Source: Octopus vulgaris
Lineage: Eukaryota
Direction of reading: 5' to 3'
DNA length: 64,000 nt
Assembly: GCA_951406725.2 (NCBI GenBank)
Contig: OX597837.1
Coordinates: 5,828,001-5,892,000, forward strand
In this document: one piece after another, positions 1 through 64,000 of the stretch
How the letters are laid out: the number at the start of each line of letters is the position of its first letter
How positions within the stretch are numbered: the stretch's first letter is position 1
Made by a program: the position numbers and the translations under genes
Notes under the pieces: model-generated
Told to the model about the DNA's origin: nothing
Seen by the model: only the letters and a program-made list of their open reading frames with translations
Database searches by the model: none

Positions 1-655
1 GACAATTTAGATTACATCGAATTATTCTCATCATGTTGATAAGCAAACCGTTTCTTCCTCGTTGGCGATCGAATACAAATTATAGAAACTGAAGTCAAAT
101 ATCTGACCTTCTGATCAATTTACTCCTCAATGGAATCTCCATCACTAAAATCACAATTCCACATCAATTTCCTGTCAGCAAATTTCAAATTCTCTCTTTC
201 TAAATACGACAGTTTTGTTATATTATTTGTTTTTCTCTGTTTACTTGTTTTTCCTTAAAGAAAAATATCTTGTAGAAGTTGCTCTAATTATTATTATTAT
301 TACTATTATTATTATTATTATTATTATCATTATTATTATTATTATTATTATTATCATTATTGTTGTTGTTATTATTATTACTATTATTATTATTATTATT
401 ATGTTTGTTGTTGTTGTTGTTATTGTTGTTGTTATCATTATTTTTAGCATTTCTCTTGTAAATTTTTGAACCCTTATTATAATATTCCTCATCCCCTTCC
501 TCCCCTCTCCTTGTCTTCTTCTTCTTCTTCTTCTTCTTTTTGAAATTGTTATTTAATATTTTCGTGATTTTTGTATTGTTATCAATGTTATTGTTAATAT
601 TATTGTGGTTTTATTAGAATTAATAATATTATTATCATAATTGTTGCTCTTGTTC

Positions 656-702
<47 letters not shown>

Positions 703-732
703 TTATTCTTATTCTTATTCTTATAATTATTA

Positions 733-805
<73 letters not shown>

Positions 806-1426
806 TGTGTCTTATTCCAAAATCACTCGAAACAAGCAGAACAATATCAATATTTAAATAATTTGATCTATTTCATTGAAATGATAATCGAGGAGGTTAA
901 GCGGAAGTTGATATCCTGAAGACGCTGTGCCATTTTGTATCCACTTCCGCCTTCATTCAGAAACGACAAAGGAACAACGTCACAAGCTTATACAGGAAGA
1001 TGGAAGTATTTTCTACGTTGTCTACTTTCTTTCCAGGTCTACACATATATTTCCCTATTTATTCACAGCAATGTATCCAAGCATTTATCTCTCCATCTCC
1101 CACTTTCTCTCTCTTTCTATTTATCTACGTATCTTTCAATATGAGCGTTTCTCGATCATATCTTTATATCGATCTATCCACCTCTCCGTCAATCTCGTCT
1201 AGACACATTTATACATTTCTCATTGTATAAATATGCGAGTGTATAAGTATGCATATATGCACACATGCATTCATATTGGTTTATCTCTTGAGTTAGTGTG
1301 ACTGGGTAAATATTAGGCAAAACTGGAAGTTCCACTTCATTATAAATTCTATCAATAAAACGACGATAGACAAGTTAGCACAAATGTACACACAGAGATC
1401 CATCACACACATCCACGAGCGTATGG

Positions 1427-1471
<45 letters not shown>

Positions 1472-1620
1472 TACATATATATATACGCAAGTATATACAT
1501 ATATTTATCTATATATCTATGTAGACACAGATATGCACAGACATATATATATATATTATATATATATGTATATATATATATATATATATATACATATATA
1601 TATTATATATATATAGTATA

Positions 1621-1657
<37 letters not shown>

Positions 1658-2375
1658 TTATAATACTAATTTATATTTTATATGTATTTTTATATAGGCA
1701 TATATATACACACACACGCAAGTGCAGAATCGTCATCAAAATTGCTGTTTTCATCAGCGTAATCACCGTCGTCATCGTCGTCGTCTCCTGTGGTCGTCGT
1801 CGTTGTCATCATTAATTAACATCAAGCTAAAACATCCAATTGAAACAAATCAGTTATATATTGAGAAACATCTAACAGTCAGCCAAAAATAGCTGCAACT
1901 GCAATATCTGAAAGACAAAACCAATTAGTTAGAAATTATCTGCAATCAACATTGTAGCAACTGGCGAGACGCTCAAAATTGAATACATAAAACACACACA
2001 CTCGCTTTGCAATATTTACGGACGTAATTTCAACGTCTCTATCGAAACACAATGGGGACTCTAAACATAATGAAAACATAAAAGAGGAAAATCAGAGAAA
2101 ATCATTTTTCCAGTGATTCAATCATTGGCTGACCGACTTTCTGACCAGGCGATTATCTCCTACGTACTGAAAGTTAGAAACAAACGAATAAACACGCAAA
2201 CATGCAGGCAAATATGTAGAATCATGCATTTGTACAATTTGTGTGCGTGTATATATATATATATATGAGATAATGGTGTCGTTGAGACCCAAAGGTGTCC
2301 TAGAAACAGCTGTAAGACCTTCTATCTGTAATATCTATACAGAGTTGTTTTTGTTTTTCTTATTACGCAAAATAT

Positions 2376-2438
<63 letters not shown>

Positions 2439-2697
2439 TGTACTTAATGACTGACAAAGGGAGGTAAGTACCCAGCATACAGAGCCGGATCGTGATTTCG
2501 GATTCTGCTGGAAACCAGCTGCGTACGCTGCGGATGTACCTCCCTTTTTTAGTCTCTAAATCAGTGATTTTGTAGCGTTTGAGTTTGTTTAACCTTTAGC
2601 AAAAGCGGTGCTAGTCTGTACCCCTTGTCAAATTCGTGACATCTATTAATTTTGACTTTAAGTTCTAATTGTTAATAAGCCACTCTTTTAATTTTTG

Positions 2698-2851
<154 letters not shown>

Positions 2852-3339
2852 CAAATCGGATGGGTTATACCTGGTGTAGCACGATCACTTTCTTCTGTTT
2901 CTTTGGGACATCACCTTGGAGAATTTTTAGTCGACTGAATCGACGATAGTGCTTATTTTTTCAAACCTGGCACATATTCTATCGATCTCTTTTGGCGAAT
3001 CGCTAAGGAACGGTGTGTAAACATGGTCAGCTTGAGGCTATAGTAGAAGACATGCCCAATGTCACAGCAGTGGGAGTGAACCCGGGGCCATTCGGTCAGG
3101 ACTTAAGCTTCTTACCACACAGCCAAACCTGAGCCTATATATGATATGATTGATTGATTGATTCTAGTTTCAGCTTATGAGCTGTGGCCATGCTGGGGCA
3201 CCGCCATATATGAGTGAGTGGACAATCGAAAGAAAGGAAACTCAGCATATTTATCGGAGGTTAGCGGTCTAAAAAGAGGCTCCGTTGGGGGCTTCGAAAC
3301 TTGAAGTTGCACAGAATCCGCATCAAAAACTTTTGAACA

Positions 3340-3469
<130 letters not shown>

Positions 3470-3666
3470 TTATACCACGTTGCTGGTCAAGCCAGAATTG
3501 TTTTACGAAATACATCAGCAGAAATAACAGATTCAGAAAATTAACGCAGGAGTGGCTGTGTGGTAAGTAGCTTGCTTACCAACCACATGGTTCGGGTTCA
3601 GTCCCACTGCGTGGCATCTTGGCTGAGTCAGTAGACGGCAACTGAATAAATCCCTTCGTATATATG

Positions 3667-3750
<84 letters not shown>

Positions 3751-3754
3751 TATA

Positions 3755-3988
3755 CACAAGGACTTTGAACACACAAGAGTAACCAAGATAGACAGAGACA
3801 GGCAGAGACAAGGAAAATGCCACTTGTATTTGAACACTACACAAATATTCTTTAAAAAAATCTTTTCTTTTAATTTTTCCAAATTTAATTATTTAATTGT
3901 TACAGTTGAGAAAGTCTCAATGACTGAAACCGGTATACTGAAATGTTTTTTTATAAAATTATTTTAGTATTTTCTATCTTGACTTTTT

Positions 3989-3992
<4 letters not shown>
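3755..3992 (+). mobile_element. Diverged F3 copy inserted in the internal (TA)n of a SINE
   Basis: Aligns by eye with 36060-36283 (gaacacacaag, aatgccactt, tgaacactac, aaatttaattatttaat, gaaaccggta). Confidence 0.8.
3899..3944 (+). ncRNA. Minimal hammerhead ribozyme with U3:A8 variant core (F3)
   Basis: gttacag-TTGAGAA-agtc tcaat gact-GAAAC-cg-GTA-(ta)-ctgaaat; stem II covaries with the 36203 copy; 2-nt insertion after the cleavage site. Confidence 0.68.
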
Positions 3993-4036
<44 letters not shown>

Positions 4037-4757
4037 GTGTGTGTGTGTGTGTAAGTCACCTCAGCATTGCGTGTTTACGTTCCAGTAACTTAGCTGTTCG
4101 GGAAAAGGTACCGATAGAATAAGTACTAGGCTTACAAAGAATAAGTCCTGGGGTCGATTTGCTCGACTATCATCGGCGCTCCAGCATGACCGCAGTCAAA
4201 TGACTGAAACAAGTAAAAAGAGAGTGTGTTCGAGCCAGGAGCTACATGGTTTTCAACTGAAATTCTTTATCATACAGCAATGGCTGGCATTTAGAAGATA
4301 TAATCACGACTCATTCTTCGAATAAGGCAATCTAATAGCTTCTAATTAAAAAATATCAACAACAGTGACAAGAATGGCAACAATAACTTCAAGAATAATA
4401 TTTCACTTCTAATAACATAAATGGATTAATCTACGAATTTGAATCTGAGAATGATTTAAAAATTCATATAAAACACAAAAGAAAACAAGAAAACTGCAAA
4501 GAAGCGAAATAGAAAGAAAGAAATATGAGGAAGAAATAAAAATACAAATCTAAAAGGAATAGGAAGAATGAATTAATATTTATAGATAATTCGGAAAAGC
4601 GAAATTAATATTTCAAGATTATTCCAAATATCGAATTTATATTTGAAATAATTCGGCTTACCATATATATATATATGTATATATATAAGATATTATATAA
4701 AATATTATATAATATAATGCAAGTGCAATAATGATGATGATGATAATAATAATAATG

Positions 4758-4816
<59 letters not shown>

Positions 4817-4819
4817 CAT

Positions 4820-5228
4820 AGGCGCAGGAGTGGCTGTGTGGTAAGTAGCTTGCTAACCAACCACATGGTTCCGGGTTCAGTCCCACTGCGTGGCATCTTG
4901 GGCAAGTGTCTTCTGCTATAGCCCCGGGCCGACCAATGCCTTGTGAGTGGATTTGGTAGACGGAAACTGAAAGAAGTCTGTCGTATATATATATGTATAT
5001 ATATATGTATGTATGTGTGTGTATGTGTTTGTATGTCTGTGTTTGTCCCCCTAGCATTGCTTGACAACCGATGCTGGTGTGTTTACGTCCCTGTCACCCA
5101 GCGGTTCGTAAAAGAGACCGATAGAATAAGTACTGGGCTTACAAAGAATAAGTCCCGGGGTCGATTTGCTCGACTAAAGGCGGTGCTCCAGCATGGCCGC
5201 AGTCAAATGACTGAAACAAGTAAAAGAG
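4820..5228 (+). mobile_element. tRNA-derived SINE type A (full length, with internal TA/TG microsatellite)
   Basis: A-box-like gtggctgtgtggtaag, B-box-like gggttcagtccc, body cttgggcaagtgtcttc, tail ggcggtgctccagcatggccgcagtcaaatgactgaaac; many copies in the window. Confidence 0.85.
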
Positions 5229-5249
5229 AAAAAAAAAAAATAATAACAA

Positions 5250-5926
5250 TAATACTTTCTACTGTAGGCACAAGGCCTGAAATTTTAGGGAAGGGGATAG
5301 TCGATTATATCGACCCCAGTGTTTTACTGGTACTTATTTTATCGACCTCGAGAGAACGAAAGGCAAAGTCAACCAAGGCAGAATTTGAACTCAGAATATA
5401 AAGACGGACGAAATACCGCTCAGCATTTCGCCCGGTGTGCTAACGATTCTGCCATCTCGCCTTCTTTAATGATAATAATATTGCTTTCTACTATAAGCAC
5501 AGCACCTGAAACTTTGGGAGAGGAGACTAGTCTATTACATCGACAGAAGGGCATAATTGGTTCTTATTTAATCGACCCTGAAAAGATGAAAGGCAAGGTC
5601 GAAGTCAGTGGAATTTGAACTCACAAAGTAGCGACAGACGAAATACCTCTAAGCATTTTGCCCGGTGTGCCAACTATTCTGCTTGCTCGCCGCCTTTAAC
5701 AATAAAGATAATCCTTTCTACTAGAGGCACAAGGCCTGAAATTTTTTGGGGAGGGGTTAAGCTAATTACATCTATCCCAGTATTCAACTGGTACTTAATT
5801 CGTCGAACGCGAAAGGGTGTAAGGAAAAGTCAACCTCGGCGGAATTTGATCTCAGAACGTAGCCATGGGCAAAATTCCGCTAAGCATTTCGTCCCGCGTG
5901 CTAACGATTCTTCCTGCTCGCCGCCT

Positions 5927-5927
<1 letters not shown>
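5250..5927 (-). mobile_element. Three head-to-tail copies of tRNA-derived SINE type B
   Basis: Each ~220 bp: cctttctact..gcacaaggcctgaaa..ggtacttatt..atcgacc..gaaaggcaaagtc..ggaatttgaactcagaa..gctcgccgcc; separated by (AAT)n. Confidence 0.85.
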
Positions 5928-5966
<39 letters not shown>

Positions 5967-7491
5967 TGATGATGACGATGATGATGATGATGATAATATT
6001 GCATATCATAATAAAAAAAAATCTAACAAACATGAAATGATATTCATATTTTAAGATTTTCGTGGTTTTTGCGCGTGGGTGTTATGAATTAAGAGTGTTA
6101 TGAAACCTAATATCATTACTTCCATTCCATCAATACCACCATCTTCAGCAGAAACCGTAAAATTAATGCGAACCAGTGACAGGACGTCTGTGCTACCTTC
6201 TCCGATCTGCTCGCAAAAAGCAGCCAAACGTCAGTGAGATCTCGTTTTTCTTTTTTCTGGTATCAACTAATTCCAAGAAACAATAGAAGATGACACTATT
6301 CTTCAATTGGTGGCTTCTCCAGAACATGTGGCCGTTGAATGGGGATCACCATTTGTCCAGATCTGTTCTCAGAGTTGTTGATTTGATCCAAAGGGCGTGA
6401 AACACCAGTTTGTCTACAGAATTTACCGGAAGAGTTGCAGAAGGCCAATATTTTGCAGCAGTTCTCTGTCGTAGCAATAAGAAAATGCAACGCAAAGTGG
6501 TTGTTGAGACAGGGCGAATATATCCAGTAAGTAAGAGTCAAAAAAAATATTACTCTGAGTATCAGATAAAGTCATCACAAAGGATCATGAAAAGAAGTAG
6601 CCTAGGTATATACCTTTCTTGGTAATTTCTGTCAATATTACATAATATCTTATGTCCAGTGTAAGTGCTACCGCTCTCTTGCGTGTAGACTTGTTCTTTC
6701 TTTGTAGTTTCTGACGGAGAAGATCTTATCTTTTGCTATAATCAGAGAAATGATGTGTGCCTTTTCATTCACGACCCTGTACGTCAGTTGCTCACCGAAA
6801 CGTATTGGTCGGTAGGATAAGTATACCAGTCTAAAGAATATGAACTTCAGTCGATTTGGTCGTCAATCCTACCATAATCGCAATCGAATGATTGAAACAA
6901 GGAGAAGCAATAACGTTTGCATTAGTGGTCCATTCTTCTTCACTGGCACCATCGATAAACCAACTATATTTTGTTGTAATAGATTTTCAGTGGCATTAGA
7001 CAACAACGGTTTTGTTTTTATTCAATCCTTGCATAATCAGAGGACTTATTGACATCTATTGAACGCCAACATTGAAATTTCTTCTTTCGAGGCATTAATT
7101 AGTTATACCTATAAATATAAAATTATATATCGGTTAATTATGTTAGATCAAAGACCATATGTTATTAAAAAAGAAGAATCGATTATAGCAAAAGTGACGA
7201 ATGGAAAATATTTTATCGAGAAAGGGATAAAGAAAATCAAAATCGCCCAAGACAGGATTTGAACTCAGAACAAGTGAGGTTGTAGCAAGTCAATACAAGG
7301 AATATTTTCTAAAGCCAATCTATCACCATGGTATTGATTAGATGTAACATATTGATATATATTTATTTAATATGTCTATACACACGCACTCGTACGTAAA
7401 TATGTGTGTACATATGTGTGCTTTTGCATGTGTGTAAATGTATATATGTGTTTATATATTTGTGTGCATAAATTTATGATGAATATGCATG

Positions 7492-7529
<38 letters not shown>

Positions 7530-7678
7530 ACACATATACATATATGTATAATATCTAGATATATATAGATAACTATACACAGGCAAGAACACCCGTGCAT
7601 ATGTGCATATATATGCCTATATATGTCTGTTTTTATATATATATATATATTGTGTGTGTGTGTGTGTGTGTGTGTGTT

Positions 7679-7741
<63 letters not shown>

Positions 7742-8362
7742 ATATATATGCATACATATATTTGTACATAAATAACTAACACATACACATATATTGCATA
7801 TATACAAATCCAAATACGTAATATAAACTTATATACATGCATACACCTATACGCCAACTCTTTTCCTCTCTCTCACTCACACAAACACACAAACACACAT
7901 ACACATATATACACACACACACAGACACGCATGTAAATACAAACACATACACGCATAAAAATAAGTACATCTTTAATGCTGCCGCAGTATTTTCATTGTG
8001 TAATGCGTTCGTTTTCTTCAAAGCCATTGTTATCCTCGTTCTCCATCGATTGAGGCAGAGACTTGACTGAAAGAGCATTACAACATTATAGAGCAAATTT
8101 ATCTTGACAAAAGCATTTCAGAAATAACTGATTATTGACTTGTTATAGTCTTGTTATTGCCTTTTATTGTCTTGTTACAAACTAACATTACTATAATCAT
8201 AAAGATTATTATTATTCCAATTCTTCATTCTTTGGTTTCGCTGCCGTGTTTATTGTTATTGTTGTTGCAATATTTTACATACATATACACATGCAAGTGT
8301 GTATGCGTGTATATGTCCACACATAAATATATATATGATTTCTATTTATATATATATAAGAG

Positions 8363-8417
<55 letters not shown>

Positions 8418-8479
8418 ATATGTGTATAGATAAGAGATTATATATATATATATATGTATGTAGTATATATGCGTCCTTG

Positions 8480-8612
<133 letters not shown>

Positions 8613-9055
8613 TTATATATGTAGTATATATGCGTTCTTGTATGCATGTATGTATGTATGTATGTATGTATGTATGTATGTATGTGTGTGTGTGTGTGTA
8701 TAAGATTTTCGTGTTTCTACGTGGACGTCTTTATGTTATTATCTTCCGTCATTATTTCAAAGAAATAAAAATAGATTATTTCGGTTGGGAATTGAAGGAA
8801 TAATTGTAAATGTGTTTCTCTCTGTTTCTCCCCCCACCCGAATCTCGCCTTCTCTCTTTCTTTCTCTCTCACCCCCTCTCTGTTTGTAAGTATATACAGA
8901 CGTACCAACATACATGCATGCCTACATACATTTATATGGACATATATTTATACGCAATATAATAAATATTTAGACCTCTCCATCTCTCTATCTCTCTATC
9001 TGTCTGTCTTTTTCTCTATCTACCTATTTATCTAGCTATCTATCGATATATATAC

Positions 9056-9130
<75 letters not shown>

Positions 9131-9137
9131 TGAATTT

Positions 9138-9168
<31 letters not shown>

Positions 9169-9198
9169 TATATGTAAATATTGACGTATACATTAGTC

Positions 9199-9230
<32 letters not shown>

Positions 9231-9340
9231 GATAGATAGATATACATATATAGGCATGCATGCATATGTTTATATATATATATATGCGTACGTACATGCA
9301 TACATACATACATACATACATACATACACACGCACACACA

Positions 9341-9397
<57 letters not shown>

Positions 9398-9929
9398 CCA
9401 CATCTCTATATATGCGTACTCACACCATTAACTTCTCTTGGCGTGGGCCCTCAACTTCGAATGCAGTTGCTGGACCTCGTTATGGCACGTTGCTTTCACT
9501 AACGTGCCAGGTCTTTACGTTGTCCATTTTTCCTCTCGACCGGTCTTTGTTTTTCAGATTGCCGACTTTGTATCTGTGTTAAAAACAAATTTTATGTAGC
9601 AATGCGCTATGTACACCGCGCAGTAAAATATACAAACGAAAAGCTTCCCATATATTATACAGCCATTGATACGTTGCTAGTTATGGGAAGAAGGTGATAA
9701 TGCTGTCTTTATGTCCCTAATATTTTATAGGATTTCATTGCTTATCTTTACTTCTCAACTGTTGGTTACCGTACGGTTACGCTTGAAAGGCCTATCAAGA
9801 ATGGCGAATCAGGGGTTTCCTTTGTCACACCTTGTATTTCCAAACGTGAAAATATGTTTAGAGAAATGTGGAACGATATCTGCTCCACCATTTAAACCTG
9901 GATATGACCGCCCTATAACGATTATATCA

Positions 9930-9960
<31 letters not shown>

Positions 9961-11130
9961 TGTGTGTCTGTGTGTGTGAGTGTGTGTATTCATATATGTA
10001 GATATATGTGTGCATGTATTTATATTTATGTGTGCGTGTATAAAAGTTTATACTGTGCAGTTATATACATGCGTATGTTTGTAGAGGCGTGTATTAAAAG
10101 TATATGCATACATACGTCTACGAGTTTATATATGTATATGTGTGTTTGAATGTGCGCGTGTATGTGTACAGTTTACAAGTGTATGTATGTATGTATGTAT
10201 ACATGTATGTATGCATGTTTGCATGCTTGTATAGGCATACCTGAGTATGTGCATTGATAAATCGATATCTATAATTGTGTGTATGTCTATGTATTTTGCT
10301 GACGGTGTATGTCTTAGTAAGTACGTATGTTGATAGATTTATTATTCTCTTGTGAGATAAGAATAAAAGGAAATCACTTAGCTATAGAACCGGAACCTTC
10401 CTAGATACATTAACACACGGAAATAAGCGATAATCGGATTGAGGCGCGCACATATATAAATGTCTATTCATACACGCACGCGAATACAAAAGCGCACGCA
10501 CATTAAACGCAGGGTAGTTCACGCACGCGCATCATGTCGCCGGCATGCCACATAGAGGCACACTTGTACACACAAGCACTCGTGCACAGTCTATGCGCAT
10601 AAGCATTGACCAATCAAAACGAGACCTTAAACCATAACGAAACATATTTACAGCCACATACTGCCAATTACACACACAGACTTTGCCTATTACCCACACG
10701 CACACACATTGCCGATTACACGTACATATACATACACATAAATAAATACATTGTTGCAAATACCAAAATGTTTATATACACACACAAAACGCAATACTTT
10801 GAATTCCATTTTATTCAGACAGATCTGGACCAACATTGATGCAGTCGCTGAAGCTAACAAACTATGATAACAAACCATCTGACTGACCGATAGATCAAAC
10901 GATCTGCTGATCAGTAGAAGAGTCATTTACTTCGGTAGTTCACTATTAATTAATTAGTAAATATAAAAAGTGAAGCGGAACCGTTGCATGTTATTTTAGC
11001 CGTGAACGACGTTCCCAGTTTACAAATGCTTCTGCGTCAACATATGTTTTCACATGAAGAATATTGCAAAAATAATACAAACAACATCTACACACACAGA
11101 CACACACACATACACACACACATACACACG

Positions 11131-11165
<35 letters not shown>

Positions 11166-11236
11166 ACTCACATATACACAACAGATGCACAGACACACAA
11201 GTATATGTCTGCGCGGACGCATACACACATACTCAT

Positions 11237-12042
<806 letters not shown>

Positions 12043-12388
12043 TAAAAAAAATTATATATATATAAGAATACAAAAAATGGGGCAAGAACACAACAGGCGA
12101 CAACAAAACATCAAGACAGATGATACGATAAGGGACAAGAAAAGCAAGGACGTGTGTGTGTGTGTGTGTCCGAATGTATGAGAGTGTATGTGTGTGCGTG
12201 TGGGAATGTGTTCGTGTTCGTCCCCCCACCACCGCTTGATATGCGCTGTTAGTGTGTTTGCGCCTCCCCAAATTATCGATCCCACAAAAGAAACCGATTG
12301 AATAAGTACCAGTGTGAAGTACCCATTGATCAATTAAAAATATTAGTTGGAAACAGCTGTAACGAAATGGACACCTAGCCATCGTTTG

Positions 12389-12432
<44 letters not shown>

Positions 12433-13336
12433 GTACTGGGAGAATAAGAACGGAACGAAGCGAACGAATCGAATCGAACCCGACGCGAGGGCGCTGTCAA
12501 ACAATAGTGTAATAAATATATATATATATGTAACCAATGGGCTGTAAAACTGTAACTGAAGAGCGAAACGCGCTAGTGCGAACTGCTATGCTTAACCACT
12601 TCGCTATCACCCCTCCTCCCCTTCTCTTCCTCTCTTCCTCCTCCTCCTCCCCCTCTTCCTCTCCTATATTTATATGTTTTAAAGTCTATATTTTTTATCT
12701 GTATATTTTAAATTTGTCTTCTAAATTCCTTTTGTCTGTAATAACATTATTGAAAGGTACCCATAAAAATTAATTGATTTTATTTTTTTGGCAGCTGCCA
12801 ACCTAAATGGCCAAAAAAATAAAGCAAGGAAATACGAGTAAAATTAAACAAAATATATTAGACAAAAATGATAACAGAATTTGATAGTTTATATATGAAT
12901 AACAATACAGAATACAATAGACATGGCGGAATAATGAACACAACTATAGACTGCGATATATAGCTTTGTGGTTAAGAAGTTCGTGTTGGAACCATTTGTT
13001 TCTGAAATCGATCTTAGATCATAAGAACGTTGATGACTAACGTTTTGATATCGTACCTGGTTGACTAATGATGCGTTGTGGAGTGGAAAATTGTCTACGG
13101 ATACTGAGAAAGCGCGTGATATATATATATATATATGTAAATATTAAATTTTAATGTTATGTATGTCTCCTAGCCACGTCTGAGAGATGAAAGGTAAGGA
13201 GTATTAAGTTCATTGCATGGGTGGTTCTTTAACACAACAAAAGGATAAGAGGCATAGCAGACATCAAGGTAATGTAAACAACAACGTGAAGTTAAGTTAT
13301 GCTCTAATTCTGTTAAATCACTGCTTTTTGATCGCT

Positions 13337-14245
13337 AATATTGGTTTAATGCTTTAATACGGACTTAAAATTCCGACGAGGTCGACTTTGCCTTTCATCA
13401 TTTCGGGGTCGATAAATTAAGTACCTGTTGCGTAATGGGGTCGATGTAATCGACTGGCCCCTCTCCCAAAATTACGGACCTTGTACTTAGATTTGAAAAG
13501 AATATTGGTTTGATATTTCAATGCGGACATTAAATTCTTCCGAGGTCGACTTTGCCTTTCATCATTTCGGGGTCGATAAATTAAGTACCCTTTGCGTAAT
13601 GGGGTCGATCTAATCGTCTGGCCCCCTCTCCCAAAATTATGGACCTTGTGCCTACAGTAGAAAAGAGTATTGGTTTAATATTTCAATGCGGACTTTAAAT
13701 TCTTCCGAGGTCGACTTTGCCTTTTATCATTTCAGGGTCGATAAATTAAGTACCCTTTGCATAATGGGGTCGATCTAATCGACTGGCCCCTCTCCCAAAA
13801 TTACGGACCTTGTATCTGAGTAGAAAATTATATTGGTTTAATATTTCAATGCGGACTTTAAATTCCGCCGAAGTCGACTTTGCCTTTCATCATTTCGGGG
13901 TCGATAAATTAAGTACCCTTTGCGTAGTGGGGTCGATCTAATCGACTGGTCGCTCTCCCAAAATTACGGACCTTGTATGTAGATTTGAAAAGAATATTGA
14001 TTTAATATTTCCATGCGGACATTAAATTCCACCGAAGTCGACTTTGACTTTCATCATTTCGGGGTCGATAAATTAAGTACACTTTGCGTAATGGGGTCGA
14101 TCTAATCGACTGGCCCCTCTCCCAAAATTTTGGACCTTGTACCTGAGTAGAAAATTATATTGGTTTAATATTTCAATGCGGACTTTAAATTCCGCCGATG
14201 TCGACTTTGCCTTTCATCATTTCGGGGTCGATAAATTAAGTACCA
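13337..14245 (+). repeat. Tandem array of about 5.5 x ~165-bp units derived from the SINE type B body and tail
   Basis: Unit starts (tattggttt) at ~13337, 13501, 13667, 13831, 13994 and 14158; each contains gtcgactttgcctttcatcatttcggggtcgataaattaagtac. Confidence 0.9.
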
Positions 14246-14423
14246 GGTGTGTACAGGGGAAAGTTGTTTATAGAGACCAGCTGTAGCCCATGCATACAGA
14301 CCTCCCCTCTCCATGCCACCAGTGTTATCCATGGGAAAGGTAAAGGCCGATAAGGTTTGGCATGTGTGACGTCGCAACTCGTTTCTACAGGTGAGTGAAC
14401 GGGAGCAACGTGAAATATGTATG

Positions 14424-14472
<49 letters not shown>

Positions 14473-14476
<4 letters not shown>

Positions 14477-14672
14477 GAATTTTACAAAAAGGTAAACGCA
14501 ACAAAAGACGATGACAGGTGTGCAAACAACAAAGAGATGTATTGGTTTAACGCCCGGGAAGTGAGAAAGTCTTCTACGTTTCGAGCCTACGTTCTTCGAC
14601 AGAAAGGGACACAGAAATGAACAGAGAGAAAAATATAAAAAATGCGTAGTGGCTGGCGATCAATCGTGGCAC
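14473..14672 (-). mobile_element. HHR-like element family F4
   Basis: Similar to 40880-41020 (+) and 47865-48045 (-); lies between (TA)n and (CA)n tracts. Confidence 0.75.
14571..14606 (-). ncRNA. Minimal hammerhead-like motif with CUGUCGA core (F4)
   Basis: cuuu-CUGUCGA-A-gaac guag gcuc-GAAAC-GUA-gaag on the minus strand. Confidence 0.6.
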
Positions 14673-14679
14673 GAACACG

Positions 14680-14780
<101 letters not shown>

Positions 14781-15379
14781 ACACACTCACACATACTCAA
14801 ACACACTCTCCTGTGAAATAATTCCTGGAATCGATAAGAATGTATAAAGAGCACCCCTGATAGAGGTACCCCAGTTTGGGCACAGACCTATAACAGAAAA
14901 TAGTGAAAGAGTATTTTTTGAAAAAGTCAGTAATAACATTCTTGTAAAGCACCTATAAAAATTAATTGAATTTTTTTTCATCCGCTGACTTAAATAGGCA
15001 ATAAAATAACATGAAAAACTAAAATTAATACAAAAAAGAAGAATAAAATAACATTGATAGTTAATATATGTAATATAAAATAGAAATGGTAATATAATTA
15101 ACTAACAGACAACTCGTTCTCTTTCCTATATTCCCAGCACCTTTCTAAAACTCTACATTATTGTTTTGCGATTATTTTTTGTAATTCCTGGAAATATTTA
15201 AATGATGAAAATTTCCATTAAAATAAATAAATATACTATTTAACCACATGGGGAATATATTAGATAGGAAAAACGTCATTCGAATAAGTTATCCATTCTA
15301 CACTGGTATGAATAAGATTTTGTGTCAAATTAAATATTTATTATGTTTTTGTATTATCCACCTTTATCTTATGCGTTTT

Positions 15380-15938
15380 ACTAATTTCAGTCATTAGACA
15401 ACGACCATACTGAGGTGGGGGCGTCTTGAAGAAGTTTTGGTCGGATGAATGGACACCAGAACTCATATTGTGTTCAGCGGGGTACTTATTCAACCGGTTT
15501 CTTTTGCGGAATCGCTAAATTGCAGCAGAGACGTATCACACTAGCCGGCTGTCAAATGGTTGTGGTGGTGGTGTTGGAAGGAACACACATGCGACCACAT
15601 ACATACATGTATGTATATATATATATATACACACATATATTCTTTCATTCTTTTATTTATTTACTTGTTTCGGTCATTTCATTGCGGCCATGCTGGAGCA
15701 TCGGCTTTTAGGCGAACAAATCGACCGCAGGACTTATTCTTTTTAAGCCTAGTACTTATTCTATCGGTCTCTTTTGCAGAACCGAAAAGTTACGGGGACG
15801 TAAACACACCAGCATCGGTTGTCAAGCGATGGTAGGCGATGGGAACAAACTGAGACACACAAATACAAACATACGCACCCACACACATATATATTCTTTT
15901 ACTTGTTTCAGTTATATGACTGCGGCAGAACTGAAGCA

Positions 15939-15940
<2 letters not shown>
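15380..15940 (-). mobile_element. Several SINE type A 3' fragments
   Basis: ttacttgtttcggtcatt...cggccatgctggagca...agtacttattctatcggtctc (reverse complement of the SINE tail and body). Confidence 0.75.
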
Positions 15941-15986
<46 letters not shown>

Positions 15987-16037
15987 TGATGATGATGATA
16001 ATGATCATCATCATCATCATCATAATGATGATGATAC

Positions 16038-16078
<41 letters not shown>

Positions 16079-16249
16079 GTTTTAAATTTTCGCATAACGC
16101 CAGTCTTGGTGGAGGATGAAAGGAAGGAAGACAATTTCGACCGAAGCGACATTTGAATTCAGAACGCAAAGCTAGATATGCTTCTGACTACTTTGCCAAT
16201 CGTGTTTACGATTCTGCCATTTCGCGGACTCAATAATAAATAATAATAA

Positions 16250-16345
<96 letters not shown>

Positions 16346-16715
16346 CAATAACAATGACAATATTAACGTGCTGTAATAATATAATTATAGAAATTTTGAT
16401 AGAAGTTACATAACCTATTTTCAGAATCGGAAATATGTCCAGGATTAATGGAACAATAATCCGGTTTTAGAAGAAGTACAATGAAGATTTATTGAATATA
16501 ATCAGCAACTTGTGGCTTACTAATGGGTTATACTGGGCAAGAGTTTGCAACTTTCAATATACGTGTCAAAAGTGACATGCCAACAAATGTGTATTCACAG
16601 ATACAGACAGAACGATATGTATGCAAGTATGTGTATATATATATATATTTCTATTACCAGTGGCCTAGCGTGTAAAAAGTCAGTCAATGTAAACTGTATT
16701 TATAGAAATATATAT

Positions 16716-16767
<52 letters not shown>

Positions 16768-16768
<1 letters not shown>

Positions 16769-16930
16769 GCGTAGGAGTGGTTGTGTGGTAAGCAACTTCC
16801 TTACGAACCCCATGGTTCCATGTTCAGTACCACTGCGTGGCAAATTGGGCAAGTGTCTTCCACTATAGCCTCGGGTCGCCCAAATCCTAGTGAGTGGATT
16901 TGGTAGACGGAAAGTGAAAGAAGCTCATCG

Positions 16931-16931
<1 letters not shown>
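16768..16931 (+). mobile_element. SINE type A 5' half; its internal (TA)n abuts the PLE ORF
   Basis: Similarity to 4820-4985. Confidence 0.8.
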
Positions 16932-16962
<31 letters not shown>

Positions 16963-16974
16963 TGTATGTATATA

Positions 16975-17006
<32 letters not shown>

Positions 17007-17007
17007 C

Positions 17008-18398
17008 AATTAGATATCGAAGACTACTACGCCTCCATATCGGAGAGCTTGCTGATCGACGCGATTAACTTCGCTAGGAAGTCCTCCACCATCACCGAGG
17101 CCGAGCAAGATGTGATCCTCCACGCACGTAAGACTTTTCTTTTCCACGACGGATCCCACTGGATCAAAAAAAAATCTGTGACCCCCTTCGACGTCAGCAT
17201 GGGTGCTAGCGACTCGGCTGAAATAAGTGACCTTGTGGGCCTTTTCATCCTCCATAGGCTGAAGACCCTATTCACAGGCCTCTCCGGTGGTCTTTACCGC
17301 GATGATGGCCTTTTTGCCCTCCGCAAAATAAACCCCAGGACCACGGATGGGTTCCGGAAAAATCTTTACACTTTTTTTAAAAACTTAGGCCTTAGGATTA
17401 CCTTAGAATCCAACTTAACCAAAGCTAACTTCCTTGACGTTACCCTCGACTTAAAAACCTCACTTTATTACCCGTACCACAAACCAAATGAAGCCCTTAG
17501 ATATATAGACATTAATTCCAACCACCCCAAAAATATATTAGACAACCTAGTAAAAAGTGTCTCAATTAGAATATCTAGCCTGTCCGCTACTGAAGATATC
17601 TTTAATGCCGCAGCCCCCTATTACAACGAGGCCCTGGCCCGCAGTGGCTTTAAATATAAGATCACCTATACTAGTATAGCCCCACGCCAACCCAGGAAAA
17701 ATAGGCGAAGACACATTAGCTGGTACAACCCCCACTTCAACCGTGAGGTCGCTACACCTGTAGCTAAAATCTTCTTCACTCTCCTACAGAAACACTTCCC
17801 CACCCAACATAAGTACTATACTATCCTAAATAAGAACACCATTAGACTCTCCTACTCTACCACGCCCAATCTAGCCAGGAACCTAGCCAACAACAACGTG
17901 AAAAAACTTAATATATCTACTTTTTCCGAGGCCCATCCAACATCCGATAGCAATTGCAACTGCCCTGATAAAACCACTTGCCCCCTCAACAACAACTGCC
18001 TACAGAGGGACCTCGTCTATACATGCGAGGTACGATCAGGCTTCCGATGATAAAGAAAATCGTACATCGGAATGACGTCAAACAGCTTTAAGACCTGCTG
18101 GTATGCCCACACACACTCGTTCCGGCGACCTGATAAATCCAACCAAACTACCCTCGCCGCCCACATCTGGTACCTTAAAAGGAACTCCATCCCCTTCAAG
18201 ATCAAGTGGAGACTACTACAAAAGGCGCGTTCGTACACAGGAGGCCATACCTGCTGTGACCTTTGCATTTCCGAGAGCCTAGAGATCTTGTTCGCCAAAG
18301 GCCATCTCCTCAACAAGATCTCAGAACACTCCCCAAATTGCATGCATAAAATTTATGCAAACTACAAGAACTATAGACCCACCCGGCAACCCGATTGA
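17008..18398 (+). mobile_element. 5'-truncated Penelope-like retroelement ORF (RT + CxCx5C linker + C-terminal GIY-YIG endonuclease), interrupted by two adjacent stop codons; best fit Hydra-type PLE
   Basis: RT motifs: LDIEDYYASI, FDVSMGASDSAEISDLVG, GLYRDDGL, NFLDVTLDL, and thumb YHKPNE..YIDINSNHP. Linker CNCPDKTTC. GIY-YIG as LVY...YIG (TAC ATC GGA at 18063-18071, same frame as ORF 16890-18050 and ORF 18072-18398, after TGA TAA at 18048-18053). C-terminal CDLCISE...LLNK..E....CMH. Starts abruptly at RT motif A directly after a (TA)n tract. Clade assignment is from recalled motif features, not a tree. Confidence 0.92.
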
Positions 18399-18627
18399 CG
18401 ACACCCCACCCACAAAACCCCCCAAACCCCACCGTTCCCCCAGCACCCCCGATTAACTTTCCTCCTAAGAATATTCACATATTGTATATGTACACTTGTA
18501 TATATGTATTGTATATATGTATAGAAATGAATGGGTGTTAGTAGGAATATACGCACGTATGTGAGTGCGTGTATATGTATGTGTATGTGTATGTACATGT
18601 GTATGTGTATGTGTGTGGTTTTTTATA

Positions 18628-18674
<47 letters not shown>

Positions 18675-18677
<3 letters not shown>

Positions 18678-18858
18678 GGTCCCGGGTTGATTCGGGGTTA
18701 ACCACAGTAAATAAGGTACTCAATACATAGCAGAGTAAAATTAATTTATTATATAGAAGGAGCTTCTACAGAGCTAGAACTGTTTCATTCAAGAGAAATC
18801 TTCAGGAAGCTAGTTAACAAGAATTGTATTGGCATTTATACATTTAGGCAGGTTTAAA
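18675..18858 (-). mobile_element. HHR-bearing repeat family F1 (pseudo-LTR-like), inverted partial copy
   Basis: Near-identical to 23048-23231 and reverse complement of part of 24840-25192; begins at a (TA)n tract. Confidence 0.85.
18761..18811 (-). ncRNA. Minimal type-I hammerhead ribozyme (F1)
   Basis: Minus strand reads AGCUUC-CUGAAGA-UUUC UCUU GAAU-GAAA-CAG UUCUAGCU CUG-UA-GAAGCU. Stem I is 6 bp, the core is canonical and the cleavage triplet is GUA. Confidence 0.85.
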
Positions 18859-18943
18859 TAATAAATTTTGGTAACTACTTGAATACAGTTCTCTGTAAAT
18901 ATTTTATATGGTGGACTTTCTGTATATTATACCATTTATGTTG

Positions 18944-19002
<59 letters not shown>

Positions 19003-19666
19003 ATACATACATGTATATATGTGTGTATATGTGTATTATGTATATATATGTTATATATATATATTGTACATATATATATGTGATGTGTGTGTGTGTATAT
19101 GTATATGTATGTGTACGCGAGAATATATGTATATGTATATGTATGCATGCAATGTGTATGTATGATATGTATATTATATAGATATGTGTATATATATGTA
19201 TATATGCATATGCAGGTATGGTATGTATATATATATGTATATATATATATATTAATATGTATATAAGTATATATATATATATATTATATATATATATATG
19301 TATATGTATGTATGTATGTATGTATGTATATATATATATATATATATATAATATGTATGTGTATAGACATACGTATGCATGTGTGTTATAATGGTTTTAT
19401 ATATATATATATGTTATGGGTATATTATATGTATATATATATGTGTGTGTATGTATATGTATGTATATGTGTATATTAGGTATATATATGTGTGTTCTTA
19501 TTTAGGATATATGTATTATGTTGTAGTATTCTGTATGAGAATGTATGTATGTATTTTATCATGTATATATAGTATAATATATATATATATATATATGTGT
19601 ATATATATTTTATGATTATGGCGTGTGGAATGTATCTTATATTTATGCAGGATAAAATGTAATATA

Positions 19667-19708
<42 letters not shown>

Positions 19709-19744
19709 GTGTATGTGTGTGTGTATATATATATATATATGTTT

Positions 19745-19780
<36 letters not shown>

Positions 19781-20088
19781 ATGTATATATATAAATGATA
19801 TATGTTTAATAATATATATGTGTGTGTGTACGCAGTTATTCTATAGTATATGTATATGTTTTTAAAGAAATGTGGGTATTATATATGTGTGTGGGTTTAT
19901 ATTATGCGGATATCTATATAAATGTGTGTGTGTGTGGATACCAATATTTCACGAGTATACAAATATAGTAAGATATATATTTGTATATATAATATGTATA
20001 GATAAAAGAAAATTATATGCGTGTGAGTATATCTTTATGGTATTTGTGGATGGATTTAATGTATATATAGTGTGTATATGTATTATTG

Positions 20089-20151
<63 letters not shown>

Positions 20152-20163
20152 GTATGTGTATAT

Positions 20164-20222
<59 letters not shown>

Positions 20223-20272
20223 TATATGGTATGAATGGAACCATGTGGTATGTATAATTGTATAATGTACGT

Positions 20273-20319
<47 letters not shown>

Positions 20320-20799
20320 ATAGTATTATACTACTTTTGTACACGTAAATGGTACTATATATATACACAATTGTATACATAATAGTTCTATCTGTATTGT
20401 ATACAGGTGGCATCATATACGTATAAATTAATAACTCTTATGGTGCTGATTATATTGTGTCTTATTCTTCTTATAAAATTTATTATTGTTAAAAATATGT
20501 TATAAATGTATGTATATATTATAATAATTATATCCGTAGTGTATTGTATATTGTTGTATATATATATATATGTATTATGTATGTATATATTATGTATTAT
20601 ATATTATTATTATATATATATATATTATATATTATTTTTATATATGTATATATATATATGTGTGTGTGTGTATGTGTGTGTGTATGTACATGTATGTGTG
20701 TGTATATATATGTGTGTGTGTGTAATGTAAATGTGTGTTGTGCTTGTTGTTTATGTACATGTATGGTGTTATGCAAGTGCATTATATATGTGTTATATA

Positions 20800-20898
<99 letters not shown>

Positions 20899-21685
20899 TA
20901 TTTAATATATATGTATGTATATGTATATGTGTGTTGTATGTTTTATTTATGTGTCTGTTATTATACCTTACCAGTGTGATGTGTATTTGCGTTAACTGTA
21001 TCAATATAGAACATATAATATATATATAATATATAATGTGCTATCTTGCTACCGTATACTCTAAATACCATAATATATATAAATAAAATATATAGAATAT
21101 ATATATATATATATATCTACTGTATGTAGTTATATGTTTCCTATATAATACACAAATTTACAACTATTATTCTTAATTTACTTATGAAAAATAAGTAGCG
21201 CGTATATTCTGGTGATTATACCACTGAAGTATGCGTGTATATATGTATATAAAAATGAAAGGTATAATAAGCATAATATATTTATTTACAAAAAAATATG
21301 TATAATGGAAATAGTGTGTACATAATATATATGTGGTACATATTATATTTATGTATGTTGTAATAAATATATATGTATAATATGTGTGTGTGTGTTACAA
21401 AAAATATGATATGTGTGTTTAAAAATTATCTGATAAATATATATGTATGTTAATATTGTATGTGTATAAATATATGTACAATGTTATGTATGTATGTAAT
21501 ATATATATGTATATGTATGTGTATGTGTATATGTGTATATGTTGTATATGTGTATTATGTGTATGTATGTATTATATATCTATATTATTCTGTATATATC
21601 TGTGAAACTCTATCTATTGTATGTTATCTTTTACATTTTATATACAAAGTGTGTGTGTGTGTGTGTGTTTGTATGTGTAGTGTGT

Positions 21686-21726
<41 letters not shown>

Positions 21727-21857
21727 GTGTGTGTGTGTGTGTATTTTCGTATTCATATACATGACATTTTCTTTTGTGTCCTTTTTTATTAAACTACAGC
21801 TTTTCTACCCTTTATCTCTTTTGTCTTATTACCTGTATGTATTTATGTTGTTTATTT

Positions 21858-21903
<46 letters not shown>

Positions 21904-22911
21904 TACATATATATATGTATTGTGGAGTCACACATCCAAATGTGTTTATTTAGGTGTATGTAATTGTATGTATACATGTATTCTTATAAACAACTTAGTA
22001 CACATGATAAAAGAAATATAAGATGTCACATGATACAATGTAAATATATATTAAACCAATATATGTGTTCTATGTACAATCAAAAGGGAGGAAAGAGACC
22101 ATATAGACAATTACAGAGTGTATATAATTTATAGTGTGAAGTAGTGTGTGTGTGTGTGTGTATATCAAAATATATACAATAAATATTCTTTTCAAATACA
22201 TACAAGGTGTATATTTGGCAACATCGAACGATAAATATGTTATGTATATGTATATAACAAGGTCATTCCTTACATCTATTGTATATAGAGATATATATAT
22301 TTTCTACTAGACAATTTAGAGAGAACATTGATAGTAAAAGTATATATTTATCGCTGAAATATAAAGTGCAAATGATGATAAGTTTTATGAAAATATAAAC
22401 AATATTTTTCTACTGGGCACAAAGATCATATTTTGGAGAAGCAATATATATACAAAGCTTATAGAAAATAGAACATAAGTGACACTCAGTAGAATTTAAG
22501 TCATTAAATATCTATAACCAATACTATTCAAATCTATCATATAGTAATTTTATATGGGATGTGAGACAGTACACATGTATACAACAAGTATATCATAGAT
22601 AATGTGACAAATACCTCGTCAATTTTAACCTTTACATTATATATAATATATACGATATATATATATTTAAATCATTGTTGTTTATGTACCTTGATGTCTC
22701 TCCTCACATTTTTGTGTTAAAGAACCGCATTGGTATATTCTTCCTGCGCTGGAGACTACATCATGTAGTTTATATATTTATATATATATATATGTCCCTT
22801 TCTCAGCTATGTGTTTTAACTCCACAGAACAAATACAGAAGTTCACAAGTGTCTTATGTAAATACGGAACAACACACTTCTTATACATCATATAAAATAT
22901 ATGTCACATAT

Positions 22912-23011
22912 NNNNNNNNNNNNNNNNNNNNNNNNNNNNNNNNNNNNNNNNNNNNNNNNNNNNNNNNNNNNNNNNNNNNNNNNNNNNNNNNNNNNNNNNN
23001 NNNNNNNNNNN
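22912..23011. other. Assembly gap (100 N)
   Basis: Run of exactly 100 n. Confidence 1.
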
Positions 23012-23050
<39 letters not shown>

Positions 23051-23133
23051 GGTACCGGGTTGATTCGGGGTTAACCACAGTAAATAAGGTACTCAATACA
23101 TAGCAGAGTAAAATTAATTTATTATATAGAAGG

Positions 23134-23184
23134 CGCTTCTACAGAACTAGAACTGTTTCATTCAAGAAAAATCTTCAGGAAGCT
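23134..23184 (-). ncRNA. Minimal type-I hammerhead ribozyme (F1)
   Basis: GCUUC-CUGAAGA...GAAACAG..CUGUA-GAAGC on the minus strand. Confidence 0.8.
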
Positions 23185-23712
23185 AGTTAACAAGAATTGT
23201 ATTGGCATTTATACATTTAGGCAGGTTTAAAGGGGTGGTGGTGGTGGTGGTGGACTTTTTTGGGGGTAGGCATAGCGCAAAAAAATCATACTTGGGGGAG
23301 TGGTCAAGGAGTCAGTGGTAAATTAGATAGAAGAATAAATAAAAGAATAAAAAAAGGGAGAATAAAAAAATATATAGAGGAATAGAGTTTTAGGTAAGTA
23401 AGGAAAATTTCACTTATACCTATACACATATGTATACATATATGCACACACACACACACACATATACATACTCACATACATACACACACACCTATATATA
23501 TATATATATATACACACACACATACATATACATACATTATTCTCCCTTTTTTTATTCTTTTATTTATTCTTCTATCTAATTTACCACTGACTCCTTGACC
23601 ACTCCCCCAAGTATGATTTTTTTTTGCGCTATGCCTACCCCCCAAAAAGTCCCCACCACCACCCCTTTAAACCTGCCTAAATGTATAAATACCAATACAA
23701 TTCTTGTTAACT

Positions 23713-23763
23713 AGCTACCTGAAGATTTCTCTTGAATGAAACAGTTCTAGTCCTGTAGAAGCT
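23713..23763 (+). ncRNA. Minimal type-I hammerhead ribozyme (F1)
   Basis: agctac-CTGAAGA-tttctcttgaat-GAAA-cag ttctagtc ctg-TA-gaagct; one stem I mismatch. Confidence 0.8.
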
Positions 23764-23774
23764 CCTTCTATATA

Positions 23775-23852
<78 letters not shown>

Positions 23853-24158
23853 GTATGTGTATGTATGTATATGTATATATATATGTGTATATATGTGTGT
23901 ATGTATGTGTATGTGCAAGTATGTATGTATATATACATATGTGTAAATAGGTATATACGTGTATGTTTATATGTATGTTTCCGTCTGTATAAAGGGTAAC
24001 TGCATGTGTATATATATTTATTATTTATTATTCACTATTTATTACATGAGTATGCGTTTGTATGCATGTATGTATTTATGTATATAAGGAGGCGCGTGAG
24101 TGTGTGTATGTGTATGCATTTGTATAAACATATGTATACATTTATGCATGTATGTGCT

Positions 24159-24199
<41 letters not shown>

Positions 24200-24234
24200 A
24201 TATATATATATGTATGTGTATATATATGTGTCTT

Positions 24235-24279
<45 letters not shown>

Positions 24280-24332
24280 ATATATATGTGTAAATGTGTG
24301 TGTAAATGTATATGTGTATATATGTATATATG

Positions 24333-24381
<49 letters not shown>

Positions 24382-24839
24382 ATAAGCTTGTGTGTTTATG
24401 TATATGTAGGTATGTAGAGTTATGTGTGTATGTATGTATATATACATATGTGTAAATAGGTATATATGTGTATGTTTATATGTATGTATCCGTCTGTATA
24501 ATGGGTAACTGCACGTATATATATTTATTATTATTATTTGAGTATGCATGTATGTATAAATGTATATGTATGTATGCATGTATGTATTTATGAACATAAG
24601 GAGGCGCGCGTGTGTGTGTGGATGTGTATGCATATGTATAAACATATATATACATTTATGCATGTATGTATATGTGTATTTGTGTGTATGTACATGGGTA
24701 TGTGTATATATGTGTATATATATGTATATGTATATGTATGTATATATATATATATATGTATGTGTATATGTGTATGTATGTATATATATAGATATATGTG
24801 AATATGTGGGTGTATATATATATATATATATATATGTAG

Positions 24840-25192
24840 ATGTACAAGTGAGAGTCTCCTTACTTACCTAAAACTCTATTTTTCTATTTATTCTTTTATT
24901 CTTTTATTTATTCTTTTATCTACTTTACCACCGATTCCTTTGACCACTCCCCTAATAATGATAGTTTTGCGCCATGCCTACCCCCAAAAAAGTCCCCCAC
25001 CACCACCCATTTAAACCTGCCTAAATGTATAAATGCCAAAACAACTCTTGTCTACTAGCTTCCTGGTGATTTCTTTTGAATGAAACAGTTCTAGTCCTGT
25101 AGAAGCTCCTTCTATATAATAAATTAATTTACTCTGCTATGTATTGAGTACCTTATTTACTGTGGTTAACCCCGACTCAATCCGGGACCTAC
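24840..25192 (+). mobile_element. F1 pseudo-LTR-like repeat, longest plus-strand copy (diverged)
   Basis: Reverse complement of 23048-~23425 with substitutions; ends gggacctaca followed by (TA)n. Confidence 0.85.
25057..25107 (+). ncRNA. Hammerhead ribozyme (F1), core mutated to CUGGUGA
   Basis: agcttc-CTGGTGA-tttcttttgaat-GAAAcag..ctgTA-gaagct; A6 is changed, so the copy is probably impaired. Confidence 0.7.
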
Positions 25193-25196
25193 ATAT

Positions 25197-25260
<64 letters not shown>

Positions 25261-25261
25261 A

Positions 25262-25835
25262 ATATATTTTCAACAATATAAAGGAATGGCCCTGGTAGGT
25301 GAAAAAAATTTTCTATTGAATTTTTTGCGACCCTTATATTGATTAATTAATGATTTTTTGACTAATTCTGAAATTAAATCAGCAGTTTATATTTGCTGCT
25401 GACAAGCTAGCTCGATTACGGTAGATTTTGAAAAGTTAGAGTATATATTCCCGAGGCATCGCTGAGGCTGCCTCGAATATTTATTCCTCCTCGCTTCCTT
25501 GCCGATGAGACGAGCCAGTGGTAGATTGACTGGATTAAATTTAATTTAATTTAATTAGGCTGGTTTGCCATAAAGTACGTCGAAACAATGCATTGTCCAA
25601 GGATGATTAAGGTAAATGTTTTTGATTTTCCTTTGATTTCTGAATTACTACTATTTAGCGGTTTGAGTATGGCTGCTCTTTCTGGTGAGACGAATGGCCT
25701 ACCAGGGACATTCCTTTATATTGTTGAAATTATATATATATATAGTCTGTGACTATTTTCTCTTTCTCACTGGACCGCTGGTGGCGAAAATAATTTCTAT
25801 TGGATTTTTTGCTACCCTTATATTGATTAATTAAT
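25262..25835 (+). mobile_element. HHR-bearing non-coding element F2 (~485-nt unit plus ~50-nt terminal direct repeat and a short inverted 5' segment)
   Basis: 25300-25350 is repeated at ~25785-25835. ttcaacaatataaaggaatggccctggtagg (~25269-25299) is the near reverse complement of ~25699-25729. Homologous in blocks to 37625-38157. Flanked by (TA)n. Confidence 0.8.
25496..25603 (+). ncRNA. Type-I hammerhead ribozyme with extended stem II (F2, CCGAUGA core)
   Basis: tccttg-CCGATGA-gacg...(long hairpin)...cgtc-GAAAC-aatgcatt-GTC-caagga; palindromic stem III ACAATGCATTGT. Confidence 0.8.
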
Positions 25836-25847
25836 ATATATATAAAA

Positions 25848-26174
25848 GGGTAAAGACCCCCTTCGGTCATGAATGACCATGGGATTGCACCTAGAAAGTT
25901 ACCCTCCTAGACACAAGTCCGGGCACGGTTGTTTATGGAAGACCAGCAGTCGCCCATGCATACCAGCCTCCCCTCTCCACGCCACCAGTGTTATCCAAGG
26001 GAAAGACAAATGTCGATACAGCTTGGCACCAGTGACGTCGCAACTCATTTCTACAGCTGAGTGAACTGGAGCAACGTGAAATAAAGTGCCTTGCTCAAGA
26101 ACACAACACGCAGCCCGGTCCGGGATTCGAGCTCACAACCTCACGATCGTAAGCACGACGCTCTAACCACTGAG
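25848..26174 (-). mobile_element. SINE with tRNA head and CORE-like domain but a different 3' tail (fragment also at 14262-14417)
   Basis: ctcagtggttagagcgtc head; gagcaaggcactttatttcacgttgctccag shared with 39592-39908. Confidence 0.75.
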
Positions 26175-26458
26175 GTCTGTGTTTAGCATATTATGCGTCC
26201 ACTTTAGTAGTCATTCCTCTTAATTTTGTATACGTATATATATATATGTGTGTGTGTGTGTATAAATATATATATACATATATATATATACATATATATA
26301 TATATATGTATAAAAATATATATACAAATACAAAATGGGACAAGAACGCAAAACACTCAAAGAGACGAAACAAAAAACGGACGGGTCATTCAAAGCCTCC
26401 AATCTTCAGTCAAGAACCGGATCATCCTCGCAATTTCGGCTGATTAATCTTGAGATCG

Positions 26459-26570
<112 letters not shown>

Positions 26571-26726
26571 CTGGCCAGCCCCAAGGAAAAACTAAGCTAC
26601 GAGAATTAGATTTCTTGGAAAAAGGATCGAATGTATACAAAACAAGGACAGAAAAACGGACGATGTCACACGAATATAAATACAAAAAACAATAAACGCA
26701 ACGTACATCATGTTCTCTTATGTATG

Positions 26727-26798
<72 letters not shown>

Positions 26799-27186
26799 TA
26801 CGTACTATAAAGCATATATTCACAGAATGAATTGTATATTAGTCAAGCAATACCCAAATGACAATAGATCGCATAAGATGAACCTACGTCACAATTACTA
26901 TCATTTTGCTGATTACGAACGTTAATAGTTTCGGTTTCAGTTTATGAAGCTATGAACCAATCAAAACCCGTCACAAGTTATATTGCATTTCGAATGGTGT
27001 CAATGACGAGTGCGTTACAAATGATGATGAATGACTTCGTGTCAGAAATGAAGAAACTTGAAGAGGCTCTGTTTTTTTTTGTTTTTTGTTTTTTGACGAA
27101 GTAAATATATTTCACCTATATACAACTACGACATAAATATCTATTTATATGTCTATTTCTCTTCTCTTCCTCTATCTCTCACCTTA

Positions 27187-27276
<90 letters not shown>

Positions 27277-27458
27277 TAATCCTTTCTACTATAAGTGGAA
27301 AGCCGAAAATTTTAGGGGAGGGGCCAGTCGAAGAGATCGCCACCAGTACGCAACTGGTATTTAATTCAACGCCCTAGATAGGTTGAAAAGCAAAGTTGAC
27401 CTCGGAAGAGTCTGAACTCAGAACGTAGCCGCAAATAATAATATTAGTAATAATAATG

Positions 27459-27558
<100 letters not shown>

Positions 27559-27893
27559 CCTTGATGCAGTACCAGGGACTGTCTGTCATGGCTTATGATC
27601 TTAACCGATTGGAAGTGTTATCATGTACATTGTTTTGTCTTGGTATAAAAAATGGGCTACAGCAAATATTCTGCTCAATACCACAGATTTGCTTGTCATT
27701 TGCTTGACCATACCCAGTTGAGCATGTCTTTTAATGACTGACTATTTTTGCATCTCTGATCACGAGTAGCCTCGTAGCCATGTGTTGAGCGGAATTCTTT
27801 GGGGTTTGAATGATTCCCTTCTGGAAACGTGGATGTTCAGATCAACGACCTTAAATAACCCATGTGGAACTGTCCATCAAATTATTTTACCTA

Positions 27894-27931
<38 letters not shown>

Positions 27932-27999
27932 CACATAAAAAACGGCAGTGCTGTGCGTTTTTACATCTATATAAGTAAATACACACACATACAGACCGC

Positions 28000-28107
<108 letters not shown>

Positions 28108-28651
28108 GTATTTCAAAATAGAAACTTACCCTTTAGTAGGCAATTTTTACATGCAAGATATAGCAGCCAACACGGCCAAAAACCACAATTTTATAGCAAA
28201 TTTCGAAGTAAATGAAAAATAAAAAAAACTTGTTATATACCGGTTATACGATGGTTTCGAATTTATTTTACAAATAATATCGCTTGCCATCTTTTAATGG
28301 ATAATTTAGCAAGACCATATTATCTACCAGGCGAATTCTCGTCAGTAACCGGCCTAAACAACTAACTTATAATTCAGAGACAAGATAACATGTGTCCCAT
28401 CATTATATGCTATAATTATATATATATACACACATATGTAAACATAGCCACATTTAAAGAGCTCTTCTTGTCACATTCTGTGTCTCGCTGAATCTTCCAG
28501 AAAACTACGTTAAGAGTGCGCGTGTCTGTGGAGTGCTCAGCCAAGTGTGCGTTAATTTCATGAGAACTGGAACCAATCATCCGTTCTTGCTATCAACACA
28601 GGTATCCAGAATCTGTATAGAAAGATCTCATCTATCAGTCTTTGATATTCT

Positions 28652-28770
<119 letters not shown>

Positions 28771-28884
28771 AGTGGCTGTCTCTACGAGTGTTTATCTGTA
28801 TGTATATCTGTGTACCTATGTATCTATGTCCATTCCTTTCTCTGTGTATGCATATGTGATTTGTATACATACATGCATACATAC

Positions 28885-28954
<70 letters not shown>

Positions 28955-29233
28955 TTGATATTTATATATGCATGTATGTGTGTTTGGATGTATGTATATT
29001 TGCATGTTTCAATAGATATCTATCGTGTGCAAAAGTGTATGCAACCGTGTAATAATCCTACACATACTTATATATAAGAGGCAGATATACACACACGGAT
29101 AAATATATATATATATATATACATACTTACGTGTACTATATATTCCTATATAAATATATACATATATATAATTATATACAAACACATATATAAAGTAATA
29201 TATACATATACCTAAATAAATTTATAAATATAC

Positions 29234-29274
<41 letters not shown>

Positions 29275-29326
29275 CGTTTATATATATATATATGTATATA
29301 CACATATATGCATACATGCATAGGTG

Positions 29327-29358
<32 letters not shown>

Positions 29359-29619
29359 TGTATGTATGTATGTATGTATGTATAAACGCGTCTTAAAGGC
29401 ATTCTATGTATGTGTTGATGTAATTATAAATTTATCAGTTAACGATGCAACACAAATGTTGATTCTCTGACGCCAGAAATAGAAATTAAATTTTCAATTT
29501 ACTGTAATGATTTCTTTCGATGATAACATGTAGAAATCGAATTGTATGAGGGCCAAGATGGCGACTTCGTTGATGATTTTATTTTTTTTTTAATATAATG
29601 ACGATGATTTGAAGATCAG

Positions 29620-30950
<1,331 letters not shown>

Positions 30951-31401
30951 CTTCACTTGAATGCTGCAATGTCTGTCTGTTTGTCGGTTATTGTCGTTGT
31001 ATACCATTGAAATACAGCGGCGCCGATAAAAATTTATGACAAGAAATAAATAGTTCTATTTTACCTTTTTTTCCTTTTTCTATCGACTTTGCTTTCTATT
31101 CTGTTAGAGTAACTGAGGGGGAAAATTAATCTTGAAACGGTTAATTACATTATTGAGTACGCAATAATTTTCAGTCTATAATTTAATTTTCGAGGACGCG
31201 AGAACGCACTCATGATCTATTCATTTCATTCAGTTTTTTGTTTTGTTTGTTTCCTTTCTGTACTTCCCATACTTCCTGTCGATTATTCACCATAATTATT
31301 AAACTTCCCTGAAGTCAATATGATTTATTTTTAATTCTATCTGACTCTATTGTAACCTTTCACTCGTTCTGCAAGAAATAGTAGCCAAATATATATATGT
31401 A

Positions 31402-31680
31402 TCTATATATATATAAAGCTGAAGTTGTCTGTGTGTGACAGGCTTCGTAGCCTTCAACTAACGCTATATCCTCCGAGATCCTGCGGCATAAGTTGACCAA
31501 AATTGAAAGTATGATAGAAGAAAGCTTGCTCTTTACTTCGTAGAAGATAAAATTCAAATCGGACCATGTTAAGACCAAAAATTATATATTTCAAAATGGT
31601 GCTTTTTTTTCTACGAAAATCACTATTTTTTACGATTTTTCGAATACTGTGTCGCCATTTTTCGGTGTATTTCAACCAGA
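31402..31680 (+). mobile_element. Probable non-autonomous Helitron 5' fragment
   Basis: a|tctatatatatataaagctgaagttgtctgtgtgt resembles TC-start Helitron 5' ends; no 3' CTAG end found. Confidence 0.4.
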
Positions 31681-31685
31681 ATTAT

Positions 31686-32716
<1,031 letters not shown>

Positions 32717-32717
32717 T

Positions 32718-32844
<127 letters not shown>

Positions 32845-33181
32845 TAATAATAATAATATTAATAATAATAATAATAACAATAATAATAATAGTAATAATA
32901 ATAATAATTATTATTATTTTTATTAAAATATTATTATATGTTATTATATATATATACACACACATATATATACATATATATACACACATATATACATACA
33001 TATATATATACATATATATATATGTGCATCTCGCTCTCTGATTATATATATAATTCATACATACACACCCACACATATATATGTATATACGTCTGAAACA
33101 TAGGTACTCTCACAGAAGCATCCACGCATACATATATTTCGAGAGAAACAGAAACACAGTGATAACGAAAGAGATAGATAA

Positions 33182-33256
<75 letters not shown>

Positions 33257-33264
33257 TAAATAGG

Positions 33265-33295
<31 letters not shown>

Positions 33296-33302
33296 GATAG
33301 GT

Positions 33303-33417
<115 letters not shown>

Positions 33418-33897
33418 TGTAGGGAGAGAAAGAGATAAAAGAGGAAGTAAGAGACAAAATACTTTCTAAAGTGTGTTTTCATAGGTAAAAATAGAAAATA
33501 AAAACGCCCAAAGAAGAAAATAAAGAATGAAACGAAACAAAAAATCAGAGAAAAATGAACGAAAAATGAAATATCTGAGAGTGAGAAGGCATGAGACAAA
33601 AGAAGACAAGAGACATGAATATCACAAATACATAAAAACAATTTCTGTTGCTCATATTAAAGCAATGATGACTGCAACACAAATCAATCGATCTAATATG
33701 AAAAGAATCACAACTGAAAATTCAATAAAATATACATCACAGCACAATAACAGGAGATATAATTAACTTAACGGATTGACAGAAAGTTAACACTAGAAAC
33801 ACTGCCATGACTCCTCTCTCTTCAGCGTTTCGTAAATTATGTCACGGCCGAGTAATTAATTTACAGGTTAATGGTTTTTCAGTATATGTATATCTTC

Positions 33898-33931
<34 letters not shown>

Positions 33932-34022
33932 ATGTATGTATGTATGTATGTATGTATGTATGTATGTATGTATGTATGTATGTATATATATATGTATGTA
34001 TGTATATATGTATATATATATG

Positions 34023-34054
<32 letters not shown>

Positions 34055-34927
34055 CACACATGTGTGTATATATATATATATGTATATATATGTATATATA
34101 CACACATGTGTGTATATATATACACATATGTACATATATATATCTATGTACGTATATATATATACATATATGCATACACGTACAAATATATATATATTTA
34201 TGTATGTTTGTGTGCATATCTATCTTTATCTCTCTCTCTCTTTCACTCTCTCTGTCTCTCTATATATGTATATACACACATACACGCTAACACACACACA
34301 CACAATCACTCACACACAACATTTTCGTACTTGGAATATATATGGGTGTGTGTTTGTGAGTATATATATATATCTACTATCTATCCATCTCATACACACT
34401 ATGATAATATATAGATATATATATACATATTCATAGACACCTACACACGCACGTACACATACACACACACCTTGTATAGTGCTACTTAAATAGCATCACT
34501 TAAAACCACTATTTAAAACTCCGCATGCATCTTTATATAACGAAATTTGAAATTGCGTTTAGAATTTGTGTAGTATAGGTCAACTCTCTTTTACTGGTTT
34601 CCATCGTTAACAAAATCATACAGTGAATGTAGAAATACAATGCCTATCGAAATAGGAGATTCGGTTTTGGAATTTCATATTTTTATGAAATAAATATTCT
34701 GTTTTTGCATTAGTATTTTCTGCTCGAGAGCTACGGTCATGCTGGGGTTATCGCCGTTACCTTTGCTTTTTTTCCCTACTTCAATCTCTGCTGACAAAAG
34801 GTGGCATTGGGTGAATGAATGAGTTTGATTTTGCTGCCCTCATCAGCGTTTCCTGTCGCCAGATAGACTTATCCGGACCTCTTGATAGGAAGAGATACAG
34901 TTTTATTTTGGATATGCTCACATACTA

Positions 34928-35424
34928 AGGCGGTGAGTTGGCAGAAACGTTAGCACGCCGGGCGAAATGCTTATCGGTATTACCTCTGCCCTTATATTCT
35001 GAGATCAAATTCCACCAAGGTCAACTTTGCTTTTCATCATTTCGGGGTCGATAAATTAAGTACCAGTTACGCACTGGGGTCGATATAATTGACTTAATCC
35101 GTTTGTCTGTCCTTGTTTGTTCCGTTTATGTTTAGCCCCTTGTGGGCAATAAAGAAGTCAGAAACGTGAGCACGCCGGACGAAATGCTTAGCGGCATTTC
35201 GTCTGCCGTTACGTTCTGAGTTCAAATTTCACCAAGGTCAACTTTGCCTCTCATCCTTTCGGGGTCGATTAAATAAGTACCAGTTACGCACTTAGATCGA
35301 TACAATCGACTTAATCCGTTTGTTTGTCCTTGTTTGTCCTTTCTGTGTTAAAGAAATAGGTTTTTCGTCTGCCGCTACGTTCTGAGTTCAAATTCCTCCG
35401 AGGTCGACTTTGCCTATCATCCTT
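34928..35424 (+). mobile_element. SINE type B, compound/tandem copies
   Basis: ggcggtgagttggcagaaacgttagcacgccg head; repeated ttctgagttcaaattcc..ggtc(a/g)actttgcc bodies. Confidence 0.85.
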
Positions 35425-35569
35425 CGCTCGTTTTGAGAAAATTTGGTTTAAATGTTTGACAACTCACCACCGTCCATTGGACGGGGGGCGTTTTGCTCGT
35501 GTATATATATATATATATATGAAAAAACAAGTAAAAAATAGAAAATGCTAAAATAATTTTATAGTGAAC

Positions 35570-35615
35570 ATTTCAGTACCGGTTTCGGTCATTTTGAGAC
35601 CTTTTCAACTGTAAC
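35570..35615 (-). ncRNA. Minimal hammerhead ribozyme with U3:A8 variant core (F3), mirror copy
   Basis: Reverse complement of 36189-36234. Confidence 0.72.
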
Positions 35616-36188
35616 GATTAAATAATTAAATTTAGAAAAATTTGAAGAAAAGTTTTTTTAAAAGAATATTTCTATAGTAGTGTTCAGATTTAAGTGGCAT
35701 TCTGCCTTTCTCTGACTCCCTTGTTTGCACTTGTGTGTTCGAGGTAGTTGTGAGTTCTTGGTAGGGTAGTAGAGGGAAGGCTGGTGAGGAAAGGGGGTGG
35801 GAGAATCTGGGAGTGCCCTGATGGTCGTATTTTGAATGGTCAGTGGCGGCTGGCAGTCTCAGTTCAATTCAGGAGAATATTTATATTGACAGGCTAATTC
35901 TATAAACAAGCCTGTCAATATAAATATTCTCCTGAATTGAACTGAGACTGCCAGCCGCCACTGACCATTCATAATACGACCATCAGGGCACTCCCAGATT
36001 CTCCCACCCCCTTTCCTCACCAGCCTTCCCTCTACTACCCTACCAAGAACTCACAACTACCTCGAACACACAAGTGCAAACAAGGGAGTCAGAGAAAGGC
36101 AGAATGCCACTTAAATCTGAACACTACTATAGAAATATTCTTTTAAAAAAACTTTTCTTCTAATTTTTCTAAATTTAATTATTTAATC

Positions 36189-36234
36189 GTTACAGTTGAA
36201 AAGGTCTCAAAATGACCGAAACCGGTACTGAAAT
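36189..36234 (+). ncRNA. Minimal hammerhead ribozyme with U3:A8 variant core (F3)
   Basis: gttacag-TTGAAAA-ggtc tcaaaat gacc-GAAAC-cg-GTA-ctgaaat; palindrome ACCGGT in place of stem III. Confidence 0.72.
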
Positions 36235-36317
36235 GTTCACTATAAAATTATTTTAGCATTTTCTATTTTTTACTTGTTTTTTCATATATATCAACTCGTG
36301 TGTTCCTTTTCACCCTT

Positions 36318-36354
<37 letters not shown>

Positions 36355-36475
36355 TATTTGAGAAAATGAGTCCAGATGGCACTTTTGTTTTAATGGTAGC
36401 CATCTCTACTCATTTTTCCAAATATATTATACGGTACCCCAAATCTTTTATAATTCTAATATATATATATGTATG

Positions 36476-36523
<48 letters not shown>

Positions 36524-36535
36524 ATTATGTATATG

Positions 36536-36605
<70 letters not shown>

Positions 36606-36725
36606 AATCAAGGAACGGCCATAATAGGCCATTCACCCACTAGAAATAACAGCCAAAGCTTCAAACCGCAAAACAACATTAATTCCGCAAACCAGGAGAA
36701 AATTAAAAAAACATTTACCCTGCAA

Positions 36726-36830
36726 TTTCTTATACGATGCACCGTTTCATCTATTGTTTAATGGTAAACTAACCTGATTAAATTAAATCAAGCCAATCTT
36801 CCATAGGCCGATAGATTCGTCAGTAAGAAA
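36726..36830 (-). ncRNA. Type-I hammerhead ribozyme with extended stem II (F2)
   Basis: Reverse complement of 37821-37925. Confidence 0.85.
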
Positions 36831-37210
36831 CAGCCAGATCGGAGCAGATATTTTCACGAGGCACTTCAATCCCTGCCTCGGCAATATCTGACCTAAAATT
36901 TTCAAATCATCGCACTCGCGCCAAATTTATCGGCAGCAAATATAAGCCGCCGATTCCATTACGGAATTAACCAGAAAATTCATAATTAATCAATATAGGG
37001 TGGCAAAAGATTTTCGTAGAATTTTTTTGCCACCAGCGGCCTAGTGGGAAAAATAAAATAGTCATAGACCATTTATAAGTTCAACATCACAATCAAGGAA
37101 CGGCCATAATAGGCCATTCACCCACTAGAAATAACAGCCAAAGCTTCAAACCGCAAAACAACATTAATTCCGCAAACCAGGAGAAAATTAAAAAAACATT
37201 TACCCTGCAA

Positions 37211-37315
37211 TTTCTTATACGATGCACCGTTTCATCTATTGTTTAATGGTAAACTAACCTGATTAAATTAAATCAAGCCAATCTTCCATAGGCCGATAGA
37301 TTCGTCAGTAAGAAA
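37211..37315 (-). ncRNA. Type-I hammerhead ribozyme with extended stem II (F2)
   Basis: Reverse complement of 37821-37925; 485 nt from the previous copy. Confidence 0.85.
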
Positions 37316-37820
37316 CAGCCAGATCGGAGGAGATATTTTCACGAGGCACTTCAATCCCTGCCTCGGCAATATCTGACCTAAAATTTTCAAATCGTCGCAC
37401 TCGCGCCAAATTTATCGGCAGCAAATATAAGCCGCCGATTCCATTACGGAATTAACCAGAAAATTCATAATTAATCAATATAGGGTGGCAAAAAATTTTC
37501 GTAGAATTTTTTTGCCACCAACGGCCTAGTGGGAAAAAATTAAATAGTCATAGACCATTTATAAGTTCAACATCACAATCAAGGAACGGCCATAATAGGC
37601 CATTCACCCACTAGAAATAACTAGAAAATCTACGAAAATATTTTTTTGCCACCCTATATTGATTAATTATGAATTTTCTGGTTAATTCCGTAATGGAATC
37701 GGCGGCTTATATTTGCTGCCGATAAATTTGGCGCGAGTGCGATGATTTGAAAATTTCAGGTCAGATATTTCCGAGGCAGGGATTGAAGTGCCTCGTGAAA
37801 ATATCTCTCCGATCTGGCTG

Positions 37821-37925
37821 TTTCTTACTGACGAATCTATCGGCCTATGGAAGATTGGCTTGATTTAATTTAATCAGGTTAGTTTACCATTAAACAATAG
37901 ATGAAACGGTGCATCGTATAAGAAA
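37821..37925 (+). ncRNA. Type-I hammerhead ribozyme with extended stem II (F2)
   Basis: tttctta-CTGACGA-atctat...(G.U-rich hairpin)...atagat-GAAAC-ggtgcatc-GTA-taagaaa; 7-bp stem I, canonical core. Confidence 0.88.
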
Positions 37926-38153
37926 TTGCAGGGTAAATGTTTTTTTAATTTTCTCCTGGTTTGCGGAATTAATGTTGTTTTGCGGTTTGAAGCTTTGGCT
38001 GTTATTTCTAGTGGGTGAATGGCCTATTATGGCCGTTCCTTGATTGTGATGTTGAACTTATAAATGGTCTATGACTATTTAATTTTTTCCCACTAGGCCG
38101 CTGGTGGCAAAAAATTCTACCAAAATTTTTTGCCACCCTATATTGATTAATTA

Positions 38154-38211
<58 letters not shown>

Positions 38212-38214
<3 letters not shown>

Positions 38215-38570
38215 GACACTCCGTTGGTTTCGATGACGACGGTACCAGTAGATCCGATCAACGGAATGAACTGCTCCTGAGCACTCCTCAGGCAGGTTTC
38301 CCCTCAACGTTGTCCTCGGGGGAGATTCAACGTGACACAGAGTGTGACAAGGCTGCCCCTTTGAATTACAGGTAGAACAGAAACAGCAAGAAAGAGTGTG
38401 AAAAAGTCGTGGTGAAAGAGTACAGCACTGTTCGCCACCAGCCGCTGCGAGAGATCGTGGAGCTTTCAATGTTTTCGCTCAATAAACACTCAGAACGCCT
38501 GGTCTGGGAATCGAAACCGCGATACCACGACCGCGAATACGTAGCCCTAACCACTGGTCCATTGCGCCTC
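38212..38570 (-). mobile_element. SINE type C-related (same 3' half, different centre)
   Basis: Reverse complement shares the tail (gatc..gtcgtc..aac..cggagt) and a tRNA-like head (cagtggttagggc..ggtttcgattccc) with 39592-39908. Confidence 0.7.
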
Positions 38571-38911
38571 ACACACACACGTCTATATATATAGAGAGAG
38601 ACAGAGGGGTGATGGATCTGTGAATTAATAGTGTGAAGATTATGCGTTATTACTCAATGCGTATGCATCAACAAACTCTGACGCGAACACAGACACAGTC
38701 ATACACAGACACACACACCTATATAACTATATTCATGGGTAAATGCAAATATGTCCTATGGCACTATCGATTATCGAACACGCATGTTTATGTATACATT
38801 CATATATGCATGCATACATACATATGTACCTTCATAATACATACATACATACGTAGATATATATAATTATATACATGCATATATATATATGAGTATACAT
38901 ATATATATGTA

Positions 38912-38971
<60 letters not shown>

Positions 38972-38984
38972 CCTACATATATAA

Positions 38985-39015
<31 letters not shown>

Positions 39016-39237
39016 TGTATGTATGTATGTATGTATGTATGAATGTATGTATGTATGTATGTACGTATGTGGATATGTGTTTATGGATGGATCTATACAT
39101 ATATTATCATCATAGGATATTTAAATATAAGCAATTAATTATACATTTCTGCGTCTGTGTTTCTGTGTATGTATGTATATATGTATGTATGTGTATGTAT
39201 GTACGTATGTATGTATGTATGTATGTATGTATGTATG

Positions 39238-39268
<31 letters not shown>

Positions 39269-39531
39269 GTGAATGTGTTTCGTGTGGGCTTTGAGTGGGT
39301 GCCTTCGTAATTACATAATTACATCATAAAGCCGTTCATTTAATCCTGTTCACACATCTGATATCGAAACATTCGATCGAACTAGGAAATTTAAAGTGAA
39401 CGGCAATCGATCGCATTATTTTATTCGCAAATATACACCAATACACAAACACATAAATACACCCACGTACGCCCACTCATGCGTATTTATGTATAATCTC
39501 ATAATATCCTGAAATGTACACTCTTACATAG

Positions 39532-39589
<58 letters not shown>

Positions 39590-39591
39590 GT

Positions 39592-39908
39592 GAGGGCGCG
39601 TGGCTAAGTGGTTAGGGCATTCGGCTCATGATCGTAAGGTTGTGAGTTCGATTCCCGGCGACGCGTTGTATCCTTGAGCAAGACACTTTATTTCACGTTG
39701 CTCCAGTCCACTCAGCTGGCAAAAATGAGTTGTACTTGTATTTCAAAGGGTCAGCCTTGTCACTCTCTGTGTCACGCTGATTATCCCCGAGAACTACGTT
39801 AAGGGTACACGTGTCTGTGGAATGCTCAGCCATTTGCACGTTAATTTCACGAGCAAGTTGTTCCGTTGATCGTATCAGCTGGGACCCTCGTCGTCGTAAC
39901 CGGCGGAG
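39592..39908 (+). mobile_element. tRNA-derived SINE type C with CORE-like central domain
   Basis: A box gtggctaagtggttag, B box gagttcgattccc, then tccttgagcaagacacttt...ctcagctggcaaaaatgag. Confidence 0.8.
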
Positions 39909-39918
39909 TCTTTTTTTT

Positions 39919-39970
<52 letters not shown>

Positions 39971-40895
39971 TTTTTCTTTCTATTCTTTTTATTTTTTATT
40001 TTATTTTATTCATTTTCTTTTGTTCTTTTCTTCCCATTTACGATCCCTCTTGATTGAAAACCTACGCCACCCCCCTTTTTTTCTTCTTTTGTTTTTTTTT
40101 TTCATCCTCCAAAAGAAAAGCTCTGCCTTGTAACTTGTCCCATCTGTGTGCAGCCCTGTGTGGCCAATAAAGAAACTTATCTATCTATCTGTCTATGTAT
40201 CTAAGTAACTAACTATCTAACTATCTATCTAACTAACTATCTATCTATCTATATTTATCTATATATCTATGTCTGCCCCTTTCTACCTTCCTGTATATAA
40301 ATACCTCGTTAGGGACCTGCGAAACTTGTAGTAGTACGGAAACCGAGTCAAACTCGTTTGAATAATATATATATACACCCCCATACACATATGTATATTT
40401 ATATATATATATATACACCTATATACACTGATCGACAGAAATATAGAGAACACAAAGCTACCTTTGTCAGAGCCGTATATAAGTTGCGGGGATGTAAACA
40501 ATCCAGCAGCGGTTGCGAAGCGATAGCCGGGGTGGGGATGCAGACACGCAGACACAGAGATGCACAGATAATGGAATTAAGACAAGGTATAAAATGCTAA
40601 AATAATTTTGTGTCATACATTTTGTAACGTCAAATGCCGGTTTCTGTGTTTTCGACTTTTTCAATTAAGAATAAAACGAAATATTGTAAATATTTCCATA
40701 GTCTTCAAATAAGTGGGACATTTCTATTTTTATGTGTCCATAAAAAAACGATAGACATATATAGAACAGTCGCTACCCACGAATTAATTTAGAACACACC
40801 CCACTGCTACTGGTTCTACAACCACAAAAGTCGCCGTTAGATCACGTGACGATTAAAGCATATTCCACAAATGGCCTTTTCTACACCCGTCTCCT

Positions 40896-40933
40896 TCTTT
40901 CTGTAGAAGAGCGTAGGCTCGAAACATAAAAGA
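40896..40933 (+). ncRNA. Minimal hammerhead-like motif with CUGUAGA core (F4)
   Basis: tcttt-CTGTAGA-A-gagc gtag gctc-GAAAC-ATA-aaaga; the element extends to ~41020, then (TA)n. Confidence 0.6.
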
Positions 40934-41017
40934 CTTTTTCTATTCCTGAGCGTTATACTTATACATGTTTGTTTTGTACACCACCTGTTTTCGTCTTTTG
41001 TTTTTTTCGTAAACTCT

Positions 41018-41056
<39 letters not shown>

Positions 41057-41148
41057 TGAATTAAAGGCAATGCTAATGTTACTCCGTAATAATCCTTATC
41101 ATCGTTATTGTTATCATATTATTATTGATATAAATATACATATATATA

Positions 41149-41204
<56 letters not shown>

Positions 41205-41304
41205 ATGTGTGTGTGTGTGTGTGTGTCTGTATATGAGAGAGAGAAACATATGGTATAATTATAAATAGGGCAAATTTTTAGCTATTTCTCAGCAGACTGA
41301 AATG

Positions 41305-41355
41305 AACGACCTTAATCGATTTTCGAACCTTATTTAGGTTCTCATCAGAGGCGTC
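41305..41355 (-). ncRNA. Minimal type-I hammerhead ribozyme (F5, single copy)
   Basis: gacgccu-CUGAUGA-gaaccu aaaua agguuc-GAAA-aucgau-UA-aggucguu; 6-bp stem II, palindrome AAUCGAUU; adjacent to (TA)n. Confidence 0.85.
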
Positions 41356-41370
41356 TACAGCATTCTGATA

Positions 41371-41455
<85 letters not shown>

Positions 41456-41669
41456 GAATAAAAGAATGAATAAAAGAGTCGAACGAAGATTTTAACACAA
41501 TTCATTTTAAATAATACACAAATTTCCACACAAGAACACGGGCTTTCTACCCTTGGCTTGTAGCTTCAACCGTGTTTTCTGACGTGAATTTGCTACCCAG
41601 GTATCGATTAACCGAATAATCAATACTAGGATAATTCATTCACATACATATATATATATATATAGATAT

Positions 41670-41700
<31 letters not shown>

Positions 41701-41756
41701 TAGATATAGATCTATAAGTGTGTGTGTGTATGAATCTGTGTATGTATATGCATATA

Positions 41757-41860
<104 letters not shown>

Positions 41861-42978
41861 CGGTATGGGCGCAACTCTAAAGCTGAAACTGATAAAAACA
41901 CAAATACACAAAAACACGCACACACACACACACACACACATACACGCACACACATAAAATTCAACTTTTACGACAAGTAAACAACTTCTCAGTATCCATT
42001 GGATTGTAATGCATCCTAGATTAAAACCGCCCAGAGGGCGTTGCATTCGTCTGTTGTCCATAGATAAACAAATGAGCACAGACGGAAAAAGCAGCGGAAA
42101 ACAGGTGTGGTTGTTTGCTCATAAAATAAATATTCTCTATGTAAACCACTCCCTTGTGTTATACACATGCACATACACACAGACAAACCGACACACACGC
42201 ACACGCATTCACATATATACATACGTGCGTGCACAACCACACACTCACACACACAGGCACATAGAAACACACACGCAAATATTTAAATCATATTTATCTC
42301 ACAGCTTCAGGTGATGTTTTTTAGCACGTGCATAATACATACATACAGCTTGTGTATAACAGAGAAGCTTCGTATACGTGCGTATATACACACAAATACA
42401 TACATACACATATATATGTATTTCATATATTATATATATAGGTATATACACAGATATATATACATATGTATATACATGTATACGTGTGTGTATGTGTGTT
42501 GTGTCTGTGTGAGTGCATATATACACTGTTCTTCATGCATATGCATACGTACATACGCGTAACTACATACCCAAACACACTCTCTCACACAGACAGACAC
42601 GCATAAATACACAGACACACACACACACACACACACAAACACAGACTTGTGTGTGCCACAAAACATTATAAAGATATTAAGATTCATAGGGAGAAATTAT
42701 CGCGAGATGGATTGCTTTGATACGTCTTCACCTTTACTTAATACAATTATATTATCAAAAAGCCTTATATATAGATATGTGTGTGTGTCTGTCTGTGTGT
42801 ATGTATGTATGTATTTATATCACCATCTCATCGATACAGCAAATCATTTTTGTCGAGTTCGATATGCACTGAATTAGTTTTAGGGAGCAAAGAGATCGCT
42901 TAACACATTAGCAGGTGCAGTGATGTTTACTTGCTTTATTCTGTCTTATTTGTTTGTATACATACACATATACACAGA

Positions 42979-43016
<38 letters not shown>

Positions 43017-43432
43017 AAGCAACGCACGAACATAAAAACACTACACTTCCATACAAACGCTACAGACACAAGCATATGCGCACGTCAACTTGTAATTCAT
43101 TCGTTTCTGCTTTACGCTCTTCAGTTCGTCGCCCGCGTCGTTTTCGTCGTCTTTAGCTTTTATGGAATTAAATAGAAATCTCTCTACGTGAAATATCTTT
43201 GGAATCCATTTTAGATGAAAGGATAAATAAATAAATAAATAAATAAATAATTATATAAAGGAATAAAATATAAGCACTCCAGATAGAGGAACAAATTCAT
43301 AATTGTACCTTTTCGTGTTTGCTATTTTATTGGTTGTGCTGTTTTTGTAATTTTTTTTCTCAACCTTTTATTTTTGCTTTTTCGTGATATTTTTCGGTGC
43401 TTTCTTTGTTGGTCCTTTTCCTCTGATTCTCC

Positions 43433-43463
<31 letters not shown>

Positions 43464-43815
43464 CTTCTTCTTCTTCTTCTTCTTCTTCTTCTTCTTCTTC
43501 TTCTTCTTCTTCATCTTCTTCTTTCTTCTTCTTCTTCTTTCTTCTTTTTCTTCTTCTTCTTCATCTTCTTCTTTCTTCTTTCTTCTTTTTCTTCTTCTTC
43601 TTCTTCTTCTTCTTCTTCTTCTTCTTCTTCTTCTTCTCCTTCCTTTTCTTCTTCTCCTCCTTCTCCTCCCCCTCCTCATCCTTCTTCTTCTTCTTCTTCT
43701 TCTTCTTCTTCTTCTCCTCCTCCTCCTCCTCCACATTTTTCTTCTTCTTCTTCTTCTTCTTCTTCTTCTTCTTCTCCTCTTCCTCCCCATCCTTCATCAT
43801 CATCATCATCATCGT
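43433..43815. repeat. (CTT)n/(CCT)n polypyrimidine microsatellite block
   Basis: Seen directly. Confidence 0.95.
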
Positions 43816-44576
43816 CTTCAAACACTGCATCAATCGCTAGGCATCAGTATTTGCTCCCCCGAATATATCACACCCTACACCCAACACCTTGGAACACCTT
43901 CTTCTTTTACGCATTCCTCTCAGCTATTCTCCATGACAATTTTTTTAACAGATACATTAACGTAAATTGATCTCACCATCGTAGGAATTTCCTGAAGGCT
44001 ATGGAGAACAGTCCCGTTCCTCAGACACCGGAAATAAGGAACACATTGCAGCCTGATGAGTTGAATCCCCAGTAATATTAATGAATTCTCTTCCTGGTAT
44101 TGAGGACGATGATTATGTTAGTTTTGGTGTCCATGTTGTATCTGTTGAGTGTAAATCGCTTCGTGAGTTTGTTGCTGATATTGTTGCTGACGCCGTTTAT
44201 TATACATGATCATCATTTATTTGCCATCTCATCTCCTTTCACATAATCCCCCCAACACTTTTGTTACTTTTCATTTCTCTCCCGCTTTTTTCCAACGCTC
44301 TCTCCCCCTTTTTTACAACGTTCTCTCCCTTCCTTTCTCTCTTCCCCTCTCTCGCTATCTCCATATGTGTATATGTATGTATTTATGTATGTATAAATAT
44401 ATATGCACGAATGTACACACACATACACATACACAGACACACAAGTATATATCTATGTATGAGTGTATATATGTATGAATGTGCATATGTATGTATCTGT
44501 ATGAAGATATACGCACACATTTGTATTGATACGAACATACACCATACATACACGCATACATACATACATACATATA

Positions 44577-44636
<60 letters not shown>

Positions 44637-45338
44637 CAGTTATATATATATATTCAGTTATATATATATATACATATATACAGTTATGTCTATTACTCTG
44701 TTCTCTATATATCTTGAAATCATTACATTAATGTCCTTCCTCTCCGCCTCTCAGTCACTCCTTCTCTCTGCTTTCCTTTCTTTCTCCCATTGTCTCTCTC
44801 CGTTTCTCTCAATATCTACGTAGGCACATACACACACATAAGTACACACTGACACACACACAGCTATAATGCGCGCATTATGACATAAAAGAAACTGCCT
44901 GCAGTCCATTGTGTCCGCGTGTGTTGCTGTGTATAAATTTTGTACATATGTATACATACATTTTATGTGCATCGGTATGTGTGCCATTGTGTACGTATGA
45001 ATTTGTAATGGTGGCGACAGCGAGTGAAAGTATATGTTTTGTCCGCTTCGTTTTCTCCTTCTTCATATGCAATTATCATTAAATTAAGGCGATATCTATT
45101 TTCAGTTTAGCTGTGTTGTACATTTTGGTACAACAATTTCCATTGATTGATAACGAGATAGAGAGCAAGAGAGAATGGTAGGTGAGTGTATATGTGTTGG
45201 TGTATGTATGTTGGTGTGTGCATGAGTGTGTTTGTGTATGTATATACGTATATATTTCTCTCTATGTATACATCTCTTTATTGTAATATATTGTTTGTAC
45301 TTATGCGTCTGTATCATATTTATGTACATACACATATC

Positions 45339-45404
<66 letters not shown>

Positions 45405-45405
45405 C

Positions 45406-45446
<41 letters not shown>

Positions 45447-45519
45447 CATATCTATTTATCTATCTATCAATCTAACAATCTATCTATCTATCTATCTGTC
45501 TATCTATATATCCATCATA

Positions 45520-45571
<52 letters not shown>

Positions 45572-45585
45572 AGTACGTATCTATA

Positions 45586-45616
<31 letters not shown>

Positions 45617-45658
45617 GAGTACGTATCTATATGTTTATCTCCCACTCTCTGTCTATAT

Positions 45659-45702
<44 letters not shown>

Positions 45703-45819
45703 CGTGTGTGTGTGTGTACAGCCATATGTGTATTTTATGCATCAATGCATATATATGTATATTGATATACATCTATCTATAAATATATTAACTCACGAAC
45801 ACATATATATATACATATC

Positions 45820-45871
<52 letters not shown>

Positions 45872-45879
45872 CATACATA

Positions 45880-45913
<34 letters not shown>

Positions 45914-46167
45914 CATATATATATATACATATTTATATATAAATATAATTGCGTATATGTGAGAGTTGATATTTGTGTGCTCGTTTTTATATGTATGTGT
46001 GTGTGCGTGTGTTTGTGCATGTGTGTGTGTGTGTGTGAGAGAGAGTAGGGAGAGAGAGAGAGACAGCGAGTCATTCAGTGCCATTCAAAGTCAAAGAAAT
46101 CACTTAGACAATACGGTCCAGTAATACAATATTAAATATCCTCCCATAGAAACAGTAGTAGTAGTGT

Positions 46168-46231
<64 letters not shown>

Positions 46232-46684
46232 TGTAGTAGTAGTAGTGGTAGTGGTAGTAGTAGTCGTAGTAGTAGTGGTGGTGGTGGTGGTAGTAGTAGT
46301 AGTAGTATTAGTAGTAGTCGGTGTTGTAGTTGGAAGAAGAGGAAGTGGAGGAGGAGAAGATGATGGAGGTGGAAGAAAAGGAGGAGTTGTAGATGGGAGA
46401 AAAGTAATAACTGTTTCTTATGTGCCCAGAAGGCTCTTCAGTTTCCTTCGAGAAAAAAATATGAGATGTTTGCATGCAAATTATAATTACTACGGAAGCG
46501 AAACTGTTTTCTTTGGAATGGTTCTTACGTTGCCGAACCAAGATGCAAGCGGATTATTTTGACTTCAAGGAAATTCTTAGTTGTTGCTAGCTTAGTTACC
46601 GAAGGGTGGTGCATTTTGACCTTGTCATCCAGGTAACTTGAATAATTTTGATTTGAGATTTTGGCACATGCGCTGCACAGGTTG

Positions 46685-47209
46685 AAGCTACGCCACTATC
46701 ATGGGCTGCTCCGCTCAAGCTACGCCACTATCATGGACTGATCCGCTCAAGCTGAGCCACTATCATGGGCTCATCCGCTCAAGCTACGCCACTATCATGG
46801 GCTGCTCCGATCAAGCTACACCACTGTCATAGCTTGATCCGCTCAATATACGCCATTATCATGGTCTGATACGCTTAAGCTACGCTACCATCATGCGCTG
46901 ACCCGCTCAAGCTACGCCACTATCATGGGTTAATCCGCTCAAGCTACGCCACTATTGTGGGCTGCTCGGATCAAGCTATACCACTGTAATGGCTTGATCC
47001 GCTCAGTCTACGCCATTATCATGGTCTGATCCGCTCAAGCTACGCTACTATCGTGGGCTGATCGGCTCAGGCTACGCCACTCTCATGGGCTGCTCCGATC
47101 AAGCTACACCACTGTAATGGCTTGATCCGCTCAGTCTACGCCACTATCATGGATTGTTCCGTTTAAGCTACGCCACTATCATGAGCTGATCCCCTCAAGC
47201 TACGCCACT

Positions 47210-47213
<4 letters not shown>
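46685..47213 (+). repeat. 32-bp minisatellite, about 16.5 units
   Basis: Consensus aagctacgccactatcatgggctgatccgctc; period 32 (46685, 46717, ...). Confidence 0.92.
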
Positions 47214-47254
<41 letters not shown>

Positions 47255-47704
47255 ACAGGACGACACCAACGGTTCAAACAACATAAAAAAGTAAACAAAC
47301 GAATTAAATACGTAAACAACGAGAAGAAAATGGAGAACAGAACATGTATATTTTTATGTGCATGTGTGTCTGCGTATGCCCTTCCCCACCATCGCTTGAC
47401 AACCGATGTTCTTCTGATTACTCCTCTCTAAATTAGGAGTTCGGGACAACATATCGAAAGAATAAGTACTAGGGTTTTCAAAGAATAACCCTTGCATCGA
47501 TTTCTTTAACTAAAATCCTTGACGGCAGTGCCCCAGTATGGTCGCAGTCAAATGAATGAAACATGTAAAAGACTACATATGTATATGTGTGTGTGTACAT
47601 ATATACATGCGTGTGTGTGTATTTATATATGTATACACACATATATACATACATACGTACATACTACATATTTATATATGTATGTATATATCTATCTATC
47701 TATC

Positions 47705-47775
<71 letters not shown>

Positions 47776-47783
47776 GCACACAT

Positions 47784-47857
<74 letters not shown>

Positions 47858-47954
47858 GGAGAGATGGAGGATTCACAAAAAACAAAAGACGAAAAAAACA
47901 GGGGGTGTAGACAACAAATAGATGTCTTAGTATAACGCTCGGAAGTGAAAGAGT

Positions 47955-47990
47955 ATTTAATATTTTGAGCCTTTGCTCTTCCACAGAAAC
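47955..47990 (-). ncRNA. Degenerate hammerhead-like motif with CUGUGGA core (F4)
   Basis: guuu-CUGUGGA-A-gagc aaag gcuc-AAAAU-AUU-aaau; 3' core decayed; element ~47865-48045. Confidence 0.5.
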
Positions 47991-48307
47991 GCACACAGAA
48001 AGAAACAAGGAGAGAAAATAAAGAATGTGTAGTGGCTAGCGATATGCACGACTGGTTCTTGTGAATTTAGATTACCACACACGGTACAATGGTTCGATGA
48101 TCTTCCTGTGTAATGTTGTGACTACTTCTGTGCTTAGTACTATTACTATTTATAGTATAAGATGTAGTATTGTTTTCACTGATATGTGTCTGTGCGTGTG
48201 AGTCTGTGTGCGTGTGTTTGTATGCCTAGGTATATGTATAAATGCAGACACATGTACATATATGTATGAGTATATCAGTGTGTGTGCTTGTGTGTGTGTA
48301 TACATAC

Positions 48308-48345
<38 letters not shown>

Positions 48346-48398
48346 CTGTGTGGAAAATAAAAGTAAAATATAGCAATTCAATAAAAAGACGTACCGAG

Positions 48399-48452
<54 letters not shown>

Positions 48453-48661
48453 TATATAAACATATATATATATATATATAATATATATATATACATATAT
48501 ATATGATATATAATATATATATATACATATATATTTAAGATATATATATATAACATATAATATATATATGTATATATATAATATATCATATATATATATA
48601 CATATAATATAATATATATATATATATATATATACATACACATGCACACATACACGCACAC

Positions 48662-48699
<38 letters not shown>

Positions 48700-49247
48700 A
48701 TATATATATGTATGCATATACAATCCCATAAATACATGTACCCACATTGGTTGGTATTATATTACCGCTCCAATATATGTGTTCATCTGAAATAACTGAA
48801 TATCAAGTATCAATATTATGTCTTAATCGATAGATTTTTAACATTCAATTCTTCCTATTATTGCTCTCATTTATACAAAACGAAACCCATAAAATAAATG
48901 TGCGCGCGCACAAGCAACACATCCACAGGTACACATTCTCATAAACACATATGTTGCGTAAATATATAGAAACCTAGGAATGTGTGTGCATAGGAACCGA
49001 TCGATTATATCGATGCCCCTACTTGACTGGTGCATTATATTGTCACTCCTGGAAGGAGGAAAATCAAATTTGAACTCGTTAGAATGCAAAGGGATGAAAC
49101 TAATAACACGAGGTATTTTATTCGACACCCCTATCACTTCTGTCATTCGATTAAATTATACCTGTATGCATGATGCATACCGCATGCACAAACCTCTATC
49201 GGCGCATTCATACATGTTTCCAGTTCAAAAATGCTTGAAGTATATAT

Positions 49248-49847
49248 TCTTTTCTACTCTAAGCACAAGGCCCGAAATTTTGGGGGAGAGGGGGGTCAAT
49301 CGATTACACCGACCCCATTACGCAAATGGTACTTAATTTATCGACCTTGAAAGGATGAAAGACAAAGTCGACCTCGGCGGAATTTGAACTCAGAACATAG
49401 CGGCAGACGAAATACCGCTAAGCATTTCGCCCGGCATGCTAGCGTTTCTTATTCCTTTATTTCCCACAAGGGGCTACACATAGAGGGGGCAAACAAGGAC
49501 AAAGAAGGGGGTTAAGCCGATTACATCAACCCCAGTGCGTAACTGGTACTTAATGTATCGACCCCGAAAGGATGAAAGGCAAAGTCGACCTCACCGGAAT
49601 TTGAACTCAGAACGTAAAGATGAAATACCTATTTCATCAAGGGGATGAACACAGAGAGGACAAACAAGGGCAGACAAACGGATTAAGTCGATTATATCGA
49701 CCCCAGTGCGTAACTGGTACTTATTTAATCGACCCCGAAAGGATGAAAGGCAAAGTCGACCTCGGCGGAATTTGAACTCAGAAGCAGCGGCAGATGAAAA
49801 ACTGCTAAGTATTTCGCCCGCCGTGCTAAAGTTTCTGCCAGCTCGCT
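49248..49847 (-). mobile_element. SINE type B, three compound copies
   Basis: Reverse complement of the 34928-35424 pattern. Confidence 0.85.
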
Positions 49848-50183
49848 ACTTTATGCTTGTAGTATATATTCGAATCCATATGAAAACTATTCGAAAGACC
49901 AACTGGACAGGATTCTGTGAACTGACCATACATACATACATACATACATACATACATACATACATAAAGGTATATGTATATGTGTGAGTGTATACATACA
50001 TATATAATATATATAGGTGCAGGAGTGGCTGTTTACCACCCCGTAACTTAGCAGTTCGGCAAATGTGATCGATAGAATAAGTAGTAGACTTACAAAGACT
50101 AAGTCCTAGGATCGATTTGCTCGACTAAAGGCGGTGCTCCATCGTGGCCACCGTCAAATGACTGAAACAAATATAAAGAATAT

Positions 50184-50262
<79 letters not shown>

Positions 50263-50398
50263 CACGCGCACACACACACATTCATATGCATGCATACATA
50301 ACATAAACACACATACACAAGGACATTATATGATCGCAGTCAGATGTACTTCAAAACATTGAAGTTTACGACAATCGTACACAAACATACATTCCACG

Positions 50399-50439
<41 letters not shown>

Positions 50440-50565
50440 TTATACGCCACAAAGTTACATATATAAACGCAGTTGTATTAACTGTTACACTGACAAACAC
50501 CACCACGTACTTAAAAGAATTATAATATCCTTGTGGAAAACACGAACACAAACATACACACACAT

Positions 50566-50654
<89 letters not shown>

Positions 50655-50770
50655 ACACACAGACATAATTGCACGCAATCACATACTTTAAGCAATATCT
50701 CAAATACACATACGCAAGCACTAGAATGCTGACACTCGCTATGACAACACGATTGCTACAGGCATACACA

Positions 50771-50830
<60 letters not shown>

Positions 50831-53246
50831 GCACAGTCACAAGCACTAAGCCAGACATACTTTCCACCACAGCGCCACATACCTTAAAATACATCAGAAA
50901 AAAATTATCACATACACAAACACAAATATACGAACACTCTCAGGGACAATCGTAAAGACACACCACAAATTAACCATTTGCTACAAGCATACATACGCAC
51001 ACACACACACACATGCACACAGAAGCACAAACACGACACACATACACACGCAACAAACTCCAACATACACACAACAAAAACAGACACACCACCACCCAAT
51101 GTGACTCAACGACACTCATAACCACATGTTCTTAAAGCTATCTAATGGCTATTTGTATTTCGATTTCCTTTCCTCTTTATTTAAGATTATTCAATTGGTT
51201 GGAAGAAATTGCTCAAATCGCACTAACTTTTATCAAAGACACGTGCTATAATTACCCGGCATTAATAGGAGTTAAAGAATTATTTAAATCACGAATTTTT
51301 AGAATTGACTATTATTAAAAATATCAGTTTGCAATTCAATATCGAATATTTTTACACTGTTTAGACGGAAGTATACACTGTTATATTCAGGACAGCGATT
51401 TCTGACATAAAAAAAAACGAGATAAAAAACATAAATATATTGGTACAAAATGCAGAAACCGAATTAAAATTTAACAAATAACGTTTTAATGTTAAACCAT
51501 TCGAAATTACAATTATAACCCGTGATAAAGGTCGCTAGAACTTTTAAATCCGAAGTTTGATGGTTATTAAAAGGAAAAAAAAATGGTCGCTCTGGCATCA
51601 CGATGAGAGTGTTGGTGTGTTGGCGTGTTGTCGTTACCGCTGCTGCTGTTGTTGTTTTTACTGTTGTTATTGTCTTTTCTTCTTTTATGTTTTTTTCTTT
51701 ACTAGTTTCAAGTCTTGTTACAAGAACTGTTCGGTAATGACTGCCCTTGTTCTGAGTTGTGGCACTACCACGTCGTGAAACATTTTCGGTAAATTTTACT
51801 AACCACAGCTGCACCACAGGTAACTAGTGTTATGGACAGGAGTTATTTCACAGAATAGCAATCGACGGTCTGAGTGGTCGACAAGAAGACCATCGACGGT
51901 GTGTGTCAATTTCAAGTTTTGCAAGAACATTCTCGATAGGGACAGCTTATGAGTCGTACTCTAATTGTCCTTTTCTGACTCTCTGCTGATTCAATTCAGA
52001 GGTGATATTCAAATGAAGATTTTCATTTGACCCATACACACAGTTGTACCTGTTCATACGGTTCGCTAACTTTAACATAGCCTCATCTGTCCGAATGATT
52101 TTACCAAGAAGCACTGGTGCGTTTGAGTTCTGGTCATAAGTTATCTCACTGAACTATAATCGACGGTCTGGATCGTCGTCCAGAAGACGATGTAAAAGAT
52201 GTCGACGATGGGTTTCAATTTCAGGTTACACATTAAGCATTGCAAGAACGTTCTCCGTAGGGACAGCTTATGAGACGCATTGTGTGTGAACATTTTCGAA
52301 AAATATTTTTCGGATCCCTACGTTTTAGATGTCGGAGATTACGGATATGCAAAATCAATTGTTTTAAACACTCCCCACCACCACTACCACTGCCACCTCT
52401 CCCACACTATCACCCCCTCCCCTTAAAATTTTGAACTTTTTCTAAATTTTTCTTCCCTTATGTTTTCAATGACGGAGATACCGAATATACAAGAAACCAC
52501 GCTTTCAACATTTTAAATTCAATAAGCGTATAGATATGTGTATAAAGAGATAGATAGATATGAATATCTTCCTGGGGCTACAAACAACGGTAACACCGTC
52601 TTCTATAGGACAGCCATATTTAGTTGACAAATATATTTTATGAATAAACGGCCAGGGATAAATAGACAAACAGATAAATAAATAAATGGATGAAAAAGTT
52701 CAAAATTTTAAATTGGAGGAGAGGGTGAAATTTGAACCTGTTATTAAACTTTAACATTAATTATCAAACATTAGTGTTTGTTTCTCATAAAATGGCTTAT
52801 TTAGATTTAATTATTATTTACGATTATTTAAGGCAAACATAAGTAAAACGCTAATTCTTTTAACTTTAATGTTTTTCTCTGTATTTAATTTCGATTTGCA
52901 TATATTCGTCAATTCGCTACGATCTCTTTAAAGTAAACAAAATCGAAAATTTATATTGGGGTGGGGGTGGAGGCGGAAGAGGTGGGGTAAAGTAGAAAAT
53001 AATTTTTTTGCGTATTCATAATCTTCGATATATAAAACGTAGGAATCTCCAAAACTTTTTTTAAACAAAATGCATTTTTCAAGGAGAAGAGTGAAACTGC
53101 ATTATCTTCATATATATATATATATATACACACCATACCACAAAAAAAAACACGAAAAGTAAACACAAGAAAAAGGAAAAAGAGACAACGGGAGGACGTG
53201 GTACATGAAAAGTATTAACAGACGCTCAAGGAAGGATAGAAAGTTA

Positions 53247-53281
53247 GTTTTACATTTCGAGCAAAGCTCTCCTTCAGAAAC
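53247..53281 (-). ncRNA. Minimal hammerhead ribozyme, F4-related, near-canonical core
   Basis: guuu-CUGAAGG-A-gagc uuu gcuc-GAAAU-GUA-aaac; shares the flanking taac..acgctc..ggaag block with F4; element ~53130-53358. Confidence 0.65.
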
Positions 53282-53359
53282 AGGAGACAGAGGAAAGTCC
53301 AGGAGAAAAGGAAGACAGAAGAAAGAAATCGTCAACAATCCACATATAGTTACATTTTA

Positions 53360-53443
<84 letters not shown>

Positions 53444-54464
53444 TGTGTGTATGTCTATATATATGTGTGTATATATATATATATATTTTTCATATATAAT
53501 CTAAATGATATATATATAAGTACATCTATAATTGTATATGTATGTGTATATGTGTATATAAATCCATATGTATATACTTACAGCCATACACACATACACA
53601 CACGCGCGCACACACATATTTATACAATGCCGTGACACCAAAACAATCGTAGCTAGTAATAAATTTATTCTTCGTCCACACACACATACAGACACACACT
53701 CATCGATACAAGTATGCGGAAAGCTAAAACTTGATCATTTAAGATTATGCCATAATTATTATGCACAAAACAAACCTTCCTACGGATTTTTAATCCATAT
53801 TGTCTAAAAAATTACGATCGTTTAATCTCAGAAGTCTCATTTGATTGTTGTTTTTCGGGAGTAAACACATTTGGAAGATTTTATTGACTAATTACAAATG
53901 AAGGACTCATTTGGTCGCAGTTCTTTCAACTCGCCATCCTTCTAGTATGAAAACCTTTACTATGTTTTCCTTTGACTGTCACATAGTTTTCCTTTCACCT
54001 AGGCTTGTTCGCTTGTTGCCGCCAATTTTTCGACATTATTCATTAAAAAAAACAAACAAACAAACAAAACAATTCCTTTTGTTTCAGATTCCAACCAACC
54101 ATTTTTTCTTTCTTATTCCTTTATGCTTTTTTTTTTTTAATTTTTCCAAGTTCGGAATTTCCTACTTTATTTCTTTTACTTCATAATATTTTATTTATTC
54201 ATTTTTAAATATAATTTTTAAATATTTGCTGCATTGTTTATTGAAATTTGTACTTAAAAAAAAAACAACAAAAAGTAAAATTCCTGCATGAAAAATCTCT
54301 TAAATTTTATTCTCAAAGTTTTCGAAGTTCAAATTTTCATATAAAGACAATTATTCGTTTTCTTCTTCTTCTTCTTCTTCTTCTTCTTCTTCTTCTTCTT
54401 CTTCTTCTTCTTCTTCTTCTTCTTCTTCTTCTTCTTCTTCTTCTTCTTCTTCATCATGATTATT

Positions 54465-54503
<39 letters not shown>

Positions 54504-54619
54504 GTAATCATCATAATCATCATCATCATCATCATTGTTAATTTTATTATTATTACTATTATTATTAATATTATTATTATTATTATTATGATGATGATGA
54601 TCATCATCATCATTATTAA

Positions 54620-54668
<49 letters not shown>

Positions 54669-54983
54669 TTTTTTTTTTTTTTTTTTTGCTAGAAGATTTT
54701 GTAGAAAAATTTCGTTTCGTAGATTTGTTCTTTACGAGCATTGTGTATGTGTATGATTTTCTTTGTCTGTACGTTCGTGTATATGTGTGCTTTATGCGAA
54801 TTAATATCCGTTTGTATTAGGTGTGTAAATGCGTGTGACTCTAAGTCTATCCACTATATGTTTGCATGTGAATACGTATATGTATGCCTGTATTTGGTTA
54901 CGTATGATATGAGTGTATTTATATACGTATACATGTGTGTGTGTGTTTGCCAGTGCGCGTGGGTGTGAATGTGTATGTATGCA

Positions 54984-55046
<63 letters not shown>

Positions 55047-55989
55047 GCATGTGTCTGTTTATTTGTTGGCGTGCATTTGTTCATGCTTGTGTGCCTATGT
55101 GTACATTTATGTGCGTACAGATACGTGTATATATATACATATGTATATGCGTTTATGTGTATGTAGGTGCGTGTGTGTGTGTGTATGCGTGTATGTCTGT
55201 CTGTGTTAGTGTGTCTTTGTATTTGTGCGTGATTGTGTGTATTTTTTTTGTGTGTGTGTATTTGGGGCCCGCTGTAGAGTATATTTTGTGTTCGTATGTT
55301 TTAGCAATGTCAATATTGAGATCGACATTTTCATTTTATTGTATTTTTATTTTACCAGAAACTATAACATTTTTGGCAAAGAATCACAAATGTGTAATGC
55401 TAATTATACCCTGGGGCGACAAACAAACAAACAAACAAACCAACAAACAAGCCAAGAAACATACAATAACAACAGAAAGAACAACAGTATTACAGCTAAT
55501 AGCGGACAGTATATGAAGAAGAGCAACAGAGAAAACGGAACAACGATAATGTCTGTTTTCATGGCGGACATGCTGGAAAGAAAATAACTCAGAAGAAATA
55601 AAGCAACAACTGTAAAATAGACAACAGCAACACGACCACCACCTCTACCACCAGTACCACCACCACCGACGCCATCGTCACCGCCATCAATGTCATCGCA
55701 ACCACCTCGCCTCCATCACGAACAGTAACACACCTTCACCGCCAATAACAACATCAACAATAACAACAGCAGCAACAACAACAAGATCACATAATATCCG
55801 TTTGTTTTAATTAACATGTTGTGAATTTCTACGTGTCATCAAACAGTCTTCTTGTTGTTGCTGAACTTCATTAAAAGATCCGTGTAGGTCATACAAGGAA
55901 AAAAAAACAAACAAAAAGAAAAAGAAAATGAAAGCAGTGTGGCTTAGAAAAACAGAGTGTATTATTATCATTATTTACATCAGTTTTCG

Positions 55990-56065
55990 TTATTATTATT
56001 ATTGTCATCATCATCATCATCACCACCACTATCATCATCATCATTATCATCGTCATCGTCACCAC

Positions 56066-56118
<53 letters not shown>

Positions 56119-56120
56119 CC

Positions 56121-56198
<78 letters not shown>

Positions 56199-56208
56199 GT
56201 CATCGTCA

Positions 56209-56239
<31 letters not shown>

Positions 56240-56262
56240 CAACATCATCATCATTATCACCA

Positions 56263-56293
<31 letters not shown>

Positions 56294-56352
56294 CATCATC
56301 AACATCATCAATATCATCATCACCACCATCATCATCATCATCATCATCATCA
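55990..56352. repeat. (CAT)n/(CAC)n microsatellite block
   Basis: Seen directly. Comparable blocks: 288-440 and 660-805 (ATT), 46155-46320 (GTA), 54361-54690 (CTT/CAT/ATT). Confidence 0.95.
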
Positions 56353-56507
56353 TTTTTATTGAAGGTGGGACCTGTAGAATATATATAGTGTCGAAAAATA
56401 CCTTGTGGTATTTATTATTTAGTCCACTTCTTCACTGTTTGCGTTCAAATAACCAATTCGATCAGCCTTACCTTTCATACATTCGGTTCAATAACATGAA
56501 GTACTGC

Positions 56508-56850
56508 AGCTTTGTGGTAAGTAGCTTGCTTGCCAACCACATGGTTCCGGGTTCAGTCCCACTGCTTGGTACCTTGGGGAGGTGTCTTCTACTATAGCCT
56601 CGGACCGACCAAAGCCTTGTGAGTGGATATGGCATGTTTGTGTGCCTGTGTTTGTTCCCCAACATTGCTTGACAACCGATGGTGGTGTGTTTACGTCCCC
56701 GTCACTTAGCGGTTCGGCAAGAAAGACCGATGAAATAAGCACTGGGCTTACAAAGAATAAGTCCTGCTGTCGATTTGCTCGACTAAAGGCGGTGCTCCAG
56801 CATGGCAGCAGTCAAATGACTGAAAAGAATAAAAGAATAGAAGAATAAAA
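56508..56850 (+). mobile_element. SINE type A with internal deletion
   Basis: Similarity to 4820-5228. Confidence 0.8.
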
Positions 56851-58255
56851 GAGCATTCCTTGCCACAAAGTGGCTTCCAAAAAATGTAAATGAAAACAGT
56901 ATTTGCTGAGATCACTTAAAAAAATGGCCGTGTAAACATTTTTAATTGTAGTTTATTTTATGTCAGTATTGATTCGTGGTTTACGGTGACCACCTCTTTG
57001 ACACCTCCCGCAATAACATCCCCACTACACCTCACTTAGGCAAATGCAAAGGAAAAATCTCAAAGAAAACACAGGAAATTCGGAAACGGTTTCAGTCGAT
57101 TATACTTCTTTGGATAATAATGACGTAAGATTATAGAGTACAAAATAAGTAAACTGTGTAAGATCACAGACATTGCAATACCATATCGTTTCAATTTTAG
57201 AATATGTACCGCCGTAGCTAGTGATAGCAGAGGAATTGAAAATAAAAAATTTAAAGAAAAAAGAAAAGAAATGAGAAATAGTAGAGTTTCGCCACAGATT
57301 TGAAGAGACTGTGAAAGAACAAGACAACAATTATTCCTCTGGTAATTGGTGCACTTGGCATAACAGACAAAATACAACATAGGAGACCAATATGGCGGTG
57401 CCCCAGCATGGCCACAGCTCGTGAGCTGAAACTAGATAAAATAATTAAAAAATAGTTATTGGAATTGAGACTTGTTTTGGTGATCAGCAGAAATATGCTC
57501 TTCTGTATTCTGCCAGAACCGAAGAAATATCCTTGAGATTTGAAGAATTTGTTCTTTTTCAAATCTAAAGGGAATGTGTCCGCTAATTAAAATGTTAACA
57601 ATAATTGCTTTAAAATTTGGCGCAAAGATAGGAAATTTTTGATGAGAGGAATAGTCGGTTATATTAGCCTCAGAAGTTGGCTGCTGCTTTATTTCATCGG
57701 CCGGAAAAGGATACAAAATATATTTACATCGCGTAATGCTTATTTCTTGATTCGAATTTCTCTGTCTCACTGTCCCTTTGTCGTACGTATCACAAGTGTG
57801 ATAAATATATCATGAATCTGTAGTTAAACATTTTTCAGTATTATTAGCCACATCAGATAGCGGAGTTGTTTAATGCCAAGAAGGCAAACAGTAACGTGTG
57901 ATCAACGTCAGGTACTTCCTTGGATTAGAATTTGGGGTCAGCATGAAATCTTTTCACCTACAAAAAAAAAGAGAAAAAGAAAAAATGTTCATGTGCACTG
58001 TACATCTTAAAACATCACAAAAATTTCCAAGAACAAGAATAAAAAACAACAACAACAACAGCAACAACAACCGTTCAAGAAATTGGACCTGGAGATCTCC
58101 ATTTCCAGCGACTTCGAGGGCCACTTTCTAGTGGTGTCGGGCTTCAACGAAGAGCCTTCGACTACAACAAGACGACCAAAGTTTTTTTCTTTATTTTTTC
58201 CAAGGTCTGGGATCTCCTTTCCCAAAGCCCTAGACCATCACCTAAACACCCTTAC

Positions 58256-58346
58256 CTGTCTTGTTGCTTAATAACAACAACAACAATAACAGCAGCAACA
58301 ACAACAACAGCAACAACAACAGCAGCAACAACAAGAAGAACACCAT
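58256..58346 (-). CDS. Tentative first coding exon: MVFF-L22-SNKT, phase-1 donor
   Basis: GACATGG start context, 91 nt (30 codons + 1), donor ACAG|GTAAGG. The poly-Leu comes from a (TTG)n tract, so this may be chance. Confidence 0.2.
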
Positions 58347-58703
58347 GTCTTAGGCATCAAAAGCCATCAAGCAGAATTTAACAAGTGGCAGGAGTTAAGC
58401 GAGTTTCAAAAGGTGATATCAAAATGGGGTATATTAATTCGTCGTTTTGTAATGGTTATCTGTTGTATTGCTATATATATTACTCTTCGTTTTATTGGCT
58501 CATTGCTTGCATAATTAGTTTTTTATTGTTGAAGTCCAACACTAAAAACAAAAATGTATTTTATTCCTTTAGCAGAAATATGGAGTCTTTTACGCGCCTG
58601 AATATATCCACTTATATTTTATTTAACAATGATTCAAAGAATTTATCATGTTTTATACATACATACATACATACATACATACATACATACATACATACAT
58701 ACA

Positions 58704-58765
<62 letters not shown>

Positions 58766-58911
58766 ATCTAGTGTGTGTGTTTGCTTGTGATGTATATTTA
58801 CATTCATATATGCATATATATGGATACACCCAAACCCCCACACAGTCATATATATACATATGTATATATGTATATATATATATATATACATATATACATA
58901 TATATATATAC

Positions 58912-58963
<52 letters not shown>

Positions 58964-59375
58964 GTACACACACACACATATATAGTTTTTATTATTTTTC
59001 CTATTCCAGGTATTTTATTATTTCTTCTATACCTATAAATTATTTATGATTTTACCAATATTTTCTTTTGAATTCCTCTACACCTAACAAATAAACGCAA
59101 CATTCTAAAAGCTGTTTATAGTATTTTACCAAAATTCTTCCCGATGTTGTTGTTATTGTTGTTATTGGATGTTTTCATTGTCAACTTTTATCTATTAATG
59201 TCACCGAATTATGAAATATACAGTATTTGCAAACGGTGACGAAGTGTGTCTTTTCAATATTTTCAAATGACAGAAAAAATATTATATATTATGTTGCACG
59301 TGTATGTTTTAAAATCCTTGGGTACCTTTCGATCATTTTTGGTATCAAAGACTTTAATGACGTCAATGAAAATAC

Positions 59376-59442
<67 letters not shown>

Positions 59443-59809
59443 TAAGAAAGCGAGAGAGAAATAGAGATAGATAGATAGAAAGAGAGAGAGAGAAGAGAGA
59501 GGAAAGAGCGAGAATCGCATCTTCATCTTCAAGGCGGCACGCTGGCTATATTTTAAACACGTCGGTCAAAATATTGAACCGTATTTTTCGCAGCTCTTTA
59601 CGTTTTGCGCGCAAATTCATTTTACATCCTTTTAAAATCGATGAAATATCAGGCCATTAAGAATGTTTCATGCACCAAGTTTGACAGTCATTAACTCTAA
59701 AGTTTTATCCTGACAGATCTAAGTTTTACAACATTGAAGAGTTACATCATCACTTTTCGAAATGCAATTCACGGTGAGTTTTGTATTGTAAGTCAATTTT
59801 TGTGAACCC

Positions 59810-60826
59810 ATGAATAGATAAAAAAATTTGTGTTGTTTGTGTATATGAGTTCCGTCGTGAAACCACTGCATCCCAGAGAGCTCGAAACATCAATGAGGTA
59901 TTTGGTGAAGATGTGGCGAATAAGAGCACTGTAAGTCGAATTTTTGAGGAGTTCCCGTCTGGTGACTTTACTCTTGAAAATCATCCCCGTCGTAGACCTG
60001 AGACCAAGGTAGATAATGACGAACTGGAAACTATAGTGGAAGTGGATAAATCTCAAACTAAGCATGAGTTAGCAGCAGGGTTTGATGTTTCGATTCCCAC
60101 TGTGTTAGACCATCTGAAACAAATCGGCAAGGTAAAGAAGCTGGGAAAGTGGATACTACTCGAAGCGAACGAGCATTAAATGACACGTAGTCTTGAAGCT
60201 TGCTGTTTTTGCTGTAACAGCATAAAAGCGAACCATGTTTGCATCGTATTGTCACGTGTGAGGAAAATTGGATTCTTTTCAACAATAGCAAGCATTCTTC
60301 GCGGTGGTTGGGTAGAGCCGAAGTGCCAAAATACCATCCAAACGAATATTCATCAAAATATGGTAATGCTGTTTATTTGGTGGACCAGAACTGGAGTTAT
60401 CCACTAGAGCTTCAAGAGACCTGGTAAGGCAATTACAGCAGATGTATACATCAACCAATTGGATGAAATGATGAATGCACTTGCAATTAAACAACCGAGA
60501 TTGGTCAATAGAGACAGGCCAATTCTCTTGCAAGACAATATTCGACCACATGTAGCACTAAAAAGGCCACTCATGTTACAGGAACTGAACTTAGAAGTAC
60601 CCTATTATCCATCATATTCACCAGACCTTGCACCAACTGACTATCATGTTTTCCAAGCATTACACAACTCGTTGTAAGGAAAATACTTCAAATCTGAAGG
60701 AGATGTAAAAACCGTCTTCCGTGATTTCAACACCGCTTGCACTTCAGAATTTTTCACTGTAGTCATAAATAAGCAACCGATAAATGGCAAAATTGTGTTG
60801 ATGATTTCGGTTCATACTTTGATTAA
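59810..60826 (+). pseudogene. Decayed mariner (Tc1/mariner) transposase
   Basis: Fragments in several frames: VLDHLKQIGKVKKLGKW, RIVTCEENW (DEKW-like), PILLQDNIRPH (HDNARPH-like), YSPDLAPTDYHVF; multiple stops and frameshifts. Confidence 0.9.
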
Positions 60827-62850
60827 CTGCCTTGCTTTTGTTGAGATAAAGTAAAATAAAATTTCAGTTTGAGATCGGAAATTTCATTCTTTATGGCCAG
60901 ATAAACCACTCTGTTAAGCACAGGGTTTGGTATAATTGGCTTACCCCATCCCTAAAATTGCTGGCCTCGAGCGAAATATTTCACATCATAACTAAGAACA
61001 ACAAATTTTAAAATATCGATAAACCCAACACGAATGCACATACCTTCATAAATCACAGAAATAGTTGTTGCCGGGACAGAAAATGCTATGACATATGAGA
61101 TAAAAGAGGAAGAACATAAAACGTGTTATAACTCATTTCCGATTCCAAGAAAGCTTCTAACAAAAAAGGTGTGATATGCAAGGTATCTTTTTCAAGATTG
61201 CTCGAAAACTGTTAAAACTTGACGTGTGAAAAATTACGATTTATTTCCTAGAACTCCCGGAAACAAATTTAGAAATATGCTACAAAATTATATTTCGTAC
61301 AATTATGTTTCGAACGGGTATTCACGGTGTACAGAAAAGGGAAATTTTTGATAATATCTTTTTCTTGTTCCAATTATTAGACTGCGGCTATGCTGGGGAA
61401 CCGCCTTGAAGAATTTTTAGTTGAATGCATCGATGCCAGTATTGTTTTTTTATGCATGTACATACAAAAAAGAAAGTTAGAGGACTGACCTCTAAAAGTG
61501 GATAGCCTATACGCTAGATACAGACGTCAATATCGCCATTTTCCACGAAGAAGGTGTTCTCAAGAAAAAACTCAGCAAAAAACCAAAGTGTAAAAATAAG
61601 CAAGACAAATGAAAATATACGAAATAAAAAACGATTACCATGTCTGGTTATTATTTTATCATTCACTTTTGCTGAGACGCTTGATAACGGGAAGGTAAAC
61701 GCACCAATTCCGGCTTTGTGGATGCGGAACGAACGCTGACATACAGTCGCATATATATCTGACTGGCTTTTAGTTTCTGTCAACTAAATGAATTCACCAA
61801 GTATTGGTCGATCCCCAGGCTATAAAAGAAGACAGCTGCTCTTACCACGCAGCCACGCCCCACAGAGTTTCTTGTAGATGTGCAAATTTTGGAAAATCAG
61901 CATTAAATGCCAACTTATAAGATTCATCGCAAGGAACGGAATGAAAACTCATGAGAACTTATGAAAGATCAAGGTGCTAAATTCTATGCACTTGGTGTAA
62001 TGAGGATTTGAAAACTGAAACGGGTCAGTGAAAGAGTCCTCGGGAATCATAGTGTTTAAATGATTTAGGAAAAAAAAAAAACGAAAATATATAATTCTTA
62101 AATTTTATTTGTTTCACGGATTTAAGGGCTTCAGATATCAAGGGAGAGATAAATGACATCCGCTTGGTTAATTGTACGTCGAGATAAGAATTTGGGACAC
62201 ATTGGCCAACAGAAGGAGTTCAACTTGGGACTGGAAAAAATTAAATTATTGCCTTACAGAATTAATTCTCATCCGTCCATAAAAACTGATCAAACACCAC
62301 CGGGTCATATAGTAATTACAGACGTATGGGTGTCATGCTATTTAGCTCCTTTAGTTTGGGGCCGCTGGCCCAATTAGCGGGCATGCTGGGGCACAAATGA
62401 GAAGTTGTGTATCTGTACAAATCGATACCATTGCCTACATCATTTATAAGTCTCGTACTCCTTCTATCGACCCCTTTCCGGTAAGTTACGGTGATGCAAA
62501 CAAACCAGCGCCGGTTGTCCAGCTGTGGAAGTAGTAGCAGACGGAGACAAAAGGACACACCCACACATTCAATTACCGAAACATTTCTAAATATCTCGAT
62601 ATTTCTACGTATGTATGTATGTATGTATGTATGTATGTATGTATGTATGTATGTATGTATGTATGTATGTATGTATGTATGTATGTATGTATGTATGTAT
62701 GTATGTATGTGTATGTATGTATGTATGTATGTATATGTGTATGTATGTATGTATATATATGTAGGTATGTATGTATGTGTGTATGTATGGATCTATCTAT
62801 CCTTATCTATCTATATGTATGTATGTATGTATCTATCGATCTCTCTAAAT

Positions 62851-62893
<43 letters not shown>

Positions 62894-63294
62894 TGTATAT
62901 TATGTATATATATACATATATATATGTGGAGGCACAATGACCCAGTGGTTAGGGCAGCTGACTCGCGGTCGTAAAAGCTGATCACGCACCGCCGAGGCAT
63001 ATAGTGATTACAGACGTATAATTGTCATGCTATTTAGGGACCGCAAATCCAATTAGCCCTCCACAGGGGCCAGCTTAAATGCCTGCACGGACTGCGGTTT
63101 TTTAGCAAGTATGTGTTTACATATTAGCGACATGGACGGTATTAATACTTATCGCACTCATTATACGTGACCTCACGTGGATATATTGTTAGATCGACGA
63201 ATAATGTGGTATTTGCCTTGGAATGCTCTCTCTCCTATGTTTGCACACTGCCTAAGAGCACAGACATATATGGTAAAAGACAATAAGATGTAGG

Positions 63295-63639
63295 AACAAC
63301 AGACCTGACATAACGATTTGGGACCGAGAAGAGAAACTGTGCGCAGTTGTAGAAATTAGCTGCCCAGCGGATGTTAACATAAAGCTGAAGATCTCTCAAA
63401 CAGAGAACACCGATGCTGAACTATTGAGAAATCTACAGTTACTCTATCCAGATTATAAGTTCAGGTTTGTACTTGTAATTATTAAGGCCCTGGGATATGT
63501 AGCACACTATCTAAATACCGATCTTGAGAAATTAGGCTTCTCAAAACCAGAAAGGCGAAAGCTAATTCGAAGACTACAGATTCGACTCCTCATTGGAACT
63601 GTTAAAATATGTAAAAGTTTACAGACAGTTATCGTTTAA
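63295..63639 (+). mobile_element. 3' fragment of a non-LTR retrotransposon with restriction-like endonuclease (R4/Dong-like)
   Basis: In-frame NNRPDITIWDREEKLCAVVEISCPAD...LRNLQLLYPDY..VIIKALG..GTVKICK; RPD...VEI is the REL PD-(D/E)xK signature. Confidence 0.75.
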
Positions 63640-63664
63640 ATATATATGAGCATGACAAGATATG

Positions 63665-63933
63665 CTAAGTTACGGGATATAAACACACCAGCATCGGTTG
63701 TCAAGCGATGGCGGGGGAATAAACACAGGCACACACAGACACACGCGCGCGCGCGCGCGCGCGCGAAAACACACATACAATTGGATTCTTTCAGTTTCCG
63801 TCTTCGAAATCCACTCTCAAGTCTTTGGTCGGCCCGAGGTTATAGGAGGAGACACCTGCGCAAGATTCTACGAAGTGGGACGGAACCCGGAACCATGTGG
63901 TTGGGAAGCAATCTTCTTACCACACATCCACGC
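63665..63933 (-). mobile_element. SINE type A, diverged
   Basis: Reverse complement of the SINE head and body. Other fragments at ~2900-3140, ~47370-47575, ~50015-50180 and ~61355-61860. Confidence 0.75.
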
Positions 63934-64000
63934 CTGATGAAATCCACACACACACACACTCACACACACACTCACACATACATATACACACACATATATA

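Follow-up and report, generated by a model that had tools for sequence, protein, structure and literature searches.

The long-stemmed hammerheads in the window (the whole stretch of Octopus vulgaris DNA that was analysed, 64,000 nucleotides) belong to a superfamily of ~487-bp non-coding repeats, dispersed and tandem, with families designated A, B, E and C, which we read as a non-LTR retrozyme with a selected RNA fold at a probability of about 0.9. The repeat is likely a non-autonomous Penelope-like retroelement (PLE) that resides in (TA)n as tandem and head-to-head arms. The whole account, in which such a retrozyme or non-autonomous PLE has a docked stem II loop, its RNA is cut and its insertion is primed at two sites, is considered quite probable.

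Copy A in the window is made up of an inverted short arm (25252..25299, minus strand), whose outer (3') end lies at end-site 1, and a main arm (25292..25833, plus strand) of 1.1 units of the ~487-bp family-A repeat, whose 3' end lies at end-site 2, with (TA)n following both ends. Its type I hammerhead occupies 25496..25603 on the plus strand, as do the parts listed here: the core at 25502-25508 with a C at position 4 (C4), stem I at 25496-25501/25598-25603, a palindromic stem III at 25585-25596 and a GUC site, with cleavage predicted after C25597. The 73-nt stem II domain (25509..25581, plus strand) begins with a 4-bp base helix (25509-25512/25578-25581), above which lie an internal loop, whose residues 25513-25518 form one predicted strand of a pseudoknot, and a G.U-rich hairpin (25519-25570); the other predicted pseudoknot strand is the 5' flank of stem I (25490..25495, plus strand), CUGGCU in the family. 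Window copy A is slightly decayed, private changes having broken the pseudoknot (G>C at 25492), one hairpin pair and a downstream hairpin, Hc. Family B is represented by an arm of ~2.1 tandem units with two hammerheads (36601..37621, minus strand), its outer end at end-site 1, and by an inverted arm (37625..38160, plus strand) with its outer end at end-site 2; the hammerhead at 37821-37925 (plus strand) has its core at 37828-37834, a GUA site, a 68-nt stem II domain and predicted cleavage after A37918. Copies A and B are 69% identical over 534 columns (E=1e-66), and the hammerhead sequences and coordinates originally reported for both were confirmed. A more distant, 5'-truncated copy, of family C and overlooked in the original description, lies at 28105..28420 (minus strand; core start 28345, 80-nt stem II domain, predicted cleavage after 28247). 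The window also holds a separate short-stem type I hammerhead motif at 41313-41348 (minus strand), with a 17-nt stem II and an AUUA site region, and at 35513-36291 a 383-bp inverted pair, 99% identical, of another PLE-like family, with a short hammerhead of a U3-A8 core variant near 36196.

Genome-wide, a motif outside the ribozyme gave 3404 matches with the A/B/E spacing and 232 with the C spacing (~3,600 in total), and controls gave 0. Of 2205 candidates for copy A in this 2.8-Gb, microsatellite-rich genome, the 40 that were scored gave 44 long matches with identities of 84-96%; family A was found mostly as partial tandems, copy B matched arrays of up to ~9 units at 94-98% identity (40 of 1471 candidates), and family E was found in locus L221. 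There were 35 distinct cleavage-to-cleavage monomers, 483-494 nt long among those listed, with a unit GC content of 33-37%; no ORF of 150 aa was found within units in 60 loci, and (TA)n-type repeats lay on both flanks of insertions. The first 30 motif-selected loci held 12 distinct hammerhead matches, of which 11 were long-stem family members and the 12th belonged to an unrelated element; no short-stem version of the family was seen among these 12. Family-B relatives covered 29-30 of 30 bins in four runs with four organism labels, a comparison of contigs that is blind to ends, strand and level. For the analyses of variation, 350 copies in 160 loci were collapsed to 128 places; one row (L164), truncated by the edge of its locus, was dropped, and three A copies were left unparsed, two with deletions in the 5' strand of stem II and one lacking the upstream anchor. 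Other hammerheads occur outside the superfamily: a (TA)n-flanked family D (L155:3772-4441, minus strand, and L033), which has a hammerhead with a stem II of 60 nt and contains direct repeats of ~100 bp, is 75% identical between its two copies and has no similarity to A/B/E/C, and unrelated repeats at L015, L019 and L178 carry motifs with 27-42-nt stems II.

The core CYGANGA was kept in 92 of 94 parsed A/B/E places, as was a GUC or GUA site (92/94), and three helices surround the core with stem I open, as in the type I layout; both window hammerheads are real as motifs, and their self-cleavage is predicted. Both regions folded better than shuffles (z -2.5 for A and -4.4 for B). In a sequence-only alignment of 110 A/B/E copies, for which the shuffle control is inflated by sequence relatedness, 95% of cells paired and 9 of 26 pairs showed double changes, which fell in 4/6 pairs of stem I, 2/6 of stem III (including a dimer-only pair) and 3/14 of the hairpin (one cell each). 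The covariation of stems I-III claimed from two copies thus holds in natural copies, and double changes likewise distinguish the base helix of stem II in A from that in B/E, and occur within C. Changes were then counted on a tree, with private (post-insertion) changes serving as neutral control and five indel-bearing rows removed beforehand. Inherited changes in the core stems kept pairs 15 times (9 double) and broke them 9 times, private ones 9 and 12 times, a difference that was not significant (p=0.15), with all 9 double changes sitting on inherited branches.

Stem III is a 4-bp stem formed by a 12-nt palindrome in A/B/E and has an 8-nt palindrome in C, there is no bulge between positions 9 and 10.1 in any of the four families, and the 10.1-11.1 pair is G-C in A and most C, and A-U, A.C or G-U in B/E. 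The repeat thus lacks two features that define min-HHRs together with G10.1-C11.1, namely a helix III that is absent or of 1-2 bp and an unpaired base between 9 and 10.1. The view of the insertion as unusual for a minimal PLE-type hammerhead must be qualified, as the ribozyme with its 12-nt palindromic stem III is not minimal and one clade of Hydra-type PLEs in this genome has stems II of 51-56 nt. The A10.1.C11.1 mismatch was inherited by several successful subfamilies, at 13 of 64 B/E places (families E and B; L263, L266-L268, L272, L276-L278, L282 and L286), and is also seen in Hy4, one of the autonomous families described below. C4 replaced U4 in 30/30 A copies; U4C is an already known natural hammerhead variant (PMC3088659), and as C4 cores occur in two autonomous families too (Hy1d and Hy3; L232 and L218), the change is recurrent in the genome. 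Cleavage is predicted to be slower with C4 in A and with A10.1.C11.1 in those 13/64 B/E copies. Rfam hammerhead families gave 0 matches at gathering score in the window, and a search of four loci at E<=1 gave 77 matches, none of them to a hammerhead family; the long stem II would account for this. An abundant variant of the hammerhead escapes the standard models here, so that animal ribozyme counts are probably too low.

Insertions had a PLE-like anatomy, with a partial tandem, an inverted 5'-truncated copy and a tail on one end. The 3' ends of arms, followed by (TA)n, fell into two zones, ~129-146 and ~225-240 nt past the cleavage site. In copy A (all plus strand), end-site 1 (~25730-25744) follows the hairpin Hc (25692-25713), both being enclosed by a long-range helix, P1 (25658..25778; strands 25658-25662/25774-25778 and 25682-25690/25765-25773), and end-site 2 (~25830) follows the hairpin Hd (25780-25816) within 25780..25833; across copies, the distance from hairpin to 3' end was 10-20 nt for Hc and mostly 9-20 nt for Hd. 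At 55 of 57 places with one mappable 3' end per strand, one end fell at each site, the remaining 2 combining site 2 with an odd end, and the same site was used twice in 0. This strict one-of-each rule is a new count, and the two fixed 3' ends are likely RT start sites. Head-to-head junctions overlapped by 1-7 nt in 20/42 cases. The stem II hairpin was rejected as a junction hot spot, with 11/84 inversion junctions in the domain against 11.7 expected.

The 5' ends of arms clustered just past the predicted cleavage site: of 243, 54 lay within 40 nt downstream of it, 25 within the following 40 nt and 13 within the 40 nt upstream, in loci that are not a random sample and with BLAST ends imprecise by a few bases. 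The stop rate per base at risk was raised 2.6-fold overall (p=2e-8), 4.4-fold in 78 motif-selected arms and 1.8-fold (p=0.011) in 130 arms that had already passed one cleavage site. This pattern points to cleavage at the hammerhead in vivo, which we regard as probable, and its simplest reading is that many templates are linear RNAs whose 5' end was made by the ribozyme, some of them retaining internal sites uncut. As most passes run on through the cleavage site, templates that are circular or uncleaved would also be used. The same pile-up might arise from pausing of RT at the folded hammerhead, or from a U-rich tract (+15 to +35) favouring AT-rich joins, on a circular template. The 32 of 54 ends that fall over the U tract, at +15 to +40, agree with this, as do arrays of as many as ~9 units and the circles shown for other retrozymes (PMC7229834); however, the excess over the first 14 nt, ahead of the tract, was at least as strong (p=6e-6 overall, 3e-8 in motif-selected loci), and the more stable stem II domain produced no pile-up at its own 3' edge (the 13 ends in 40 nt upstream of the site), which makes pausing or joining at the tract an unlikely source.

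The stem II domain has the same plan in all four families, a base helix, an internal loop and a long G.U-rich hairpin within 63-80 nt. Folding energies of the sense and antisense strands were -24.8/-10.9 (A), -21.9/-9.2 (B), -23.9/-6.4 (E) and -21.7/-11.9 kcal/mol (C), and the suggestion that the hairpin pairs well on the hammerhead strand only is borne out as a real asymmetry in every family. Over the 94 of 97 places parsed, inherited hairpin changes kept pairs 18 times and broke them once, as against 17 and 23 for private changes; with the 5 indel rows out and repairs counted against the model the figures were 19:4 and 13:15 (p=0.008), and slid registers paired at 14-55% compared with 94% in the true register. 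No inherited double-sided change was found in the hairpin of A/B/E, the pair-keeping changes being one-sided. As inherited changes keep pairs and private ones do not, the insertion is a helix selected through G.U/Watson-Crick swaps, and on the evidence of sequence its pairing is demonstrably under selection, without true covariation. Family C follows the plan with an 80-nt domain that is 95% paired, 3 of its 39 pairs being double-changed, which is not above shuffles. The original prediction is right on conservation of the insertion (94/97 A/B/E places, 34/34 C rows), with the correction that its hairpin is kept by one-sided changes; the two results that would have counted against it, a lack of covariation in a larger alignment and absence of the hairpin from most homologues, were not observed, the core stems covarying and the hairpin being widely kept.

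A GGC immediately 5' of stem I is conserved in all four families, as is a GCC on the 5' side of the internal loop of stem II. The predicted pairing between the two changed from C-G to U-A in 3 A places, and in 3 E places it shows G-C to G-U accompanied by U-G to C-G; its outer pair is U-A in A, A-U in C and G-U in subfamily B3, with U.U in 57/64 B/E copies, and its inner pair is C.A in 7/30 A copies. Inherited changes kept the pairing 6 times against 3, private ones 0 against 6 (p=0.017, a post hoc value from about 7 inherited events noticed in the same sequences), and a register slid by +1 still paired 67% of cells. Both spacers lengthen together, from 7 and 5 nt in A to 8-9 and 8 nt in B/E, and in family C the pseudoknot competes with the hairpin base. 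We somewhat favour a GGC/GCC pseudoknot between the stem I flank and the stem II internal loop. The internal loop would then replace the usual loop 2 and dock on the GGC flank through 3-5 bp, with the long hairpin, probably inherited from a PLE pLTR, capping and stiffening it. Of the roles proposed for the insertion, a tertiary contact is the best fit, made by the internal loop at its base rather than by the hairpin tip.

The hairpin might instead be a module bound by protein (RT or a chaperone) for packaging or protein-assisted cleavage, with the GGC/GCC match incidental. The start of its 5' arm (UGGWAGAU) and its AU-rich tip are kept in both sequence and pairing across A/B/E, and partly in C. 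Conserved G.U pairs are typical recognition features. The Anolis PLE hammerhead, as reported, cleaves only with protein (PMC11167929). Set against this, the domain varies from 63 to 80 nt, its upper hairpin is wholly different in C, the pseudoknot columns change in concert, and it is other hairpins that precede the fixed 3' ends, 130-235 nt away, so that a protein-binding hairpin seems doubtful as an explanation, and an RT-binding module, as one of the roles first suggested, is the poorer fit to two 3' ends ~133 and ~233 nt downstream of the cleavage site and to inversion junctions that show no enrichment in the domain.

Outside the ribozyme, the 7-bp hairpin Ha (25380..25401, plus strand; CAGCAGU and CGGCGGC in the two window copies), claimed as conserved, is supported, being fully paired in 27/29 A and 41/49 B/E copies with one A-U/G-C double change, and broken in subfamily B3. 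The companion claim for Hb (25452..25475, plus strand; CGAGGCA/UGCCUCG) failed: it is fully paired in 16/32 A and 28/57 B/E copies, with a near-invariant 3' arm and a variable 5' arm whose breaks are common to whole subfamilies, which leaves it unsupported as a selected hairpin. Hc is fully paired in 26/31 A and 60/62 B/E copies with a U-A/U-G/C-G series, and family C has a hairpin of different sequence at its position. In a survey of contexts in which family labels mix B into C, and from which only pooled pair types were used, Hd paired in 201/212 contexts among those listed (either strand may match) and P1 was parsed in 170/231, with double changes in four columns, mostly on the single branch to C. 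Selection on a multi-domain RNA fold is thus supported and extends further than was proposed, to P1, Hc and Hd. As an alternative, the long arm might be neutral cargo, any stable hairpin being tolerated and selection acting only for a compact, nuclease-resistant RNA, perhaps a circle. This would agree with hairpin changes that are one-sided only, with monomers that are 60-66% paired when folded as circles, and with the high self-pairing of known retrozyme circRNAs (PMC7229834); but in all four families the internal loop, with its GCC, is retained where loop 2 would lie, and the pseudoknot spacer lengths co-vary, which renders this reading rather improbable. A DNA-level satellite or foldback element, its hairpins being decayed DNA palindromes, would suit the AT-rich sequence and the tandem and inverted arrangement, and is largely refuted already by strongly strand-biased folding, the CYGANGA core in 92/94 copies and ends that are polar and fixed.

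Intact Hydra-type PLEs are abundant in the genome (1540 motif matches, control 0), with a DKT motif, a C-terminal GIY-YIG-like motif and (TA)n ends. DKT was present in 4/4 ORFs spanning it, YIG/YVG in Hy1a, Hy1c, Hy3 and Hy4, and a CxCX5C linker in Hy3, Hy4 and Hy5 (not found in Hy1a); a Pfam search of a Hydra-type PLE protein gave no match. (TA)n ends and hammerheads were seen in these PLEs, which are provisionally classed as Hydra-type by their motifs. Their stems II measure 53-56 nt in the Hy1 lineage, 51 in Hy4, ~30 in Hy3, 12 in Hy2 and 10 nt in Hy5, and Hy1 and Hy4 fall with two database proteins in one RT clade (100/98; P0006, lacking the motif, was left out), which places the long stems II (51-56 nt) in a single autonomous clade. 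The end sites of Hy1/Hy4 lie at other distances from their cleavage site than in A/B/E/C, and the GGC/GCC match was absent from the Hydra-type hammerheads. The Hydra-type families sampled yielded no autonomous PLE whose pLTR is homologous to A/B/E/C, the best similarity being Hy4 against A (p=0.013) and C (p=0.027; both uncorrected and in AT-rich sequence), and high comparison scores that came from (TA)n were discarded. As no homologous pLTR was found, a mobilising partner is indicated only by target, ribozyme type and anatomy, and a Hydra-clade PLE is fairly probable in that role.

The window also holds a 5'-truncated Hydra-type PLE of family Hy2 (17007-18400, plus strand; RT, linker and GIY-YIG region), an inverted piece of the Hy2 pLTR (18675-18860) and, directly upstream of copy A, an Hy2 pLTR fragment with a decayed short hammerhead (24850-25190, plus strand). 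This fragment, and an RT fragment beside L008, were rejected as parts of the element, each being a neighbour in a shared (TA)n target. A full Hy2 unit measures ~5.2 kb, including a long non-coding stretch rich in microsatellites, and the 60-nt-stem II hammerhead in L155 was rejected as belonging to Hy2, since it lies outside the 5.2-kb tandem and Hy2 has its own 12-nt stem II. A very young Hydra-type PLE (L091; G000:C1:119514000-119523999) has an 899-aa ORF, many intact copies, 3.62-kb tandem units that are 99.9% identical and no Pfam match, and is a candidate for an in-vitro RT assay.

In the retrozyme mechanism that we propose, a tandem transcript would be cut, slowly or partly, at its hammerheads, and a PLE RT-endonuclease, probably a dimer, would nick both (TA)n strands. 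Two fixed sites of the RNA, ~133 and ~233 nt past the cleavage site, would serve for priming, one per target strand and each just 3' of a hairpin (Hc inside P1, and Hd). The two cDNAs would run upstream until fall-off, often at the ribozyme-made 5' end, and be joined by a few bases of microhomology. A bolder version, which we put forward tentatively, is that an Rfam-invisible hammerhead subtype with an internal-loop pseudoknot and a long G.U hairpin cap runs through a PLE clade and its parasites, and that the ~490-nt RNAs are a complete minimal PLE integration substrate on which P1 and Hd offer start sites to the halves of an RT dimer, strictly one per strand, on linear RNAs with ribozyme-made 5' ends. 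If true, this would demonstrate that PLE hammerheads have a role in vivo and would replace the model in which retrozymes spread through circles only. The role of hammerheads in PLEs and the RNA form that is reverse transcribed are stated as open questions (10.1101/2021.04.23.441226; PMC11167929). The family offers countable genomic evidence on them, in 5' ends at the cleavage site and one start site per strand, and its ~490-nt unit, being small, structured and protein-free, could be used as the substrate when PLE activity is assayed in vitro.

In the literature searched, neither the A/B/E/C family, nor an animal retroelement hammerhead whose stem II reaches ~70 nt, nor a one-site-per-strand count was found described, and supplements or repeat databases may hold instances. 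As described, metazoan non-LTR retrozymes (Cervera and de la Pena 2020, PMC7229834; Li et al. 2026, 10.64898/2026.07.22.740005) are likewise protein-free tandem units with one type I hammerhead each, a GC content of 33-37%, thousands of copies and co-occurring PLEs, and animal retrozymes have been presented without a motif pointing to a partner (PMC7761336). Unlike them, the present unit is 483-494 nt long (described invertebrate units are ~150-450 nt; PMC7229834, 10.64898/2026.07.22.740005), has a 63-80-nt stem II domain, a 12-nt palindromic stem III in A/B/E and a full PLE insertion signature with two fixed ends, and is known here from DNA alone. With the pLTR hammerheads of PLEs (PMC4209133; Hydra clade, 10.1101/2021.04.23.441226) it shares the type I topology, palindromic stem III and (TA)n targets, along with partial tandems, an inverted 5'-truncated copy and a tail at one end, the last being a known property of PLEs (10.1101/2021.04.23.441226). 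It differs from the PLE min-HHRs described (PMC4209133) in its stable helix III and the lack of a bulge after A9, from the 4-8-bp helix II of described PLE hammerheads (PMC4209133; 10.1101/2021.04.23.441226) in its long domain, and from described PLEs in a tail of ~90-105 rather than 30-40 nt (10.1101/2021.04.23.441226) and in having no ORF.

The closest experimental parallel is Poseidon PAc of Anolis, in which two internal RT start sites downstream of the hammerhead explain the tail and both target strands are primed (PMC11167929). In vitro, both strands of PAc used the same sites, whereas the genome here shows one site per strand; and hammerhead cleavage of PAc was dispensable, with no RNA-seq ends reported at the site (PMC11167929), whereas 5' ends here are enriched at the cleavage site. 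Among other hammerheads, helices between domains I and II are common (PMC3088659, where repetitive type I hammerheads were excluded from part of the pseudoknot survey), and in the CChMVd(-) hammerhead an internal loop in domain II can act as loop 2 (PMC2632901). Unlike the hammerheads of those two reports, the predicted helix here would link the sequence flanking stem I on its 5' side with an internal loop beneath a 17-23-bp hairpin cap, in an animal retroelement. The family is a new structural variant that is well explained as a non-LTR retrozyme, or non-autonomous PLE.

Follow-up and report, generated by a model that had tools for sequence, protein, structure and literature searches.

The locus

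The element described here lies in a window of 64,000 nucleotides from Octopus vulgaris (assembly GCA_951406725.2, contig OX597837.1, positions 5,828,001 to 5,892,000 of the forward strand), and all coordinates refer to this window. It spans 36601-38158, is bracketed by two (TA)n runs and consists of two arms joined head to head (5' to 5') at 37621/37622, with their 3' ends facing the (TA)n runs. In the numbering used, +1 is the first base past the predicted cut (37217, minus strand), and "sense" denotes the ribozyme strand. The following features were identified:

36460-36600, no strand, left target, a (TA)n-rich microsatellite; AT is common to it and the left arm's 3' end
36601-37085, minus strand, unit 1, 485 nt; holds the left arm's 3' end, +132 from the cleavage site
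36726-36830, minus strand, type I hammerhead 1; core start 36823, predicted cut after 36733
36733-37217, minus strand, predicted 485-nt monomer between two predicted cleavage sites, 37.9% GC
37086-37571, minus strand, unit 2, 486 nt
37211-37315, minus strand, type I hammerhead 2; core start 37308, predicted cut after 37218
37572-37621, minus strand, partial unit of 50 nt (+83 to +132) that forms the left arm's 5' end and its terminal redundancy
37615-37650, no strand, head-to-head junction; the right arm begins within the +184 to +219 hairpin, with a few bases altered
37622-38158, plus strand, right arm, inverted; begins at about +190/+194 and ends at +240 one lap later
37821-37925, plus strand, type I hammerhead 3; core 37828-37834, GUA 37916-37918
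38157-38208, no strand, right target, a (TA)n run in the sequence

The left arm, on the minus strand, starts at +83, runs through two full laps of the unit and ends at +132 (1020 aligned bases; two units plus 50 nt). The right arm, on the plus strand, starts at about +190/+194 and runs through one lap to +240 (532 aligned bases; one unit plus 47-50 nt). Positions 36601-37135 and 37086-37621 are 98.9% identical over 536 columns, and the inverted arm (37625-38158) shares 97.6-98.1% identity with the units of the left arm. The first ~50 nt of the inverted arm recur at its end with 90% identity, and the left arm likewise ends in a 50-nt terminal redundancy. The repeat is the 485-nt unit as a whole. 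The preliminary description had reported near-identical head-to-tail units with one hammerhead each and an inverted copy with a terminal redundancy of ~50 nt, and had taken the high identity as a sign of recent activity. Both structural observations were borne out, with the two minus-strand cores, at 36823 and 37308, lying 485 nt apart. A recent origin is supported as well, with the three units differing from each other in only 6, 8 and 7 alignment columns.

The predicted hammerhead ribozyme

The hammerhead of each full unit is of type I and is composed of a 7-bp stem I (UUUCUUA/UAAGAAA), the core CUGACGA, helix II, GAAAC, a short stem III and GUA, so that all the motifs previously claimed, including the GUA at 37916-37918, were recovered. 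Helix II comprises 68 nt, with 6 bp, an internal loop and a long G-U-rich hairpin, and is predicted with a probability of 0.96. The pair 10.1-11.1 is A-U at a position where G-C is usual. A relaxed descriptor identified six motifs in the window, three of which belong to the 485-nt unit, while 100 block shuffles yielded 0.03 on average and never more than 1; the motif count is far beyond chance within the window. A search with the Rfam models revealed no hammerhead at the gathering score or at E-values up to 10, which is probably explained by the long helix II. The best Rfam match by E-value was a microRNA model located on the inversion junction, which was below the gathering score and was rejected.

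In the monomer, the active hammerhead fold is less stable than the predicted minimum by 2.0-3.8 kcal/mol, and the pairing probability of stem III is at most 0.04. When the unit is folded as a circle, GAAAC is paired with the 5' strand of stem I. Stem III, which is self-complementary, is predicted to form a 12-bp dimer of -17.5 kcal/mol. The formation of dimers is a known route for hammerheads with a stem III of this kind (PMC4209133). One contig of the sequencing run X19 (see below) carries the stem III loop UAUA in place of UGCA, which is still palindromic.

As a separate observation, the sequence GGUAAAUG was found at +13 to +20 of the monomer (37198-37205, minus strand), just past the cut, and is kept in a copy of 70% identity in the window. 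It resembles a splice donor, and the pLTRs of PLEs can hold an intron. No skip matching it was present among the joints in the runs X1, X2, X13 and X19.

Coding capacity and folding of the unit

The longest stop-to-stop frames round the unit have 49 codons in the sense and 55 in the antisense direction, in agreement with the earlier statement that a convincing open reading frame is lacking. With 485 nt and a GC content of 37.9%, the unit is within the bounds of retrozymes (GC under 45-50%, a few hundred bases). The linear fold is better than that of shuffled sequences (z -5.5, none of 100 shuffles as good), as is the circular fold of -143 kcal/mol (z -4.4, none of 40). The unit had been called highly structured, and this description holds, though the antisense strand gave a z of -8.1, so that the strength of the fold does not single out the ribozyme strand. 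Conservation of structure over the whole unit was not significant, with 21 of 37 changed pairs kept compared to 17.3 +/- 2.6 expected (p 0.11, sense strand). The same covariation test gave p-values of 0.40 for the antisense strand and 0.33 outside the ribozyme.

Relatives in the window

Two further elements in the window were assigned as relatives of the 485-nt unit:

25252-25838, plus strand, diverged relative with 70% identity and a period of 484; its hammerhead has the core CCGAUGA, at 25502
28110-28420, minus strand, probable distant relative; its type I hammerhead, at 28345, has a long helix II

The copy at 25252-25838 sits in (TA)n and is composed of a short inverted piece, from +105 to about +135, and an arm of 1.1 units, from about +184 to +236/240. 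It thus shows the layout of the element at 36601-38158, a partial tandem with an inverted piece adjacent at its 5' end. Its hammerhead core is altered to CCGAUGA, and its stems are conserved through change, stem I having undergone two double changes and stem III one. The unit length is kept at 484-486 nt across a divergence of 30%. For the element at 28110-28420, no blastn match to the 485-nt unit was obtained and the pairwise alignment is weak; its 3' end lies about 140 nt past the cut and is followed by (TA)n. The sequence of helix II differs among all three elements (36601, 25252 and 28345), yet in each of them it pairs.

Other repeats were noted in the window. At 41310-41372 on the minus strand, next to (TA)n, lies a short hammerhead, again of type I but in the minimal form of PLEs, with CUGAUGA and a 6-bp helix II; it is a fourth, unrelated family. 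At 35513-36291, a fold-back with arms of 383 nt (99% identity) lies between (TA)n runs and has an outward-facing layout as in the 485-nt element. It carries a hammerhead-like motif near its outer end with the core UUGAAAA, and its fold has a z of only -0.85. In such a core, U3-A8 in place of C3-G8 is a tolerated variant. A copy of this fold-back with 80% identity is present at 3755-4000, with UUGAGAA and a covarying helix II (GGUC/GACC versus AGUC/GACU). The region 34942-35424 contains short direct repeats (191 nt at a spacing of 217; 62 nt three times), which look like stacked SINE pieces.

Insertion ends and probable common source of the arms

Counterparts of the 3' end at +132 are present in the copy at 25252-25838 (about +135 to +140) and in the element at 28110-28420 (about +140). 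In addition, a loose end leading into (AT)n at 37086, corresponding to +132, was found in 14 contigs of run X1, among the 24 of 169 loose ends listed. The 3' end at +240 has its counterpart in the copy at 25252-25838 as well, at +236 to +240; it was found only in these two copies of the window and not among the 24 of 169 loose ends of X1 that were listed. Both 3' ends of the 70% identical copy are thus within about 8 nt of those in the element at 36601-38158, and the 5' end of the right arm falls into the same hairpin in both. The two 3' ends stand 108 nt apart, as judged from few copies. The insertion ends look fixed rather than permuted. The preliminary description had proposed a survey of start-point permutation; the few ends available showed no permutation but fell again at about +132 and +240. 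A circular template would also be compatible with fixed ends.

The overshoot past whole laps is 47-52 nt in three arms, while the fourth arm is only 30-40 nt long. Two fixed stop sites, and not a ruler, may lie behind this regularity, four arms being too few to decide between the two. All three units carry a G at +10, which at 37208 accounts for about 0.15% of the depth in run X1 and at most 0.9% in X2, summed contig depth being a rough measure. Since this rare G is present in all units, both arms probably derive from one source in one event.

The family in public sequencing runs

Part of the unit was found in 20 of the 24 listed runs, which come from 10 studies and carry four organism labels. 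The data of these runs are contigs throughout, which show no strand, ends or circles. None of the listed runs containing the unit is labelled RNA, and X13 and X19 are considered RNA by guess only. Four of the 24 runs were mapped on one unit, with 6327 contigs from X1, 13144 from X2, 64 from X13 and 26 from X19, covering 30, 30, 29 and 29 of 30 bins, respectively. These contig counts and this coverage indicate that the unit is a highly repeated, variable family, although the counts in X1 and X2 give no copy number.

In X13, the cut site, +132 and +240 are spanned by contigs that extend 31 letters or more to either side; these contigs fit multimers, circles or DNA equally. The summed depth in X13 is lowest at the two bins of the cleavage site, apart from the empty last bin, contig depth being unable to rank the parts of the unit. 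A join from 37327 to 36843 in the same run was rejected, as it only crosses the artificial edge of the mapped stretch. The alternative letter at 37239 was present in 1 contig of X13 compared to 79 of X1 and 117 of X2; as a lead only, this could be due to selective transcription of a young subfamily or to a different individual.

Signs of further subfamilies were seen in X1, X2, X13 and X19 as a loose end implying the core CUGAAGA with a changed helix II, and a second join in X13, with a depth of 289, was counted among such signs. X19 contains a contig of 477 nt which looks like a nearly whole unit of the type at 25 kb. Pattern scans elsewhere yielded 3 metagenome loci, 0 and 37 viral loci and 1 prokaryotic locus, all 41 of which were rejected as chance matches; the longest alignment of the unit to them was 23 nt.

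Coding elements in the window

A broken, 5'-truncated PLE frame follows a (TA)n run at 16987-18398 on the plus strand. It contains reverse transcriptase motifs and a cysteine linker, with a GIY-YIG-like part beyond an in-frame stop. For this frame, 274 longer relatives were found at E < 1e-20, one of which is named GIY-YIG endonuclease, and the Atlas assigns RT clusters to it, while a comparison of the PLE frames with Pfam yielded no curated match. Towards its 3' end (18050-18480), the remnant has no match elsewhere in the window, the 485-nt unit included. Since a sequence link to the unit is thus missing, the remnant only shows that PLEs live in this genome. The search within the window revealed no coding PLE sharing the 485-nt unit, and the element itself has no ORF for a reverse transcriptase and GIY-YIG endonuclease, by which an autonomous PLE is recognised. 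Two other frames on the plus strand resemble a mariner transposase fragment (59814-60179) and a restriction-like LINE endonuclease (63277-63639).

Comparison with known retrozymes and PLEs

Metazoan non-LTR retrozymes have been described as short, low-GC tandem units with one type I hammerhead per unit and no ORF; circles were demonstrated for those of coral, mussel and axolotl, and PLEs were proposed as their mobilisers (PMC7229834). The 485-nt element very probably belongs to the non-LTR retrozymes, and as such is a further member of an already known class. This assignment, which had been suggested earlier, follows from the sequence, with two consecutive units carrying complete type I hammerheads and no ORF. 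The monomer of ~485 nt is likewise predicted from the spacing of the cleavage sites, from 37217 to 36733 on the minus strand. The element resembles the retrozymes of Cervera and de la Pena (2020) in its low-GC tandem with one type I hammerhead, the absence of an ORF, its many copies and the predicted self-paired monomer. However, the unit has 485 nt compared to RNAs of about 170-400 nt in metazoan retrozymes (PMC7229834), and helix II has 68 nt compared to about 4 bp in canonical hammerheads (PMC4209133). The inverted arm, the fixed ends and the (TA)n target found here are not described in the main text of PMC7229834. While circles were shown for the retrozymes of that study, the octopus element is known from its sequence.

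In a recent preprint, non-LTR retrozymes were derived from PLEs (Li, Clavereau and Pollet 2026, 10.64898/2026.07.22.740005). There, the link is based on pLTR homology and on the joint occurrence of retrozymes and PLEs in 35 genomes, mostly of vertebrates, whereas here it consists of an insertion scar. Frog retrozyme units were reported to resemble pLTRs, and cleavage was obtained in only one of nine frog dimers tested. The two consecutive units with complete hammerheads which serve as the working rule of Li et al. are present in the octopus element, and 485 nt lies within their range of 51-972 bp.

Insertions of PLEs show partial tandems, an adjacent inverted 5'-truncated copy, a tail of 30-40 bp and (TA)n targets, as stated by Craig et al. 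(2021). The octopus locus shares with them the partial tandem, the adjacent inverted copy, a terminal extension and the AT-rich target, while its ends are 108 nt apart instead of the 30-40 nt of the PLE tail. The protein of the anole Poseidon element PAc was shown to nick both strands of AT-rich DNA and to extend them, starting at two fixed positions inside the RNA that lie downstream of the hammerhead; ribozyme cleavage was dispensable (Frangieh et al. 2024, PMC11167929). Extension of both strands and starts downstream of the hammerhead are also suggested by the arms here. However, AT is shared by the ends and the target at the octopus locus, while PAc starts at non-homologous sites. Unlike PLEs, the octopus element has no ORF, and its arms exceed whole units by about 50 nt.

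Among the papers listed by literature searches (in one case the top 20 of 97), none dealt with a cephalopod retrozyme or with retrozyme insertion ends, although the supplements of PMC7229834 and of the preprint by Li et al. may list the family. The available parts of PMC7761336 and PMC6765202 contained no description of such an element, and the main text of the O. vulgaris repeat paper has no occurrence of the words ribozyme or retrozyme.

Proposed mechanism and alternatives

The features of the sequence suggest that the 485-nt element is probably a young non-autonomous hammerhead element, a non-LTR retrozyme, which borrows the protein of an endonuclease-bearing PLE; that a PLE is its mobiliser appears quite probable. 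In the proposed pathway, tandem units would be transcribed and then cut by their hammerheads, probably aided by stem III dimers, so that a 485-nt monomer would be freed which a host ligase can close. The PLE protein would nick both strands of the (TA)n run, with reverse transcription from +132 and +240. Both cDNAs would continue past the intact cleavage site, covering whole laps and about 50 nt more, and would be joined through their 5' ends. Extension of both strands from two internal sites, as by PAc, would account for the opposed arms and for the fixed ends. From the architecture of the insertion a PLE is the likely mobiliser, but a circular template does not follow from it. In the preliminary description, the multimer with terminal redundancy had been considered as the trace of a circular template. 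This combination proved not to be diagnostic, because ordinary PLE insertions share the layout (Craig et al. 2021) and a PLE protein uses unprocessed RNA in vitro, with starts at fixed internal sites.

For the last step, an uncut multimer or a jumping template has slightly better than even prospects, and a circle would come close to an even chance. A reading with the same element and mobiliser and without any circle, in which an uncut multimeric transcript, insertion into existing copies or template jumps gave the arrays and the ribozyme is weak or acts late, is a serious, less than even possibility. It draws on the PAc results, in which unprocessed RNA was the main substrate in vitro, hammerhead mutants left insertion unchanged, no RNA-seq reads ended at the cut site and the protein nicked its own ORF-pLTR junction (PMC11167929). 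The marginal monomeric active fold in the 485-nt unit and the single active frog dimer in nine would also speak against a circle. On the other side, linear copying would be expected to shorten arrays unless they are regenerated, yet an arm of 2.1 units exists; the arms are longer than one unit and pass an intact cut site, the unit length is constant at 484-486 nt across 30% divergence, and the units differ mostly by private changes, as one template would give. Circles in the coral, mussel and axolotl retrozymes (PMC7229834) would favour a circle here as well. Copying of a free circle by any reverse transcriptase from random start points, the model proposed in PMC7229834 and PMC4209133, would equally give two arms longer than one unit that run through an intact cleavage site; it is considered improbable, since independent copies share ends at +132 to +140 and at +236 to +240, as do the 14 X1 contigs at +132, but few copies are available and priming could be drawn to AT-rich spots.

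A different origin of the unit is unlikely, in which it is the pLTR of a coding PLE and the locus a severely 5'-truncated, pLTR-only insertion instead of an independent retrozyme. The layout of the locus is that of PLE insertions (Craig et al. 2021), frog retrozyme units resemble pLTRs (Li et al. 2026), and pLTRs bear hammerheads of type I whose helix II is often unusually large (PMC4209133). Nevertheless, two complete consecutive units are present without an ORF remnant, the unit is self-closing in both subfamilies, and its full 7-bp stem I and stem III are unlike the minimal PLE motifs described in PMC4209133. The loose ends listed (24 of 169), each of at most 30 letters, are (AT)n or variants of the unit. 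Mobilisation of the unit by a LINE through twin priming, or a later origin of inversion and tandem by DNA repair or slippage in the microsatellite, is very improbable and already disfavoured. Twin priming by LINEs yields outward-facing 3' ends, and the frame at 63277-63639 resembles a restriction-like LINE endonuclease. However, the arms have neither a poly(A) nor a simple-repeat tail, and no end lies at the cleavage site; random repair would not make the same four end points recur approximately in a copy of 70% identity.

Implications

The value of the octopus element is that of a test case and not of a new system, because the retrozyme class is already known. The return of retrozymes to the genome has been proposed and not demonstrated (PMC7229834; Li et al. 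2026; PMC7761336). The octopus family joins a unit of the retrozyme type with an inverted scar of two start sites, which was recently explained biochemically for a PLE, and its exact positions +132 and +240 are testable with purified PLE protein on linear versus circular templates. Because of the long helix II, searches of the Rfam type may miss such families.

A more tentative and rather doubtful reading is that the locus records rolling-circle, target-primed reverse transcription of one circular 485-nt ribozyme RNA by a PLE dimer. Here, both (TA)n strands would be nicked and copying from two fixed starts would give whole laps plus about 50 nt on each side, with two laps on the left and one on the right, and with zero and one in the copy at 25252-25838. 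If this were true, the 68-nt helix II common to the three elements would represent a distinct hammerhead variant, possibly the protein's handle. If it held family-wide, "whole laps plus fixed overshoot" would be direct genomic evidence for retrozyme circles as templates of PLEs.
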